DNA from: an uncultured Candidatus Saccharibacteria bacterium
Lineage (GTDB): Bacteria; Patescibacteriota; Minisyncoccia; Phycocordibacterales; PALSA-1337
DNA: 64,000 nucleotides
Direction of reading: 5' to 3'
NCBI GenBank assembly: GCA_964645315.1
Contig: CAZYBH010000001.1
Span: 32,405-96,404 of the forward strand
Positions 1 to 64,000 of the stretch are shown one piece after another. The translations under genes were made by a program, and so were the position numbers. The notes beneath the pieces were generated by a model. That model was not told the DNA's origin, did no database searches, and saw only the letters and a program-made list of their open reading frames with translations. Within the stretch, counting starts at the first letter, position 1; every line of letters begins with the position of its first letter.

Positions 1-135
1 TAGTGATGATCTGAATCTTTTTGAAATTACAGATTCTTTGGATAGAATCATTGAGATTATCAAGAAAGCTCCGGTTAGTGAATGGTGGAGAAATATAAAT
101 TAGACAATTGGCCCTATTTCTGTTTAAGTATAATA

Positions 136-1368
136 ATGAATTTTAAAATTCTAAAGAAAAATGGAATGAGGGCTAGAGCCGGTATAATCGAGACTGCCAA
201 TGGCAATATCGAAACACCAGCTTTTATACCTGTGGGTACAAAGGCCACGGTCAAATCATTGACTACCGAACAAGTCAAAGATTATGTCGGAGCTCAAGCT
301 GTATTGGCAAATACTTACCATCTATATTTGCAACCTGGACACGAGATTATCGAGAAAGCTGGCGGTCTTGCCAAGTTTATGAATTGGAAAGGTCCGACAT
401 TTACCGATTCTGGCGGTTTCCAAGCCTTTTCTTTGGGTTCTGGTTTTGGCAAAAATAAAGTGGGCAAAATTGTTCAAAAGAAAGATGTCGTAGAGCCGGA
501 TCAAATAGACGAAAATATTGATCAAAATAATAATGAAATTGCTTTGGCTAAGCTCAATGATGATGGGGTAGAATTCAAATCGGTTATAGATGGTTCCACT
601 CATTTTTTTACTCCCGAAAAGTCGATCGAAATACAAAATGCTATTGGAGCGGATATTATTTTTGCTTTTGATGAGTGTATTTCTCCTCAAGAATCTTTCG
701 AAAAACAAAAGAAGGCCATAGACAGGACGGCTCTTTGGGCTGAGAGATGCATAGTGGAGCACAAACGCATAAGTCAGACTTCTGCAAATAAGTCAGCTTT
801 ATTTGGTATAGTGCAGGGTGGTCGCTATGAAGAATTGCGTAAGTACAGTGCCAAGACTATAGGTGCTATGGATTTTGCCGGTTTCGGTATCGGTGGCTCA
901 TTTGACAAAGACGATATTGGCACTGCTGTCGGCTGGGTCAACGATATTCTTCCGGAAGACAAGCCTAGACATCTACTGGGTATCGGTGATCCAAAGGATT
1001 TGATTTTGGGAATAGAAAACGGTGTCGATACCTTCGACTGTGTGGCTCCGACTAGGATTGCACGCAATGGCACAGCATATTGTCGGACAAAAAATTCAGA
1101 GAATGGCGATAAGTACACCATTAATCTACTAAATGCGAAGTTTATAAATGATTCTTTGCCGATAGATAAAGATTGTACTTGTTATACATGCAAAAATTAT
1201 TCTAGAAGTTATTTAGCTCATCTATTTCGAGCAAAAGAGATGCTTGCGGCGACCCTGGTCTCCATTCACAATTTATTTTTTGTCGTTGATCTAGTCAAGC
1301 AAGCTAGACAAGCTATTTTGGATGATAGGTGGGAAGAGTTTAAATACTATATCTCCTTGGGTTTGTAA
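136..1368 (+). CDS. tgt: queuine tRNA-ribosyltransferase (tRNA-guanine transglycosylase), with an internal insertion
   Basis: N-terminus MNFKIL..RARAGIIETANGNIETPAFIPVGT matches the Tgt start (ORF track 82..1368, start trimmed to the conserved Met). The Zn-binding C..C.C motif lies near the C-terminus. An ~40-aa D/N-rich insertion lies around aa 140-180. Confidence 0.85.
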   Translation: MNFKILKKNGMRARAGIIETANGNIETPAFIPVGTKATVKSLTTEQVKDYVGAQAVLANTYHLYLQPGHEIIEKAGGLAKFMNWKGPTFTDSGGFQAFSLGSGFGKNKVGKIVQKKDVVEPDQIDENIDQNNNEIALAKLNDDGVEFKSVIDGSTHFFTPEKSIEIQNAIGADIIFAFDECISPQESFEKQKKAIDRTALWAERCIVEHKRISQTSANKSALFGIVQGGRYEELRKYSAKTIGAMDFAGFGIGGSFDKDDIGTAVGWVNDILPEDKPRHLLGIGDPKDLILGIENGVDTFDCVAPTRIARNGTAYCRTKNSENGDKYTINLLNAKFINDSLPIDKDCTCYTCKNYSRSYLAHLFRAKEMLAATLVSIHNLFFVVDLVKQARQAILDDRWEEFKYYISLGL

Positions 1369-2363
1369 TCATTTGGAGCGCGCTCCAACCACCAATTCAT
1401 TTCATCTAGCTTGAGTAAACCTTCTTTGGCTCCTATATATTGGGCGACTGACATTGCATTTATCGGTGCAAGCATGAGGGCTTCGAGTGGGGTCTTGCCC
1501 AAAGCCAAAGCCGAAACGAATGTCGCAGACCAAGCATCACCGCAACCGGTCCTCTCAAGAGGGGGCTTGGGATCTGGATATATAGGCATATGATAGTAAT
1601 GATCACCATCAAACATATATGAACCTCGAGGGCCATCTGTAATGACTGGAAGTTTGATACCTAAGTTGTGGAAATAGCCAAGCATTGATTTTGGATCAGT
1701 TTTGAAACTTGGCCCACCGTGTTTGGTTGATTGGAGGATTCTCTCCGCCTCTTCGAGATTCACTACGAGCACATCGGCCCTCTTGTATATTTCTTCAAGT
1801 TTATTGAAACCCAATCTTATCTGACTTGATCCAGGTTGGAAGGCTAGCTTTATCTCAGGATTGGCTTTGAGATGCTCGATAATATCATGATGATATGAGG
1901 ATGAATTTGTTCCTACTGATGTAAGATAAATCCACTTTGTCGCTGGAATCTTGGGTAGTTTGTAATCATAATCTATGTGATTGACCAAAATAGTCCTATC
2001 GACATCATACCAAAGGACAAAATGATAATTTGTCGGCTTGCCTTTATTGACTTTGACTAGAGAGATATCGATATTATTTTGGGATAAATCTTTGCGACAA
2101 GCTAAGCCATTTTGATCATCGCCGACATTTGATATCAATGAAGTCTTGAGACCAAGTCTAGTGGCTGTAAGAGAAGCGTTGGCGGCATTGCCTGTGGCAT
2201 TTATTATTTTTGAAAATTCAAAAGGGACCTTGTCTCCAAAACGGAGACAAAGCTCACATGTATGATGATTGAGCTTACAATTTAGATGAGCATCTTTGAG
2301 GCGGATGAAAGCGTCTATGGTGATATCGCCAATGCAAACAATATCAAATTTTTTTCCAAACAT
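1347..2363 (-). CDS. PfkB-family carbohydrate/ribokinase-like kinase
   Basis: N-terminal IVCIGDITIDAF (glycine-rich substrate lid). C-terminal DRTGCGDAWSATFV anion-hole / catalytic Asp motif typical of the ribokinase/PfkB fold. Confidence 0.75.
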   Translation of the reverse strand: MFGKKFDIVCIGDITIDAFIRLKDAHLNCKLNHHTCELCLRFGDKVPFEFSKIINATGNAANASLTATRLGLKTSLISNVGDDQNGLACRKDLSQNNIDISLVKVNKGKPTNYHFVLWYDVDRTILVNHIDYDYKLPKIPATKWIYLTSVGTNSSSYHHDIIEHLKANPEIKLAFQPGSSQIRLGFNKLEEIYKRADVLVVNLEEAERILQSTKHGGPSFKTDPKSMLGYFHNLGIKLPVITDGPRGSYMFDGDHYYHMPIYPDPKPPLERTGCGDAWSATFVSALALGKTPLEALMLAPINAMSVAQYIGAKEGLLKLDEMNWWLERAPNDYKPKEI

Positions 2364-2395
2364 GGGGATATTATATCATGAATATGTGATAAGAT

Positions 2396-3277
2396 ATGTT
2401 TATGAAAACTCTAAGAGAATATTTGACTTTAGCAAAAGAGAAAAAAGTGGCAGTTGGTCATTTCAATGTTTCTTCGATAGATGGTATTTGGGCAGTAGCC
2501 GATGCTGGCAAAGCCATGAATGCTCCAGTTATTATCGGTGTTTCGGAAGGTGAAAGGGATTATATCGGGGTAAAGCAGGTGGCAGAAGTGGTCAGGAGCA
2601 TTCGAGAGGAGCGTGGCCAACCCATTTTCCTCAATGCTGATCATACATATTCTGTCGAAAGGGTAAAAGAAGCCATTTTAGCTGGTTTTGATTCAGTAAT
2701 ATTTGATGGTGCCGGTCTAAGCTTCGAAGAGAATGTCAAAAATACAAAAGAGTGTGTAGAGTTCGCAAAAGAACACAAATCTCTTATGGGGCAAAGTATT
2801 CTTATAGAGGGTGAGCTTGGATATATTGGCAAATCTTCCAAAGTACTAGATGAAGTACCACTTGGCGCTATCACCACTACAGAATCTATGACCAAGCCGG
2901 AAGATGCAAAAACATTTATAGAAATGACTGGCATAGACTTACTTGCACCTGCAATAGGCAATATCCACGGCATGATCCGAGGTGGTGATCCAGCTCTAAA
3001 TACTGTAAGAGCAAAAGAGATTTGTGATGCAATACCAGTACCTATAGTCCTTCATGGTGCTTCTGGCAATACTCCTACCGATATCAAGAAGACCATAGAA
3101 GCTGGGGCGGTCATAGTCCATGTCAGTACTGAGCTAAGAGTGGCATATAGAGCTGGTCTTATGAAGGCTTTGGCTATAGATCCAGATGAGGTTTCTCCAT
3201 ATAAGTATTTCAAACCAGCCAAGCTTGCTATGCAGAGGGTTGTTGAGGAAAAAATTAATATCTTTGGTATAATATAA
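2396..3277 (+). CDS. fba: class II fructose-bisphosphate aldolase (Fba / tagatose-bisphosphate aldolase family)
   Basis: LAKEKKVAVGHFNVSS.., NAPVIIGVSEG, LNADHT and LHGASG.. motifs of class II Zn-dependent aldolases. Confidence 0.85.
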   Translation: MFMKTLREYLTLAKEKKVAVGHFNVSSIDGIWAVADAGKAMNAPVIIGVSEGERDYIGVKQVAEVVRSIREERGQPIFLNADHTYSVERVKEAILAGFDSVIFDGAGLSFEENVKNTKECVEFAKEHKSLMGQSILIEGELGYIGKSSKVLDEVPLGAITTTESMTKPEDAKTFIEMTGIDLLAPAIGNIHGMIRGGDPALNTVRAKEICDAIPVPIVLHGASGNTPTDIKKTIEAGAVIVHVSTELRVAYRAGLMKALAIDPDEVSPYKYFKPAKLAMQRVVEEKINIFGII

Positions 3278-3279
3278 AC

Positions 3280-3531
3280 ATGTCATCAGGCGTAGAATTC
3301 GAAGAAGATAGTTTCAGTCGTTCATACGGCCAAGCCACACCTGGTCAAAGTTTTTCGCCCAGCTTAGCAAGTATGGGTTATGCAGACCCAAATCTTCCAA
3401 AAGGCATGGCCGGTTGGCTTATGAAGAAAGGTATAGTCAAGAGTCCACAAGGTGCACAGATGATGCTTGTTGGTATAATTATCTTCAATTGCATTGTTAC
3501 TGCTGTATTTTTAACAATATTATTAAAATAA
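3280..3531 (+). CDS. small hypothetical protein with C-terminal transmembrane helix
   Basis: ORF only. Hydrophobic C-terminus MMLVGIIIFNCIVTAVFLTILL. No recognisable family. Confidence 0.3.
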   Translation: MSSGVEFEEDSFSRSYGQATPGQSFSPSLASMGYADPNLPKGMAGWLMKKGIVKSPQGAQMMLVGIIIFNCIVTAVFLTILLK

Positions 3532-3653
3532 ATTTTATGTTTACAAAAAAATCCAATTTACCAAAGTCAACAAAGATGATTATGATAGCAGTTATTGCAT
3601 CAAATATCTTCGTTATTTATGCAGTAGTAAGTGGTTTGGTCTAATAAATTTAC

Positions 3654-4289
3654 ATGATTATACACAAACAAAATAAAACCAAGTGGTTCAATAGAGGTTT
3701 TACCCTCATCGAACTTCTTGTCGTTGTTTCTATTATAGGTATGCTTTCTTCAGTTGTTTTGGTCTCTGTGCAGGGGGCGAGGAATAAGGCGAAAGATGCT
3801 AAATTGATTTTGGAAGTTAAAGAATTACAGAAAGCTTTGGAATTGTATAGATTGGACAATGGTAAATATCCCGGCAATGTAGCGGGTGAACACTATTATC
3901 ATGGAACAAGGAATAACTGCATTGGAAATCCTGGTGATGGAGGTGCTCAAAATGGTCATACCCTGACTGAGGCTGGTATGTTTGATAATACTTTTACTTC
4001 TAAGTATATGCCAACTCTACCTACTGAATTGGTTTCATGTGGAATTTACTACATTGCTTTTTCAAATTCTGCAGAGGAAAGTTCTATTAATTGTATTGAT
4101 GGAAATAACGTTACTGTTCAACCAGATGGATATAATGGAAATAATAATAAAATAGCTGGTACGAATGCAAATGCTTATTTAATTTTGATTAAACCTCTAA
4201 CAAATATATCGACCGTATCTTTCCCTGTAATTGCTTGGCCCGTAAATCCAGATCCTTCAACAAGGTGTGTATTGGGTCCAGTTATGTAA
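3654..4289 (+). CDS. type IV pilin-like / pseudopilin protein (class III signal peptide)
   Basis: N-terminus ..RGFTLIELLVVVSIIGMLSS... = prepilin peptidase cleavage/methylation motif G|FTLIE followed by a hydrophobic helix. Confidence 0.8.
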   Translation: MIIHKQNKTKWFNRGFTLIELLVVVSIIGMLSSVVLVSVQGARNKAKDAKLILEVKELQKALELYRLDNGKYPGNVAGEHYYHGTRNNCIGNPGDGGAQNGHTLTEAGMFDNTFTSKYMPTLPTELVSCGIYYIAFSNSAEESSINCIDGNNVTVQPDGYNGNNNKIAGTNANAYLILIKPLTNISTVSFPVIAWPVNPDPSTRCVLGPVM

Positions 4290-4396
4290 AATAAATCGTT
4301 AAATACCTATAGTAATATTCCAAAATATGCTTTGACTATTTTCTGTATCCGTGTATAATAGCTCGCATGCTGTCATTAGATATAAAAAAGAGAGAT

Positions 4397-5032
4397 ATGA
4401 AGGTTGGAGCAGACACTATTCGCAATAGTGGCTCTATGCCTGCTGTCTTCTATGGTCCAAAAGAGACCTCAACTCCTATTATTGTAGATTCTATAGCCTT
4501 CAAAAAGGCTTGGAAGAAGGCTGGTTCTTCTTCTGTTATTATTTTGAAAGACGAAAAGGGCAATGAACACGAATCACTTATCCACGATGTAGATGTTCAT
4601 CCTCTTACCGATGAGCCAAGACATGCCGACTTCTATGTTATCGAAAAAGGCAAGAAAGTCCGCGTTGCCATTCCACTTATTTTCGAAGGTTCATCTCCAG
4701 CAGTCAAAGACTTGGGTGGTATTTTGGTCAAAGTTCGCCGTGATCTTGATATAGAGGCTGCTCCAAGAGATTTGCCTCAAAACCTTATTGTCGATATTTC
4801 AAAGCTTGCTCTATTGACCGATGTTATTACTGCAAAAGATATAGCTGTACCAAGCGGTGTTGAGATCAAGATCGGTTCAGATGAGGTTATCGCTTCGATC
4901 GCTGTTGCCAAGGAAGAAGTAGAAGAAGCTCCTACAGCGATAGATGTTTCCGCTATCGAAGTTGAGGCAAAGGGTAAGGAAGCAAAGGAAGGTGAAGCTC
5001 CTGCTGATGCTCCAGCTCCAGAAAAGAAATAA
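4397..5032 (+). CDS. rplY: 50S ribosomal protein L25 / general stress protein Ctc
   Basis: MKVGADTIRNSGSMPAVFYGPKE.. L25/Ctc N-terminal domain plus an acidic A/E/P-rich C-terminal tail typical of Ctc-form L25. Confidence 0.8.
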   Translation: MKVGADTIRNSGSMPAVFYGPKETSTPIIVDSIAFKKAWKKAGSSSVIILKDEKGNEHESLIHDVDVHPLTDEPRHADFYVIEKGKKVRVAIPLIFEGSSPAVKDLGGILVKVRRDLDIEAAPRDLPQNLIVDISKLALLTDVITAKDIAVPSGVEIKIGSDEVIASIAVAKEEVEEAPTAIDVSAIEVEAKGKEAKEGEAPADAPAPEKK

Positions 5033-5202
5033 TTTTTCATTAGTGCATAAGTCTGACATCTGCATATACAAAATACTGCCAAAAGCAGTTTTTTGTTGAT
5101 TTTGCTTATTGCATATGTCACACATATGTATACCAATATTCTATTTGCTATTCTTTTTTTATAGCTATGCTAAAATTAGGCGGTACCAATAATAAATTTT
5201 TT

Positions 5203-5787
5203 ATGAAAAGAAAAAATCGTGGTTTTACGCTGATCGAACTTTTGGTTGTAATAAGTATCATAGGAGTCTTATCTTCGATCACATTGGTCTCGGTACAAGC
5301 TGTCAAAAATAAAGCAAAAGAAGCAAAAGGTTTTGTTGAAGTCAAAGAGCTTGTTAAGGCTTTAGAGCTGTACAAACTAGACAACAATAGTTATCCAGGT
5401 TTGCCGGATACATATTACGTTAGCTCTCAAAATGGGGTAGCTAAAACCTGTGATCAAGGTCAGGGTACGCTATGGACAAGTGTATTCGATGCAAATTTTA
5501 CCGGTAAGTATATGTCCAAGTTGCCGACCGAAAGTCAACCTTGCGGTATTATATATGTTAAGTATTCTGCCGATAATTCTGGAAATCCAACTATTACTTG
5601 TAACATATCGATTGATTCAACTCTTGGGTCATACAATAAGAGTCAATATGAATATTTCCTTATTTTGCTGACTGATTCAAACGGTATATATAAAAATCTT
5701 GGCTATGTTACTTGGCAATATCCTGGTGGAGCTGGTGGGCCTATAGTCCAAGCAGATCAAAAGTGCTTACCTGGTCCAGCGAAATAA
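5203..5787 (+). CDS. type IV pilin-like protein (second copy)
   Basis: KRKNRGFTLIELLVVISIIGVLSS.. prepilin motif. Paralogous to 3654..4289 (shared KAKEAK..VKEL.KALELY.LDN..YPG). Confidence 0.8.
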   Translation: MKRKNRGFTLIELLVVISIIGVLSSITLVSVQAVKNKAKEAKGFVEVKELVKALELYKLDNNSYPGLPDTYYVSSQNGVAKTCDQGQGTLWTSVFDANFTGKYMSKLPTESQPCGIIYVKYSADNSGNPTITCNISIDSTLGSYNKSQYEYFLILLTDSNGIYKNLGYVTWQYPGGAGGPIVQADQKCLPGPAK

Positions 5788-5796
5788 CAAAATTAA

Positions 5797-6666
5797 ATGA
5801 AAAATAGAGGATTTACCCTAATCGAATTGCTCGTAGTAGTTAGCTTGATAGGCATGTTATCTTCCATAGTTCTTGTCTCATTGCAGGCTGCTCGCGATAA
5901 GGGTCGTATAGCTTCTGCCATTATATTTTCTACCTCTATGTATCGCGGTTGGGGAGCGGATGCTTTTGGTGTATGGAATTTCGATGAGGCGAATAATGGA
6001 GATAATGCTCAGGATCAAGGTGCTTACGGTATTACATTGACCAAAGCTGCTGACGCTTCAGTTAGGTCTTCCGTGACACCTCTTTCATCTGGTAAATCGA
6101 TTGATTTTACTAATTCTGTTGCAGGTGATGCAGCAAGTTTCACTTCTGGTGATATTTCTACAAAAAATATATCTTTAACAAATTACACTGTAAGTCTGTG
6201 GATTTATCTAAACGATACCTCAAATTCTAAGGGTGTACCAATTTCAGTAAATACAATATCTGGTAGGGCAATTTTGTTTAATCTATCAACAATTGACACA
6301 ACCCCCTTTACATTATTTGCAGGTCCACAACTTGCTAATTGTGGAGGTGGCAGTACTTCTTTTTCAAATAAACCAAGTCCCCAGAAATGGATCAATTATG
6401 CATTTACTTGGGATAAATCTACTCAAGAGGTTAGATTATATGTTGATGGAAAGTACACAGCATCTTTAACTGGTTGTAATTCAAGTATTGGTAATGGGTC
6501 GTGGACGGCTCAATCTGTCTATGTGGGTAACTTTTCTGCAGGAGCTTCCCATTTTATTAAAGGTCTTGTAGACGAACTAGCAATCTATCCAAGCGTCCTC
6601 ACCGCATCCCAAATTCAAGAAATATATGCACAGGGATTGCCTAGACATATTGCCAAAAAGGACTAA
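5797..6666 (+). CDS. type IV pilin-like protein with C-terminal lectin/LamG-like beta domain (third copy)
   Basis: MKNRGFTLIELLVVVSLIGMLSS.. prepilin motif. The long C-terminal S/T/N-rich beta-rich region resembles concanavalin/LamG-like pilus adhesin domains (inference). Confidence 0.7.
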   Translation: MKNRGFTLIELLVVVSLIGMLSSIVLVSLQAARDKGRIASAIIFSTSMYRGWGADAFGVWNFDEANNGDNAQDQGAYGITLTKAADASVRSSVTPLSSGKSIDFTNSVAGDAASFTSGDISTKNISLTNYTVSLWIYLNDTSNSKGVPISVNTISGRAILFNLSTIDTTPFTLFAGPQLANCGGGSTSFSNKPSPQKWINYAFTWDKSTQEVRLYVDGKYTASLTGCNSSIGNGSWTAQSVYVGNFSAGASHFIKGLVDELAIYPSVLTASQIQEIYAQGLPRHIAKKD

Positions 6667-6709
6667 ATAATTTGCTAGGTTTAACCTCACAAAGTGTTAT
6701 AATAAAATT

Positions 6710-8056
6710 ATGAGAAAGGCGATTTTTTTGTTAATAACCGCTATTTTTTGTAGTTTTTTTGCATCTCAAGCATTGGCAGAGACTGCTTTGACGGATGAAC
6801 AAAGAGTGATGCTACAACAAGAATTGGCAAAAGTAGAGGCAGAGCAAAAGCAGGCTGCTATAGAGCTTGCAAATGCTCAGCAAAAGAGCGCCTCATTGGC
6901 AAGAGATATACAGGTTTTGGATGCCAAGATTAGAGCGGCACAGCTTGAGATAAAGGCCAAAAATATTTTGATACAGAGCCTAGGCAATGACATTTCCAAA
7001 AAGGTAAATAAAATAAATGACCTTGAAGATCGTATCGATAAGGGTAGGGATACTTTGGCTCAGATTTTGAGGAAGACAAATGAGATTGATCAAGTCTCGA
7101 TACCGATACTCCTATTATCTCAAAAGACTATTACAGGTTTTGTAAATGATTTGGATCAATTTGAATTGGTCCAAGAGAGTCTTCGGGATGTGGTGACAGA
7201 ACTCAAATCTGATAAGGCTTCGACTACGGTGGAAAAGGAGATACTAGATACTAGAAGAAATGCCGAAATGGATGCAAAATATGTTATCCAACAGCAACAA
7301 AAAAATATCGAAAGTGATCAGATAGAACAAAAGGAGTTATTGGCTTTGAGCAAAGGTGCCGAAAAATCATACACCAAGCTTATTGCCGAAAAGCAGGCAA
7401 GAGCAGCGCAGATCCGCTCGGCTTTGTTTGCCTTGAGAGATGCTGCTTCTATTCCATTTGGTCAGGCTTTGCAGTACGCTACTTTGGCCTCAAATAAGAC
7501 TGGCATAAGACCAGCTTTTTTGCTCGCTATTATTACTCAAGAATCAAACTTGGGTAGCAATGTGGGCAAATGTTATGTCACAAATCTTCAGACTGGAGCT
7601 GGTATAAATGCAAAGACGGGCAATAGTGTCCAAAATGTTATGAATCCCACTCGCGATATTCCAGCCTTTGTAGAAATTTTGAGCAAAATAGGTGGTGAGC
7701 CAACGAAACAAGTTGTCTCATGCCCACTAAGTGTCGGTTGGGGAGGAGCTATGGGTCCTGCTCAGTTTATCGCTTCGACATGGCTACTTATTGAAGATCG
7801 AGTAGCAAATTCTCTCGGTATAAATAGTATGCCAGATCCTTGGAATCCAGGACATGCCTTTATGGCTTCAGCTCTGTATTTGAGCGATTTGGGTGCCAAT
7901 ACCAAGACTTATACAGCAGAAAGAAACGCGGCTTGTAAATATTATTCTGGTAGGTCTTGTGGTTATGCTACTGGTAATACTTCATATGGCAATAGTGTCG
8001 TATCGCTCGCAGACAAAATACAACGTACTATGATTGATCCTTTGCAAGGATTGTAG
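6710..8056 (+). CDS. secreted coiled-coil protein with C-terminal lysozyme-like (lytic transglycosylase/SLT-like) domain
   Basis: Signal peptide. Q/E/K-rich coiled coil, aa 30-230. C-terminal FLLAIITQESNLG ... GPAQFIASTW resembles SLT-domain motifs (E-S ... GLMQ-like). Confidence 0.55.
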   Translation: MRKAIFLLITAIFCSFFASQALAETALTDEQRVMLQQELAKVEAEQKQAAIELANAQQKSASLARDIQVLDAKIRAAQLEIKAKNILIQSLGNDISKKVNKINDLEDRIDKGRDTLAQILRKTNEIDQVSIPILLLSQKTITGFVNDLDQFELVQESLRDVVTELKSDKASTTVEKEILDTRRNAEMDAKYVIQQQQKNIESDQIEQKELLALSKGAEKSYTKLIAEKQARAAQIRSALFALRDAASIPFGQALQYATLASNKTGIRPAFLLAIITQESNLGSNVGKCYVTNLQTGAGINAKTGNSVQNVMNPTRDIPAFVEILSKIGGEPTKQVVSCPLSVGWGGAMGPAQFIASTWLLIEDRVANSLGINSMPDPWNPGHAFMASALYLSDLGANTKTYTAERNAACKYYSGRSCGYATGNTSYGNSVVSLADKIQRTMIDPLQGL

Positions 8057-8059
8057 AAT

Positions 8060-8215
8060 GTACTACGCGTCATTCTCACTGATCCAAGCGTCATTCCTAC
8101 TGATGCAAGCGTCATTCCCGCGAAGGCGGGAATCCAGGATTACGCAAACTGAGTTGGATTCCCGCCTTCGCGGGAATGACGCAGGATGGTAATGACGCAG
8201 GATGGGAATAATGCA
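8060..8215. repeat. symmetric repeat array: three direct ~22-bp units (gcgtcattc...) then the same three inverted; the inner pair is a perfect 27-bp inverted repeat
   Basis: gcgtcattcccgcgaaggcgggaatcc at 8109-8135 and its exact reverse complement ggattcccgccttcgcgggaatgacgc at 8155-8181. Flanking gcgtcatt / aatgacgc units. Lies between convergent genes. Confidence 0.8.
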
Positions 8216-8228
8216 AAACCAATATCTT

Positions 8229-10202
8229 TTAAATCGTAAGTATAACCGGTATAACCATCGGCCTCTTGGCAGTCTTGTTTAGGAGGAATTTTGAGACAGC
8301 GTCGGTGATATTGTCTTTTACAAAATCAACATTAATCGGATTTTGACCACGCGTAGACTTCTCTATCGTCTCTTTTATTACTAATCTGACTTCATGCAAT
8401 AGATCTTGTGATTCTCTCAAATATACGAAACCACGAGAGATAATGTCTGGAGATTTCTTGAGCTTACCATTGATTGCATTGATTATGCCGAAGACAATGA
8501 ATATGCCATCTTGAGCAAGCATTTGTCGATCACGAATGACTACATCTTGAACATCACCGACAGAGAAACCGTCGACTAGGACAAGACTATTTGCGGCTTT
8601 TTCTTTGAGTTTTACTATCTTTTTTCCTCCTTCTTGGATCTCGATGATTGAACTATTGTCTGGAATAACTACGTCTTCTTCTTTGAGACCATTTGCCTCT
8701 TTTGCTATGTCGCCATGGACTCGAAGCATATAGTGATAACCGTGTAATGGTATGAAGAATTTTGGATGAATTTTCTTGTGTATCCAAGCTGTCTCATCTC
8801 TATTGGCATGTCCAGAAGAGTGGACGTCAGCGATACGATAGTGAATTATCTTTGCTCCTTGTCTTGAAAGATTATCTTTTAGTTTTTGAACTGCTCTTTC
8901 ATTTCCAGGAATAACTGATGATGAAAGCATAATCGTATCTCTTGGAGTAATTTTGATCTTAGTATGAGTTTTATTTGACATACGCATCATTGCGGCAAAT
9001 TCGTCTCCTTGAGCACCTGTAGCCAGAATAATGATCCTTTCTGGAGGATAGGACTCTATCTCGTCACTAGAAATCATTGTTTCGTTTTTTGCTTTAAGCA
9101 AACCTAGATGTTTACAAATCTCGATATTAGATTTCATACTTCGACCCTCGACTACGACTTTTTTGCCATACTTTTCTGCGAAATCGATAATACGAAGAAG
9201 TCTTTCGAGTAGAGAAGAGAAGGTGGCAATAATGAGTCTACCTTGAACATTTTTTATTATTTCCTCAATATTTTTGTGAACGGTCTTTTCTGGAATTGAG
9301 AAACCTGGATTTTCGACATTGGTCGAATCGGCCATAAGAAGTAGAACGTTTTCATTTTTGAAGGCGCGATCGTATTCAGCCTCTTCTTCTACTGTAGGGA
9401 TACCATCGACATGGTCTAGTTTGAGGTCTCCGGTATGGACGATAGATCCGAAAGGAGTCTGTACTATGATACCCATAGCATCTGGTATTGTGTGGGTAAC
9501 AGCGAAGAATTTGATCTTAAGACCGCCTAAGGTCAAAGTCTCTTCTTTCTCCACTACCTTGATATCTAGTTTTGGAACATGAGTAAATTCTTCTTGTCTC
9601 TTTTGGATCAAAATAGAGGTAAGGAGTCTAGTATATAGAGGAGGATTACCGATCCTTGGCATGATATAGGGGATACCACCTATATGATCTAGGTGACCGT
9701 GAGTGATGATTACGGCACGGATCTTGTCTTGCCTCTCTTCGAGATATTTTGTATTTGGCAAAATATAATCGATGCCCGGTGTGTTTTCATCTTTAAATTG
9801 AAAACCGATATCGATCACCACAATATCATTGCCATATTCGATTGCGGTCATATTTCTACCAATCTCTTCTACTCCACCCAAAGGTACAATACGGATAGAA
9901 TCTGGAGCCAAAGCAGGGATGACATCTTCTGATTTGGAATGAGTCAATGGTCTTGCGGGCGCTGGTCGACGATTGCCTTTGGTCGATTCTTTACGGATGA
10001 CATTCATCCTTGCTCCAGCTACATGTCTTAGCATTTCTGGGTGCTTCCTTAGGCCCTTGCCAAGTACTACTCTATGGCCAGGATGTGCTGTCTTTGTGGC
10101 GTCACTTTGTCCTTCTGTAGGCCTTGGACCGCTTGTGAAGGTGCGTATCGGTGGCTTGGAGCGACGGTGATTATTATTGAATTGTCTTTGATTGTTATTC
10201 AT
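8229..10202 (-). CDS. rnj: ribonuclease J (metallo-beta-lactamase / beta-CASP RNase) with K/R/N-rich N-terminal extension
   Basis: VVIDIGFQF..ENTPGIDYILP, IITHGHLDHIGGIPY (HxHxDH), beta-CASP and C-terminal domain. ~130-aa basic low-complexity N-terminal extension. Start Met uncertain. Confidence 0.85.
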   Translation of the reverse strand: MNNNQRQFNNNHRRSKPPIRTFTSGPRPTEGQSDATKTAHPGHRVVLGKGLRKHPEMLRHVAGARMNVIRKESTKGNRRPAPARPLTHSKSEDVIPALAPDSIRIVPLGGVEEIGRNMTAIEYGNDIVVIDIGFQFKDENTPGIDYILPNTKYLEERQDKIRAVIITHGHLDHIGGIPYIMPRIGNPPLYTRLLTSILIQKRQEEFTHVPKLDIKVVEKEETLTLGGLKIKFFAVTHTIPDAMGIIVQTPFGSIVHTGDLKLDHVDGIPTVEEEAEYDRAFKNENVLLLMADSTNVENPGFSIPEKTVHKNIEEIIKNVQGRLIIATFSSLLERLLRIIDFAEKYGKKVVVEGRSMKSNIEICKHLGLLKAKNETMISSDEIESYPPERIIILATGAQGDEFAAMMRMSNKTHTKIKITPRDTIMLSSSVIPGNERAVQKLKDNLSRQGAKIIHYRIADVHSSGHANRDETAWIHKKIHPKFFIPLHGYHYMLRVHGDIAKEANGLKEEDVVIPDNSSIIEIQEGGKKIVKLKEKAANSLVLVDGFSVGDVQDVVIRDRQMLAQDGIFIVFGIINAINGKLKKSPDIISRGFVYLRESQDLLHEVRLVIKETIEKSTRGQNPINVDFVKDNITDAVSKFLLNKTAKRPMVIPVILTI

Positions 10203-11959
10203 TATTTTAATATTTTCCAAACCTTTTCTCGATTGATGTACCAATCATTGATTGAATTCCATCGATCGGAAGGGTTGGTTATGTTATTGATAATTTTTTT
10301 ATTTTGAAAATTGTTAATTATTTCTTTTGGTAATATATAAGTAAATTCTGGTGAATAAAGAAATATTGCAGGTATGTCATTTTTTATGTATTTTTCTAAT
10401 TCTGTATACTTGTCTTTATTATCTTTTTCATCACTACTTGTTCGAATCTTTTCGAGTAGATCATCGACATGACTATTTGCATACATTGCTACATTTAGAC
10501 CGGGAGCATTGCGTTGTGATGAGTGCCAGTACGCATATAGATCTTTGTCTTTACCTATTTGTTGGCCGAATAATAGAGCATCAAACTTTCTTGGTCTAAT
10601 TATACTTTGGTAAAGTTCGGAGGAATCGTAAATTTTGATATTGACCTTTGCTCCTATTTCTTCCCAAGAATCCTTTAGGATTTGGGCGGTTTTCTTTAGG
10701 TCGGGAGTATCGGCTGTGTAAAGATCGAAGGTTAGGACTTGAAGAGTGTTTTTTGAGCCTTTCTTTTCGTAGACATTCGTCTCTTTATTCATTTGCCAGC
10801 CGTTCTTTTCGAGTAATGACTTCGCTAGATCAGGATTTCTTCTTGGAATGTTTTCGACTTGTTTGAGCTCGGAAAGTGGCAATGGTCCTGTAATAGCCAA
10901 ACCATAACCTTCCAAACCATTATCAATTATCTCTTTTCTATCGACAGCAAAATCCAAGGCTTGTCTCACTTCTTTTGTAGCAAGTATTGGATTGCTATTT
11001 TGATTGAAGAAGACGCCAAATATTCTCGGTAATGGTACGCTGATCGGATCGAATCCTTGTAAACTCAATTCTTTTGCATTTTCTGGCGATATAGAAGATA
11101 GGCTAGATATTGTGCCCGATTGTAATTGATCTACGGCATTTTCTTCATCTGCGTAGAAATAGAAGTTAATCTTTTCTATATACGGTTTCTTCGAATAGTA
11201 TTTACTTGATGAAACTAGGCTCAATGATGTAGGTATACCACCTTTATCTTTTAGGATATTTTTGAATTGATATGGTCCAGACCCAAGTGGTTGGATATTG
11301 TAATCACTAAAGACAAATTGATCATCATTTATACTATTCCAAATATGTTTCGGAAGTATACCCACAGTAGTATTTGTAATAAAAGGTGCATAAGGCTGTT
11401 TCAAAACGAAGACTATTTCTTCTGGAGAAATAACATTGATTGTTACATTATTCCAATCTGCTTTCTTTGGACTTTTCAAAAGTGGATTTTGGATTTTTTG
11501 AATGGTAAAGGCTATATCTTCGGTAGTAAGCTTGGATCCATCATGGAAATAGACATCAGGTCTAATCTTGAATGTATATTTGAGACCATCGTCAGATATA
11601 GCATAATCTTGGGCTATATCTGGTACAAGTTTATCGCCATCATATTTCATCAAACCTGAATAGACCAAAGCTGATATATCTCTATCGGCATCTGTTATGG
11701 CGAGGACGGGATTTATCATATGAGGAAGTCCGATAAGACCTTCATCTATCTCGCCTCCATAGCTCGGCACATCGATTTTGAACATATCGCTAACCTTTAG
11801 AGCCATAATCATCGATGTGAGTACAGCAATGGCAACTAAGATAGCGAAAATGGTCTTTTCTGTAATGCTAAATTTGTTTATGTATTGCATTATAAGATCG
11901 CCACTTCTTATACGAAATTCTTTTTCATTTTTGGGATTCACGATAAATAGAACCTTCAA
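10202..11959 (-). CDS. ABC transporter substrate-binding protein, family 5 (peptide/nickel type), membrane-anchored
   Basis: N-terminal TM anchor. GLPHMINPVLAITDADRDISALVYSGLMKYDGD and overall SBP_bac_5 (OppA/DppA-like) architecture. Confidence 0.7.
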   Translation of the reverse strand: MKVLFIVNPKNEKEFRIRSGDLIMQYINKFSITEKTIFAILVAIAVLTSMIMALKVSDMFKIDVPSYGGEIDEGLIGLPHMINPVLAITDADRDISALVYSGLMKYDGDKLVPDIAQDYAISDDGLKYTFKIRPDVYFHDGSKLTTEDIAFTIQKIQNPLLKSPKKADWNNVTINVISPEEIVFVLKQPYAPFITNTTVGILPKHIWNSINDDQFVFSDYNIQPLGSGPYQFKNILKDKGGIPTSLSLVSSSKYYSKKPYIEKINFYFYADEENAVDQLQSGTISSLSSISPENAKELSLQGFDPISVPLPRIFGVFFNQNSNPILATKEVRQALDFAVDRKEIIDNGLEGYGLAITGPLPLSELKQVENIPRRNPDLAKSLLEKNGWQMNKETNVYEKKGSKNTLQVLTFDLYTADTPDLKKTAQILKDSWEEIGAKVNIKIYDSSELYQSIIRPRKFDALLFGQQIGKDKDLYAYWHSSQRNAPGLNVAMYANSHVDDLLEKIRTSSDEKDNKDKYTELEKYIKNDIPAIFLYSPEFTYILPKEIINNFQNKKIINNITNPSDRWNSINDWYINREKVWKILK

Positions 11960-11971
11960 AGCTCTATGGTA

Positions 11972-12193
11972 TTAGATGAGGTTTATGAGAGCTGAGATGG
12001 CAAATAGGATTGCTACGACTATTGTTGTATTGAAGAGGACTTTTTCGAAGCCTCTACGGGTATGAAATGCAGAACTAAAATTGTCGCTTCCACCGAAAGC
12101 ACCACCGACTTGGGCGCCAGTTTTCTGAATCAAAATTATGGCAATAAGTATCACCGACAGAATCAACTGAATGTATGGAAGGAGTGACTTCAT
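11972..12193 (-). CDS. secG: preprotein translocase subunit SecG
   Basis: 73 aa, two TM helices. ILIQKTGAQVGGAFGG..FSSAF matches the SecG glycine-rich loop. Confidence 0.8.
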   Translation of the reverse strand: MKSLLPYIQLILSVILIAIILIQKTGAQVGGAFGGSDNFSSAFHTRRGFEKVLFNTTIVVAILFAISALINLI

Positions 12194-12238
12194 TGGGATT
12201 AGTCTAGCACACTTTTTGATTTTTGCAAGGATTGCTAT

Positions 12239-14074
12239 TTATCTTACGAAATAGCTAGCAAAATCAATAATAGAATAAAATACTGTAGCGCTTAAGCTTT
12301 TGAATAGGAAAGATTGATTTGTAGGGCTTGGAGATGGGTTGGGAGTAGGTGTAGCTGTCGGTGTACTTGTGATGGTCGGTGTTGGACTAGGTGTCGGAGT
12401 GGCATTTACACTTGGTGTTGCATTTGTGCTTGAGCTTGGACTTGGGCTTGGATTTGATTGGGTAGTATTTGTAGGGCTAGGACTTGGGGAATTGCTTGGA
12501 CTTGTGGAAGGACTTACTCTGATAGTCTGGCTTGGACTTGGGCTAGGTGAAGGAGTTATCCTGATCGTCGGACTTGGTCTCGGACTTGTACTTGGACTTG
12601 GAGTTCTTGAACTAACATTTGGACCAGATGAAGGGCTTGGAGAAGGTCTTGTATTTGAACTTGTATTAAGATTTTGATTTGGATTACCAGAACTTGTATT
12701 TGTTGAATTGCCACTTATATTTGGGTTTGAGCTCGTAACTTGATCTGAATTTTGGCCAGAACTTGATTTTATAAATTTGGAAATAGGAGTTTCAGGTGTT
12801 GGACTTGGAGTAAAACTTACTACCTCGACGGTTTTATTGAAGACTGATTCGTATGTATAAGAAGCTCCATCTACTACTCTTTGCCAAGCACTAGAAGTCA
12901 CGTCTTTTATTACGTCAGCAAAGTTGAGCTTTTCTAGTGGCGCATCTGCTTGTACGTTTTGGGCATTTTTATTTTTTGTTTGGTCGAAGCATATAGCATC
13001 TTTTCTTATTGTATTCATGCCGTCTTCCTGAGTAGCCTTACTTTTCTTGAATTCTTTTTGGAGTCTGGTAAATTCATCAACCCTTTCTTGCATCTTGATA
13101 ATAAGACGATTGCTTAAATTGTCATTTAGGGTTTCCAAAAATGCCGGTGGCAAATCTCTTGTCGTAAAACCATTTGCCACATACTGACTATCGACGCTTG
13201 GATATGAGACATTTACGCTGATAGTTTTGTTTGATGGATTTTTGGGATCTTTATTTTGAGTATCCAAAATCTCGATTTTTATAATAGCGGTATTTCTGTC
13301 AATTTCATCTCCTGAAAAATAATTTTTGAAAGCTATATATGAAGGCATATCCATAAGCAAAAGGTCATTGGCCATATTATTTGCTTTGTTAATAACTCTT
13401 ATTAGATCTATGATACCCAGCTTTTGACTACCATTTTTATTTAAGAAATCTTCTATATCAGATAGATTTTTGTATATTTTGGTATTTTGTTCTTTATTGG
13501 GCAATAGAAAAGTATTGAAATATATCTTTTTTGCATCTCCAGATTGTACGATATTTTTTGTGCCGACAATGTTATCGATTTTGCAATAAGCTTTGTGGCC
13601 TATATATTTATCAAAAGAATCTTTATTTATTGCTCCCTTAGGGACAATAAAGAAAATGAGATTTTGATTTTGGACTGAGTTTGAATTTTTCAATTCGGCA
13701 AGAGTGGCACTTATACTTGTATAGCTCTTTTCACTTATGTCCTTTAGAAGATCTAATTTTTCAAGACTTTGATTTATAGCATTTAACTTGGTTTTGTACT
13801 CTTCAACCGTCGAATATTTGTCATAGCAAATTGATTCGTTTTTGGCGCTTGATGCAATCTCCGGGTATCGGTTCAATTGATCTTCAGAATAACATTGTCG
13901 GAAATCATTTAGGTTTTCGCTATTTTCCAAATCGTAATGAGTCAATGATCCGGTCTTTGCATCATAACTATCGTATCCTTGACGAACTTCAGCTTTTGAA
14001 ATACATGGTGAAAAAAATACCAAAAATAATCCAGTTGTAACCATAAGGCTTTTATATGGAAAATTTTGGCCCAT
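12239..14074 (-). CDS. large secreted protein with C-terminal S/P/T-rich low-complexity tail (putative surface protein)
   Basis: Signal peptide (MVTTGLFLVFFSPCISKA). ~180-aa SPSPSPT... tail. No recognisable catalytic motif. Confidence 0.55.
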   Translation of the reverse strand: MGQNFPYKSLMVTTGLFLVFFSPCISKAEVRQGYDSYDAKTGSLTHYDLENSENLNDFRQCYSEDQLNRYPEIASSAKNESICYDKYSTVEEYKTKLNAINQSLEKLDLLKDISEKSYTSISATLAELKNSNSVQNQNLIFFIVPKGAINKDSFDKYIGHKAYCKIDNIVGTKNIVQSGDAKKIYFNTFLLPNKEQNTKIYKNLSDIEDFLNKNGSQKLGIIDLIRVINKANNMANDLLLMDMPSYIAFKNYFSGDEIDRNTAIIKIEILDTQNKDPKNPSNKTISVNVSYPSVDSQYVANGFTTRDLPPAFLETLNDNLSNRLIIKMQERVDEFTRLQKEFKKSKATQEDGMNTIRKDAICFDQTKNKNAQNVQADAPLEKLNFADVIKDVTSSAWQRVVDGASYTYESVFNKTVEVVSFTPSPTPETPISKFIKSSSGQNSDQVTSSNPNISGNSTNTSSGNPNQNLNTSSNTRPSPSPSSGPNVSSRTPSPSTSPRPSPTIRITPSPSPSPSQTIRVSPSTSPSNSPSPSPTNTTQSNPSPSPSSSTNATPSVNATPTPSPTPTITSTPTATPTPNPSPSPTNQSFLFKSLSATVFYSIIDFASYFVR

Positions 14075-14175
14075 GCCTAATTATAACTTAAATTTCTGTC
14101 AGTATATACTTCACAAAGTGACTATTATGTATATAATGTTTTTTATTAGCTTATTATTACTTTAATCATAAAACA

Positions 14176-14487
14176 ATGAAAGACATATCAAAGAAAATCA
14201 AACCATTGCAAGATCGAGTCCTCATTAAAGAAGATGATGAAAGTAAAGAAAAGAAAACTTCTTCAGGGATAATAATTCCCATTACCGTAAATGAGGATAA
14301 AGGTAGCAAAAAGGGTAGTATTGTCGCTGTAGGTCCTGGTCACTATGAACAAGGTAAACTCATACCTATCGGTCTTAAAGTGGGTGATGAAGTCTTATTC
14401 CAATGGGGCGATAAGATCAAAATTGAAGATCAAGAATATTATTTAGTCAAAGAAAACGAGATTTTAGCAGTTATAAATTCAAAATAA
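14176..14487 (+). CDS. groES: co-chaperonin GroES
   Basis: IKPLQDRVLIK...SGIIIP...KGSIVAVGPG mobile loop/roof hairpin. Directly upstream of groEL. Confidence 0.9.
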   Translation: MKDISKKIKPLQDRVLIKEDDESKEKKTSSGIIIPITVNEDKGSKKGSIVAVGPGHYEQGKLIPIGLKVGDEVLFQWGDKIKIEDQEYYLVKENEILAVINSK

Positions 14488-14488
14488 T

Positions 14489-16126
14489 ATGGCCAAGAAA
14501 ATTCTCTACAATGAAGAGGCTCGAAAAGCTCTCAAAAATGGTATCGATGCAGTTGCAAATGTAGTCAAGATCACTATCGGTCCACGCGGTCGCAATGTGG
14601 TCTTGGATAAGGGTTACGGTTCGCCTACTATTACAAATGACGGCGTTTCTATTGCAAAAGATATTACTCTCAAAGATAAGTTCGAAAACTTGGGAGCAGA
14701 GATAGTCAAAGAAGTGGCAAATAAGACAAATGATATAGCGGGTGACGGTACGACTACAGCTACGGTCCTCATCCAATCTATAGTCAATGAAGGTATCAAG
14801 GAGACAAATCTAGGTGTCAATGCTATGGGACTTCGATCTGGTATCGAATCCGCTTCAAAAGATGTCGTCGAAGCTTTGAAAAAGATCTCTACACCCATTA
14901 AGACCGATGAAGAGATTAAGCAAGTTGCCACTATTTCTGCTGAGTCAGAAGAATTGGGCAAGATTATCGCTGATACAATAAAGAAGGTAGGCAAAGATGG
15001 TGTAGTTACGGTAGAAGAATCTCAATCGACAGAATTGGAATCAGAAATAGTAGAGGGTATACAATTTGATAAAGGTTATGTGTCCGCCTACATGATTACA
15101 AATGCCGAGAGGATGGAAGCAGAATATTCTGATCCGGCAATACTCATTACTGATAAGAAAATCTCATCTATCAAAGAGATTTTGCCTTTATTGGAACAAT
15201 TGGCTAAGACCGGCAGGAAAGATTTGGTAATTATTGCCGAAGATGTCGATGGTGAGGCTTTGACTACTTTTGTATTGAATAAATTGCGAGGTACATTCAA
15301 TGTTTTAGCAATTAAAGCTCCAGGATATGGTGATAGCAAAAAAGAAATGCTTAGTGATATAGCTGTTACCATTGGAGCAAAAGTTATTACCGAAGATATT
15401 GGCTTGAAATTAGAAAATGCTGATTTGTCTGTTTTGGGCAAAGCTCGAAAAGTTATTTCAACGAAAGATAGTACGGTCATTGTTGGAGGTAAGGGTAAGA
15501 AGTCAGAAATAGAAAATAGAATTGCTCAAATAAAAAAGCAAAGAACTCTTACCGATTCAAAATACGAGGGTGAAAAACTGGAAGAAAGGATCGCCAAACT
15601 TTCAGGTGGAGTGGCTGTGATCAGAGTCGGTGCAGCGACTGAGACTGAGATGAAATATTTGAAACTAAAAATTGAAGATGCTGTAAATGCTACGAAGGCT
15701 GCTATCGAAGAGGGTATAGTCCCAGGTGGAGGTGTAGCTCTTATTCGCTCCGGTCTTGAAGTAGAAAAATTACTTACAAATAAAAAGGGTTTGACCAAAG
15801 AGCAAGAGCTTGGTTACAAAATTGTTTTGAAAGCTCTTTCTGCACCGACCAAGCAAATAGCCATAAATGCAGGCAAGGAAGACGGTGCAGTCATCGTAGA
15901 TAAGATCCGAAATGGTAAAGGCAATATCGGCTACGATGCTCTCAAGGATGAAATGGTTCCTGATATGATAAATCGTGGTATTGTCGATCCGGTCAAGGTT
16001 ACAAGATTGGGTGTCGAAAATGCTTGTTCTGCCGCTTCTATTCTCCTTACTACCGAGGCTGCTATAGCCGATGAACCAGAGCCAAAGAAAGAAACTTCAC
16101 CAAATAGTCCAGATATGGGATACTAG
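14489..16126 (+). CDS. groEL: chaperonin GroEL
   Basis: MAKKILYNEEARKAL..., AGDGTTTATVL, GGGVALIR. 545 aa. Confidence 0.95.
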   Translation: MAKKILYNEEARKALKNGIDAVANVVKITIGPRGRNVVLDKGYGSPTITNDGVSIAKDITLKDKFENLGAEIVKEVANKTNDIAGDGTTTATVLIQSIVNEGIKETNLGVNAMGLRSGIESASKDVVEALKKISTPIKTDEEIKQVATISAESEELGKIIADTIKKVGKDGVVTVEESQSTELESEIVEGIQFDKGYVSAYMITNAERMEAEYSDPAILITDKKISSIKEILPLLEQLAKTGRKDLVIIAEDVDGEALTTFVLNKLRGTFNVLAIKAPGYGDSKKEMLSDIAVTIGAKVITEDIGLKLENADLSVLGKARKVISTKDSTVIVGGKGKKSEIENRIAQIKKQRTLTDSKYEGEKLEERIAKLSGGVAVIRVGAATETEMKYLKLKIEDAVNATKAAIEEGIVPGGGVALIRSGLEVEKLLTNKKGLTKEQELGYKIVLKALSAPTKQIAINAGKEDGAVIVDKIRNGKGNIGYDALKDEMVPDMINRGIVDPVKVTRLGVENACSAASILLTTEAAIADEPEPKKETSPNSPDMGY

Positions 16127-16130
16127 TATA

Positions 16131-16805
16131 ATGAAATTTTTCTTTAGCATAGTCATAATTCTTCTTTTAGTCTTTTTAGGCTTTATCGGTTTTGAGGTCT
16201 ATAAATACCTCGACGAGAAAAATTCTCTGCAATTTTCACCTATAGTCCTAGACACTGCAAGTTCTACTGATCTTGTGTCAAATTCTACTTCTACAAGTAT
16301 TGTTACAAAAGCAGATATATCTAAGTGGAAAATGATAGACAATAGTGAATTGGGTTATAGCGTCAAATATCCAGACAATCTTATAGTCAATAAAGATGAA
16401 TTATCTTTGATTCTAGCTTTTCCAAAGAAAGCCTATTTTCACTGGCCTTTGGAAGATGAGTTCAAGGTTACGATTACAGCTACATCAAGTTGTAAGACCG
16501 ATAAGTTACAAAAAATCACCATCAATGATAAAGACTTATATCTAGTATCAGAGATTGAAGATGGTGCTGTCGGTACCATTACAAAAGAGAAAACCTATGA
16601 ATTTGATGGAAATGGATCTTGTTACAAAATAATTGTAACTTCAAGAGGTAGGAATACAGCAAGCCTTTATGTTGATGATCCTGCTTTGATCAAGAAGTAT
16701 GACAAACAACACGAAGATGAAGTAAGGGCAGTTTGGGACATAATAAATTCGATAATCTACAGTTTTGAAATAAAAGAGATACCTGCTGGAGATATTGAAA
16801 GCTAA
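16131..16805 (+). CDS. hypothetical membrane-anchored secreted protein
   Basis: N-terminal TM helix MKFFFSIVIILLLVFLGFIGF, then a soluble domain with no recognised motif. Start trimmed from ORF-track 16071 to avoid overlap with the groEL stop. Confidence 0.4.
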   Translation: MKFFFSIVIILLLVFLGFIGFEVYKYLDEKNSLQFSPIVLDTASSTDLVSNSTSTSIVTKADISKWKMIDNSELGYSVKYPDNLIVNKDELSLILAFPKKAYFHWPLEDEFKVTITATSSCKTDKLQKITINDKDLYLVSEIEDGAVGTITKEKTYEFDGNGSCYKIIVTSRGRNTASLYVDDPALIKKYDKQHEDEVRAVWDIINSIIYSFEIKEIPAGDIES

Positions 16806-16882
16806 TTGAATAAGTTGGGAAAATATGCTAGGATACTCTAAACCCTAACAAGGCTTTAGTAGCTTATAAAAAAATATTATTT

Positions 16883-17557
16883 ATGAAGAAGTCAACTTTA
16901 TGGTCTCTTATAGTTTTGGTCGTTATTATTATCGTTTTGGTCATCTATGGTGGTGGCAATAAGTCCAATACACCAAGTGGTGAAGCAAACAATGAGCCTT
17001 CGACATCGTCTGTACCAGTTATCGAGACGACCAAGGTCTCATCCAAGACATCCAAATTCGAAAATGCAGAACTAGGATTTGCAGTTAGCTATCCTTCTAC
17101 ATGGCAAGCCGAAAATACCGATCAAGGCGTTACATTTATTATCCCAATCGACAAAGATCAGGTCTCAACAATGGCAAAACTTCAAGCAGATGTTACTGTC
17201 TTGGCCTCAAAATGTGCCTTCCCAGCAGTCGTAACAGTCAAAGAGCGTGGCACATTGAAAGTTGGCAATTTGACAGCAAACATGATCTCTATGTCAAACA
17301 GTGTACAAGGTCGTGCTTATTTCAATCGCATGTACTCATTACAAAAAGATAGTCTCTGTTACATGTTCTCATTTGCTTCTATCGCTCTATCACCAGAAAG
17401 CAAAGGTTTGACTGGTTCAAATATTACTCAAGCTCAAAACAACAACAAAGCTTTGACAACAACTTCAGATACAGATTTCACCAACCTAGTTAAGTCATTT
17501 ACTTTCGTTGAGTCAAAAGCTGGTCAAGACGAATCAAAGGTTAATCCTACAAAATAA
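16883..17557 (+). CDS. hypothetical membrane-anchored secreted protein
   Basis: N-terminal TM MKKSTLWSLIVLVVIIIVLVIYGGG, then an S/T-rich linker. No family recognised. Confidence 0.4.
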   Translation: MKKSTLWSLIVLVVIIIVLVIYGGGNKSNTPSGEANNEPSTSSVPVIETTKVSSKTSKFENAELGFAVSYPSTWQAENTDQGVTFIIPIDKDQVSTMAKLQADVTVLASKCAFPAVVTVKERGTLKVGNLTANMISMSNSVQGRAYFNRMYSLQKDSLCYMFSFASIALSPESKGLTGSNITQAQNNNKALTTTSDTDFTNLVKSFTFVESKAGQDESKVNPTK

Positions 17558-17559
17558 CA

Positions 17560-18114
17560 ATGAAGAAAATTACATTAATAATTTTGGCTATAGTAGTTAT
17601 TGTTGCTATATACGCTATAGCTAGCTACAACAGTCTTGTTACTCTCAATGTCTCAGCAGATACTCAGTGGAAACAAGTAGAGACTGATTATCAGAGAAGA
17701 TTTGATCTTATCCCAAATCTAGTAGAGTCAGTCAAAGGAAGCATGAAGCAAGAGCAAGCCGTTTTCACCGCTATTGCTGATGCAAGGACAAAGTATTCTG
17801 GTGCCAAGACTGCCGATGAGAAAGCTCAAGCTGCAGGTCAAGTCGAAAGCGCTCTCGGAAGATTGCTCGTCATTACCGAAAATTACCCTAGTCTCAAATC
17901 ATCAGAAGCTGTCCAATCCCTCATGTCTCAGCTCGAAGGATCCGAAAACCGCATTAGCGTACAGAGGATGAGATACAATGACACAGTCAAATCTTACAAT
18001 CTCAAAGTTATGAGATTCCCTAGCTCGATCGTCGCTTCAATGTTCGGTTTCAGCCAAAGATCATATTTCGAAGCTCAAAAAGGCGCAGAGGTCGCACCCG
18101 CAGTTAAGTTCTAA
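17560..18114 (+). CDS. lemA: LemA family protein
   Basis: N-terminal TM plus YNSLVTLNVSADTQWKQVETDYQRRFDLIPNLVESVKG.. matches the LemA family signature. Confidence 0.8.
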   Translation: MKKITLIILAIVVIVAIYAIASYNSLVTLNVSADTQWKQVETDYQRRFDLIPNLVESVKGSMKQEQAVFTAIADARTKYSGAKTADEKAQAAGQVESALGRLLVITENYPSLKSSEAVQSLMSQLEGSENRISVQRMRYNDTVKSYNLKVMRFPSSIVASMFGFSQRSYFEAQKGAEVAPAVKF

Positions 18115-18191
18115 AGACAAGAGAATTAGAGAGTTAGAAAAATAGAGTTTACATTTTCTACCTATTATCTCTACTCTCATTTCTACAAAAT

Positions 18192-19061
18192 ATGAAGAAA
18201 CTATTCATCACGATTATATTGTTAGTTCTTCCGATTATAGTTTTCGCTTACAAAAGCCCTGGCAAACCTCAGGGCTTTGTAAGTGATTTTGCAAATATAA
18301 TTGATTCCAAAACCCGTCTTGATCTAGAAAATAAGCTGACTCAATTTGAAAAACAAAATGGGGTAGAAATTGCTATAGTGACCGTAAATAATCTAGACAA
18401 GGAAACGGTTGAGACATATGCAGTAAAGCTTTTCGAAGAATGGAAAATAGGCAAATCTGGGAAAGATAATGGTATTTTGCTTCTGGTCGCCCCAAATGAA
18501 AGGGAAGTTAGGATAGAAGTGGGATATGGTCTTGAGGGTACTATTACCGATCTTCTTGCCAATAAGATTATTCAGCAAGAGATCATTCCCCAATTTAAGA
18601 GAAATAATTATTCAGAAGGCATTGCAAATGGAGTAAATTCTATTATTGGCATTATAAGCAAAGATATCGATCCTGCTATATACGATCCTGATAAGTCTGA
18701 CATGCCAATTTTCGACAGAGTTGATCCTAGAATTATTATATTTATATTTTTCATCTCTTTCGGTGCGGTAATGAGATTTTTATCCAAGACCAAATCTTGG
18801 TGGTTGGGTGGTATTATGGGTGGTGTTTTGGGTTTGATAATAAGTATTTTTGTCGGTTTTCTTTACTTCGGTCTTACTCTAACTATTATCCTTACAATTT
18901 TCGGATTAATCCTTGATTATAATGCCTCCCGAAAGGGCCCTGGCGGCTTCGGTGGTGGTCGTGGAGGTTTCGGAGGATTTGGTGGGGGCCATAGTGGTGG
19001 TGGCTTCGGCGGTTTCGGTGGCGGTTTCTCCGGTGGTGGTGGCAGTAGTGGGAGGTGGTGA
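18192..19061 (+). CDS. TPM-domain (TLP18.3/Psb32/MOLO-1) protein with TM segment and Gly-rich C-terminal tail
   Basis: FVSDFANIIDSKTRLDLENKL..FEKQNGVEIAIVTV..LFEEWKIGKSGKDNGILLLVAPNEREVRIEVGYGLEG = TPM phosphatase-like domain. C-terminal GGFGGGRGGFGGFGGG repeats. Canonical partner of LemA. Confidence 0.75.
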   Translation: MKKLFITIILLVLPIIVFAYKSPGKPQGFVSDFANIIDSKTRLDLENKLTQFEKQNGVEIAIVTVNNLDKETVETYAVKLFEEWKIGKSGKDNGILLLVAPNEREVRIEVGYGLEGTITDLLANKIIQQEIIPQFKRNNYSEGIANGVNSIIGIISKDIDPAIYDPDKSDMPIFDRVDPRIIIFIFFISFGAVMRFLSKTKSWWLGGIMGGVLGLIISIFVGFLYFGLTLTIILTIFGLILDYNASRKGPGGFGGGRGGFGGFGGGHSGGGFGGFGGGFSGGGGSSGRW

Positions 19062-19147
19062 TTTGGTGAGAACTAGTATGTGCATATGTCTGACTTATGC
19101 AAAGAATTATAAACGCAGCTTCATTAAAATCAAATGTAATGGACAAA

Positions 19148-19723
19148 TCAGGCCCGAATATCACTATATCTTGGCGAGAATTTCAATTGATTTGAAATGT
19201 CAGTGATCAAATCGGCCAGAGTAATTCCTTTGAGTTTTGCTCTGTGTTCAGCTTGTTCAAGATTATTGACAGCAATAACTTTTTGACTGATGGACTGTAT
19301 GCCGATATTACCTACTACAGCATTGTCAATAATATCATAGGCAATTGACTGTATGTTTAGGGGTGTTCCTGAAAGAAAGTTTTCAATAGTCGGATCAAGG
19401 CCTCTACGAATTATTGAATGAATATTATTAAGGGGAACATAATCAATTTCATAATTAGGGCCTATAAGTTTTGGATTATTGTAACTATTTTTCCCAATTT
19501 TCCAATTTGTTGGAACTTTTATCTCTGCTGGCTTTTCAATTATGAAATCTAAATCGACATCTTTAGACATTGGAATGCCATAAAGATCCTGAATTATACT
19601 TCTGAACACAAATCCACCAATTAACCATGCTTTTCCCTTGGAACTTTTCCTAATTATTTCTACAGCTTCCTTAAACTCATGATAATTATTAGCGACTTTT
19701 AAAAAAGATTGGGTGTAATCCAT
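19148..19723 (-). CDS. hypothetical protein, possible minimal nucleotidyltransferase-fold protein
   Basis: AWLIGGFVFRSIIQDLYGIPMSKDVDLDFII resembles the hG[GS]...[DE]h[DE]h Pol-beta NTase core. Weak. Confidence 0.3.
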   Translation of the reverse strand: MDYTQSFLKVANNYHEFKEAVEIIRKSSKGKAWLIGGFVFRSIIQDLYGIPMSKDVDLDFIIEKPAEIKVPTNWKIGKNSYNNPKLIGPNYEIDYVPLNNIHSIIRRGLDPTIENFLSGTPLNIQSIAYDIIDNAVVGNIGIQSISQKVIAVNNLEQAEHRAKLKGITLADLITDISNQLKFSPRYSDIRA

Positions 19724-19840
19724 GATTTTCTAGATCATATTGATAGTAGCATATTTAACTCGAATTTCTATCAGATATTTATTTAACCTGAAGATGTTTA
19801 GCTGATTGCAGAGCAAGTCTACTTTATGGGGTACAGATCA

Positions 19841-19859
19841 GCGGAGGGTAAGGGATTCG
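19841..19859. repeat. 19-bp direct duplicate of the tRNA-Ser 3' end (gcggagggtaagggattcg), putative att remnant
   Basis: Identical to 20007-20025 (3' acceptor/T-arm of the minus-strand tRNA). The intervening 147 bp is GC-rich. Confidence 0.7.
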
Positions 19860-20007
19860 GTCACGAGTTTCCTCGCTGCAGCTCGGAACTCGCGACCCCG
19901 ACTTGCGGCTCGGCGTGCTCGCCTCGCACGCTCCGTCTTTCTCATCTCCTTACTCTCTCGCAATATAATTCACTCAAAGGTCATTTAGACCTTTTCGCGA
20001 ATTATTG

Positions 20008-20092
20008 CGGAGGGTAAGGGATTCGAACCCTTGGTGAGTTGCCCCACACACGCTTTCCAAGCGTGCGCACTAGACCACTATGCGAACCCTCC
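20008..20092 (-). tRNA. tRNA-Ser (anticodon GGA) with long variable arm, discriminator G, no encoded CCA
   Basis: Reverse complement folds as a cloverleaf: acceptor GGAGGGU/ACCCUCC, D-loop AGUGGUCUA, anticodon stem CACGC/GCGUG with loop UUGGAAA (U33, anticodon GGA, A37), 16-nt variable arm, T-loop UUCGAAU. Confidence 0.8.
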
Positions 20093-20175
20093 TTTGCACT
20101 CGTCCATAATAAACTAGAGATGAAGTACTAGCAAATATGTGTGTCCGGGAGGTTGCACATCCCGAATAGAATTTT

Positions 20176-20184
20176 GTGGTATAA
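20176..20184 (+). promoter_or_regulatory. extended -10 promoter element (tgGTATAAT) upstream of small ORF
   Basis: TGnTATAAT 20 bp upstream of the AGGAGG RBS of ORF 20205..20423. Confidence 0.45.
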
Positions 20185-20204
20185 TATGACCAGAAGGAGG
20201 TAGC

Positions 20205-20423
20205 ATGAAAATGAATCACAAAAAGTCTCCAGTTGGTACAAGTGGGACCGGTCGGGAGGTTACTGTGAGAATCAGTGTTCATCGGGTAAATTTGGAGCGA
20301 GGTGGTAATTCTCCTGGACTCGTTCCAACTTCCAATCCCATTCCGGCAAATCATCAGGCCGGAAATCGTGGCCAAGCTATGCAAGATGAGACTTGGCCTC
20401 ACGGTCGCGTCTATAGCGACTAA
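20205..20423 (+). CDS. small hypothetical protein (72 aa), GC-rich, island-borne
   Basis: Strong RBS gaAGGAGGtagcATG. Immediately followed by an intrinsic terminator. GC content much higher than the host genes. Protein is low-complexity with no TM. Confidence 0.45.
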   Translation: MKMNHKKSPVGTSGTGREVTVRISVHRVNLERGGNSPGLVPTSNPIPANHQAGNRGQAMQDETWPHGRVYSD

Positions 20424-20425
20424 AT

Positions 20426-20459
20426 AAAACCGCTTCATGGGTCAGGGGAAGCGGTTTTG
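20426..20459 (+). terminator. rho-independent terminator (aaaccgcttc..gaagcggtttt)
   Basis: Perfect 10-bp stem followed by a T-run directly after the stop codon at 20423. Confidence 0.7.
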
Positions 20460-20460
20460 A

Positions 20461-20500
20461 AATTATAAACAAAAACCCCAGCTGTGTGCGTCCCGACGCA
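20461..20500 (-). terminator. rho-independent terminator for minus-strand ORF 20582..20997
   Basis: On the minus strand: cagctggcagtgcgtcgggacgcacacagctg hairpin followed by ggggttttt. Confidence 0.55.
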
Positions 20501-20581
20501 CTGCCAGCTGAGGTCCCGATTCCGCCACGGGCCAATACCGCGACAGTTTCGAAATCATCCTATTCTATAGCTTGAGTGGAG

Positions 20582-20997
20582 TCAAGCCACGTGTTCGAGC
20601 CGGGTGTGGTCGATAGTAATGGGTGCGAGTCGGAGAGTGCCACGGTCGAATTCTTCGACGAGAGAAGACAGTTGCAATCTTCCTGCCTCGTCTGAAGTAT
20701 CCGTTTCGTAATCAAACTCACCCTCAACACCGATTCCACAGGCGACGATGATGGTTTTGGCTCCATGGCGTCGGATTTGTTTGGTCAGACCTCGGGATCC
20801 TTCGAAGTGATGGACGAGGACGAGGTTCGCTTCTTCGCAGTTCAGATTGGCAGTAACAAGATCACTCGGATTTCCATTGAGATCCTGATCATCAATGGCG
20901 ATTTTGATTGCCCTGTGAAGCCGACTGCACCAGAAAGCATCGCAAAATCCTTCGGCAATCTGTTTATTTGTGCCAACCACAATCAATTTCCTCATGT
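20582..20997 (-). CDS. hypothetical GC-rich protein (137 aa), possibly flavodoxin-like/Rossmann-like fold
   Basis: RBS AGGAGGaaacATG. MRKLIVVGTNKQ.. ...TIIVACGIGVEGEF. Compositionally foreign (GC-rich). No confident family. Confidence 0.45.
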
Positions 20998-21150
20998 TTC
21001 CTCCTGTTAGGGGTTCTGTTTTCCAGTAAAACCATACTCCTGTATTCAAATTATGTCAAACTTATTATTTGGGTAATATCAGTTAATTAATATTATTCTA
21101 GGTACTCATAGTTAAAGTTTTATCTTTGACTGTTCAAAATAAATAAACAG

Positions 21151-21167
21151 AAAACCCCCAGAGGGGG
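21151..21167 (-). terminator. rho-independent terminator (ccccc-tct-ggggg + T-run) for minus-strand ORF 21189..21467
   Basis: aaaacccccagaggggg on the plus strand, giving a hairpin plus U-run on the minus strand just downstream of the stop. Confidence 0.55.
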
Positions 21168-21188
21168 TGTTCGTTCGCTTTATTGTTT

Positions 21189-21467
21189 TCATCCAAAGAG
21201 TTCTTCAAGAGCCATTTTGATTAGACGCCTCGTTTTTATTTTTGTTTTTAGTTGGATTTGCTTTCCCTTTCGGATATTTTTTTCGCGAATGACTTTGGTT
21301 TTTATGGACTTAAAATTTGGATCTTCCGTGGCATTCCTGATTATTTTTACTTTGGAACGACCGGCCAAGTAACCCTTCAGGAATTTCTTGAAATACTTCC
21401 TTCTGACTTGACTTGACATAACCCTTTGTTCAACCACATGCTTGGAGGGCGGGGGAGTTGATTCCAT
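21189..21467 (-). CDS. small highly basic hypothetical protein (K/R-rich, 76-92 aa)
   Basis: ORF plus downstream terminator. Sequence ..RRKYFKKFLKGYLAGRSKVKIIR..KTRRLIKMALEELFG. Possibly a nucleic-acid-binding protein. Start Met ambiguous (21467 or 21419). Confidence 0.35.
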   Translation of the reverse strand: MESTPPPSKHVVEQRVMSSQVRRKYFKKFLKGYLAGRSKVKIIRNATEDPNFKSIKTKVIREKNIRKGKQIQLKTKIKTRRLIKMALEELFG

Positions 21468-21666
21468 ACCATTGTGGTGTTTTAGTTGAAAAGAGGTACA
21501 AAGTTCAGTCTAGGATATTACCTTGAAAATGTTTTTTTGCCAAATTATATTCATACAGAAGTCTGACATATGCATTGCAGAAGTCAGACTTCTGTATCTA
21601 TGTGTATTTCTATGTCTCTGCTTTGGTATAATGAATATTATAAATAAAATAACTAATTATTAAAAA

Positions 21667-22407
21667 ATGGACTTAAAAAATAAAGTAGCGATAGTTACAG
21701 GAGCAAAGCAGGGTATAGGTTTCGGTATTGCAAAAGTCTTGGCCAGTAGAGGTGCAAAAGTCGTGGTGAGTGATCTCGATGCATCAGAATGCGATTTGGC
21801 GGTAAATAAATTGAAAGAGCTAGGCTATGAGTCTATGGGCATAGCATGCGATGTTTCCAAAAAATCTGAAGTAGAAAATTTGATAAAAAAGACTGTGGAG
21901 GATTTTGGCAGTTTGGATATCTTGGTCAATAATGCAGGAATATTTCCATTTGTACCATTTAAGGATATGAAAGAATCAGATTGGGACAAAGTCATAAATG
22001 TAAATTTGAAAAGTATATTTTTTACTGTTCAAGAAGCACTAAAGGTGATGAAAGATGGAAGCAAGATAGTCAACATCTCTTCTATAGCGTCATTTGTTGG
22101 TTTCGAAGGATTGACTCATTATTGTGCATCCAAGGGTGCTATAAATGCTTTTGTCAGAGCTTTGGCATTGGAGCTTGCTCCTAGAAAGATCAATATAAAC
22201 AATGTCGCTCCTGGTGCCATCGACACTCCTGGTGCTACTGGAGCAATAGATAATAAAACAAAAAATGCGTATATAGAGGCGATACCTTGGAAGAGATATG
22301 GTCTCCCAGAGGATATTGCTCATACAGTTGCATTCTTGGCTTCTGAGGGCGCCGATTATATTACAGGGCAAACAATAGTGGTCGATGGGGGATGGACTCT
22401 AAAATAG
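21667..22407 (+). CDS. SDR-family oxidoreductase (3-oxoacyl-ACP reductase FabG-like)
   Basis: VAIVTGAKQGIGFGIA (TGxxxGxG), NNAG, catalytic S..YxxxK (YCASKGAI), PGAIDT. Confidence 0.85.
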   Translation: MDLKNKVAIVTGAKQGIGFGIAKVLASRGAKVVVSDLDASECDLAVNKLKELGYESMGIACDVSKKSEVENLIKKTVEDFGSLDILVNNAGIFPFVPFKDMKESDWDKVINVNLKSIFFTVQEALKVMKDGSKIVNISSIASFVGFEGLTHYCASKGAINAFVRALALELAPRKININNVAPGAIDTPGATGAIDNKTKNAYIEAIPWKRYGLPEDIAHTVAFLASEGADYITGQTIVVDGGWTLK

Positions 22408-22448
22408 CATTTGCCTTTTTCGAGCTAATTTGCTAGTCTTTGGAAACC

Positions 22449-22802
22449 ATGTTAATGATCAGATTACAAAGAACTGGAAGGAAACACGAACCAACATTTC
22501 GTGTGGTTTTGACTGATTCCAAGAATGGTCCAAAAAGTGGTAAGTACAAATTGAATTTGGGTTGGTATGATTCGAGGATTGATAATGATGCAAAAAAGCA
22601 ATTGGACACTGAAGCTATCAAGTCATGGATGTCCAAGGGTGCAAAACTATCAGTTACTCTTCACAACTTCCTTGTCGCTTCGAAGGTTATCGAAGGCAAG
22701 AAAGTCAACGCTCTACCAAAGAAAACCGTTCAAAAGAAAGCAGAAGAAGCTCAAGCTCCAAAAGCCGAGACTCCTTCGGTCACTCCTACTCCACAGGCCT
22801 AA
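22449..22802 (+). CDS. rpsP: 30S ribosomal protein S16 with K/A/E-rich C-terminal extension
   Basis: MLMIRLQRTGRKHEPTFRVVLTDSKNGPKSGKYKLNLGWYD matches the S16 N-terminus. Start Met 22449 or 22455. Confidence 0.85.
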   Translation: MLMIRLQRTGRKHEPTFRVVLTDSKNGPKSGKYKLNLGWYDSRIDNDAKKQLDTEAIKSWMSKGAKLSVTLHNFLVASKVIEGKKVNALPKKTVQKKAEEAQAPKAETPSVTPTPQA

Positions 22803-22880
22803 ATTGTTAGACAGTATATTGTCTGATAAAATTGTGGAGTACAGATTATTCTGTACGATTTATGAAATAATATAAAGAAT

Positions 22881-23222
22881 ATGCAGCAAGATCAGCAATT
22901 TTTGGATTTCGTTATTAAGGCTCTAGTAGACAATCCAGGTGAGGTTAAGATAAATAGAACGGTAGATGAAATGGGTGTGTTACTTACTCTTGAAGTAGGT
23001 GCCGCTGATATGGGCAAGATTATCGGTAGACAGGGCAACACAGCAAAAGCTATTAGGACATTGCTAAGAGTAGTCGGTATGAAAAACAACTCTCGTGTCA
23101 ACCTCAAGATCAATGAACCAGTAGGTGGTTTGAAATCTCGAGAAGAAGCTCCTGCAGTCCCACTTTCTACCCCAAATTCAAAGACTGTAGATGAGGCTAT
23201 GGCTGATCTCAAATTGGGATAA
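22881..23222 (+). CDS. KH-domain RNA-binding protein (YlqC/UPF0109 family)
   Basis: GKIIGRQGNTAKAIRTLL GxxG KH motif. Conserved position between rpsP and trmD. Confidence 0.75.
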   Translation: MQQDQQFLDFVIKALVDNPGEVKINRTVDEMGVLLTLEVGAADMGKIIGRQGNTAKAIRTLLRVVGMKNNSRVNLKINEPVGGLKSREEAPAVPLSTPNSKTVDEAMADLKLG

Positions 23223-23276
23223 AACAAATTTGTATAATACAAAAAACTGTGGTATAGTATTGCCACAGTTTTTTGT

Positions 23277-23987
23277 ATGATTACATTTCATAATATAACT
23301 CTTTTTCCAGAAGCCTTTGATTCATATATCGGAGCTTCGATAATCAAAAGAGCAATAGAAAAGAAAAAAATTAAAGTGGTAAATTATAATCCACGGGATT
23401 TCGTCGTTGCAAAAAATAAAGGCAAATTAACTTACTCAGATAGACGAGTCGATGATCGACCATACGGTGGTGGTCCGGGTATGGTTATTGAAGCATTGCC
23501 TGTGATCAAGGCTATAGACAAGGCAGCGGGGAAATATCTTAGAAATGCAAAATCAAAGAAGGATGTCAAAATTATCTTTTTTAGTCCAGGTGGAGAGCAG
23601 TTTTCAAATGAAATAGCCGAAGATTATAAGAAATATAAACATATTGTATTGGTTTGTGGTCGTTACGAAGGTATCGATGCTAGGATCAAAAAAGCATTTC
23701 CTATGGTCGATATCTCTGTCGGTCCATATGTCCTTACTGGTGGCGAATTGCCAGCAATGATATTGATCGATGCTATATCTCGAAGAGTACAGGGTGTTCT
23801 CGGCGACTCAGCATCGGTAGAAGAAAATCGTATTGCAAGCCGTGATGTATATACGCGTCCAGAAACTATTATTTACAAAAAGAAAAAGTATTCCGTACCA
23901 AAGATTTTGCTTTCCGGTCATCATTCAAATATTGATTCGTGGAAGAAAAAAGTAAATCAAAATAAAAAGTCAAATTTTTATCATTAG
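23277..23987 (+). CDS. trmD: tRNA (guanine37-N1)-methyltransferase TrmD
   Basis: ITLFPEAF..., GGGPGMV, VCGRYEGIDARI, VGPYVLTGGELPAM SPOUT-knot motifs. Confidence 0.9.
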   Translation: MITFHNITLFPEAFDSYIGASIIKRAIEKKKIKVVNYNPRDFVVAKNKGKLTYSDRRVDDRPYGGGPGMVIEALPVIKAIDKAAGKYLRNAKSKKDVKIIFFSPGGEQFSNEIAEDYKKYKHIVLVCGRYEGIDARIKKAFPMVDISVGPYVLTGGELPAMILIDAISRRVQGVLGDSASVEENRIASRDVYTRPETIIYKKKKYSVPKILLSGHHSNIDSWKKKVNQNKKSNFYH

Positions 23988-24097
23988 GAAATGATTTCTA
24001 TAATTTGTAATCTTGTTTTGATAAAAATAAATTTGGTAAAATTGTACTAGTAATAATATTACTGAAATGCCTGCAAATTATCAGTTAATATAAAATC

Positions 24098-24433
24098 ATG
24101 AGTCATATGACATTATTACCATTACAACAGGATTATGTTACAAAGTCCGAATTTGAATCTTTTCGAGATGATGTTCGAGAACGTTTTGATAGTATCGATA
24201 ATAGATTCAGCGTTATAGATCAAAAATTTGAAAGTTTCAAAGATGAGATAATCAACACTCTTAGAGATGATTTTGCTAGACAAACTGGTATTATTTTGGA
24301 GACATTTCAGCACAATCTCAAAGCATCGATGGAGTATATGGAATCAAGACTGGACAAGAAGCTCGACAAATCAGAATTTTATGAGTACATGGAGCTTCAT
24401 TTCCCAAAACGATCCAAAAAACCAATAAAATAG
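24098..24433 (+). CDS. hypothetical alpha-helical protein (111 aa)
   Basis: ORF only. Predicted coiled-coil-like repeats (FESFRDDVRERFDSIDNRFSVIDQKFESFKDEII). Confidence 0.4.
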   Translation: MSHMTLLPLQQDYVTKSEFESFRDDVRERFDSIDNRFSVIDQKFESFKDEIINTLRDDFARQTGIILETFQHNLKASMEYMESRLDKKLDKSEFYEYMELHFPKRSKKPIK

Positions 24434-24707
24434 CAAATAATCTCTTATATAGGATTATTTGTCAGTAAACTGTGGATAAACTATTGACATGGCCAATATA
24501 ATCTGCTAGGCTCTTCCTAACTTCGCAGATTGTGTTCTGCCGTGTCAATCGAGGCTTCGGCCAAGAAAGACCTATAGCGAGGGATTATATAGGCCTACAT
24601 TAATCCTAAAGTGCAAAATATAAAATAAATCCTCATTTCATTTCGAACCATTATTAATGGTCCATTTTTTGTTCGCGCGTTTCTATTATAAAAATATTTT
24701 TATCAAT

Positions 24708-27700
24708 ATGCCTACAACAGGTTTGCGCCCAAAGAAATTCTTTTCCCGATATAAGGAACCATTGACCGAAATGCCTCACTTGGTCGAATCGCAACTTTCT
24801 TCATTTGCTCAATTTGTCGAAAGTGGTTTCGAAAACTTGCTTAAGGAATTTTCTCCAATTACAGATTATTCTAGCAAGAAGTTCGAATTGACCATTAGTG
24901 ATATGGAGCTAGTCCGACCAAAGTTCGATGAGCACTATGCAAAAAACAATAAGATGAACTATGAGGGTCAGCTTAAGGTCAAAGTTACTCTCAAAAATAA
25001 ATCTCTAAATGTAACCAAACAACAGGAAATGTTTTTGGCTGATTTTCCATTGATGACAGATCATGGAACATTCATCATAAACGGTGTCGAAAGATTGATT
25101 ACTCCACAGCTCGCTCGTTCATTTGGTATTTTCTTCACATCAGAAGAAGTAAAAGGCAAAAGCTTCTTCGGTGCAAAGATTATTCCAGCACGAGGAGTCT
25201 GGATGGAAATAGAGACTGATAGCGATGGTTCTATATATTGTCGTATTGATCGCAAGAGGAAATTCCCAGTTACATCACTTCTAAGGATCCTTGGAGCAAA
25301 AAATAATGAGGAGATTTTTGCTCTATTCAAAGGCAATCCAGAAATGAAAAAAGCTTTAGAGCTCACTTTGGCCAAGGATCATGCCAAGACCCAAGACGAA
25401 GCTTTCGTTGAGATCTATAAGAGATTGAGAGATGGTGATCTAGCTACTGTCGAAAATGCAAAGTCATTCATCCAGGCAATATTGGAGCCAAATCGCTACG
25501 ATCTATCAAGGGTCGGTCGTTTCCGTTTCAATAAGCGTTTCGAAAAGCCTATGGACGAAAAGTCTCTCGAAAGAAGGACTCTAAACCTCGATGATATAGC
25601 TACAACCATATCTCACATCGTTACATTGAGCGTTACTCCAGATATGCAAGCTGATGATATCGATCACTTGGGTTCAAGAAGAGTTAGATTTGTCGGTGAA
25701 TTGCTCGAAGCAAGGATCAGACTTGGTCTAACCCAGATGAAGAGAAATATTCAAGACAAGATGTCGACAGTCGAACCAGATGTCACTCTTCCAGTCTCAT
25801 TCATTTATCCAAGACCACTTCAAGCAAGAATAAAAGAATTCTTTACAACCAACCAATTGTCTCAGTTCATGGAACAGACAAATACTTTGGGAGAAATAGA
25901 AAACTTGCGTACTCTTACCGCCCTTGGTCCCGGAGGTCTTTCTCGAGATCGTGCAGGATTCGAAGTTCGCGACGTCCACCCATCTCACTACGGAAGACTT
26001 TGTCCTATTCATACTCCAGAAGGTCCAAACATCGGTCTTGTGCTAAGATTGTCAATGTATGCAAGGGTCAATGATTTCGGCATGATTGAGACTCCTTATG
26101 CAAAAGTCAAAAACAGCAAGGTTACAAAAGAAATTGTCTATCTAAATGCTCTAGAAGAAGAGAACTTCAAGATCGCACATGCGGCTACTCCTTATGGCAA
26201 AGACGGATCAATCTCTATAGATGAAGTTGAAGTCCGTGTAAATGGAAAGCCATTTATGGTCAAAAAAGATGAAGTAGATTATATAGACGTTTCTACAAAT
26301 CAAGCGTTTTCTGTCGCTACATCACTTATTCCATTCTTGAATCATGACGATGCAACAAGAGCGCTTATGGGATCGAACATGTTGAAACAAGCTACACCTT
26401 GTCTTGTTCCAGAGGCACCTTTTGTCGCTACTGGTATAGAGGCCAAGGCAGTCTTGGATACAAATAGACTGGTCATCGCTCCAGAAGATGGTGAGATAAC
26501 TCATGTCGATGCAAAGCAAATCTCTCTCAAGTCAAGTAAGACAGGCAAGACAATCACATTCAATCTTGTTCTCTTTTCAAGAACAAACGGTTTCACCGCT
26601 TTCCATCAAAGACCTATAGTCAATCTAGGAGATAAGGTCAAGAAGGGAGATGTTTTGGCGGATACTTCTACATCCGAAAATGGTCAGATCGCTCTCGGTC
26701 ACAATGCTCTAGTGGCCTTCATGTCTTGGTCTGGTTCAAACTACGAGGACGCAATTATCCTTTCAGAAAGAGTTGTAAAGAATAGTAAATGGTCTTCTGT
26801 CCATATCGAAGAGATAGTAGTCAATGTTCGTGATACCAAACTTGGTCCAGAAATCACAACTTGTGATATTACAAATGTTAGCGAAGCAAAACTCAAGAAT
26901 CTAAATGAAGAGGGTATTGTCCGAGTCGGTGCTGAAGTCCGTACCGGTGATATTTTGGTTGGTAAGATTTCTCCAAAGGGTGAGACCCAACTTACTCCAG
27001 AAGAAAGATTGCTCCGCTCTATCTTCGGCGAAAAAGCTCGCGATGTGAAAGATACCTCAAAGAGAATGGAAAACGGCAAGAGGGGTCGTGTTATCTCAGT
27101 CAAAATCTTCTCAAGAGAAAATGGAGACAAACTAGAATCAGGTATTATCAAGAAAATTTATATCGAAATCGCTCAAGTTCGAAATATCTCTGTCGGAGAC
27201 AAGATGGCGGGTCGTCACGGAAACAAGGGTGTTATCTCAAAGATTCTCCCAGAAGAAGATATGCCATATATGGAAGATGGAACACCTATCGATGTTATCC
27301 TTACACCACTTGGTGTGCCTTCTCGTATGAACCTCGGTCAAATTCTCGAATTGCACCTCGGTCTTGCCGCAAACAGTCTTGGTTATCAAGCTATCGTTCC
27401 TCCATTTACCGGAGCTACTGATGCTGAGATCAAAGAAGAATTGGTAAAGGCAGGATTCGATAAGTCTGGCAAGATGCTATTACGAGACGGTCGTACCGGT
27501 GAACATTTCAAGCAACCAGTAGCAGTCGGATATATGTACATCTTGAAACTTCACCACATGGTCGAAGACAAGATTCATATGCGTTCTATCGGTCCTTATT
27601 CTCTTATCACTCAGCAACCTTTGGGAGGAAAGGCTCAAGGTGGAGGTCAAAGATTCGGAGAAATGGAAGTCTGGGCTTTGCTTGGTCACGGTGCCGCTCA

Positions 27701-27896
27701 TACTCTACGTGAAATTCTTACAGTCAAATCAGACGATATAATCGGCCGTTCACAGACATTTGATTCGATAGTCAAGGGTGAAAGATTGAAGCAACCAAAC
27801 TTACCAGCATCATTTAATGTTCTTTTGAAGACTTTGCGTGGTTTGGCCTTGAATGTGGAATTAACAAATAAACCTCAAGTCGAAGAGGAAGCATAA
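24708..27896 (+). CDS. rpoB: DNA-directed RNA polymerase beta subunit
   Basis: Full set of RpoB conserved regions (e.g. GPGGLSRDRAGFEVRDVHPSHYGRLCPIHTPEGPNIGL, NMLKQA, GRHGNKG, GGQRFGEMEVWAL). Start at MPTTGLRPKKFF. Confidence 0.95.
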   Translation: MPTTGLRPKKFFSRYKEPLTEMPHLVESQLSSFAQFVESGFENLLKEFSPITDYSSKKFELTISDMELVRPKFDEHYAKNNKMNYEGQLKVKVTLKNKSLNVTKQQEMFLADFPLMTDHGTFIINGVERLITPQLARSFGIFFTSEEVKGKSFFGAKIIPARGVWMEIETDSDGSIYCRIDRKRKFPVTSLLRILGAKNNEEIFALFKGNPEMKKALELTLAKDHAKTQDEAFVEIYKRLRDGDLATVENAKSFIQAILEPNRYDLSRVGRFRFNKRFEKPMDEKSLERRTLNLDDIATTISHIVTLSVTPDMQADDIDHLGSRRVRFVGELLEARIRLGLTQMKRNIQDKMSTVEPDVTLPVSFIYPRPLQARIKEFFTTNQLSQFMEQTNTLGEIENLRTLTALGPGGLSRDRAGFEVRDVHPSHYGRLCPIHTPEGPNIGLVLRLSMYARVNDFGMIETPYAKVKNSKVTKEIVYLNALEEENFKIAHAATPYGKDGSISIDEVEVRVNGKPFMVKKDEVDYIDVSTNQAFSVATSLIPFLNHDDATRALMGSNMLKQATPCLVPEAPFVATGIEAKAVLDTNRLVIAPEDGEITHVDAKQISLKSSKTGKTITFNLVLFSRTNGFTAFHQRPIVNLGDKVKKGDVLADTSTSENGQIALGHNALVAFMSWSGSNYEDAIILSERVVKNSKWSSVHIEEIVVNVRDTKLGPEITTCDITNVSEAKLKNLNEEGIVRVGAEVRTGDILVGKISPKGETQLTPEERLLRSIFGEKARDVKDTSKRMENGKRGRVISVKIFSRENGDKLESGIIKKIYIEIAQVRNISVGDKMAGRHGNKGVISKILPEEDMPYMEDGTPIDVILTPLGVPSRMNLGQILELHLGLAANSLGYQAIVPPFTGATDAEIKEELVKAGFDKSGKMLLRDGRTGEHFKQPVAVGYMYILKLHHMVEDKIHMRSIGPYSLITQQPLGGKAQGGGQRFGEMEVWALLGHGAAHTLREILTVKSDDIIGRSQTFDSIVKGERLKQPNLPASFNVLLKTLRGLALNVELTNKPQVEEEA

Positions 27897-27937
27897 AAAA
27901 GATTCAAAATAAAAAATAAAAAATCTAAAATACTATT

Positions 27938-30900
27938 ATGCAAAATACACCAATAAAAAAACAAACCGACCCAACACAATTCGACTTGATTCGTTTGACT
28001 TTGGCATCTCCAGACAAGATCGCAGAATGGTCATTCGGAGAGGTGACCAAGCCTGAGACAATCAACTATCGTACCCAAAGATCAGAGAAGAGTGGTCTAT
28101 TCGACGAGAGAATATTCGGTCCAGACCATGATTATGAATGTTATTGCGGTAAGTACCGAGGCATTCGCTACAAAGGTATAGTCTGTGAGAAGTGCGGAGT
28201 CGAGATCACTCGTTCTATAGTTCGAAGAGAGAGAATGGGTCATATCGAATTGGCTTCACCAGTGTCTCATATCTGGTTCCTAAGAATCGTTCCTTCTAGG
28301 ATTGGTCTTATCTTGGGTATGACATCAGCCGATCTAGAAAAGGTTATTTACTTCGCTGGTTATATTGTCACCAAGATCCATCAGGAGGAGAAAGATAAAT
28401 TCTTGAAGGATCTCGATTCCGAATTTAAGAGCAAGGTCAAAACAGCTCAAGATGATAAGACAAAAGATGCTCTAAAAGAATTGGTCATCAATGCCAAGAA
28501 GGAGATCGATAGTCTTGTAGAAGGCTACGTCATGGATGAAGTGACATATCACAAATATGCTATCAAGTACGGCTCAGTCTTCGAAGCTGGCATCGGTGCA
28601 GAAGTAGTCTATGAATTATTGAAGAAAATTGATCTAAATAAGCTTGAAGGTGAATTGGTCAAAGCTCTAGAAGAGGCAAGTTCTGCAGATCGTGATCGTG
28701 TCTCAAAGAGGTTGGCTTTGGTCAAACAGATGATCAAATCAAAAGTTCGCCCAGAATGGATGTTCTTGGTCAGAATTCCTGTCATACCACCAGGTTTGCG
28801 TCCAATGGTCGCTCTTGATGGAGGAAGATTTGCTACTTCAGATGTCAATGATCTATACCGAAGAGTTATAAATCGAAACAACCGTCTTTTGAAATTAAAG
28901 GAAATCAATGCTCCGGAAGTTATTTTGAGAAATGAAAAAAGAATTCTTCAGGAGGCAGTCGATGCACTTATCGACAACTCTATCAGACACAGTACTTCAG
29001 CTGGTGCTGCAGCGATCGCTGCCCAAAAGCGCGCACTCAAGTCTCTTTCTGACAGTTTGAAGTCAAAGAGAGGATTGTTCAGACAAAATCTCTTGGGTAA
29101 GCGTGTAGACTATTCTGGACGTTCAGTTATCGTCGTCGGTCCAGAACTTCGACTTGATCAGTGTGGATTGCCAAAGCATATGGCTTTGGAATTGTTCCGA
29201 CCATTCGTCATCTCCGGTCTATTGAAGAGGGAATTGGCATACAATATCCGTGGTGCAAATCGTCTTATCGATGATGGAGCAAAAGAAGTCTGGGAAATTC
29301 TAGAAGAAGTTATCAAGGATCGTTATGTTCTTTTGAACCGCGCTCCTACCTTGCACAGACTTGGTATTCAAGCATTCCGTCCTATTCTTATCGAAGGAAA
29401 TGCTATCCAAGTCCACCCTCTAGTCTGTACCGCTTTCAACGCTGACTTCGATGGAGACCAGATGGCCGTCCACGTTCCACTTTCCGATGAAGCACAATTG
29501 GAGGCAAAGATGATCATGGCTTCAGACAAAAATATTTTAAAGCCTGGTAACAATGATCCTACTGTTGCTGCAAAGATGCTAGATATTGTCCTAGGATGTT
29601 TCTGGGTTACAAAGACTGTCCCAGGTGCCAAAGGTGAGAACAAATATTTCGAAACTCCTGATGCTGCTATTCTTGCAAATAGCTTTGGTGATATAGATTT
29701 GAGAGCAAAGATCAAGGTCCTAGCTCCAAAAAATGATAAGTATGCAAAATTCAATGAAGGTCTATTTGAGACCACAGTCGGAAGGATTCTATTCAACAAC
29801 GTCTTGCCAGAGGATATGTCATACATCAATGAAGAAATTTCAAGAAAAGTCCTGGGTCAAATCATCGATGATGTCATAGTCACAAGGGGTGCCGAAAATG
29901 TCGCTCCAGTACTCGATAAGGTCAAACAATTCGGATTCGGTTATGCCACATATTCAGGTACTACATGGGGTATAGACGATATCATGGTCCCAGAAGCCAA
30001 AAAAGACATCGTTGCAAAGGGTAAATCTCTATCAGATGTAGTCAATAAGCAATTTGAAGAAGGTCTACTTTCAGAAGAAGAAAGAATCAGAAAGCATATT
30101 GAGATCTGGCAAAAGACCAAGGGAGAAGTCGAAAAGGCTATTCCTCAAACACTCGATAAGATGGGATCCGTCTACGACATGGTCACTTCAGGAGCTAGAG
30201 GTTCTCTTTCACAGATCACTCAAATGGTCGGTATGAAAGGTCTCATCGCCTCAGTCTCTGGAGAAACAATCGAATTCCCAATTCTATCTTGTTCTAAGGA
30301 AGGTTTGACACCTATTGAATATTTCATCACCACTCACGGTTCAAGAAAGGGTCTTACTGATACCGCTCTAAACACAGCTAAGGCAGGTTATCTTACAAGA
30401 AAATTGTTCGTTGTTGCTCAAGATGTCGTAGTTTCTGAGACAGATTGTGGTACAAGTTCATATATTACAATTCATAAGCAGACAGCATCAGGACTAAATA
30501 TTCCTTTGTCAAAGAATATTAGAGGAAGGATCTTGGCCGATGATATCAAGACTTCAGACGGCAAAGTCCTCTTCGAAAAGGGTCATATGTTATCGAAGAA
30601 AGATGCCCAAAAAGTCGAGGAAGCTGGTGTACAAGATGTCAAAGTCCGATCACCACTTTCATGTAAGACAGTACGAGGTGTCTGTGCAAAGTGTTATGGT
30701 CTAGATTTGGGTAAAAATGGCTTGGTCAATCTCGGTGAAGCTGTAGGAACGGTCGCCGCTCAAGCGATCGGTGAACCAGGTACTCAGCTTACAATGAGAA
30801 CATTCCACGCCGGAGGTTCTGCTTCACAAGGTGGAGACATCACATCTGGTCTTCCAAGAGTCGAGGAAGTCTTCGAAAAGAGAAGGCCAAAGAATCCTGC

Positions 30901-31618
30901 TGTCGTCGCTACCGTAAATGGTGTCGTCACTGGCATGAAAGATTTGGGTAAAGAAAAAGTTATATTTGTTATCCCAGAAATCGAAGATAAGGGTAAGTCA
31001 AAGGCTTCAGAGATCGAATACACATTCCCATATCGTCGTACTGTTATGGTCAAGGTTGGTGATAAGGTCAAGAAAGGTCAATTGTTGACAGACGGTTCTG
31101 CCGATATCGATGAGGTCTTCGAATATGGAGGTGAAGAACAAGCAAAGGATTATGTCATCTCAGAAGTCAATAAAATTTACGAATTACAAGGTGAGACTGT
31201 GGCTCGCAAGCACATCGAGCTTATAGTCAAGCAGATGTTCAGTCGCAGGAAGGTCGTAGAAGCTGGAAATACAAATCTTACCGAAGGTATGATCGTCGAT
31301 GAGACTCAACTTCTAGAAGAGAATGCTGAAGCAAAGGCAAACGGTGGAAGTCCAGCAAAAGTAGAAAAGATTGTGATGGGTATTACCGAAACATCACTTT
31401 CGAGGAAGAGCTTCCTATCCGCTGCTTCATTCCAACACACGACTCGTGTTCTTATCTCAAACTCAGTCCGTGGTGCAAGCGATGATCTAACTGGTCTAAT
31501 GGAAAATGTCATCATCGGTCGCTTGGTCCCAGCTGGTACAGGTTACAAAGGATCTCCAAAGAAAGATATGGTAGATGCTTTGAAAGGAGATGAGGTGGTA
31601 GGTGAGGAGGAGGTGTAA
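27938..31618 (+). CDS. rpoC: DNA-directed RNA polymerase beta' subunit
   Basis: Zn-finger CYCGKYRGIRYKGIVCEKCG, NADFDGDQMAVHVP catalytic motif, trigger loop and so on. 1226 aa. Confidence 0.95.
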   Translation: MQNTPIKKQTDPTQFDLIRLTLASPDKIAEWSFGEVTKPETINYRTQRSEKSGLFDERIFGPDHDYECYCGKYRGIRYKGIVCEKCGVEITRSIVRRERMGHIELASPVSHIWFLRIVPSRIGLILGMTSADLEKVIYFAGYIVTKIHQEEKDKFLKDLDSEFKSKVKTAQDDKTKDALKELVINAKKEIDSLVEGYVMDEVTYHKYAIKYGSVFEAGIGAEVVYELLKKIDLNKLEGELVKALEEASSADRDRVSKRLALVKQMIKSKVRPEWMFLVRIPVIPPGLRPMVALDGGRFATSDVNDLYRRVINRNNRLLKLKEINAPEVILRNEKRILQEAVDALIDNSIRHSTSAGAAAIAAQKRALKSLSDSLKSKRGLFRQNLLGKRVDYSGRSVIVVGPELRLDQCGLPKHMALELFRPFVISGLLKRELAYNIRGANRLIDDGAKEVWEILEEVIKDRYVLLNRAPTLHRLGIQAFRPILIEGNAIQVHPLVCTAFNADFDGDQMAVHVPLSDEAQLEAKMIMASDKNILKPGNNDPTVAAKMLDIVLGCFWVTKTVPGAKGENKYFETPDAAILANSFGDIDLRAKIKVLAPKNDKYAKFNEGLFETTVGRILFNNVLPEDMSYINEEISRKVLGQIIDDVIVTRGAENVAPVLDKVKQFGFGYATYSGTTWGIDDIMVPEAKKDIVAKGKSLSDVVNKQFEEGLLSEEERIRKHIEIWQKTKGEVEKAIPQTLDKMGSVYDMVTSGARGSLSQITQMVGMKGLIASVSGETIEFPILSCSKEGLTPIEYFITTHGSRKGLTDTALNTAKAGYLTRKLFVVAQDVVVSETDCGTSSYITIHKQTASGLNIPLSKNIRGRILADDIKTSDGKVLFEKGHMLSKKDAQKVEEAGVQDVKVRSPLSCKTVRGVCAKCYGLDLGKNGLVNLGEAVGTVAAQAIGEPGTQLTMRTFHAGGSASQGGDITSGLPRVEEVFEKRRPKNPAVVATVNGVVTGMKDLGKEKVIFVIPEIEDKGKSKASEIEYTFPYRRTVMVKVGDKVKKGQLLTDGSADIDEVFEYGGEEQAKDYVISEVNKIYELQGETVARKHIELIVKQMFSRRKVVEAGNTNLTEGMIVDETQLLEENAEAKANGGSPAKVEKIVMGITETSLSRKSFLSAASFQHTTRVLISNSVRGASDDLTGLMENVIIGRLVPAGTGYKGSPKKDMVDALKGDEVVGEEEV

Positions 31619-31716
31619 TAAAAAGTTCAAAATTATAAATGCAAAATGCAAAGTTGAATCGCATTGCGATAAAACTTTGCATTTTGTGTTTTGAACTTCT
31701 CACCTATGTCAGTTAT
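31591..31716. repeat. ~125-bp direct-repeat module, copy 1 (contains last 8 codons of rpoC plus a bidirectional-terminator-like hairpin caaaatgcaaagtt..aactttgcattttg)
   Basis: ~90% identical to 33740-33863. First 44 bp (tgaggtggtaggtgaggaggaggtgtaataaaaagttcaaaatta) identical. Confidence 0.85.
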
Positions 31717-31731
31717 CTTCAATTATTTTGT

Positions 31732-33708
31732 TTATTTTAGAATATTTACAATTCCTCTGTCTGCATCAACCTCTATCTCATCTCCATCTTTTAATACCTG
31801 AGTGGCAAATTTGGTACCTATTATGCAAGGTTTTTGCATTTCTCGAGCAATAATTGCAGCGTGACAAGTAATACCACCCTCATCAGTAACAAAGGCGAGG
31901 GCTTTCTTCATTGCTGGTACCATATCTGGAGTCGTCATGGGTGAGACAATAATTTCTCCATCGAGCATCTGTTCGACTTGATCTTTCCTTTTAACAATTC
32001 TGACAATTCCTTTAACTTTTCCTTTAAAGGCACTTTGTCCATTCAGTAAGTTATCGCCGTGATCTATTTTTTCAATCTCAAATTCGAATTCTGGAAATTT
32101 ATTAACTAAATTTTCGAATGATATTGTGCCAACAAAAATATCAGGAACTAGTGCAAAGCCGCTGTCTCGTTTCTCGAGTTGGTCTTTATCGATCTTGCCA
32201 CCCAGTTCTTCACGAGTGATATATACAACCAAATAACCTAGATCAGGATAAATATTATTGAGCGCCTTCCAGATGGCAGTATTACATTCAGCAAAGAGAA
32301 CATCCTTTTCTCTAAATTTCTTTGCTTTTTCTTTATACTCTTCTGGTACTTTTTCGTTCATTAGTGCTGCATATAAGATCACAAAATCAGATACTTCGTC
32401 ATAAACGAAATCGATAAAAGTCTGAAGGTCTGAAATTGTTGTGATCTCTCTTTTCCACCATTCCTCAATTTCTGCAAGCCTCTTGTAGTAGTTATCGTAA
32501 ATTTCATCGAAGAATTTTTTATCGGATTTAAACTTTTCCAAAATTTGATCAAGAAGCCAATGGTTTGCTTTTGTGTTCTCCCACACCTCCTCGACACCAT
32601 CCTTCATATAATAGAGATATGGTGGATTATACGGATAATCCTTAAGTCCAAGCTTCTTAATTAAACCTTCTTTGTTTGCTGCAAACCATGCTTGTTGCAT
32701 GATGATCGAGAAATTACGTGTATACGCTTTGATAAAGGTCTGTTTTTGTTGAATGAAAGTTTTATTTGAAAGTGTCGTTATGGGTCTACTTTGTACAATG
32801 TAAAATTTTCCATTTTGATTAGCCCACTCGATATCACAAGGAAAACCGTAGTGATTTTCGATTTTCATTATTATTTCTGAAAGTTCGAGAATTTGTGCTT
32901 CGTTTAGGACTTGTGATGAGGCTTTGGATTCAGGTACCTTTTTCCACTCATTGCCACCTGTATGAGATCGATGTAAAGCACGGTCTTGAGTTGAAACATT
33001 TATATCAATAATTCTACGAGGATCTTTTTCAACAACGTAACTATCAGGGGTGATTTGACCTGATACGATCGCCTCGCCGAGACCAAAACCAGCCTCGATG
33101 ATTAGTTGATTATAATCTTCAGTTACTGGGTGTACAGAGAAAGCAATTCCAGATACTTCTGATTCAACCATTTTTTGTACCACGACTGCTACAGATATCT
33201 TGGTAGTGTGAAGTCCCTTTTCAAATCGATAAAAGATGGCACGAGGAGTAAATAAGGATGCCCAGCAGTGTTTGATCTTATCAAGTAGATCCACTTCGGT
33301 GGTATTCAAGTAAGATTCAAGCTGTCCAGCCCAAGCATGTTCTTTACCATCCTCGGCTGTGGCAGATGATCGGACTGCAACAAATTCCGAATCGAGTTCT
33401 TTAAAGAATCTACTGATCTCAATGGCAATATCCTTTGGCATTTCCTTCGAAAGAATTAGATCTTTAATCTGTTCTGATGCAGACTCAACTGTATGAATTT
33501 CTTGGTGGTTAACTTTATCAAGAATTGCATCAATTTCTTGAATGAGATCAGTCTCTTGGATAAAACGTTCAAATGAGTTGGACAAAATCACAAAACCAGG
33601 AGGAACAGGAATTCCTGCTCGTGTCATTTCACCAAGTGAAGCACCCTTACCACCTGCAATAGTGGCATCATTTTTAGATAGATTTTTGAAGGCTCTGATA
33701 AGCTCCAT
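31732..33708 (-). CDS. PEP-utilising enzyme family protein (PPDK-N ATP-grasp + C-terminal phosphohistidine swivel domain); pyruvate,water dikinase-like / rifampin-phosphotransferase-like architecture
   Basis: N-terminal ATIAGGKGASLGEMTRAGIPVPPGFV (PPDK_N nucleotide-binding). C-terminal GGITCHAAIIAREMQKPCIIGT (PEP-utilizers mobile His domain). The ORF-track N-terminus (to 33822) is encoded by the repeat and is probably not translated, so the start is set at MELIRAF. Confidence 0.75.
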   Translation of the reverse strand: MELIRAFKNLSKNDATIAGGKGASLGEMTRAGIPVPPGFVILSNSFERFIQETDLIQEIDAILDKVNHQEIHTVESASEQIKDLILSKEMPKDIAIEISRFFKELDSEFVAVRSSATAEDGKEHAWAGQLESYLNTTEVDLLDKIKHCWASLFTPRAIFYRFEKGLHTTKISVAVVVQKMVESEVSGIAFSVHPVTEDYNQLIIEAGFGLGEAIVSGQITPDSYVVEKDPRRIIDINVSTQDRALHRSHTGGNEWKKVPESKASSQVLNEAQILELSEIIMKIENHYGFPCDIEWANQNGKFYIVQSRPITTLSNKTFIQQKQTFIKAYTRNFSIIMQQAWFAANKEGLIKKLGLKDYPYNPPYLYYMKDGVEEVWENTKANHWLLDQILEKFKSDKKFFDEIYDNYYKRLAEIEEWWKREITTISDLQTFIDFVYDEVSDFVILYAALMNEKVPEEYKEKAKKFREKDVLFAECNTAIWKALNNIYPDLGYLVVYITREELGGKIDKDQLEKRDSGFALVPDIFVGTISFENLVNKFPEFEFEIEKIDHGDNLLNGQSAFKGKVKGIVRIVKRKDQVEQMLDGEIIVSPMTTPDMVPAMKKALAFVTDEGGITCHAAIIAREMQKPCIIGTKFATQVLKDGDEIEVDADRGIVNILK

Positions 33709-33739
33709 ATTGTATATACTAGCATACCCGAGCTCCTTT

Positions 33740-33863
33740 TGAGGTGGTAGGTGAGGAGGAGGTGTAATAAAAAGTTCAAAATTAAAAATGCAAAATGCAA
33801 AGTGAATCGCACTGCTATTCACTTTGCATTTTGCGTTTTGAACTTTTCACTTATGTCAGTTAT
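33740..33863. repeat. ~125-bp direct-repeat module, copy 2 (includes duplicated rpoC 3'-end fragment gaggtggtaggtgaggaggaggtgtaa)
   Basis: See 31591-31716. Lies immediately upstream of the PEP-utilising gene start. Confidence 0.85.
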
Positions 33864-33935
33864 ATTCAAATAAAACAAGGTGGCCTTCGACCATTTTGTT
33901 TTACAAATATTTTCAATTGTGTACAATATGTACAT

Positions 33936-34187
33936 ATGAAGATACTGACAACAACGCAGGTTCGCAAAACTATTGGTAAGATGATAAATCAGGTCAAATA
34001 TTATGGGGAGGTTTTTGGTATTGGCAGAAGGAATTCAATCGACGCTCTCTTGATTCAATTTCCAGAATCATACAATAAAGACTTAAATGATATAACAAAC
34101 ATTAATTCTAACTCAAAAAGCTTCGATTTCTTGAAAGATGAGCCTGAAACTTATTCATTATCTGATCTCAAGGAAACCTATGTCTAA
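33936..34187 (+). CDS. type II antitoxin, Phd/YefM-like
   Basis: MKILTTTQVRKTIGKMINQV..GEVFGIGRRNSIDALLIQFPESY. 4-codon overlap with the downstream PemK/MazF toxin. Confidence 0.6.
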   Translation: MKILTTTQVRKTIGKMINQVKYYGEVFGIGRRNSIDALLIQFPESYNKDLNDITNINSNSKSFDFLKDEPETYSLSDLKETYV

Positions 34188-34509
34188 AGGAGAGATTGTT
34201 CTTATACCATTTCCATTTACCGATTTATCTGGCAATAAACTTCGACCAGCTCTAATTTTACATAGTAGTAGGAATGGAGAAGACTGCATTGTTTCATTCA
34301 TTTCGTCGGTACGTTCTCGTTCAAGAGATAAATATAATATTCCACTAGATCCAGATGCAGAAAATGGAATCAAAAATCCTTCAGTTATCAAAATCAATAA
34401 GATTGCAACATTGCAAAAGAAGCTGATTCTAGGTAGATTGGGTGTAGTGGATCGGATTACACTAAATAAAATTGATGCACAATTGACTGATTTGTTTGCG
34501 CTCAAATAA
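34180..34509 (+). CDS. mazF: type II toxin, PemK/MazF family endoribonuclease
   Basis: MSKGEIVLIPFPFTDLSGNKLRPALIL matches the PemK/MazF N-terminal signature. ~110 aa. Confidence 0.75.
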   Translation: MSKGEIVLIPFPFTDLSGNKLRPALILHSSRNGEDCIVSFISSVRSRSRDKYNIPLDPDAENGIKNPSVIKINKIATLQKKLILGRLGVVDRITLNKIDAQLTDLFALK

Positions 34510-34575
34510 ATATTGCAAAAAGTATTTATTATAGAAAAGTCTGTTATCTTTTGCATAATGAGCTATACTTCATAC

Positions 34576-36375
34576 ATGAATCGTACTGCCGTAGAAGAAA
34601 TAAAAGCTAGAATACCGATAGAGGAGCTTATAGGCTCATATATCAAGATCGAGAAATCTGGTCGTGCTTTGAAGGCGCGATGTCCATTTCATAATGAGAA
34701 AACTCCCTCATTCTTCATTTCTCCAGAGCGCGGTGGGTATTATTGTTTCGGTTGCGGGGCAAAAGGAGATATATTTTCATTTGTCGAACAATTCGAAGGT
34801 TTGGATTTCAAAGGGGCACTCAAGGTCTTGGCCGAAAAAGCTGGCGTACCACTTGTATTCGAGAAGAAGAGCGACAGCGAGAGAGACAAATTATTTGAAG
34901 TAATGGAGATAACGGCAAGATACTTCCAAGACAATCTCAAAAATTCAAAACAAGCCTTAGAATATCTCAAAAAGCGCGGTCTCAAAGAAGAGACAATACA
35001 TAGTTTTAGAATAGGTTGGGCTCCAGATGGCTGGCAAAATCTCCATGATCATTTGTCCAAAACGGGCTGGAAAGATGAGGTTCTAGAAAATGCTGGTCTT
35101 ATCAAGCAAAGTGATAAAGAAGATGAAATCTCGGCTCATGGCGGGTCGAAAAATATTTCTACAAAAAAGAGATACTATGATCGCTTCCGAGGCAGGATAA
35201 TGTTTCCGATCACAGACTCTAGTGGAAGAATAGTTGCATTCACCGGCAGAATACTGGTCGATGATGGCAAATCCGCAAAATATCTCAATAGTCCGGAGAC
35301 GCCGATTTTTATTAAATCAGATATTTTGTTTGGTCTAGACAAAGCCAAGAGTGACATTCGCAGACTCAATTATTCTATCTTGGTCGAAGGTCAAATGGAT
35401 CTCATCTTGTCTCATCAATCCGGTCTCAAAAATACGATTGCAGCTTCGGGTACAGCTCTTACCGACAATGAAAAAGGTCAAAATGGGATGGTTAGCAACT
35501 TGGGCCTAGTCCGACGACTTAGTCAAAATATGATTATTGCTCTTGATTCTGACAAAGCTGGCAAGACTGCGACTATGAGGGCTGTTGTCGCTACAGCTAT
35601 AGGTCTTGGCATATCTATCAAGATCGCAGATGCTACGTCTCTTGGTCTATTGGGCAAAGATCCGGCCGATATAATTTTGGAGAATCCAGAAAATTGGAAA
35701 AATGTTCTAAAAAATTCCAAACATGTAATTGAGTTTGAGTTGGGAAATATTTTGAAAGAAATAAACGATCATCATAAACTTGCAAAAGCTGTTCGAGATC
35801 GGATTTTTCCATTTCTCTCAAAGATGGACAGTGAGATGGACAAAGCTTTTTATATAAAAATGATTGCTGAGAAAGCGGTATTTAGCGAGCAGGCGATCAT
35901 TGAGGATTTGAGAAAATATGAGAAGACCGTCACGAATAAGGATGTTGCAAAGAATATCAATGAGACCAAAAACAGTGGTTTTGTAGCAAATCGCAAAGAT
36001 ATTGTAGAAAAAAGATTATTTGGACTTATAAATTTGTTACAAAAAAATAACAAATCTTTGGCTGATAAATATCAAGAAGAAGTCAAAAAGATTGCTGGTG
36101 AATATTTCACTGAAATGGAAAATAGCCTAAATCAAAATATCGACGAAATAAATCTCGAAGCAGAAATGTATTTCGGCAGTGATTTGTCGCGAATCGATTT
36201 TCATATGAAAGATCTGATCAAAAACTTCGAACTTGATCGTATCAATGAAGAATTGACTAGATCGATGATTGCTCTTCGTAAAGCCGAAAAAGACGGCAAC
36301 GCCACTCTTCTTGCCGAATTAGCCAAGAAGTGCCAAGTTCTCTCGATCCGTAAATCCGAATTGGGTAGGGTGTAG
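34576..36375 (+). CDS. dnaG: DNA primase DnaG
   Basis: Zn-ribbon CPFHNEKTPSFFISPERGGYYCFGCGAKGD. TOPRIM region (ILVEGQMDLI, ALDSDKAGKTA). Upstream of rpoD. Confidence 0.9.
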   Translation: MNRTAVEEIKARIPIEELIGSYIKIEKSGRALKARCPFHNEKTPSFFISPERGGYYCFGCGAKGDIFSFVEQFEGLDFKGALKVLAEKAGVPLVFEKKSDSERDKLFEVMEITARYFQDNLKNSKQALEYLKKRGLKEETIHSFRIGWAPDGWQNLHDHLSKTGWKDEVLENAGLIKQSDKEDEISAHGGSKNISTKKRYYDRFRGRIMFPITDSSGRIVAFTGRILVDDGKSAKYLNSPETPIFIKSDILFGLDKAKSDIRRLNYSILVEGQMDLILSHQSGLKNTIAASGTALTDNEKGQNGMVSNLGLVRRLSQNMIIALDSDKAGKTATMRAVVATAIGLGISIKIADATSLGLLGKDPADIILENPENWKNVLKNSKHVIEFELGNILKEINDHHKLAKAVRDRIFPFLSKMDSEMDKAFYIKMIAEKAVFSEQAIIEDLRKYEKTVTNKDVAKNINETKNSGFVANRKDIVEKRLFGLINLLQKNNKSLADKYQEEVKKIAGEYFTEMENSLNQNIDEINLEAEMYFGSDLSRIDFHMKDLIKNFELDRINEELTRSMIALRKAEKDGNATLLAELAKKCQVLSIRKSELGRV

Positions 36376-36462
36376 TTTGCATATGTCTGACATATGCTAG
36401 TGTGCTTGCCAAAGGGTCAAAAATGCCCTAGAATGAGGCTTAATTAATAGTAATCTCTTCCT

Positions 36463-37671
36463 ATGAGTAAAACAAAAAAAGCGACCAAAAAAGCGGTTCG
36501 TAAGGGTTCGGTAGCTCGAGTTAAGCCTCAAAAGAACAAGAAAATTGCAGGTAAGAAGCCAGCGAAAGAGGTCAAGATGAGCAAGGCGGACAAAGCAAAG
36601 GACTTCGAGTCGAAGGCCAATAAACTCATCCAAAAAGGACGAGATCGAGGTTTCGTGACTTATGATGAGATTTTGAAAGAATTTCCTCAGATCGAAAATG
36701 ACATCATATTTCTAGATGAATTGTATTCAAAATTGGTCTCAGCAAATGTCGATGTTCTTGAAGGTGGAGGATTGCTAGAAGTAGAAGATCTAACAGTCAA
36801 AAAGGGTCAGGGTGGTATATCTCGCAATCCGGATTCTGCTTACGATTCGATCCAGATGTATCTCAAAGAGATTGGTCAGTATCCACTTATCAATGCTGCA
36901 CAAGAAAAGGAGCTGGCAAAAAGAATTTTGGCTGGTGACAATGAAGCCAAAAATCTTTTGGCAAAAGCCAATTTGAGATTGGTGGTTTCTATTGCAAAAA
37001 AATACGTCGGTCGCAGTCCAGATCTTACTCTTCTTGATCTTATCCAAGAAGGAAATCTAGGACTATTTAGAGCTGTAGACAAATTTGATTGGACAAAAGG
37101 TTTCAAATTTTCTACCTATGCTACATGGTGGATCAGACAAGCTATCACCCGTGCTTTAGCCGATCAATCAAGGACTATTCGTGTGCCAGTACACATGGTC
37201 GAGACTATCGCAAAATACAAACAGGTTGTTAGAAGGCTCAGTCATGAATTGGGTCGTGAACCATTGGCCGAAGAGATTGCTATGGAGATGGACATGGATG
37301 TCGACAAGATTTATCAGATTGAGAAGATCGAACAAGATGTAGTCTCACTCGAAAATCCAGTAGGTGATGATGGTGATGATGGCAAATCTACCCTTCAAGA
37401 TTTTATTCCTGACGACAAAATCCTTTCTCCAGAGCAAGAGTCTTCAAGGAGAATATTGCGTGATCAGGTAAATATGATTTTGAATGATTTGTCCGAAAAA
37501 GAAAGAAAGATTTTGGAAATGAGACACGGTCTAAATGACGGTATAACTCATACACTAGAAGAAGTGGGCAAGGAATTTGGCGTTACTCGCGAACGTATTA
37601 GACAGATTGAAGCCAAGGCACATGAGAAGATTAGACAGCATGAAAATATAAATAGACTTAAGAATTACTAG
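36463..37671 (+). CDS. rpoD: RNA polymerase primary sigma factor (sigma-70/RpoD) with lysine-rich N-terminal extension
   Basis: Regions 1.2-4: [90 protein letters not shown]. Confidence 0.9.
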
Positions 37672-37793
37672 GTAGAAGGCAAAAGTTAAAAGGCAAAATT
37701 TAAGGTTTAAAGTAGAAAGTGTTCATAATAATTAATTAATTTACTCTTATAACTCATATGAGCTTGTTACTTTTGACTTTTGATTTTTAACTT

Positions 37794-40769
37794 TTGCCTT
37801 ATATTCACATGCCCAATTTCAACCAACAATACCAATCTCTAAATAAAGTTCAAAAAGAAGCTGTTGATACTATTGAGGGTCCGGTTATTGTTATTGCTGG
37901 GCCTGGTACTGGCAAAACGACTATCCTTACTCTAAGAATAGCAAATATCTTACAGAAGACTGACACTGCACCAGAAAATATTTTGGCTCTGACCTTCACT
38001 GAATCTGGTGCATATGTTATGCGCAAAAAACTTGTTGACCTTATCGGCTCATCCGCCTACAAGGTCAATATCCATACATTCCACGGTTTTGCCGAAAAGA
38101 TTATAGAGAAATACCCAGATTATTTCCCGCGAATTATCGGTTCAAAAGTCATAACCGATGCCGAACAGATTAAAATCATCGAAAATCTAATTCAATCAAA
38201 AGAAATTGAGATTTTGAGACCATTTGGCGATCCAAATTATTATGTAAGGCCTATACTATCTGAGATCAATACGCTGAAACGCGAAAACATTTCACCAAAA
38301 CAATTTCTTCAAAATGTAAAAAAAGAAATAAATGGCGCCAAAATTACAAAAAAAGGAGATAAAGAAATTTCCAAAACTGAATTGGAAAAAATTCAAAAGA
38401 GAAATGATAAAAATCTAGAATTAGCAAATATTTTTGAGAAATATGAGGCTAAATTAGCTGAGCTCAAATACTACGATTTCAATGATATGCTTCTTGAATT
38501 GATAAGAGTTTTGGAGAAAGAAGAAAATTTCAAACTTATTTTGCAAGAAAGCTATCAATATATCTTGGCCGATGAGCATCAAGATGCCAACTCTGCTCAA
38601 AATAAAATATTGGAATTACTCTCCGATTTTCATGATTCACCAAATCTATTTATTGTCGGTGATGATAAGCAGGCTATATATCGTTTCCAAGGAGCATCTT
38701 TGGACAATTTTCTTTATTTCAAGGATAAATATAAGGATGCAAAAGTTATAGAATTGACTCACAACTATCGATCACAACAGGGTATTCTCGACGCTTCTCA
38801 TAGCCTCATTTCCAATAATCCGGCAATTCCTGGAAGGGAAAGGGCGAAGTTGATTTCACTTCAGATCGGCAGTAGGCCGATAAAAGTCTATGAATTTGCA
38901 AAACAGGAAGATGAGTTTCAGCACATTATTTTTGAAATAAAAGACTTCATAAATGATGGTTATAGGATTGAAGAATTGGCGATCTTGTATAGGACAAATA
39001 GTGAGGCTGATCAAATAGCAAAAGCTCTAAAAAAAGCGGGAATTTCTTATAGAATTGAATCTGACTACAATATTCTCGATGAAATTGATCCGTCAAAATT
39101 GATTATTATTTCAAGAGCGATAAACGATCTTTCAAACGATGAGAACCTAGGCAAAACATTGCTTTTGAATGAATTTGACTGTGATCCGGGTACAGTTTCT
39201 GCTTTGTTCAATATTTCAAAAAAAGATAAATTACCGCTCTTTTCACTAATCAATAATTCATCAAATAGCACTAAGACTAAAAATATAGACAAAAAGGATT
39301 TGGAACAAGTCAAAGCTGTATATGATAAATTGGCTAATTGGTCAAAAATTGCTCAATATGAAAGTTATCCAAATCTATTACAAAAAATAATAGAGGAAAC
39401 AAACATTTTATCCAATATTATAAAAGATGAAAACTCCTTACCACGTTTGTCTGCCTTGGAAGATTTCTTTTCTCAAGTGACAAAAATTTCCAAAGCCAAA
39501 AAGACTTTTTTGCTCAAGGATTTTATCGAATATGTAGATATTGTCGCTGATCATGGTCTTGTAACCAAAAGAGATTATACAGATCATATTGAAGGGGTCA
39601 GATTGATGACCGCTCATCGTTCCAAGGGTTTGGAATTTGATCATGTTTTTATTATAAATTGTTATGATGGAAATTGGGGAAATAGAAGCAAAAGAAATCT
39701 ATTCAACATTCCAATTATCGAAAAGGCCAGAGATTCTGGGAATATAGAAGATGAAAGGAGGCTGTTTTATGTCGCCCTTACAAGAGCTAGAGAGTCCGTT
39801 CATATTTCATTTTCTAGATTGCTAGGTGATAAAGAAGCGGTGATAAGTCAGTTTTTGACCGAGATCGATGAGGTCAATATGCATTATACTGAGCCGGTCT
39901 TGATCAAGTCCGATACAAGCGATTTGGATATATCTAAACCCAAAATAAAAAATGATTTATCAATTTTAAATCCAAGTTTTGTCAAATCAAAGTTCATTGG
40001 CCAACCACTTTCGGTTACTCATCTAAACAATTATCTTGAATGTCCTTGGCAATATTTCTTTGTAAACCTGATTAGGATCCCTCAAGTAGAGACCAAGCAT
40101 CAGGTCTACGGTACGGCAGTCCATACTGCTTTGAGAGCCTTTTTTGAGGCTTACAAGGATGATAGGGATATACCCAAAAGAGAATTGTTAGAAATATTTG
40201 AGTATCATATAAATAATTCTTCAATGGATAGTGATGATAAGGTCGAATCAATTAAAAAAGGTAAAAATGCTTTGTCAGGATATTATGATGAATATGCAGG
40301 TACTTGGAATAAAAATTTATTTACCGAATATGGTATTAAGATTCCAAATTTTGAAATTGATAAAAAAAATAGTATTACACTTACTGGCAACTTGGATAAG
40401 ATCGAATTGATAGACAAAAATCATGTAGCCGTTATTGATTACAAAACCGCAAAGCCAAAATCAAGAAATGAAATAGAGGGCAAAACAAAAGATGCTGATG
40501 GTAATTATAAGAGGCAATTGGTATTTTATAAATTGCTTCTTGATCTTGAAGATAAATACAAAATGAGTAGTGGTACGATTGATTTTATTGAACCCAATGA
40601 TCGTGGTTTGTATAAGAAGGAGCAGTTTATTATAGAGCAGGATGAGGTTAATACTCTAAAAGAAATTATTAAGAAAGTAGCAAATGAGATTATTAATCTA
40701 GATTTTAGTGATAAATATTGCGATAACAAAGATTGTAGATATTGTAATTTGGCGAAGGTTATAAAGTGA
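37794..40769 (+). CDS. UvrD/PcrA-type superfamily-1 helicase fused to C-terminal PD-(D/E)XK (RecB/Cas4-like) nuclease domain with Cys cluster
   Basis: Walker A AGPGTGKTTIL, UvrD motifs (YILADEHQDANSAQ, LFIVGDDKQAIYRFQGA, TAHRSKGLEFD). C-terminal ..GNLDKIELID..VIDYKTAKP (D..ExK-like) plus C..C..C (CDNKDCRYC) consistent with an Fe-S RecB-family nuclease. Confidence 0.75.
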   Translation: MPYIHMPNFNQQYQSLNKVQKEAVDTIEGPVIVIAGPGTGKTTILTLRIANILQKTDTAPENILALTFTESGAYVMRKKLVDLIGSSAYKVNIHTFHGFAEKIIEKYPDYFPRIIGSKVITDAEQIKIIENLIQSKEIEILRPFGDPNYYVRPILSEINTLKRENISPKQFLQNVKKEINGAKITKKGDKEISKTELEKIQKRNDKNLELANIFEKYEAKLAELKYYDFNDMLLELIRVLEKEENFKLILQESYQYILADEHQDANSAQNKILELLSDFHDSPNLFIVGDDKQAIYRFQGASLDNFLYFKDKYKDAKVIELTHNYRSQQGILDASHSLISNNPAIPGRERAKLISLQIGSRPIKVYEFAKQEDEFQHIIFEIKDFINDGYRIEELAILYRTNSEADQIAKALKKAGISYRIESDYNILDEIDPSKLIIISRAINDLSNDENLGKTLLLNEFDCDPGTVSALFNISKKDKLPLFSLINNSSNSTKTKNIDKKDLEQVKAVYDKLANWSKIAQYESYPNLLQKIIEETNILSNIIKDENSLPRLSALEDFFSQVTKISKAKKTFLLKDFIEYVDIVADHGLVTKRDYTDHIEGVRLMTAHRSKGLEFDHVFIINCYDGNWGNRSKRNLFNIPIIEKARDSGNIEDERRLFYVALTRARESVHISFSRLLGDKEAVISQFLTEIDEVNMHYTEPVLIKSDTSDLDISKPKIKNDLSILNPSFVKSKFIGQPLSVTHLNNYLECPWQYFFVNLIRIPQVETKHQVYGTAVHTALRAFFEAYKDDRDIPKRELLEIFEYHINNSSMDSDDKVESIKKGKNALSGYYDEYAGTWNKNLFTEYGIKIPNFEIDKKNSITLTGNLDKIELIDKNHVAVIDYKTAKPKSRNEIEGKTKDADGNYKRQLVFYKLLLDLEDKYKMSSGTIDFIEPNDRGLYKKEQFIIEQDEVNTLKEIIKKVANEIINLDFSDKYCDNKDCRYCNLAKVIK

Positions 40770-40836
40770 AAAATGCAAAGTGCAAAGTGCAAAGTTTAAT
40801 CACATCGTGTAAACTTTGCACTTTGCATTTTTCACT
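40764..40836. terminator. long perfect hairpin (gtgaaaaatgcaaagtgcaaagtgcaaagttta / taaactttgcactttgcatttttcac), bidirectional-terminator-like; same family as the hairpins at 31640 and 33800
   Basis: 26-nt arms between convergent genes (helicase stop 40769, dsbA-like stop 40855). A-run and T-run on both sides. Confidence 0.7.
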
Positions 40837-40854
40837 TTTAACTTTATTTTGCAC

Positions 40855-41670
40855 TTACTTCAACAAACTCTCAATAATACCTGTAATCATGGCACTTGGC
40901 ATCGCTCCAGACATGACAATAGTCTTTTTGTCATCGGCCACATAGAGCAGATCTTCTGGTATACGATATTGGACTAGGGCACTTTTGAGATAATTTATTG
41001 AGTTTTGATTGATGTTTCTGTCTAGGACAAAGAAACTTGTAGGTGTGCCTGTAACTCCGGCATTTATACCACTCAATGACTGTTTGCTTATGGATGTCTT
41101 GGCTTTTTCGCTATCCATACATTCTGCAAAATCTACAGTATTTAGACCCAAATCCTTTGCCAAAATCGGTAATTGTTTTTGATCAAGACCGTTTGGGCTT
41201 TGGCCGGTTACTGACGGAGTAAGTTCGTAGAGCTTCTTTTGGTAGTCCCAAAAGGCTTTTTTGCCACCGACTGTGCCGGCGCATTCTATCGCTATAGATT
41301 CATTTCGAGCATTTGGATGCAAGATATTGCCATTTGAGTCTGGTGTATCGAGAGGGAATGATCTATAGACCCAAGCGATCTTGCCGGTTGATCCGTACTT
41401 TGCCATAATCTCATGCATTGTGCTATTGAATACTTTGCAGAATGGACATGAAGGATCAGAATACTCTACGATTTTGATCGATGCATCTGGATTGCCTAGG
41501 ATATTGTCTTCTTTTGTAACGGGAGCAAGATTGACTGAGACTGAGCTCTTGTCTTCTTTTGAAGAAATTTGTTCGACTGGCTTTTTGACATATATGATAG
41601 CAGCGGCAATTATTGCCGCTGAAATTATTATTGCACTAGGAATATTTATAGAGCTTGATTTTGTTTCCAT
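40855..41670 (-). CDS. DsbA-like thiol:disulfide oxidoreductase, membrane-anchored
   Basis: N-terminal TM. Thioredoxin-fold CPFC active site (DPSCPFCKVF). Confidence 0.75.
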   Translation of the reverse strand: METKSSSINIPSAIIISAAIIAAAIIYVKKPVEQISSKEDKSSVSVNLAPVTKEDNILGNPDASIKIVEYSDPSCPFCKVFNSTMHEIMAKYGSTGKIAWVYRSFPLDTPDSNGNILHPNARNESIAIECAGTVGGKKAFWDYQKKLYELTPSVTGQSPNGLDQKQLPILAKDLGLNTVDFAECMDSEKAKTSISKQSLSGINAGVTGTPTSFFVLDRNINQNSINYLKSALVQYRIPEDLLYVADDKKTIVMSGAMPSAMITGIIESLLK

Positions 41671-41687
41671 GATTTTTTATTAGATTA

Positions 41688-42263
41688 TTAGAATGGTAAT
41701 GTAAATGTCATTGCATTTGACTCGGATATTTCCCATGAATTTGTATCGAGCTTTAATTCCTTTGTACCGCCAAGATCTTTGTATTTCAAATGTTTATTTT
41801 TCATTGCAAAATCGTACAAATCTCTAGTGAGCCTTACATCTTCTATACAGTATGATACTAGTTTATCAAGTTCTCCGTTTTGCCACCAATGTATAGCATC
41901 AAGACCATGTCCGGTTTTATTTTTGCCTAGAGTAGCTTCACCGACTGTATCAAGTTTCAATCTTCGACCTAAGACTTTTTGCATTTCCTTCATAAGGTCT
42001 AGACTTTTGATCTTGGACAGATCCCCAGGATAGTATTTGTTGAGTAGTGGTATATCGAAATGGTCTCCATTCCAAGTTATAAGCATATCAGCTTGTTCGA
42101 ATATAGGCCAAAGTTTATTGAAATCATTTTCAAAATAACTTGAAAATTGGCCAGTCTCTGAATCGTGAATACAGACTACAGAAATATCCAAATCAACTGG
42201 ATCATTTGAGCCTACATCCTGAAAGATGTTCTTTGTTTCAAGATCAAAAGTAATTTGTCGCAT
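41688..42263 (-). CDS. DEDD-family 3'-5' exonuclease (DnaQ/RNase-T-like fold)
   Basis: Exo I ITFDLETKN, Exo II WNGDHFDIPLL, Exo III H..YCIEDVRLTRDLY. Confidence 0.65.
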   Translation of the reverse strand: MRQITFDLETKNIFQDVGSNDPVDLDISVVCIHDSETGQFSSYFENDFNKLWPIFEQADMLITWNGDHFDIPLLNKYYPGDLSKIKSLDLMKEMQKVLGRRLKLDTVGEATLGKNKTGHGLDAIHWWQNGELDKLVSYCIEDVRLTRDLYDFAMKNKHLKYKDLGGTKELKLDTNSWEISESNAMTFTLPF

Positions 42264-42267
42264 TTGT

Positions 42268-43557
42268 TTAATTGATGATAAATTTGTGTTCTTCTCCGTT
42301 ATTTAGGTCTTTGATTTTGAGGTTGCCGGTACGGACTTCTTCTTCGCCAATACAGATGACCTTCGGAATGCCTCGTTTATTTGCATTTGAAATTTGATCG
42401 CCAACTTTTTTGTTTGATATATCTACAAATATTTTCATACCTTTTTGGCGCATCTTTTGAGCTAGATCGAGAGCATAGGGAGTGTTTTCTTTGCCCAAAA
42501 TACATATAGCAATATCAGCCACAAGCGCTTTTTTTGGTAAGGTATTGTAGGTTTCCATTATGTCTTTTGCGATGAGGTCTCCAGCTCCAAAACCGACTGC
42601 GGGTACTTTGTCATTTCCAAATAGTGATATGAGATCGTCATACCTGCCACCGCCGAATACTGAGCGACGATTGGCTGGATTGAGATCGAAAATCTCAAAC
42701 ACGGTGCCTGTATAATAGTCGAATCCTCTCATAAGGGTTTGGTCGAAACGGACATTGTTGATGCCGAGATTTCCAAGTCCAGAAATGACCTTTTTGATCT
42801 CATTTAATCCTTGATGTTCTTCTTTTGTTTGAGGTAAGTTTGATGTAAACTCTTCGAAATTTTTTGAATTGAGTAGAGTAATGAATCTCGCTGACTTATC
42901 ATTGTCATCAAGTAATTCTTGGACTCCAAGAGCAAAAGCTTCTGGTTTGATCTTGTCTTTTTTGTCTATGAGCTTGGATAATTTGTATGATTTGTCATCA
43001 TCCAGTGAAAATACTTCCTTGGTGACATAGTTCATCACCTTTCGATTGTTTATTCTTATCTCGAAATCTGTATCACGAAGACCATAAGACTTCACAATAT
43101 CGTATGCAAGGTTGATTATTTCGATCTCAGCGCTGATATCTTCGACGCCGAAAATATCTGCATTGAGTTGCCAATGCTCGCGAGTGCGACCGCGCTGGGG
43201 TTGCTCGTAGCGAAATAGATTTGGGATGGAATACCATCTGACGGGGAAGGCAAGCTCGCGCTTTTTGTGAGCGATCATCCTACCTACGGTCGGAGTCATC
43301 TCTGGTCTGAGTGTCACTTCACGATCGCCACGATCTGTAAAAGTATAGGTCTGTTCGTTTACGATCTCTTCACCAGACTTGGCACGATAGAGCTCGGCGG
43401 GTTCGAGGACTGAGGCGCCGTATTCTTCATAGCCGTATTTCTCGCAATTTGTACGCCAAATGTCGAAGATGGATTTTTCGATAGCCATGTCCTCGGGGTA
43501 GAAGTCTCTTACACCTTTGTATGGCTCTGTACTAAGCTTTTTGTTGAATAATGACAT
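42268..43557 (-). CDS. hisS: histidyl-tRNA synthetase
   Basis: Class II motifs. FRYEQPQRGRTREHWQLNADIFG (motif 2). His-specific HisA/HisB regions. C-terminal HGTP anticodon-binding domain. Confidence 0.9.
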   Translation of the reverse strand: MSLFNKKLSTEPYKGVRDFYPEDMAIEKSIFDIWRTNCEKYGYEEYGASVLEPAELYRAKSGEEIVNEQTYTFTDRGDREVTLRPEMTPTVGRMIAHKKRELAFPVRWYSIPNLFRYEQPQRGRTREHWQLNADIFGVEDISAEIEIINLAYDIVKSYGLRDTDFEIRINNRKVMNYVTKEVFSLDDDKSYKLSKLIDKKDKIKPEAFALGVQELLDDNDKSARFITLLNSKNFEEFTSNLPQTKEEHQGLNEIKKVISGLGNLGINNVRFDQTLMRGFDYYTGTVFEIFDLNPANRRSVFGGGRYDDLISLFGNDKVPAVGFGAGDLIAKDIMETYNTLPKKALVADIAICILGKENTPYALDLAQKMRQKGMKIFVDISNKKVGDQISNANKRGIPKVICIGEEEVRTGNLKIKDLNNGEEHKFIIN

Positions 43558-43878
43558 ACGACCATTGTATCAGAATTATTTTTTTAGTGAAATACAAAAA
43601 AGGCCGCGATGCACAACTCACACGTAGTGGTCATACATCCGGCCCGGTGAGTTGCGAGACATTACCAGCATCGATACCTCGAGGTTCGCTATGATGGCTA
43701 GTCATGGGATGGGTGTCTAATCCACCTTTTCGCAACTGATTTGAGTGTAGCATAACATCATTATTGATGCAAGGCATCATCTACCCACTCTACACCTTGT
43801 AGCCACGATTTTGGCAAGCAGAATATGGCTCAACAGAGCAACATTTGTGAGGTTTAACCTCGCAAAATGCAAAAACAC

Positions 43879-43906
43879 TTGACAAAGTTGATGGATATGC
43901 TATACT
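43879..43906 (+). promoter_or_regulatory. sigma-70-type promoter TTGACA-N16-TATACT (module copy A), preceded by palindrome tgtgaggtttaacctcgcaa
   Basis: -35 at 43879-43884, -10 at 43901-43906. ~80-bp module shared with 53881-53960. Confidence 0.6.
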
Positions 43907-43913
43907 ATTTACA

Positions 43914-44247
43914 GTAAGAACATTGAATACGACTGAATCGCACGCACCATAATGGGTTTGAAATTTGAACCTAATATGGTGCGCGCGACGACAGCTGAAT
44001 CTGAGGGTCAGGGGGAGGTACGCCCCAACCAAGCCTAATAGGCTAAACTCATGGTTCAGTGTACCTGGAGGAAACTTCGGGGATCAGTCGCTAGCGGCCA
44101 GCCCTTAAATAGGGCGCTTCATCTCCGATGTCACAGGAGAACGAGCATTGTGCTCGTAAGCAGAAAAACGTCCGAAAGGACGAAACATAGATGCTAGTGA
44201 CGGCATCAGGGCGCGGAGGATGAATCTTCCGCGCCCCTTTCTTTTTG
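43914..44247 (+). ncRNA. candidate structured RNA A (~330 nt, GC-rich, unidentified; ends in intrinsic terminator)
   Basis: GC-rich block in an AT-rich genome. No ORF with an RBS. Starts just after the consensus promoter. Ends with hairpin gggcgcggagga/tcttccgcgccc plus a T-run (44208-44247). Identity (RNase P/SRP/tmRNA/other) could not be established by eye. Confidence 0.45.
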
Positions 44248-44278
44248 TAAATAAATTTCAATTATTTCTCTGTAGAAA

Positions 44279-44315
44279 CTGTGTACAAAAACCCCGAGGT
44301 CTCGCCTCGGGAGAG
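44279..44315. repeat. third, diverged copy of the 52-bp repeat family (ctgtgtacaaaaaccccgaggtctcgcctcgggaga)
   Basis: Similar to 53829-53880 and 54388-54439. Contains hairpin cccgagg-tctcg-cctcggg. Confidence 0.7.
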
Positions 44316-44336
44316 TGGCTATGTTAGGATAACATT

Positions 44337-45314
44337 ATGAAACGGATAATAATAAAAGAGGGTCCAGTAGTTTTCCTTCGAAATGTTATTGTTATGGAAT
44401 TATTGGCTACGCTACTTTTTATTGGCGCATCTTATTTGGCAAATTACGAGCAATTGTTCCTAGGTTTCCATTTCAATAAATACGTGACCTATGGAAATTT
44501 CATGGTGACCTTATTTTCCGCTTTTCAGATTATTTATATCCTGGCTCTATTTTTTGATTGGTATTTGAAATATTTTGAAATTAGAGAAAAAGAAATAGTA
44601 AAACACACCGGCCTTATTTTCAAAAGTAAGAGATCTGTTTCCTTGCTCCATATTGTAGCAGTAGAGACAAGTCAAAGTCCCATAGATAGGATATTGAAGC
44701 ATGCTACTTTGACCTTGGAACATGATAATGGTCGCATAACTAAGATTCGCAATGTAGCTGGTTATGAAGAATATGTAGAAATGATAAAGCAGACTATAGA
44801 CAATTCTCTCAAAAAACCTATACATTCAAGAAGTTTACAGATGTTTCTCAAAGAAGGTGAAGGATTATTTTTGGAATTTAAGCAGACATTGCGTTATGAC
44901 ATCAGGAAAAAGACAATTAGCAAGGATGTAGAGAGGGCGGTGATCAAGACTATTGCCGGATTTATGAATGCTGATGGAGGTACGCTTATCATTGGTGTCG
45001 ATGATGATGGCAAGGTCGTCGGTCTCAAAAATGACTTTGCTACTCTAGCCAAAGCCAATCGAGACGGTTTCGAAAATCATCTTATCAATCTTGTAAAGAC
45101 AATGCTTGGAGTAAAGTTTGCAAACTATATCCATATTAGATTTGAATATTTCAATGGCAACGAAGCCTGTATTGTTGCAGTAGATCCGAGTCATAAACCT
45201 GCCTATATTCCAAATTCCGATGGCAAAGAAGAATTCTTTGTCCGCATGGGTAATTCTACCCAACCATTCTCAATGAGTGAGGCGGAAGAGTATATAAAGA
45301 CGAGGTGGAAATAG
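44337..45314 (+). CDS. membrane protein with N-terminal bPH (YdbS/YdbT-like) domain and C-terminal AlbA_2/Schlafen-like (divergent AAA, putative DNA-binding) domain
   Basis: Two TM helices. DWYLKYFEIREKEIVKHTGLIFKSKRSVSLLHIV (bacterial PH). EFKQTLRYD..VIKTIAGFMNADGGTLIIGVDDDGKVVGL (AlbA_2 signature). Confidence 0.6.
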   Translation: MKRIIIKEGPVVFLRNVIVMELLATLLFIGASYLANYEQLFLGFHFNKYVTYGNFMVTLFSAFQIIYILALFFDWYLKYFEIREKEIVKHTGLIFKSKRSVSLLHIVAVETSQSPIDRILKHATLTLEHDNGRITKIRNVAGYEEYVEMIKQTIDNSLKKPIHSRSLQMFLKEGEGLFLEFKQTLRYDIRKKTISKDVERAVIKTIAGFMNADGGTLIIGVDDDGKVVGLKNDFATLAKANRDGFENHLINLVKTMLGVKFANYIHIRFEYFNGNEACIVAVDPSHKPAYIPNSDGKEEFFVRMGNSTQPFSMSEAEEYIKTRWK

Positions 45315-45403
45315 GTTGCAATCTTAAAAATTAAATCTTAAATCTAAAATCTTGGCATGCATCTCAAATCTGTAGCTTGTTAGACTCAACTTTGAACTTC
45401 TCA

Positions 45404-47224
<1,821 letters not shown>

Positions 47225-47289
47225 TTGATATAAAAAGGAGCCTTTGGCTCGGTCCTTAAGTAAAGCATAAAAATAGGCGTGAAGTCAAG

Positions 47290-47750
47290 AAGAGGATATC
47301 GAAGGATGTCGGAGGATGTTGCACATCCTTTGTGAGGTTAAACCTCACAAAATAAACCGAGCTCCCAGAGGGAGCTCGTGTATGGACGAATCAGAGATCG
47401 TTCTGTCCGTCTATCCGCGGGAGGCGTGGTGGATGTTGGACGTTCCCGATGTTGAAGACGGCCGACAATCGAGACCAAACCTGTCATTGGGCCGTCTGGC
47501 CCGATTGGGTTTGGAATGGTTGGTCGGAGCCTTTTTGGGTCGTTCCATTCCAGGATCCCATCCGCGATGTTGTCGATCACTCATGGTGTTTTCCAATAAA
47601 TTCCAACCCCTCACTGGAGCTGGTTCGAGTAAATATACTACATCATTTATAAAAAAATGCCAATGGGGATTATTACCTCAGGGGATGTACCCCTCTATTT
47701 CATCGGGGCAAGACACATCCTTTGGCGAAAAAGTTTTATCTTTTCTTTAT
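47290..47750. other. GC-rich ~0.45-kb islet of uncertain nature (possible structured RNA or foreign DNA remnant)
   Basis: Marked GC excess. Contains palindrome tgtgaggttaaacctcaca, hairpin gagctccc-aga-gggagctc, and motifs shared with 20151 (ggaggttgcacatcc) and 62885 (gatgtaccc.tctatttcat.gggg). ORF-track ORFs here on both strands overlap each other and lack RBSs. Confidence 0.5.
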
Positions 47751-47791
47751 GGAAAATTCATAAGAATTTCATTTGGTTTTGATAGAGTACA

Positions 47792-48931
47792 GTGATGAGT
47801 GAAATAAAAAAAGAAAAATGTGAATTTCCAAATAATCCACCAAGTGCAGTTTCGGCAATCGATCAGCTACTGGCTTTTTGTGTAGACATCAGGGCTTCCG
47901 ATATTCATTGCGATCCCGAAGAATTGTCGATCAAAGTTCGGGCTCGCGTTGACGGCATAATGCAATTGATCGGCTATTTACCAAAAAAACTTTATCAAGA
48001 GTTCATTACAAGACTCAAGATCCTTTCAGGTACAAGGACTGATCTTCATCTAGTACCCCAAGACGGCCGATGGAGAGCTTCGGTTGATGGGTATTACTAC
48101 AATATTCGCATTTCATTTATGCCCACTTATTACGGAGAAAATGCAGTACTTAGGATATTACCGGCTCGAGCAGATGATATAGAGACTTTCGTTGGGCTTG
48201 GTTTTAGTGCGAATCATCAAGATCTCATCAGAACTTCTCTTAGTTACAAAAACGGCCTAATCCTTGTCACTGGTCCGACCGGATCGGGCAAGACTACGAC
48301 ACTTAGATCGTGTCTTGGTCTCATTGCTCGCGAACCTATTTCCATCATCACTCTTGAGGATCCGGTCGAATACGAAATCCAAAATGTCAGACAAATCCAC
48401 ATCCGGCACGATCTTGGTGTAAGTTTCGCTTCAGCTTTGAGATCGTGCTTGAGACAAGATCCCGATGTCATTATGGTGGGAGAGATTCGAGACTCTGAGA
48501 CTGCCAAGATTGCGATCCACACAGCTCTCACTGGTCATTTGGTCTTATCTACATTACATACAAATTCTGCTCTTGAGACAATACCTAGACTTATCGATAT
48601 GGGTGTCGATGACTATCTTCTATCATCCACTTTGCGCTTGATTATATCCCAAAGGTTAATTCGTAAAGTTTGCATAAGATGTCACTTCAAGACTTGTGAA
48701 CAGTGCAATTATACTGGTTACAAGGGTAGAGCTGTCATCGCGGAAGTGCTAGAAGTCGATCAAGTTTTGGCCCATTTGATCTACAAAAAAGCCGATCTGG
48801 AACAAATAAAAAAGCACATATTTTCTCGTGGTTTTATCCCAATATACGAAGATGCATGCGAAAAAGTCGATTGGGGCATGACCACAAAACAAGAAGTAAT
48901 GAATATCCTAAATAGCCATGACAAAAAATAA
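47792..48931 (+). CDS. type II secretion / type IV pilus assembly ATPase (GspE/PilB family)
   Basis: Walker A VTGPTGSGKTTTL, Asp box, Walker B IMVGEIRD, His box, tetracysteine CIRCHFKTCEQCNYTGYKG. Confidence 0.85.
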   Translation: MMSEIKKEKCEFPNNPPSAVSAIDQLLAFCVDIRASDIHCDPEELSIKVRARVDGIMQLIGYLPKKLYQEFITRLKILSGTRTDLHLVPQDGRWRASVDGYYYNIRISFMPTYYGENAVLRILPARADDIETFVGLGFSANHQDLIRTSLSYKNGLILVTGPTGSGKTTTLRSCLGLIAREPISIITLEDPVEYEIQNVRQIHIRHDLGVSFASALRSCLRQDPDVIMVGEIRDSETAKIAIHTALTGHLVLSTLHTNSALETIPRLIDMGVDDYLLSSTLRLIISQRLIRKVCIRCHFKTCEQCNYTGYKGRAVIAEVLEVDQVLAHLIYKKADLEQIKKHIFSRGFIPIYEDACEKVDWGMTTKQEVMNILNSHDKK

Positions 48932-49967
48932 TTTTAAAATAAAAAAGTCTGATCTCATATTGTTTTTTAATCGTTTGGAAATGTATATTTCATCTGGTTT
49001 TGCTATCGACAAGGCTCTTGCGATAATCGCTTCAAGTTCGGGCAAAAGACTCAAGAGACCGCTCGATCTTATTGGTAATGATCTCGGTAGTGGCGAGCAT
49101 TTGTCCAAATCTCTATTACGAAGATTTTCTATAAATTCCAGTTTATTCAATTTGATTGAGAATGGCGAAAATTCTGGCAGGCTAAAGGAATCACTGATAT
49201 TTTGTTCAGAATTATTGGAGAAGGAGAGCAATCTCCAAAAAAAGTGCCTTGGTGCTCTTACATATCCACTTGTCATCGGTATATTTTCTTTCGGTCTGAC
49301 ACTATTTCTCATTCAAGGTGTTATGAAACAGATTATACCCTTGCTCCGAAGCCTCAAGATTGCTTTGCCTATTAGTACAAAAATACTTATTTTCTTCTCA
49401 TCTTTTATAACAAAATATTATTTATTGATAATTATATTTTTGATTATCATAGTGCCACTTTCTCATTTTATTTATAAGAAATATCAAATCACAAAGTACT
49501 TATTTCAAAAGTTTCTTATCAAGATTCCTATTTTGGGCAAGACAATAATTCAATATCAAGCTTTTATAGTGACAAAATCCATAGGCTCACTCCTTAGGGC
49601 AGGACTCGGTATAGATTCTGCTTATAGAGATGTCTTTTTTCATTGTCGCCTCATTCCATTCCGCGATCATTTCATGGCATATTCAAGACAGATCACTGAA
49701 GGCTTGCCAGTCTATATTCCTTTTTCCAAATTTCATTTAGCCATATACATACCAGCTCTTATCGAAGCTGGCGAGCTTTCTGGTCAATTGGCAAATTCCT
49801 TTATCAAATGTTCTGACTTGATAGAGAAGGATATGGATAGTTTTATCAAAAGATTTACCGTACTTATCGAACCATTGATGATGATTTTGGTCGGTAGCAT
49901 TGTCGGCTTTGTCGCTGTTTCGATTATGTTACCGATTTATAGCATTTCAAATACCCTCCAAAAATGA
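48918..49967 (+). CDS. type II secretion system protein F / PilC-like inner-membrane platform protein
   Basis: Two GspF-type repeats with 3 TM segments. Overlaps the GspE stop (operon). Confidence 0.7.
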   Translation: MTKNNFKIKKSDLILFFNRLEMYISSGFAIDKALAIIASSSGKRLKRPLDLIGNDLGSGEHLSKSLLRRFSINSSLFNLIENGENSGRLKESLIFCSELLEKESNLQKKCLGALTYPLVIGIFSFGLTLFLIQGVMKQIIPLLRSLKIALPISTKILIFFSSFITKYYLLIIIFLIIIVPLSHFIYKKYQITKYLFQKFLIKIPILGKTIIQYQAFIVTKSIGSLLRAGLGIDSAYRDVFFHCRLIPFRDHFMAYSRQITEGLPVYIPFSKFHLAIYIPALIEAGELSGQLANSFIKCSDLIEKDMDSFIKRFTVLIEPLMMILVGSIVGFVAVSIMLPIYSISNTLQK

Positions 49968-51367
49968 AAAATTCAAATCGTCCAAATTTACGAGGAAGTC
50001 TGCTTTTAGATTTTATGATGGCTTTTTCTATTGGTCTATTATTTACAAATTTTATATACACCATAAATAGTCAGACAAGATTATTATTAAATAAAGCCGA
50101 GGATAGCATTGATTTTATTTCCAACTATCAAGTTTTGAAGGGTCAAGTTTCTTCACAAAATTTGCAATCTATATCCTCATCATCATTTATCATGGCCAAA
50201 AAAAGCTATGGCAATTATTTTATCCAAAATTACTTTTTGAGTACCAGTTCAGATCATTTATTGAATGAAATATTTACAAATATTCAAGTCGAGAAGTCAG
50301 ATGGTAAGGATTTATGCAATCCACTCATCCATGAAGAATATCCAATTGGATCCTATGAAGATTACAAAGATCTAACAAGTAACGGTACAAGTACTTATGG
50401 TATATCGATTAGGAATATAAATATACCTATTTCTGTCGACAATATTCCCACAGATTTCCTGGTTCGCAGTGGTATTGCCTATATTAGTCTCGATTCAAAC
50501 ATCCAAAATGATCCAGATATAATTGTGATCGATATAAGAGGTGAGCCAAAGATATTGTCTAGCCTCAATACTGGCCCTGGTATATCGTCTCTGGCTTTTG
50601 TTGGAGATCGGATATTTGCTTCGGTTTTAAGTACTACAAATCAGGTCCAGATTATTGATTTGGACAATAATCGCAAATTAAGCTTAGTAACAAAATACAA
50701 ATTACCATTACCATATGCGACGGCGACACCACCGCTTGGTAGCAGTATTAGTTTCAACTATCCATACATTTATCTAGGCACAAATAAATGGGACGGTGAT
50801 GAATTTAATATTCTGTCTCTGACTGGTAATTCTCTTACAAGAAATTCCGGTTTTGAAGTGGGAAGTAAGGTCAATTTTATAGATTACGATGCCAAAAGTA
50901 TATATTTATCTGGCTCAAACCAAAATCAATTATTGAGATTGGACTATGAAGGGAGTTCAATTTTGCAAAGTGAGAGATTTGGTCCGAGCGGTTACGAAAG
51001 ACAAGAGGGCAAAGTCACGCATATATTTGAAGATTCATTATATTTTGGCCGCACCAGTGGCGGTTTTGATTTGCCAAATGATCATGAAATATTCTCATTT
51101 CCTCATACTTTAGCCGATACAAAATTTGACAATCCATACTCGATAAATATCACCGGCGGTATATATGGCATTGTCGCCGACAAAAATAGCCTCTTTGCAA
51201 TAACGAGAATTCCCAATTCAGAATTATTAGTATTTGATAGAAATCTCCATACAATCCAGAACGTCTCATTGCCAATAAGTCCAAAAGCATTGCATTGTGA
51301 TATGGACAAGCTTTATGTCCTTGCAAATAATGCTCCATTTATCAGTGAAATAACAATAAAAAAATGA
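49964..51367 (+). CDS. hypothetical pilus-associated protein with degenerate prepilin-like N-terminus (RGSLLLD + hydrophobic helix) and large beta-rich domain
   Basis: Stop/start overlap with gspF. N-terminal TM after a G|SLLLD-like motif. Rest has no recognised family (PilY1-like or minor-pilin-like is speculative). Confidence 0.5.
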   Translation: MKNSNRPNLRGSLLLDFMMAFSIGLLFTNFIYTINSQTRLLLNKAEDSIDFISNYQVLKGQVSSQNLQSISSSSFIMAKKSYGNYFIQNYFLSTSSDHLLNEIFTNIQVEKSDGKDLCNPLIHEEYPIGSYEDYKDLTSNGTSTYGISIRNINIPISVDNIPTDFLVRSGIAYISLDSNIQNDPDIIVIDIRGEPKILSSLNTGPGISSLAFVGDRIFASVLSTTNQVQIIDLDNNRKLSLVTKYKLPLPYATATPPLGSSISFNYPYIYLGTNKWDGDEFNILSLTGNSLTRNSGFEVGSKVNFIDYDAKSIYLSGSNQNQLLRLDYEGSSILQSERFGPSGYERQEGKVTHIFEDSLYFGRTSGGFDLPNDHEIFSFPHTLADTKFDNPYSINITGGIYGIVADKNSLFAITRIPNSELLVFDRNLHTIQNVSLPISPKALHCDMDKLYVLANNAPFISEITIKK

Positions 51368-51513
51368 ATAAAAAAGGCTTTACTCTTATTGAGACTATCA
51401 TGTACATATTTTTAACATCTTTTTTGCTTTCAAATCTTATAAATTTTGGCTTCTATATTTACAGAGATAATAATAAAAATAATGAACAAATTAATAACCT
51501 TTTTTCAAAATAG
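51364..51513 (+). CDS. unannotated mini pseudopilin-like ORF (49 aa) MNKKGFTLIETIMYIFLTSFLLSNLINFGF...
   Basis: Not in the ORF track (short). Perfect prepilin motif KKG|FTLIE plus a hydrophobic helix. ATGA overlap with the upstream gene stop. Confidence 0.5.
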   Translation: MNKKGFTLIETIMYIFLTSFLLSNLINFGFYIYRDNNKNNEQINNLFSK

Positions 51514-51865
51514 AAAAAGTGATAATAGGGGTTTCGTCGCTTTTACTGCTAGTTTTATTTTGGTCTTTTCTTTATTTTATTTCAGCTTGATTTTATTAGA
51601 AAATAGCTTTAGCGCCTATGATTTTGCAAAAAGAAATGAGTATCGTATTCAGGGCAATTTCAATATAAAATTTTGCCAGAATTATGCAAAACTGATGATC
51701 TCAAAAGATTACTATCTTTCTGGTTATTTCAGTTTGTCATTCGGTTGCTCCCTATTTTTTATTAGAAATGGAAATGCTGTCCAAGTACAAGCGAGTACAA
51801 CTATTGGAGATATTGTATTTAGAGATACAAAACTTTATGAGATAGGCAATTATGAAATAAAATAG
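51482..51865 (+). CDS. small membrane-anchored hypothetical protein (pseudopilin-like N-terminus NRGFVAFTASFILVF)
   Basis: ORF-track 51446..51865. Hydrophobic N-terminal helix after a basic stretch. Last gene of the putative pilus/secretion operon. Confidence 0.4.
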   Translation: MNKLITFFQNRKSDNRGFVAFTASFILVFSLFYFSLILLENSFSAYDFAKRNEYRIQGNFNIKFCQNYAKLMISKDYYLSGYFSLSFGCSLFFIRNGNAVQVQASTTIGDIVFRDTKLYEIGNYEIK

Positions 51866-52807
51866 CTATTTTGCTTTGAGGTGAGAATAGATATCCTCTA
51901 TCGCTTTGACGGCATCGCCTACTGCTATGTTATTTTGGTGATAGAGTCCGTCAGTGCAGTCTCCTGCTGACCAAATGCCTTTTGTATGAGTTTGCTGAGT
52001 CTTTGCATCTACCGGTATGCGGTTGAATTCATCGAGTTTGATTATCTCTTTTGCAAAATCGGTATTTGGCAATGAACCAATCTCTACGAATATTCCAGAG
52101 ACGGGTAAATCGATATCTTTGTTTGCTTTGGTGTCTCGATATACTATCGATGAGACGAATTTGTCACCTTTGACTTCGACAGGTACGGCGTTTTTTATTA
52201 TTTTGACATTTTGATTGCGACTGACCGCCTCGATAGTACCAGGGTCTGCGCGGAAATTTTCGCTACGATTCAATATGTAGACATTTTTGCAATATGCCAT
52301 GAGTTGGGCAGCGCTATCGAAGGCAGCATTTCCACCTCCGATCACAGCTACATCCATGTCAGAGTATAGCGGGCCGTCGCAGGTAGCACAGTAGGTAAGA
52401 CCCTTATGTTCGAAAATATCTGCTCCTGGGACATCGAGCTTGCGCCTATGACTACCAGAGACGATGAGCACGGTACGAGCTTCGTACCAACCCTTGTCCG
52501 TCTGGATTGAATAGCTATTTGATGGTAAATGTGGGGAAGAGGATTTTTTGATATTGATGCATTTTTCGCCTTCCCGTATATCGATCACACCGTCTGCATA
52601 GGTCTTCACGTGATTTTCGAGGCTTTTTGATAGGTCTGATCCGGATATAGCTACTGTACCGATCCAGTTTTCGATCTTTTCGGAGACAGCACTCTGACCA
52701 TACCAGTCTTTTGTAATAAAAACGGTCTTGAGCCTTTTCCTTGCTGCATAAACGCCAGCTCCTGCACCAGCTGGTCCACCTCCGATTATTGCTAGATCGT
52801 ATAACAT
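51866..52807 (-). CDS. trxB: thioredoxin-disulfide reductase
   Basis: FAD site IIGGGPAGAGAG, redox-active CATCDG, NADPH site GGGNAAFD. Confidence 0.9.
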   Translation of the reverse strand: MLYDLAIIGGGPAGAGAGVYAARKRLKTVFITKDWYGQSAVSEKIENWIGTVAISGSDLSKSLENHVKTYADGVIDIREGEKCINIKKSSSPHLPSNSYSIQTDKGWYEARTVLIVSGSHRRKLDVPGADIFEHKGLTYCATCDGPLYSDMDVAVIGGGNAAFDSAAQLMAYCKNVYILNRSENFRADPGTIEAVSRNQNVKIIKNAVPVEVKGDKFVSSIVYRDTKANKDIDLPVSGIFVEIGSLPNTDFAKEIIKLDEFNRIPVDAKTQQTHTKGIWSAGDCTDGLYHQNNIAVGDAVKAIEDIYSHLKAK

Positions 52808-52832
52808 GGGACTATTTTATCATAAATAATTA

Positions 52833-53807
52833 TTAATGGCAGACTCTTTGAAATTCGGTGCGATCTTGGATAGAAGGGGAGGTGACCGAGCTTTCATTGT
52901 AGGCATTCATGATAGAATCCTTGCCTTCAACATGGTCTAGGCCTAGAGCATGACCAAATTCATGGGCGAGTACTCTAGTCAGTTTATTGTTATCTTTGAA
53001 TTCATAAATATTGATATTTTGACCTTTATTATCTCTGACATATTCGCCCTCTTGGAATTCTGGTCCTGTACTTTGGCTGACATTATTGAAGGTACTGATC
53101 TTACCATTTATATCTTTGTTTAATGAATTCAATTCTTTAACTTTTGCATTTAATTGATCAACGAGATTATTTAGTTCGCGGTTTGCAGTATTTATATCGG
53201 TAGCTTTTTGATTTAGAGCTAGGCGCTCTCTTTCTATTTGATTGAAGCTATCTTTGCTAATTGATTTTTGTGCATTTAGCTTAGCTAAATCTTTTTCATA
53301 AGTAGATTTGCTTGCTTCATATTGGCTGACTAGATTATTTATACTTATTTTTTTGTTTTCATATTCCTTCTTTAGAGAATTGAATTGCAATTCAAGGTCA
53401 TTGTAATTAGATTTGCTATTTTCTATATTATTATTTATTTGATTTAGTTTGTCTGTCGTTCTTTGTCTTTCATCGTAGATCAAGTTAACCGCCAATTTAT
53501 AATTTGAAAAATCGGACAAGTTTTTTGCTTTTTGTTCATTGTAGATAAGGACATCATTTCCCTGGATTTTATTCCAAATAGAAGCGGAACTTTCCAATTC
53601 TTTTATGAAGCTCTCTTTTGTCTTGTCGAATCGTTCATCGAAATTGTTTACATAATAATAGATCGGTTTTGAGCAAGGTTTGTCTATACCAATATATGTC
53701 AGTATGTCTTCATAGACTGGCACATAGCGATCTTTATTGAAAATGACTATAGAAGCGGATGTAATCAGTAGAATTGATACCAAACTGTACTGCAGAGGTT
53801 TGCTCAT
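52833..53807 (-). CDS. membrane-anchored coiled-coil protein with C-terminal matrixin-like zinc metalloprotease domain
   Basis: HEFGHALGLDHVEGKDSIM (HExxHxxGxxH + Met-turn). N-terminal TM. Long N/Q/K-rich coiled coil. Confidence 0.7.
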   Translation of the reverse strand: MSKPLQYSLVSILLITSASIVIFNKDRYVPVYEDILTYIGIDKPCSKPIYYYVNNFDERFDKTKESFIKELESSASIWNKIQGNDVLIYNEQKAKNLSDFSNYKLAVNLIYDERQRTTDKLNQINNNIENSKSNYNDLELQFNSLKKEYENKKISINNLVSQYEASKSTYEKDLAKLNAQKSISKDSFNQIERERLALNQKATDINTANRELNNLVDQLNAKVKELNSLNKDINGKISTFNNVSQSTGPEFQEGEYVRDNKGQNINIYEFKDNNKLTRVLAHEFGHALGLDHVEGKDSIMNAYNESSVTSPSIQDRTEFQRVCH

Positions 53808-53828
53808 TAACTAATATTGTACATTATT

Positions 53829-53880
53829 ATTTCTGTGCAAAAACTGTGTACAAAACTCCTGAGGCCTCGCCTCGGGAAAT
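53829..53880. repeat. perfect 52-bp direct repeat, copy 1 (atttctgtgcaaaaactgtgtacaaaactcctgaggcctcgcctcgggaaat)
   Basis: Identical to 54388-54439. Contains hairpin cctgagg-cctcg-cctcggg. Confidence 0.9.
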
Positions 53881-53932
53881 GGCTCAACAGAGCCGTCGTT
53901 GCGAGGTTTAACCTAGCAAAATGTAAAAACAC

Positions 53933-53960
53933 TTGACAAATTTGATGAGTATGCTATACT
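53933..53960 (+). promoter_or_regulatory. sigma-70-type promoter TTGACA-N16-TATACT (module copy B), preceded by palindrome-like gcgaggtttaacctagcaa
   Basis: -35 at 53933-53938, -10 at 53955-53960. Module 53881-53960 ~85% identical to 43826-43906. Confidence 0.6.
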
Positions 53961-53966
53961 TATCAC

Positions 53967-54378
53967 GGATAGTTGAGATGAGCAGACCGCAGTACTCATC
54001 TCACTAGAGCGACAAGAGTTCGGTTGTGAGGGTCTATCACAATCGAAAACACGCAGTCTCGAGAGGACTGATTAGGTCTCAGTGACCTGTTGTTAAAATC
54101 TTGTTGCTCCGGAAATCGTCTCTCGGTATGGGTGCTTATTGGAAGGTAAACACTCATATAATTGATAGCACTTCCACCGCCGACTCGACAGGGCGGTGCA
54201 GGATCAGGTAATCTCGGCGAGACCGGGGTAGGGCAGAAGCCCATTACCGTTTGATGCCACTTGAGGGACGTCCTCTTGGCTAGGTAAATTCCAGATCCGC
54301 GATTCTCAGGGGTGGCTTGCGATGAGTCCGCAACCCACACAGTAATATATACCCCCGGAACGGTCCGGGGGTTTTTTC
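53967..54378 (+). ncRNA. candidate structured RNA B (~410 nt, GC-rich, unidentified; ends in intrinsic terminator cccccgga-acgg-tccggggg + T6)
   Basis: GC-rich block. No RBS-preceded ORF. Consensus promoter upstream. Strong terminator at 54352-54378. Whole unit bracketed by 52-bp direct repeats. Confidence 0.45.
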
Positions 54379-54387
54379 TTTATCCAA

Positions 54388-54439
54388 ATTTCTGTGCAAA
54401 AACTGTGTACAAAACTCCTGAGGCCTCGCCTCGGGAAAT
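54388..54439. repeat. perfect 52-bp direct repeat, copy 2
   Basis: Identical to 53829-53880. Abuts the ftsZ stop codon. Confidence 0.9.
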
Positions 54440-55641
54440 TATTTCAACCTAGACCTTCGAAGGAATGCTGGAATAGCACCCCAATCGTCATCATCATCGA
54501 CTTTTTCTTCTACTTTCTTTATTTCGACTTTTGGACTTATGATACTAGCTGGATCTTTTTTGGGTTCAACTGGAGCATTGAAGATTTTGCCTTTTTCTTG
54601 GACCCTTTTCATGATATTTGAAACCGAAGATTCGGTCGGAGCGGGGTTGATGTTTTGTTGGACTGGACTAGGCTTGCTTACGGCGCTCTCGGGGAAGCCG
54701 GTAGCAATAACGGTGATCTTGATCTCATTCTTCTTGAGCTTATCGTCTCTCACAGTACCGAAGATGATTTTTGCTTCTGGATCGATTGACTCCGTAATAA
54801 CTTTTGCTGCGTCTTGGATCTCGAACATGGTCAAATCTTCGCCACCAGCGATGGAGAACAGAACACCTTTTGCTCCGATAATAGAGACATCAAGCAAAGG
54901 TGAATTGATCGCTGCTTTGGCTGCTTCAATCGCACGATTTTCGCCACTGGCCTTGCCTATGCCCATAAGTGCTGAGCCAGCATTCTCCATGATGGTGCGG
55001 ATGTCGGCGAAGTCTATATTGATAAGACCAGGGGTCGTGATGAGGTCTGATATGCCTTCGACCGCTTGTCTCAAGATCTCATCGCACATACCGAAGGCGT
55101 TTTTGACTGTGGTCTCTTTGCCGATAGCAGAAAGAAGGCGATCGTTTGGAATGACGATGATAGCGTCTACTTCTTTGCGAAGATCTTCGAGAGCCGCTTC
55201 GGCAATGCGTGTCCTTTGTCTACCTTCGAAATAAAATGGCTTGGTCACAACTGCAACGGTAAGACAACCAAGCTCTTTTGCTGTCCTTGCTACTACTGGA
55301 CTTGCTCCGGTTCCTGTACCACCGCCGACTCCGCAGGTGACGAAGACCATGTCTGCACCCTTTACTACTTCTTGGATCTCTTCTTTTGTCTCTTCTGCAG
55401 CTCTACGACCGAGATCTGGGTTCATGCCTGTACCTAGACCGCGAGTTAGATTTTTGCCGATATTGATGCGCTTCTTGGTCAAGGAGCGGTGAAGATCTTG
55501 GGCATCAGTATTGATTGCGACGAAATCGACTCCTCTAACTTTTGAGGAAATCATGTGGTTGATTGCATTTTGTCCTGAACCACCAACTCCGAGTACTTTT
55601 ATTCGAGCAAATGCTTCGATATCTGGCGTTAAGTTTGGCAT
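54439..55641 (-). CDS. ftsZ: cell division GTPase FtsZ
   Basis: [10 protein letters not shown], tubulin signature [16 protein letters not shown]7 loop NIDFADI. Start trimmed to MPNLTPD. Confidence 0.95.
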
Positions 55642-55782
55642 GAATTTTATTCTTATTATCTTTATTGAAAAACGGTTTTCCTGTGAACATAAGCTCAAGG
55701 TATTCCTTGGTTGTATATTACCATAGGACTTTGTATATACAAGCAATTTACTAGTATATATAAAATATGTTGTATTTTTTTG

Positions 55783-56352
55783 CTATTGATTTAGGAAAAT
55801 CAAAAGTGCAACTAAAGTAACAAAAATTTCTGCATAGAAACTTGGTTGTTTGATATACATTTTCCAGAGATAATTCCAGTAGAATTTTATTGAACCAACT
55901 TCTATATGATGTTGTACAGATGCTGTTTCAAATTCATTTAGACCAGATAATTTGAATAGACAATATCTTCTTTGATTGAAAGGTCTAAGCCATTGTATGC
56001 CGTAGTCTATAGAATCAAATAGGAAATGGCTAAATGTACCAGCGAGTATAAGTATAGAAGTTGTCATAAGGAAATTTGAATTGATCAAATAGGCCAGTGC
56101 AAATATTATAAAACTAAATACCATCCAAAATAGCGGAAGATGAGTCATGAAATCTCTATGAGTCTGCTTTGTTGTTTTGAAAAGCTTTTTTGCCAAATAA
56201 AAAAGTAATAAATCTAAATCGGGCAATTCTCCAGATAAAATGCCGATAATATATAGAACGGTTAACTCGCTTGAAGAGAAACTTTGATTGATTGTTCCCA
56301 AAACGATTGTGGTAGAAATGAAACCACCAGCTAGATGACCGGGTAAGACCAT
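55783..56352 (-). CDS. polytopic membrane protein, possibly YdjM/DUF457-like membrane-bound metal-dependent hydrolase
   Basis: 4-5 TM helices. His-containing N-terminus MVLPGHLAGG.. and HFLFDSIDYG. Family assignment weak. Confidence 0.35.
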   Translation of the reverse strand: MVLPGHLAGGFISTTIVLGTINQSFSSSELTVLYIIGILSGELPDLDLLLFYLAKKLFKTTKQTHRDFMTHLPLFWMVFSFIIFALAYLINSNFLMTTSILILAGTFSHFLFDSIDYGIQWLRPFNQRRYCLFKLSGLNEFETASVQHHIEVGSIKFYWNYLWKMYIKQPSFYAEIFVTLVALLIFLNQ

Positions 56353-56353
56353 G

Positions 56354-57535
56354 TTATGGTAAGAATTGTTTTAGACCTTGTAAAATCTTCCTCCAAATTC
56401 TTTTTAGGAAAATGGATGAATTATCGAGCTCCGGACTTTCATCGGAATTGATCCCCCAAATGCATAAACCATAAGCTACTGCCCATGTCGCATCTTTGAA
56501 TGAAGACTTGGGATCGATATGATTGAGAGAACCTATCCTCGATGGTAATTTGAGATAAACCTTTGCAAGCGTGTCGATAGAATTTAGACCAGATCCGCCA
56601 CCAGTAATGATAATACCAGCAGGAAGCAAACCGTTTCTGCCAATTTTCTTGAGATGAGCTTCGATCAATTCGAATATATCTGAAAGTCTAGCAGCGATAA
56701 TCTCCTCGAGTTTTTTGCGAGGATAAGACGAGCCGGTGATCACACCGATCTTGATCTGTTCTGCTTCTTCGAGTGGTACTTTGAGACCAAGAGCGATATC
56801 GTTTGTAATATCGGTCGAGCCGATAGGGAAAACCTCAAGCGATGTCGGAATGTTATTTTCGAATACTGCTATCGAAACAGTCTCGGCGCCGATATTTGCC
56901 AAGACACAGCCGGCAATCTTTTGGGATTTGGTCAAAGTGACGAAACCGGCGGCAATCGGTGCGGCCATGACATCTTCTACTTCTATACCAGCTTCGTTTA
57001 CGGCGGAGACAAGATCAGTCACATGATGTTCGAGGCAGGTGATGAACAAAGTCTTTTGTTCGATCTTATTGCCCTTTAGACCTTCTGGTGTACCGAGAGA
57101 AGGGAAGCCGTCGATCTTGTATTGGAGAGGAATGTCGTAGATAATCCGACGATTTGCTATTTCGGCCTTAGGCATGTCTTTTTCGCATTGTTCGTGTAAG
57201 TTTTTGAGATCGAGGTTTGTAATCTCTGCGTCGGCCCGCGAGGTCATGACAAAACTATTGACTGTTGTACCCGCAAGACCTATACCAGAAATGCCGATAA
57301 AAGCTTTTTTTACTTTTATCTCGGCTTTTTCTTCGGCTATTGATACTGCCTTCTTGATGCTCATTGCTACATCACGGACATTTGTAACATAGCCATGTCT
57401 TACACCTTTTGATTCGGCCATACCGGAAGCAATAATCTTGGGTAAGCCTTTTTCGTTTTTTTCTTTGGCATTAGCAATTATGACTTTGACGTAATATGTA
57501 CCGACGTCGATTCCGGTTATTATATTTCGGGACAT
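56354..57535 (-). CDS. ftsA: cell division protein FtsA
   Basis: Actin-fold phosphate-1 motif IITGIDVGTYYVKV. Adjacent to ftsZ. ~390 aa. Confidence 0.85.
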   Translation of the reverse strand: MSRNIITGIDVGTYYVKVIIANAKEKNEKGLPKIIASGMAESKGVRHGYVTNVRDVAMSIKKAVSIAEEKAEIKVKKAFIGISGIGLAGTTVNSFVMTSRADAEITNLDLKNLHEQCEKDMPKAEIANRRIIYDIPLQYKIDGFPSLGTPEGLKGNKIEQKTLFITCLEHHVTDLVSAVNEAGIEVEDVMAAPIAAGFVTLTKSQKIAGCVLANIGAETVSIAVFENNIPTSLEVFPIGSTDITNDIALGLKVPLEEAEQIKIGVITGSSYPRKKLEEIIAARLSDIFELIEAHLKKIGRNGLLPAGIIITGGGSGLNSIDTLAKVYLKLPSRIGSLNHIDPKSSFKDATWAVAYGLCIWGINSDESPELDNSSIFLKRIWRKILQGLKQFLP

Positions 57536-57554
57536 GTTGGAGTGAAAGAGTGAT

Positions 57555-57935
57555 TTAGATTTTGAATTCTTGTCTAAGTTTCACTTCTTCATTCTCCATT
57601 TTACTACCATGGTCGTATCCTTTCAAATGGATAAGTCCGTGGATAAATAAGAAAGCAATGAAATTTTCGAAATTCCTATCAAATTTTTTTGATTCTTTAT
57701 GAGCTTCTTCTAGGCAGATGTAAATTTCACCTTCATTTTCGGAAAGTGGGAAACTCAAGATGTCGGTAGGTTGATTTTTATTTCTATAAATAAGATTTAA
57801 CTTTTTAATCTTCTCCGGTTCAGTGAAAATAAGATTCAGATTGTAATCTTTGCCCAAAGCAGACTCCTTCATCTCTTTGTAAGGATGATCAGGTATCTTG
57901 TCTTGTTTTTCTTGGTGAATAGAAAATGTATTCAT
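57555..57935 (-). CDS. ybeY: rRNA maturation endoribonuclease YbeY
   Basis: FLFIHGLIHLKGYDH = YbeY H..H.....H zinc motif. Confidence 0.8.
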   Translation of the reverse strand: MNTFSIHQEKQDKIPDHPYKEMKESALGKDYNLNLIFTEPEKIKKLNLIYRNKNQPTDILSFPLSENEGEIYICLEEAHKESKKFDRNFENFIAFLFIHGLIHLKGYDHGSKMENEEVKLRQEFKI

Positions 57936-57965
57936 ACAAATAAATAAGTGGCTCGGCCACTTAGT

Positions 57966-58211
57966 TTATTTCTTCTTCCTATCGCCTTTTGCTGGAGCTT
58001 TGCCTAGTTTGACTAGCTGTGCCATAGCTTGGCGTCTTTCGAGAAGGGTAAGTGCTCTCTGCTTGACCTTGTACTTTGATTGTACGCGAGTCTGAGATCT
58101 CAAGCTTCGAACACGAGGAATTATGCCAGAATTCTGGACTTTTCTTGTAAAACGGCGGATAACACCCAATGTATTTTCCCCAGGATTTCTTGTTACTTCT
58201 ACATTAATCAT
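57966..58211 (-). CDS. rpsU: probable 30S ribosomal protein S21
   Basis: Small basic protein. VEVTRNPGENTLGVIRRFTRKV resembles the S21 VxV..NE..ExALRRFKR motif. C-terminal K/R tail. Confidence 0.5.
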   Translation of the reverse strand: MINVEVTRNPGENTLGVIRRFTRKVQNSGIIPRVRSLRSQTRVQSKYKVKQRALTLLERRQAMAQLVKLGKAPAKGDRKKK

Positions 58212-58273
58212 TGGTAAAGAATAGCATAACTATTGATTATGTGCAAACCAAAAGATCTGAAGAGACCCGTTTC

Positions 58274-59488
58274 CTATTTATACAAATCTGCCTCAATCTT
58301 TTTCATGAACTTGGGTAGATCGGCAAGAGGGACAATATCTTGAGAATGTCTTTCGTTTTCGCGAACGATAGCGGTTTTGTCTACAGCCTCTTTTTTGCCC
58401 ATGACGATGACATAAGGAGTGTGATATCGCTCGACTGAAGAGACTTGAGCACCGAGACGATCTTTTGCCAATGAGACATAAAGAGGAATCTTGACCTTTC
58501 GTAGACTTTCGATAAGGTGCAAAGAGAGTAATTTTGATTCGATACCAAGTTGGATAAATGATGCTACTGGTCTTTTGACTTTTGTAACAGGTTTTCGATT
58601 GTCACTTTTGCTTGATTTCAAAAATAGAGAAATGCCCACACCAGGAACGTCTTTTTTGAGGGAGAGCTTCTTGCCTAATCCAGCGTATCTCATACCGACT
58701 GCCAATACTTTGCGATCTTTGCTACCTTTTTCGGCAGAGACTATCGTAAATATTGTTTCGGTAGAATATTTTTTGTTGCCGACTAGATTGTTGTTTATGG
58801 CATAAGAGATACCTAGTGCCTCTAAATATTCCAAAGTCTCTTCGAGATGTCTTCGGCTATTTTCGGAAAGGAAATCCATGGCTTTTGGAGCTTTGCTATT
58901 TAGGGCCAGACAAGATTTGTCTTCACATGCTAGTAATTCGAAAGGATCTTTTTTGAAAAGTTCACGGCAATCTGCACTCATTTCATTTATATTTTTGCGA
59001 TAATAGGCAGTCAATTCTCTTGTGAATCTTGTTAGAGATTCTTTGTCTCCGATTGAATTGATCTCAACGGAAGTATTGTCGAAACCTTCTTCTTGGAGCA
59101 TAACTCTCGCTGTCTGAATAAGGGTCGCTTCGGCTATAGGTCCTGATGAGCCGAGGATTTGGAGTTCGGCATAGCGATTGTTTTTGCTACCTTTGCATGG
59201 ATCTTTGAAATAAAACATCAAAGGCTGTGGCTGGCTTTGGAGATTTTCTTCATCGTAAGCACGCAATAGGGCAATCTTCTCCTCTACATGAAGGTCGATG
59301 GTTTTTTGGCTTTCGGTGCCATCATAGACATAGTCACCATCGGCAAATTCTTTTGCTAGATCGAGGTCTGATTTGGAAATGGACGGACTTTTCTTTGGAA
59401 TGAAACCGTAATAGACAGAAATCTCACCAATCTTGTCCAAATTGTCATAGTTAACAAACTTTGAAATTGTCTCTTTCTTTTTTTTCAT
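58274..59488 (-). CDS. class II aminoacyl-tRNA-synthetase-like protein, HisS/HisZ-family paralog (motif 2 degenerate)
   Basis: C-terminal HGTP-anticodon-like domain (KIPLYVSLAKDR..PYVIVMGKKE). Degenerate RYAELQILG in place of the catalytic motif 2. A canonical hisS exists at 42268. Confidence 0.4.
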   Translation of the reverse strand: MKKKKETISKFVNYDNLDKIGEISVYYGFIPKKSPSISKSDLDLAKEFADGDYVYDGTESQKTIDLHVEEKIALLRAYDEENLQSQPQPLMFYFKDPCKGSKNNRYAELQILGSSGPIAEATLIQTARVMLQEEGFDNTSVEINSIGDKESLTRFTRELTAYYRKNINEMSADCRELFKKDPFELLACEDKSCLALNSKAPKAMDFLSENSRRHLEETLEYLEALGISYAINNNLVGNKKYSTETIFTIVSAEKGSKDRKVLAVGMRYAGLGKKLSLKKDVPGVGISLFLKSSKSDNRKPVTKVKRPVASFIQLGIESKLLSLHLIESLRKVKIPLYVSLAKDRLGAQVSSVERYHTPYVIVMGKKEAVDKTAIVRENERHSQDIVPLADLPKFMKKIEADLYK

Positions 59489-60070
59489 TTAATTTTGATT
59501 ATACTGGCCAGGATATGTGGTAATTTTGTTTAGTGGAAATAATCTGATCGCTGGTCTGCCTATGATAAGATCTCTATCCAGAGGTCCCCAAGCTCGTGAA
59601 TCGGAACTTTCTGCTCTATTGTCTCCCATTACGAAATACTGTTTATTGTTGAGACTATATTCTGCATTGTTGAATGATTTGTGAATGCTTGCAATATAAG
59701 GTTCTTGAATCTCTTTTGTTGTAGAGCTATTGGTTATCTTTACGACGCCATTTTCGAGAGTGACAGTCTCACTAGGTAATCCGACTATCCTTTTGATGAA
59801 ATATTCTGAATGATCGTTTGGATTGACAAGGACTATGACATCGCCTCTTCTGGGCTCGTGGAATCTATAACTCAAGCGATCGATAATGAGGAATTGTCCA
59901 GTCTTGAATGTAGGGTCCATAGAAGTGCCGACAACAATGAAAGGTTCAAAAATAAAATATCGTACGATTGTAGCGATAATTATTGCTATAACAATGACCT
60001 TTATCCATTCCCATGCTTCATACAAAACTGGAGCCTTAAATCTAGGTATTTTGGTGTTATTGGGCTCCAT
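59489..60070 (-). CDS. lepB: signal peptidase I (LepB, S26 family)
   Basis: Catalytic GTSMDPTF (Ser), RGDVIV, GDNRAESSDSR boxes. N-terminal TM. Confidence 0.9.
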   Translation of the reverse strand: MEPNNTKIPRFKAPVLYEAWEWIKVIVIAIIIATIVRYFIFEPFIVVGTSMDPTFKTGQFLIIDRLSYRFHEPRRGDVIVLVNPNDHSEYFIKRIVGLPSETVTLENGVVKITNSSTTKEIQEPYIASIHKSFNNAEYSLNNKQYFVMGDNRAESSDSRAWGPLDRDLIIGRPAIRLFPLNKITTYPGQYNQN

Positions 60071-60145
60071 ATGGCACTAATAATAGCACAAAAAACCGAT
60101 ATATACAAATTAGATTTTATTTGATATTTCAAGTATACTTTTTGC

Positions 60146-60733
60146 ATGTCATACATAATTGCAGGTCTAGGAAATCCAGGTGAGGAATATATTGATACAA
60201 GACACAATACCGGTCGGATCGTTTTGGATTATTTGGCAAAGGAACATGAAGCTCAATTCCAATTTGATAAGAAGTCTGAAGCACAAGTTGCAAGTACAAA
60301 AATCGCCAAGGAAAAAGTTATTCTTCTCAAACCAGAGACCTTTATGAATAATTCTGGTAAGTCTATTTCTTATTTTGTCAAAAATCCAAAGCAAGCCGAA
60401 AAATTGATCGTTATTTACGATGATTTTAGTCTACCTTTGGGGAAGATACGCATTTCATTCAACAGAAGCTCTGGTGGACACAATGGTGTCGAATCAATAA
60501 TCAAGGCGGTCAAGACTGAGGCTTTTGTTCGGATCAGGATTGGCACAGCAAAAGAGAATGCAAAAGGTCATGCCAAGCTCATAAATGGCGAAGATAAGAT
60601 AGAAAAATTCATTTTGGGTAAGTTCAAAGATGATGAAATAAAAGAGCTCAAAAAAGTATCCAAGATAGTCTTGGAAGCTGTAGAAGTTTTGATCAAAGAG
60701 AGCAGGGAAAAGGCTATGAGTCTATTCAATTAA
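60146..60733 (+). CDS. pth: peptidyl-tRNA hydrolase
   Basis: IAGLGNPGEEYIDTRHNTG, IVIYDDFSLPLGKIR, GGHNGVESI. Confidence 0.9.
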   Translation: MSYIIAGLGNPGEEYIDTRHNTGRIVLDYLAKEHEAQFQFDKKSEAQVASTKIAKEKVILLKPETFMNNSGKSISYFVKNPKQAEKLIVIYDDFSLPLGKIRISFNRSSGGHNGVESIIKAVKTEAFVRIRIGTAKENAKGHAKLINGEDKIEKFILGKFKDDEIKELKKVSKIVLEAVEVLIKESREKAMSLFN

Positions 60734-60772
60734 AACAAAAATCACCCGATGGGTGATTTTTGTTTTATTCTA

Positions 60773-62017
60773 TTACTTCTTCTCGCCGATGAATGTCAAT
60801 GCCATCTTTTGTTCCTTTGGATCAAATAGGGAAATCTTGAAATTGTAAACCTTACCCAATTCTAGATTCTTGCGTAGTTTCTCTTCCGAACCAAATTCTG
60901 AAACATGGACAAGTCCTGCTACACCTTCTTCGATCGAAGCTAGGGCGCCATGCTTATTGAACTTGATGATAACACCTGAGACCGTCATGTCTTTTTGATA
61001 CTTCTTGCTTGCTTCGGTCCAAGGATTGGTCTTCAATTGCTTCAATGATAGAGAAATCTTGCCGTCTTTGATCTCGATAATCTTTGCCTTGATGCTTTGA
61101 CCGACTTTGACAAAGTTTCTTGGATCATCGACTAGACCCCAATCAATTTCGGAGATATGGATAAGACCTTCCAAACCTTCTTCTAATTTTACGAAGACAC
61201 CGAAGTCTACAATGCCAGTAATAGTACCGCTTACAGTATTGCCGACCTCATACTTGCTAACGATCTTTTCTTTTTCTTTTGATTCCGAACCCTTCTCGGA
61301 GAAGATCAATTTGCCCTCCTTAGGATCGGCGGTGATAATGGAGACTTGTAGTCTTGTGCCGACGAGTTTCTTCAATTCTTCCAAAATCTTGTCTTTATCA
61401 CCATCGGAAATGCGAGGATAGTGATCGGTCTTGAGTTGGGAAGCTGGTAGGAATCCCAATATACCTTGCCATTCGATAAGAAGACCACCCTTGTTTGCTT
61501 CTTTGACTGGTAGGTCTAGGACTTTCTTTTCTTTGATAGCGATCTCAGCTTCATTCCAAATAAGAGCTTGTCTTGCTTCCTTGAGAGAAAGTTCTAGATA
61601 GCCTTCTTTGTGAGAATTGTCGACAATCTTTGCGGCGATGACATCACCAACATTGATCTTCTTTATTACATCGCGGGCGATGATAAATTCACGACCATAA
61701 ATTATACCGGTACCAAATGGTGCTAGATCGACATAGACTGATGACTTCTCAATGGCTATCACTGGACCCTCTACCAAATCTCCAATGATTGGAGGATTCT
61801 TAAGGTTGACAGATAATTTGCCCATAAAAGATGCCTTTTGAGCATCGGTAAGCTCCATTTCATCTTTTGCTACAACTTTGTCTGATTTTTTGTCAGATTT
61901 CTTGGTTGTTTTGGTCTTTTTTTCTTCTGTTTGGACCTCTTCCTTTGTCTCGCTCTTGTTTTCTGTAATTTCTTCTTGCTTTACACCAGTAAGTGTTTCT
62001 TTTAGTTTTTTGAACAT
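60773..62017 (-). CDS. rpsA: 30S ribosomal protein S1 (four S1 domains) with K/E-rich N-terminal region
   Basis: Repeated S1 OB-fold motifs (GxV.G.V..I..FG.FV.L..G..GL.H.SE.). Start trimmed to MFKKLKE. Confidence 0.8.
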   Translation of the reverse strand: MFKKLKETLTGVKQEEITENKSETKEEVQTEEKKTKTTKKSDKKSDKVVAKDEMELTDAQKASFMGKLSVNLKNPPIIGDLVEGPVIAIEKSSVYVDLAPFGTGIIYGREFIIARDVIKKINVGDVIAAKIVDNSHKEGYLELSLKEARQALIWNEAEIAIKEKKVLDLPVKEANKGGLLIEWQGILGFLPASQLKTDHYPRISDGDKDKILEELKKLVGTRLQVSIITADPKEGKLIFSEKGSESKEKEKIVSKYEVGNTVSGTITGIVDFGVFVKLEEGLEGLIHISEIDWGLVDDPRNFVKVGQSIKAKIIEIKDGKISLSLKQLKTNPWTEASKKYQKDMTVSGVIIKFNKHGALASIEEGVAGLVHVSEFGSEEKLRKNLELGKVYNFKISLFDPKEQKMALTFIGEKK

Positions 62018-62179
62018 AATATTTCTTCTTCCGCTTTTTAAACTAATAATATTAATTGCGGGGTTATGAAGATCTTTAATGGCATTTTTCAAACCTTTGC
62101 CGTATGGCGAATTTAGCATAAAAGTCTAGGGTTGTCGAGGTTGACTGTGATTTTTCGTATTGCTACAATTTATCGTGAA

Positions 62180-62229
62180 GAAGACTTCGGCCGCAGATCC
62201 AATGGACTGCAATTTGGCGGAGGTTTTTT
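62180..62229. repeat. perfect 50-bp direct repeat, copy 1 (gaagacttcggccgcagatccaatggactgcaatttggcggaggtttttt)
   Basis: Identical to 63178-63227. Contains near-palindrome gcagatccaatggactgc and a T-run. Confidence 0.9.
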
Positions 62230-62234
62230 TCTTT

Positions 62235-62639
62235 TTATTTTGGAAAAACTGATATCAAAAATTTCTGATTTTTTCTATTGGTTTTTATTTGAACAAAGAA
62301 AATATTATTATTTAATGTAGTACCGGAAAACCTATATAACTTTTCATTAGATTCTTTTGAGTGAGTATTTATATTGGGGTAGGACTTTGAGTTTCTAATT
62401 AAATCCAAGCAACATAAGTAGTATTTTAATCTTCTGGTTCTATCTTTGAATGATTTTGATCTAATGTGGTCCCAGAAATAATCAAGAAATACTTTTTCAT
62501 TATTAAAATATTTTGATCGTACATAGGGTCTTCTTTTGGATTTAGATTTAATTTTATTGTATATCATAATAGCTTTACGATACACGTCTTTATATGATGT
62601 ACCCCTTAATATTATTTCTCTTGTTACATAAGGTTCCAT
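62235..62639 (-). CDS. hypothetical basic protein (134 aa) lying between the 50-bp direct repeats
   Basis: ORF only. K/R/Y-rich with no confident family. AT-rich like the host. Confidence 0.4.
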   Translation of the reverse strand: MEPYVTREIILRGTSYKDVYRKAIMIYNKIKSKSKRRPYVRSKYFNNEKVFLDYFWDHIRSKSFKDRTRRLKYYLCCLDLIRNSKSYPNINTHSKESNEKLYRFSGTTLNNNIFFVQIKTNRKNQKFLISVFPK

Positions 62640-62981
62640 GTATTTTCAATATAACAAAGTGAGGTGAAGAAATTATGAAAATTTGATGAAGAAAGGATAA
62701 ATTTTTAAAAATAATTGGTAGGATTGTCGAGGTTGATGATCTATAAGAATTTTGTTATATTTGTATCAATATAAACTTGTGGCCATTGGTTTGCACACTA
62801 AGTTGGTCATTACGGCATTGAAGCTGTTGACAAGACTATGACAAGCTCCTTAATTGGAGCTTGTGTGCTTTTTATTGGCAGGAGATGTACCCATCTATTT
62901 CATGGGGTAAATCACATGCCCAACAAAAAATCGCAACTGTGAGGTTGCGACTGCGGGTTCGGGCTCCGCTACCGAGGAGAC

Positions 62982-63083
62982 CTACTTTCCGAAGGTCTCC
63001 CGAAGGCCGTAGGCGATGAGCGCCAGTACGGCCGCCACCACGATGGTGGCACCGACGGCCTTCGCAGAGACCGCGAAGGCCAT
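62982..63083 (-). CDS. GC-rich micro-ORF encoding a 33-aa hydrophobic peptide MAFAVSAKAVGATIVVAAVLALIAYGLRETFGK (speculative)
   Basis: Read from the reverse complement of a strongly GC-rich islet (62930-63090). Single TM-like helix. No clear SD. Not in the ORF track. Confidence 0.25.
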   Translation of the reverse strand: MAFAVSAKAVGATIVVAAVLALIAYGLRETFGK

Positions 63084-63177
63084 AAATGAAAGGATCATAC
63101 AATACTATTATACACCAAATAGTATAATTGTCAAGATGGTGATGGTGATTACTCATTTTGCTAAAATTTATAATAAT

Positions 63178-63227
63178 GAAGACTTCGGCCGCAGATCCAA
63201 TGGACTGCAATTTGGCGGAGGTTTTTT
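63178..63227. repeat. perfect 50-bp direct repeat, copy 2
   Basis: See 62180-62229. Confidence 0.9.
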
Positions 63228-63252
63228 ATATTAATTATGATAAAATTCGAGC

Positions 63253-63453
63253 ATGACAATAAAGAATCAATTTACTGCCGTATATAAGAAAACCAAGGAA
63301 TGGTTTGTTGCTTGGGTAGAAGAGATTCCAGGGATTAATACTCAAGGCAAAACTATAACTGAGGCTAGAGAAAATCTCAAAAAAGCAATTTTTTTGATTT
63401 TGGAAACAAATCGCAAATCTGCTCGCAAAAATGTTCGATCATTCAGAGGTTGA
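63253..63453 (+). CDS. hicB: HicB-family antitoxin (UPF0150), apparently orphan
   Basis: FTAVYKKTKEWFVAWVEEIPGINTQGKTITEARENLKKAI matches the HicB N-terminal RNase-H-like domain. No hicA ORF recognised nearby. Confidence 0.6.
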   Translation: MTIKNQFTAVYKKTKEWFVAWVEEIPGINTQGKTITEARENLKKAIFLILETNRKSARKNVRSFRG

Positions 63454-63606
63454 TGATTATTTAGCAAAAAAGATTTGTAAAGATCTAGGTGTACCGAAAT
63501 ATTGAAACATTGAGGTTGAACCATAGTGTTCAATCACCATTTTGCTTACCTTGATAAACAGAAACCCCACCGCCGGCGAACCGGGGGTGGGGTGCGAAAT
63601 CATGTG

Positions 63607-64000
63607 CTAGCTAGCTTGCTTTGCTCGGGCGAGGCGAAAGGCCACCTCCATGGAATGTTGGTGACTGAGGATTGGATTGAACCCGACGCACGCCTCAAGA
63701 TATTGAGACATTTTCCTCTTGGCAACCTTTCTCTGCCAGATTGCCATTCTGGCTGTTTTTTTGCTGTTCGTTGTTAAAGAGCCAACGGTTTTACCTTTAG
63801 ATATCAGTTTCGAAAACTGACCCACGGTCCCAACAAGGTCTTCGCAGACGAGAATCATTCTCGCCTCACGAACAGCCGGTCCGACGATTTTTTTGACGTC
63901 GACAGCTATATGGTCTCGAACAGACAGCAGCTCTATTGTCCCAGCATTCCAGACTACTTGGAACGCTGAAACAACCTTGATCAGAGTGCGTGTGTTGAAC
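63607..64000 (-). CDS. 3' part of a GC-rich ORF that continues beyond the window end (unknown function)
   Basis: Open frame continues upstream of the ORF-track Met to the window edge (..VRDHIAVDVKKIVGPAVREARMILVCEDLVG..). A GC hairpin plus T-run terminator lies downstream at ~63565-63600 (minus strand). Confidence 0.35.
   Translation of the reverse strand, partial: FNTRTLIKVVSAFQVVWNAGTIELLSVRDHIAVDVKKIVGPAVREARMILVCEDLVGTVGQFSKLISKGKTVGSLTTNSKKTARMAIWQRKVAKRKMSQYLEACVGFNPILSHQHSMEVAFRLARAKQAS

What the first reader, a model, noticed from the sequence alone, without database searches (positions are those of the whole stretch)
62148..63240. Perfect 50-bp direct repeats bracketing an unknown ORF and a GC-rich micro-ORF, next to an orphan HicB
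The sequence gaagacttcggccgcagatccaatggactgcaatttggcggaggtttttt occurs identically at 62180-62229 and 63178-63227. Each copy is preceded by a related leader (gggttgtcgaggttga... at 62148 and ggattgtcgaggttga... at 62722). It contains a near-palindrome (gcagatccaatggactgc) and ends in a T-run, so it may be a terminator or a recombination site. Between the copies lie an uncharacterised 134-aa basic protein gene (62235..62639, minus) and a GC-rich segment whose reverse strand encodes a 33-aa single-helix hydrophobic peptide. Just beyond the second copy is a hicB antitoxin with no hicA. The arrangement (repeat-bounded module with small toxin-like or membrane-peptide candidates beside an orphan antitoxin) resembles a decayed or novel toxin-antitoxin or abortive-infection cassette.
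Basis: partly seen in the sequence, partly recalled or inferred. Interest (0 to 1): 0.6.

Follow-up and report, generated by a model that had tools for sequence, protein, structure and literature searches.

The report
Duplicated small-RNA gene partnering toxin-like RNase
The 50-bp repeat is two copies of a roughly 55-nt hairpin small-RNA gene with its own promoter, and this RNA is the constant, convergently transcribed companion of an undescribed RelE/PBECR-like RNase gene found across CPR/Patescibacteria, so it looks like a new RNA-protein toxin-antitoxin-type module rather than the ends of a mobile cassette.

Summary
The two perfect 50-mers are real (62180-62229 and 63178-63227) and are the only copies in the window. 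Each is a small transcription unit: a sigma-70-type promoter, an extended hairpin and a U-tract.

Copy 1 is not a cassette boundary. It sits 5 nt beyond the stop codon of the 134-aa gene, on the opposite strand. This gene-plus-RNA pair is conserved in about 300 Patescibacteria species. In 80 loci fetched through the protein, 75 have the RNA by covariance model. The other five have a divergent hairpin at the same spot.

The RNA structure shows compensatory changes. It is much more stable on the RNA strand than on the mRNA strand. It nearly always has a near-consensus promoter ending 6-8 nt upstream.

The protein has no Pfam, NCBIfam or PADLOC match. It folds confidently into a RelE/BECR-like RNase fold, closest to phage polyvalent-protein (PBECR) domains.

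The gene is essentially never found without the RNA, but about 30% of RNA copies lack the gene. That asymmetry is what a toxin and its antitoxin would show.

Copy 2 is an orphan RNA copy upstream of a decayed hicBA operon, in which hicA is deleted except for its 3' end. The interval also holds a second sRNA, which partners a 125-aa paralogue in sister strains, and a foreign GC-rich 38-aa peptide unit.

Function is inferred, not shown.

The parts
62127..62144 (.). 'Box' TAGGGTTGTCGAGGTTGA: back-to-back divergent promoter core. On the minus strand TCGACA is the -35 of rpsA. On the plus strand TTGACT is the -35 of the hairpin sRNA.
   Evidence: It is conserved 100% in relatives L012-L016 and L097-L103 next to rpsA.
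62141..62169 (+). Promoter of sRNA copy 1 (TTGACT-17-TACAAT, with TG upstream of the -10).
   Evidence: The -35 and -10 keep their positions in relatives while the spacer diverges. Across 80 copies, 71 score at least 9/12, against 13 in shuffles.
62176..62230 (+). Hairpin sRNA, copy 1. It runs from about the transcription start to the U-tract, is convergent with the 134-aa gene, and ends 5 nt from that gene's stop codon.
   Evidence: Covariance model R1 scores 46.6 bits, E = 4e-8. Fold. It is 93-100% conserved in relatives whose protein is only 61-63% identical.
62235..62639 (-). 134-aa basic protein: solo RelE/BECR (PBECR-like) fold, a putative endoRNase and toxin candidate.
62640..62722 (-). 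Upstream region of the 134-aa gene. A -10-like TATATT ends 8 nt before the ATG, so the mRNA is probably leaderless. It also contains repeated TTTATC/TTCATC motifs.
   Evidence: It is 83% identical to the region upstream of the 125-aa paralogue in L097. Test for leaderless mRNAs.
62719..62761 (+). Second box (TAGGATTGTCGAGGTTGA) followed by the promoter TTGATG-17-TATATT of sRNA2.
62768..62873 (+). sRNA2: a structured RNA of about 105 nt ending in the terminator at 62841-62864. In sister strains it is the convergent partner of a 125-aa paralogue of the 134-aa gene.
   Evidence: Fold is -39.8 kcal/mol, z = -4.1. Terminator. It is 97% identical in L097-L100, where rpsA is only 89-95% identical, and 79% in L101-L103. 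L001 and L004 show the 125-aa gene ending inside its terminator.
62925..63134 (-). GC-rich unit: a perfect promoter TTGACA-16-TATAAT (63134-63107), a probably leaderless 38-aa single-helix peptide ORF (62982..63098), and a terminator (62952-62929).
   Evidence: z = -5.6. GC is 0.62 and GC3 is 0.85. It is found only in this strain. No matches elsewhere. No complementarity to neighbouring sRNAs.
63135..63173 (+). Diverged promoter-like leader of copy 2, with an extended -10 (TGCTAAAAT) and a weak -35.
   Evidence: 70% identical to the copy-1 leader.
63174..63227 (+). Hairpin sRNA, copy 2. It is an orphan: no family gene converges on it. It lies 25 nt upstream of hicB.
   Evidence: R1 scores 40.7 bits, E = 8e-7. 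Its flanks are confirmed in L006 and L007.
63253..63453 (+). hicB-like antitoxin gene, truncated at the C-terminus (66 aa against 78 aa in relative L012). It has its own -10 (TGATAAAAT) 6 nt before the ATG.
   Evidence: PF21748 UPF0150 scores 26.7 bits against a cut-off of 27.3. Alignment to the L012 hicBA.
63446..63505 (+). 3' remnant of hicA (…EVDDYLAKKICKDLGVPKY*), out of frame with hicB.
   Evidence: The L012 HicA ends …EIDDFLAKKICKDLGVPKR*.
63562..63594 (-). Conserved GC-rich terminator hairpin of the next gene (homologue of the 202/226-aa gene, 63607 to beyond 64000). It marks the right edge of the variable spot.
   Evidence: It is 100% identical in L009-L011.

Best explanation
**What the repeat is.** The repeated 50-mer is the transcribed body of a small RNA gene. 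A sigma-70-type promoter fires about 7 nt upstream of an extended hairpin and stops at the hairpin's U-tract, giving an RNA of about 55 nt. The hairpin has a 9-bp basal stem, a G·G mismatch, a 3-bp middle stem, a 5-bp apical stem and a 3' bulge of about 5 nt.

**What it goes with.** The RNA belongs to a two-part module found throughout CPR/Patescibacteria. The module is a solo RelE/PBECR-like RNase gene of about 135 aa, with the RNA gene placed tail-to-tail against its stop codon. The same DNA hairpin therefore also ends the RNase mRNA.

**Proposed mechanism (inferred).** I propose that the protein is a toxin-like endoRNase and the hairpin RNA is its antidote or regulator. Two routes are possible:
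- The RNA binds the protein directly, as in type III toxin-antitoxin systems. The conserved non-helical nucleotides and the survival of promoter-bearing orphan copies favour this route.
- The RNA pairs with the fully complementary 3' end of the RNase mRNA and exposes it to decay, as in the type I systems of Bacillus and Enterococcus.

**How this window came about.** Copy 1 is the ancestral, gene-linked RNA. Copy 2 is an orphan copy lying in front of a decayed hicBA operon. The interval between them is a hot spot where such modules are swapped or stacked:
- [134 aa + sRNA1] alone in some strains;
- [125-aa paralogue + sRNA2] alone in others;
- both together in a third group of strains;
- in this strain, the paralogue replaced by a foreign GC-rich peptide unit.

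**Shown:** sequence anatomy, conservation, covariation, promoter placement, protein fold and distribution. **Inferred:** transcription, RNase activity, toxicity and neutralisation.
For: **1. It is an autonomous transcription unit.**
- In 80 RNA copies, 71 have at least a 9/12 match to TTGACA-16/17-TATAAT, against 13 in shuffles. 54 reach at least 10/12, against 0 in shuffles.
- TTGACA is exact in 51 copies, and the -10 ends 6-8 nt before the RNA's 5' end.
- Orphan copies keep their promoters, 15 of 22 scoring at least 9/12.

**2. It is a structured RNA on the + strand.**
- 86% of cells are paired, and 15 of 17 pairs show compensatory changes.
- 0 of 500 shuffles reach the observed values, and controls with the pairing partners slid are far lower.
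- Mean MFE is -21.6 kcal/mol on the RNA strand against -14.6 on the mRNA strand. The RNA strand is more stable in 77 of 80 loci, with 2.6 G-U pairs against 0.8.
- A compensatory insertion occurs in L012 (CUUC/GGAGG becomes CUUUC/GGAGGG).

**3. It is tightly linked to one gene family.**
- In 80 GTDB loci fetched through the protein, 75 have the RNA at E <= 1e-3 and the other 5 have a divergent hairpin in the same place.
- The median distance from stop codon to hairpin is 3 nt.
- Paralogous gene copies each carry their own RNA (L032, L057).

**4. The dependence is asymmetric.** Of 81 RNA copies fetched through the RNA pattern, 53 have the gene, 4 lie at contig ends and 24 are orphans.

**5. No protein partner is conserved.** Neighbouring genes are unrelated (117 of 139 are singletons), and no small ORF recurs.

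**7. The RNA is more conserved than the coding DNA around it.** It is 93-100% identical where the protein is 61-63% identical. The two window copies are identical while their leaders are 70% identical.

**8. The module behaves like a toxin-antitoxin module.** Its context varies, genomes can carry several copies, and orphans lie among hicBA, HepT, MqsA-like and BrnA-like genes.
Against: - There are no expression data. The RNA, its ends and its abundance are inferred from sequence alone.
- The hairpin is also a plausible plain terminator for the RNase gene, with an A-tract on one side and a U-tract on the other. Part of its conservation could serve that role.
- No cognate-specific complementarity exists between the RNA and the 5' end of the RNase mRNA, which excludes one classic type I mode.
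- Orphan copies upstream of hicBA operons and at the 3' ends of unrelated genes suggest the element may have a more general role than antidote to one protein.
- In two loci (L081, L089) a HicB-like gene sits operon-like in front of the RNase gene, so a protein antitoxin may exist in some lineages.
- The family's wide, mostly single-copy distribution could also fit a housekeeping ribonucleoprotein.
Confidence: 0.5

Rival explanations
1. The element is a plain bidirectional intrinsic terminator. It merely ends the 134-aa gene and insulates its neighbours. The short RNA, if made at all, is a by-product with no function of its own.
For: The hairpin plus U-tract is the classic terminator form. An A-tract on the other side lets it act on both strands, and it starts a median of 3 nt after the stop codon. 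Several orphan copies also sit at the 3' ends of other genes.
Against: Terminators are not normally 93-100% conserved where the adjacent protein is 61% identical. They also do not keep specific unpaired nucleotides across phyla. A near-consensus promoter aimed into the hairpin from 6-8 nt away is present in about 90% of copies. The structure is selected on the strand opposite to the gene. There are only two copies in 64 kb, whereas other terminators in the window are unrelated.
Confidence: 0.15
2. The promoter-hairpin unit is a general regulatory or insulating device of toxin-antitoxin islands. It could be a leader or attenuator, a decoy RNA, or a convergent-transcription brake. It would serve several RNase toxins, including HicA, and is not specific to the 134-aa family.
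For: The layout sRNA then hicB then hicA recurs in the window, in L168/L121 and in L172. These loci carry unrelated HicB sequences. Seven of 10 HicB-like ORFs in 857 kb lie within 150 nt of a module part. Other orphans converge on HepT, MqsA-like and BrnA-like genes.
Against: About 69% of RNA copies, and essentially all family genes, are paired with each other. hicBA occurs without the RNA in L012. The window's hicB has its own -10 after a strong terminator.
Confidence: 0.2
3. The two 50-mers are attL/attR-like ends of a roughly 1-kb mobile or excisable cassette. Alternatively, they are substrates of recurrent deletion or amplification.
For: They are perfect 50-bp direct repeats 998 bp apart. 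Contig L002 (ERZ3756520) is 1053 bp, which equals 998 + 55. It is a circular permutation joining 63177 to 62230 through one repeat copy. The region is polymorphic between strains.
Against: Relatives without the inserted DNA still carry copy 1 and the 134-aa gene. The indel boundaries (about 62712 and 63562, or 62873 in L001/L004) are not at the repeats. No recombinase is present in the interval. The repeat is an ancient element present in hundreds of species as a single copy. L002 has 1.5x coverage, so the cycle may be an assembly-graph artefact.
Confidence: 0.05
4. The protein and the RNA form a housekeeping ribonucleoprotein of CPR bacteria, for example an RNA-processing factor with a dedicated RNA subunit or substrate. 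It would not be a conflict system.
For: The module is widely distributed across Patescibacteria phyla. There is usually one module per locus, the promoter is strong, and both partners are conserved.
Against: Its genomic position is not conserved. Strains of one species swap it for a 31%-identical paralogue with a different RNA. Orphans, tandem copies and toxin-antitoxin neighbours are common. The closest folds are toxins.
Confidence: 0.1

Closest known systems
Type I toxin-antitoxin systems with convergent, 3'-overlapping RNAs: par/Fst RNA I-RNA II of pAD1, and txpA/RatA and bsrG/SR4 of Bacillus subtilis (own knowledge; background in PMC7430163 and PMC7472228, listed)
   Same: The toxin gene and a small RNA gene are tail-to-tail. 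They share a bidirectional terminator, so the RNA is fully complementary to the 3' end of the toxin mRNA. The RNA has its own strong promoter. The modules are small, scattered and sometimes decayed.
   Different: Here the 'toxin' is a 134-aa soluble RNase-fold protein, not a membrane peptide of under 60 aa. The overlap is only the terminator hairpin. The RNA is conserved in sequence across phyla, which pure cis-antisense action would not require. No 5' complementarity was found.
Type III toxin-antitoxin systems: ToxIN, CptIN and TenpIN (own knowledge)
   Same: An endoRNase protein is paired with a small structured RNA and no protein antitoxin. Orphan or extra RNA copies would add antidote in trans.
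   Different: Type III antitoxins are tandem repeat arrays upstream of the toxin on the same strand, separated from it by a terminator and processed by the toxin. Here there is a single hairpin, convergent with the gene. The toxin fold is RelE/BECR-like rather than ToxN-like.
PBECR domains (phage Barnase-EndoU-ColicinE5/D-RelE-like RNases) of phage polyvalent proteins and MuF C-termini (Iyer et al. 2017, PMC5512222)
   Same: These are the best structural matches over the whole 134 aa. The conserved His in the core's first helix and Ser in the last strand match the described active-site arrangement. Solo versions exist.
   Different: No sequence-model match was found to Pfam families. This family is chromosomal in CPR bacteria, not in virion or polyvalent contexts, and has a dedicated convergent RNA gene, which is not described for PBECR.
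RelE/ParE-superfamily type II toxins: RelE, YoeB, HigB and BrnT
   Different: No adjacent protein antitoxin is conserved. There is an extra N-terminal helix plus a beta-hairpin. Sequence-based membership is not met.
HicAB type II toxin-antitoxin system
   Same: The window's 66-aa ORF is homologous to the HicB of an intact hicB-hicA pair in relative L012.
   Different: Here hicA is deleted except for its last ~20 codons, and hicB is truncated. This locus is a separate, decayed system lying next to the orphan RNA copy.

Membership tests
Intrinsic (rho-independent) terminator | G+C-rich stem-loop immediately followed by a U-tract at the end of a transcription unit. | tested here: met
   Both copies fold at -21.4 kcal/mol and carry 6-7 U. 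On the other strand an A-tract precedes the hairpin, and in most relatives a U-run follows it.
   There are two copies in 64 kb by pattern and by covariance model. In 465 kb of relatives' loci, essentially all copies are next to the family gene. The whole genome was not available.
Independent small RNA gene | Its own promoter at a fixed distance, its own terminator, and a conserved structure with covariation. | tested here: met
   Promoter statistics, covariation, strand asymmetry. Transcription itself was not observed.
Rfam families (any) | A score at or above the gathering threshold of a curated covariance model. | tested here: not met
   No hit at the element in the window, even at E <= 10. 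No hit in four typical members at E <= 1.
Type I toxin-antitoxin system | The toxin is a small hydrophobic peptide. | tested here: not met
   The linked gene encodes a 134-aa basic, soluble-looking alpha/beta protein. The nearby 38-aa peptide is hydrophobic but has no complementary RNA.
Type I toxin-antitoxin system | An antisense RNA base-pairs with the toxin mRNA. | tested here: inconclusive
   By geometry the RNA is fully complementary to the mRNA's 3' hairpin, with the stop codon 5 nt from the hairpin. No 5' complementarity was found. Transcript ends are unknown.
Type III toxin-antitoxin system | The RNA antitoxin is a tandem-repeat array upstream of the toxin gene on the same strand. | tested here: not met
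   It is a single hairpin on the opposite strand, downstream of the gene. Tandem RNA copies occur only rarely (L035, L078).
Type III toxin-antitoxin system | The RNA binds and inhibits the endoRNase toxin. | not testable with these tools
   This needs binding, cleavage and toxicity assays, or protein-RNA co-folding.
RelE/ParE superfamily and BECR fold (including PBECR) | A core of helix or helices packed on a four-stranded antiparallel sheet. | tested here: met
RelE/ParE superfamily and BECR fold (including PBECR) | A match to the family's sequence models. | tested here: not met
   No Pfam, NCBIfam, PHROG or PADLOC hit at E <= 1, and no PDB sequence hit at E <= 10.
PBECR | Catalytic His in the first core helix and Ser/Thr near the C-terminus. 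| tested here: inconclusive
   H58 and S130 are at least 90% conserved and lie in the expected elements. The description comes from PMC5512222. No residue-level superposition was done.
HicAB | A HicB-type antitoxin domain. | tested here: inconclusive
   UPF0150 scores 26.7 bits against a cut-off of 27.3. The ORF is clearly homologous to the HicB of the L012 hicBA pair.
HicAB | An adjacent intact hicA toxin gene. | tested here: not met
   Only the 3' ~60 nt of hicA remain, out of frame.
Integrative or mobile cassette bounded by att-like direct repeats | A recombinase, and empty sites in relatives that break precisely at the repeats. | tested here: not met
   No recombinase lies in 62148-64000. 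Relatives lacking the insert retain copy 1 and the 134-aa gene, and the breakpoints lie elsewhere.
Integrative or mobile cassette bounded by att-like direct repeats | A circular or deletion junction across one repeat. | tested here: inconclusive
   L002 is a 998+55-bp circular path, but at 1.5x coverage.

The most novel reading that the evidence does not exclude
A CPR/Patescibacteria-wide class of RNA-protein toxin-antitoxin (or ribonucleoprotein) module that has not been described. In it, a solo BECR/PBECR-fold RNase is held in check by a ~55-nt hairpin RNA transcribed convergently from a consensus promoter. The same hairpin doubles as the RNase gene's terminator. Orphan RNA copies act in trans, including in front of hicBA operons. 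Alternative RNase+RNA cassettes are exchanged at a conserved promoter box next to rpsA.
Probability: 0.35. Interest if true: 0.8.

Novelty: new variant of a known kind. Interest (0 to 1): 0.65.

Why it matters
CPR/Patescibacteria make up a large share of bacterial diversity. They have tiny genomes and almost no characterised regulatory RNAs.

This work defines two new families:
- An RNA family absent from Rfam, with covariation support, a consensus promoter and hundreds of members.
- A protein family absent from Pfam and NCBIfam, with a confident RNase-toxin-like fold.

The two are physically coupled, and the dependence is asymmetric in the way toxin-antitoxin pairs are.

If the RNA neutralises the RNase, this would be a toxin-antitoxin architecture that fits neither type I nor type III. 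It would extend RelE/BECR toxins to RNA antidotes. It would also give a tractable two-part system, testable in E. coli, from organisms that cannot be cultured alone.

The finding also explains why assemblies of this region fragment, and it shows a strain-level hot spot where such modules are swapped.

Tried and rejected
**Searches that found nothing**
- Rfam on the whole window, on the region at E <= 10, and on four typical members found nothing at the element.
- An exact 41-mer of the window's RNA in GTDB genomes gave 0 hits.
- Pfam, PHROGs, NCBIfam, PADLOC and a PDB-sequence profile gave nothing for the 134-aa protein.
- The afdb50 fold library was unavailable.
- Literature searches found no description of the module: Patescibacteria with sRNA and toxin-antitoxin, CPR structured RNA, PBECR, BECR with type III, and Saccharibacteria sRNA. 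One 2026 BECR preprint could not be opened.

**GC-rich unit**
- The type I reading was tested and not supported. Duplex energies of sRNA2 or the hairpin RNA against its mRNA are no better than shuffles, with z between -0.6 and +0.3.
- It has no match in viral contigs, plasmids or phages, and a back-translated peptide pattern finds nothing in JGI metagenomes.
- The peptide is too short for the protein search.

**Tests on the hairpin RNA and its neighbours**
- A trans-acting, par-like model is not supported. Cognate sRNA-to-5'-mRNA pairs are no better than non-cognate ones, with a median rank of 40.5 of 74.
- A conserved protein partner was not found, either large or small.
- The idea that L012 keeps a deleted remnant of copy 2 upstream of hicB was rejected. 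The 'remnant' sequence is also present in L014, which lacks hicBA.

**125-aa paralogue**
- Its structure prediction was too poor to use (pLDDT 48).
- Profile-profile similarity to the 134-aa family is weak: E = 0.0014, probability 17%, though the conserved motif aligns.
Full report
**1. The observation**

The 50-mer GAAGACTTCGGCCGCAGATCCAATGGACTGCAATTTGGCGGAGGTTTTTT occurs at 62180-62229 and 63178-63227 on the + strand. It occurs nowhere else in the 64 kb at up to three mismatches, and none are expected by chance. It folds into one long hairpin followed by a U-run (-21.4 kcal/mol, z = -4.2).

Similarity between the copies continues upstream to 93 nt (86% identity). The distribution is very uneven. 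There are 13 mismatches in the 43 upstream bases and none in the 50-mer, which under uniform 30% divergence has P of about 2e-8.

The second instance does not precede copy 2. It heads a different small RNA.

The layout is reproduced in independent metagenome assemblies (L003, L005, L006, L007).

**2. Anatomy of the interval**

Four small promoter-to-terminator units and one protein gene fill 62127-63250:
- (a) A + strand promoter TTGACT-17-TACAAT (62141-62169) leads to hairpin RNA copy 1.
- (b) The 134-aa ORF lies on the minus strand (62235..62639). Its stop codon is 5 nt from the hairpin.
- (c) A + strand promoter TTGATG-17-TATATT (62733-62761) leads to a structured 'sRNA2' of about 105 nt, then to the terminator at 62841-62864.
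- (d) A perfect minus-strand promoter TTGACA-16-TATAAT (63134-63107) leads to a 62%-GC, strongly structured RNA (z = -5.6) carrying a 38-aa single-helix ORF, then to the terminator at 62952-62929.
- (e) A diverged promoter (TGCTAAAAT) leads to hairpin RNA copy 2.

The 'box' is the core of back-to-back promoters. On the minus strand, TCGACA is the -35 for rpsA (box 1) or lies upstream of the 134-aa gene (box 2). On the plus strand, TTGAC/TTGAT is the -35 of the small RNA.

**3. Copy 1 and the 134-aa gene are an old, conserved pair, not cargo**

The protein has 33 close homologues (44-97% identity) with no Pfam domain. In relatives it lies in the same place, directly upstream of rpsA (L009-L016).

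The hairpin between it and rpsA is 93-100% identical in those relatives, even where the protein is only 61-63% identical. The + strand -35 and -10 keep their positions while the spacer diverges. An inserted U in the 5' arm is matched by an inserted G in the 3' arm.

The closest relatives (L009-L011, 97% protein identity) lack everything between about 62712 and 63562. They have no sRNA2, no GC unit, no copy 2 and no hicB. The repeats therefore do not delimit the variable DNA.

**4. The module is widespread in CPR/Patescibacteria**

A scan of GTDB species representatives with the family alignment gave 301 confirmed loci. They come from Parcubacteria, Peregrinibacteria, Moranbacteria, Magasanikbacteria, Doudnabacteria, Gracilibacteria, Uhrbacteria and others. 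An HMM search of 1.8 billion cluster representatives found 299 clusters.

In the 80 loci fetched, the stop codon is followed, at a median of 3 nt, by an A-run, the hairpin and a T-run.

On the opposite strand a promoter points into the hairpin:
- 71 of 80 copies match TTGACA-16/17-TATAAT at 9/12 or better, against 13 of 80 shuffles.
- 54 of 80 reach 10/12 or better, against 0 shuffles.
- TTGACA is exact in 51 copies.
- The -10 ends 6-8 nt before the RNA's first base.

The RNA alignment (70 sequences) supports a 9-bp basal stem, a G·G mismatch, a 3-bp stem, a 5-bp apical stem and a 3' bulge. 86% of cells are paired and 15 of 17 pairs show compensatory changes. 0 of 500 shuffles reach the observed values, and the slid controls are much lower.

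The fold is much more stable on the RNA strand than on the gene's strand. Mean MFE is -21.6 against -14.6 kcal/mol, and the RNA strand wins in 77 of 80 loci because of G-U pairs.

A covariance model finds the RNA in 75 of the 80 loci at E <= 1e-3. The other five have a divergent hairpin of the same architecture. In the window it finds only the two copies. Rfam has no matching family.

**5. The protein**

AlphaFold2 gives a confident model (pLDDT 93.6).
- Foldseek against viral models finds domains of phage 'large polyvalent proteins' and MuF C-termini over the whole length (probability 1.0, TM 0.50-0.56).
- These are the contexts in which PBECR RNase domains were defined. That paper describes a His in the first core helix and a C-terminal Ser/Thr (PMC5512222).
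- In this family H58 (helix 53-59) and S130 (last strand) are at least 90% conserved, alongside the invariant R36, S42, K49 and R69/R70.

No sequence model matches. I therefore file it as BECR/PBECR-like by fold, not as a member by sequence.

**6. Behaviour of the module**

Its neighbours are unrelated from genome to genome (117 of 139 neighbouring proteins are singletons), and no small ORF recurs. The RNA is thus the only constant partner.

Some genomes have two modules, each gene with its own RNA (L032, L057). Others have extra RNA copies (L078 has three, L035 a tandem pair).

Starting from the RNA instead, a pattern for the commonest variant found 107 loci in JGI metagenomes. Of the 81 copies in the 80 loci retrieved, 53 have the convergent gene, 4 lie at contig ends and 24 lack the gene.

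Orphans mostly keep their promoter. They lie by toxin-antitoxin-type genes: hicBA, HepT, MqsA-like and BrnA-like.

The gene almost never occurs without the RNA, whereas the RNA fairly often occurs without the gene. This is the dependence expected if the protein is harmful without the RNA.

**7. How it most likely works**

*Shown:* a conserved, structured, promoter-driven hairpin unit coupled tail-to-tail to a RelE/PBECR-fold gene.

*Inferred:* the protein is an endoRNase toxin and the RNA its antidote or regulator. Two mechanisms are open.

- **Direct protein binding (type III-like).** Three observations favour it. Unpaired and mismatched nucleotides are conserved across phyla. Orphan copies persist with promoters. 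The window's orphan copy is identical to the gene-linked one.
- **Pairing with the complementary 3' hairpin of the RNase mRNA, followed by decay (type I-like, as in Bacillus and Enterococcus systems).** This follows automatically from the geometry.

A par-like interaction with the 5' end is not supported. About half of the genes look leaderless and lack a Shine-Dalgarno motif, which leaves little room for control at the ribosome-binding site.

I put about 0.85 on 'independent structured sRNA gene coupled to this gene family'. I put about 0.5 on the antidote/regulator function.

**8. What else is between and beside the copies**

*sRNA2.* It is the conserved convergent partner of a 125-aa paralogue. 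The paralogue is 31% identical to the 134-aa protein over the motif region, and the profile-profile match is weak.
- In L097-L103 the pair [125 aa + sRNA2] occupies the same site next to rpsA, with the same box.
- In L001 and L004 both modules stand in tandem.
- In the window the 125-aa gene is replaced, from 62873 onward, by the GC-rich unit.
- sRNA2 is 97% identical where rpsA is 89-95% identical.

*The GC unit.* Its composition is coding-like and typical of a high-GC donor (GC3 0.85, GC1 0.67, GC2 0.48). It has no homologue in anything searched and no antisense partner. It remains unexplained.

*hicB.* It is the remnant of a hicB-hicA operon that is intact in L012. A deletion of about 195 nt removed the end of hicB and most of hicA. 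The cassette is itself present or absent between strains carrying the identical 134-aa protein (L012 against L014).

**9. Recombination between the copies**

Contig L002 is 1053 bp, which equals 998 + 55. It is a circular permutation joining copy 2's upstream flank to copy 1's downstream flank. This could reflect a circle, a tandem amplification, or a graph artefact at 1.5x coverage. I cannot tell which. It does not change the conclusion that the repeats are not cassette ends.

**10. Comparison and novelty**

The module works most like a toxin-antitoxin pair with an RNA antidote.
- It fails the defining features of type I, because the toxin is not a small hydrophobic peptide.
- It fails those of type III, because there is no same-strand repeat array.
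- It lacks the protein antitoxin of type II RelE systems.

Neither the RNA nor the protein is in the curated libraries searched. Literature searches found no description, though the searchable library is incomplete.

I rate it a new variant of a known kind.

Noticed in passing
window 62768-62873 (+); L001 340-545; L097 989-1144; L101 4353-4505: A second conserved small RNA (sRNA2, about 105 nt, with its own promoter and terminator). In sister strains it is the convergent partner of a 125-aa distant paralogue of the 134-aa gene. In this window it has lost that gene.
   Followed up: partly
window 62925-63134 (-): A GC-rich (62%) unit with a perfect consensus promoter. It carries a leaderless-looking 38-aa single-helix peptide ORF with GC3 of 0.85, and its own terminator. 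It is found only in this strain, in the place where sister strains carry the 125-aa gene. It has no homologue and no antisense partner.
   Followed up: partly
L168 714-1399 (-); L121; L172 238-733 (-); window 63174-63505: The layout 'hairpin sRNA, then hicB, then hicA' recurs in unrelated metagenome loci with different HicB sequences. Seven of 10 HicB-like ORFs in 857 kb of fetched loci lie within 150 nt of a module part. In L081 and L089 a HicB-like ORF ends 0-6 nt before the RNase-family gene.
   Followed up: partly
window 62127-62144, 62719-62736, 63126-63143: A conserved box GGRTTGTCGAGGTTGA forms back-to-back promoters: rpsA or the module gene on one strand, a small RNA on the other. It is duplicated with each stacked module and may be the homology at which modules are exchanged.
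   Followed up: partly
window 62650-62715 (-); upstream regions in L017, L023, L025, L031, L046: Three to five direct repeats of TTTATC(A), spaced about 10-11 nt apart, lie upstream of the RNase-family gene in the window's clade. They look like an operator or iteron array.
   Followed up: no
L018, L034, L058, L060, L061, L079 and others (near the sRNA -35 or inside the gene's promoter): DnaA-box-like TTATCCAC is about three times enriched around modules (16 of 80 loci; 0.29 per kb against 0.10 per kb in the flanks).
   Followed up: partly
L002 (ERZ3756520, 1053 bp) against window 62230-63227: A contig that is a circular permutation of the 998-bp repeat unit, with a 55-nt terminal overlap. It could be a circle, a tandem amplification or a low-coverage assembly artefact.
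   Followed up: partly
window 60731-60767; L012 8100-8504; L016 2910-3314; L101 6078-6485: Relatives carry a PemK-family toxin gene between rpsA and pth. The window has none there, only a perfect 17-nt inverted repeat in the 40-nt gap. This is another variable toxin-antitoxin spot flanking rpsA.
   Followed up: no
window 63562-63594 (-) and 63607-64000 (-): A GC-rich terminator hairpin is 100% conserved in close relatives. It lies behind a gene (homologue of the 202/226-aa protein) that has no Pfam domain and is about 51% GC, well above the genome average.
   Followed up: no
L148 around 2069-2094; L172 620-1675: One orphan RNA copy converges on a RAYT/IS200-like transposase gene. Another lies next to a tyrosine recombinase gene. 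This hints that some copies sit in mobile DNA.
   Followed up: no
window 62017-62119 (-): The mechanical rpsA ORF starts at 62119. The conserved promoter, leader and start codon in relatives place the true start at the ATG at 62017 (MFKKLKE…).
   Followed up: partly
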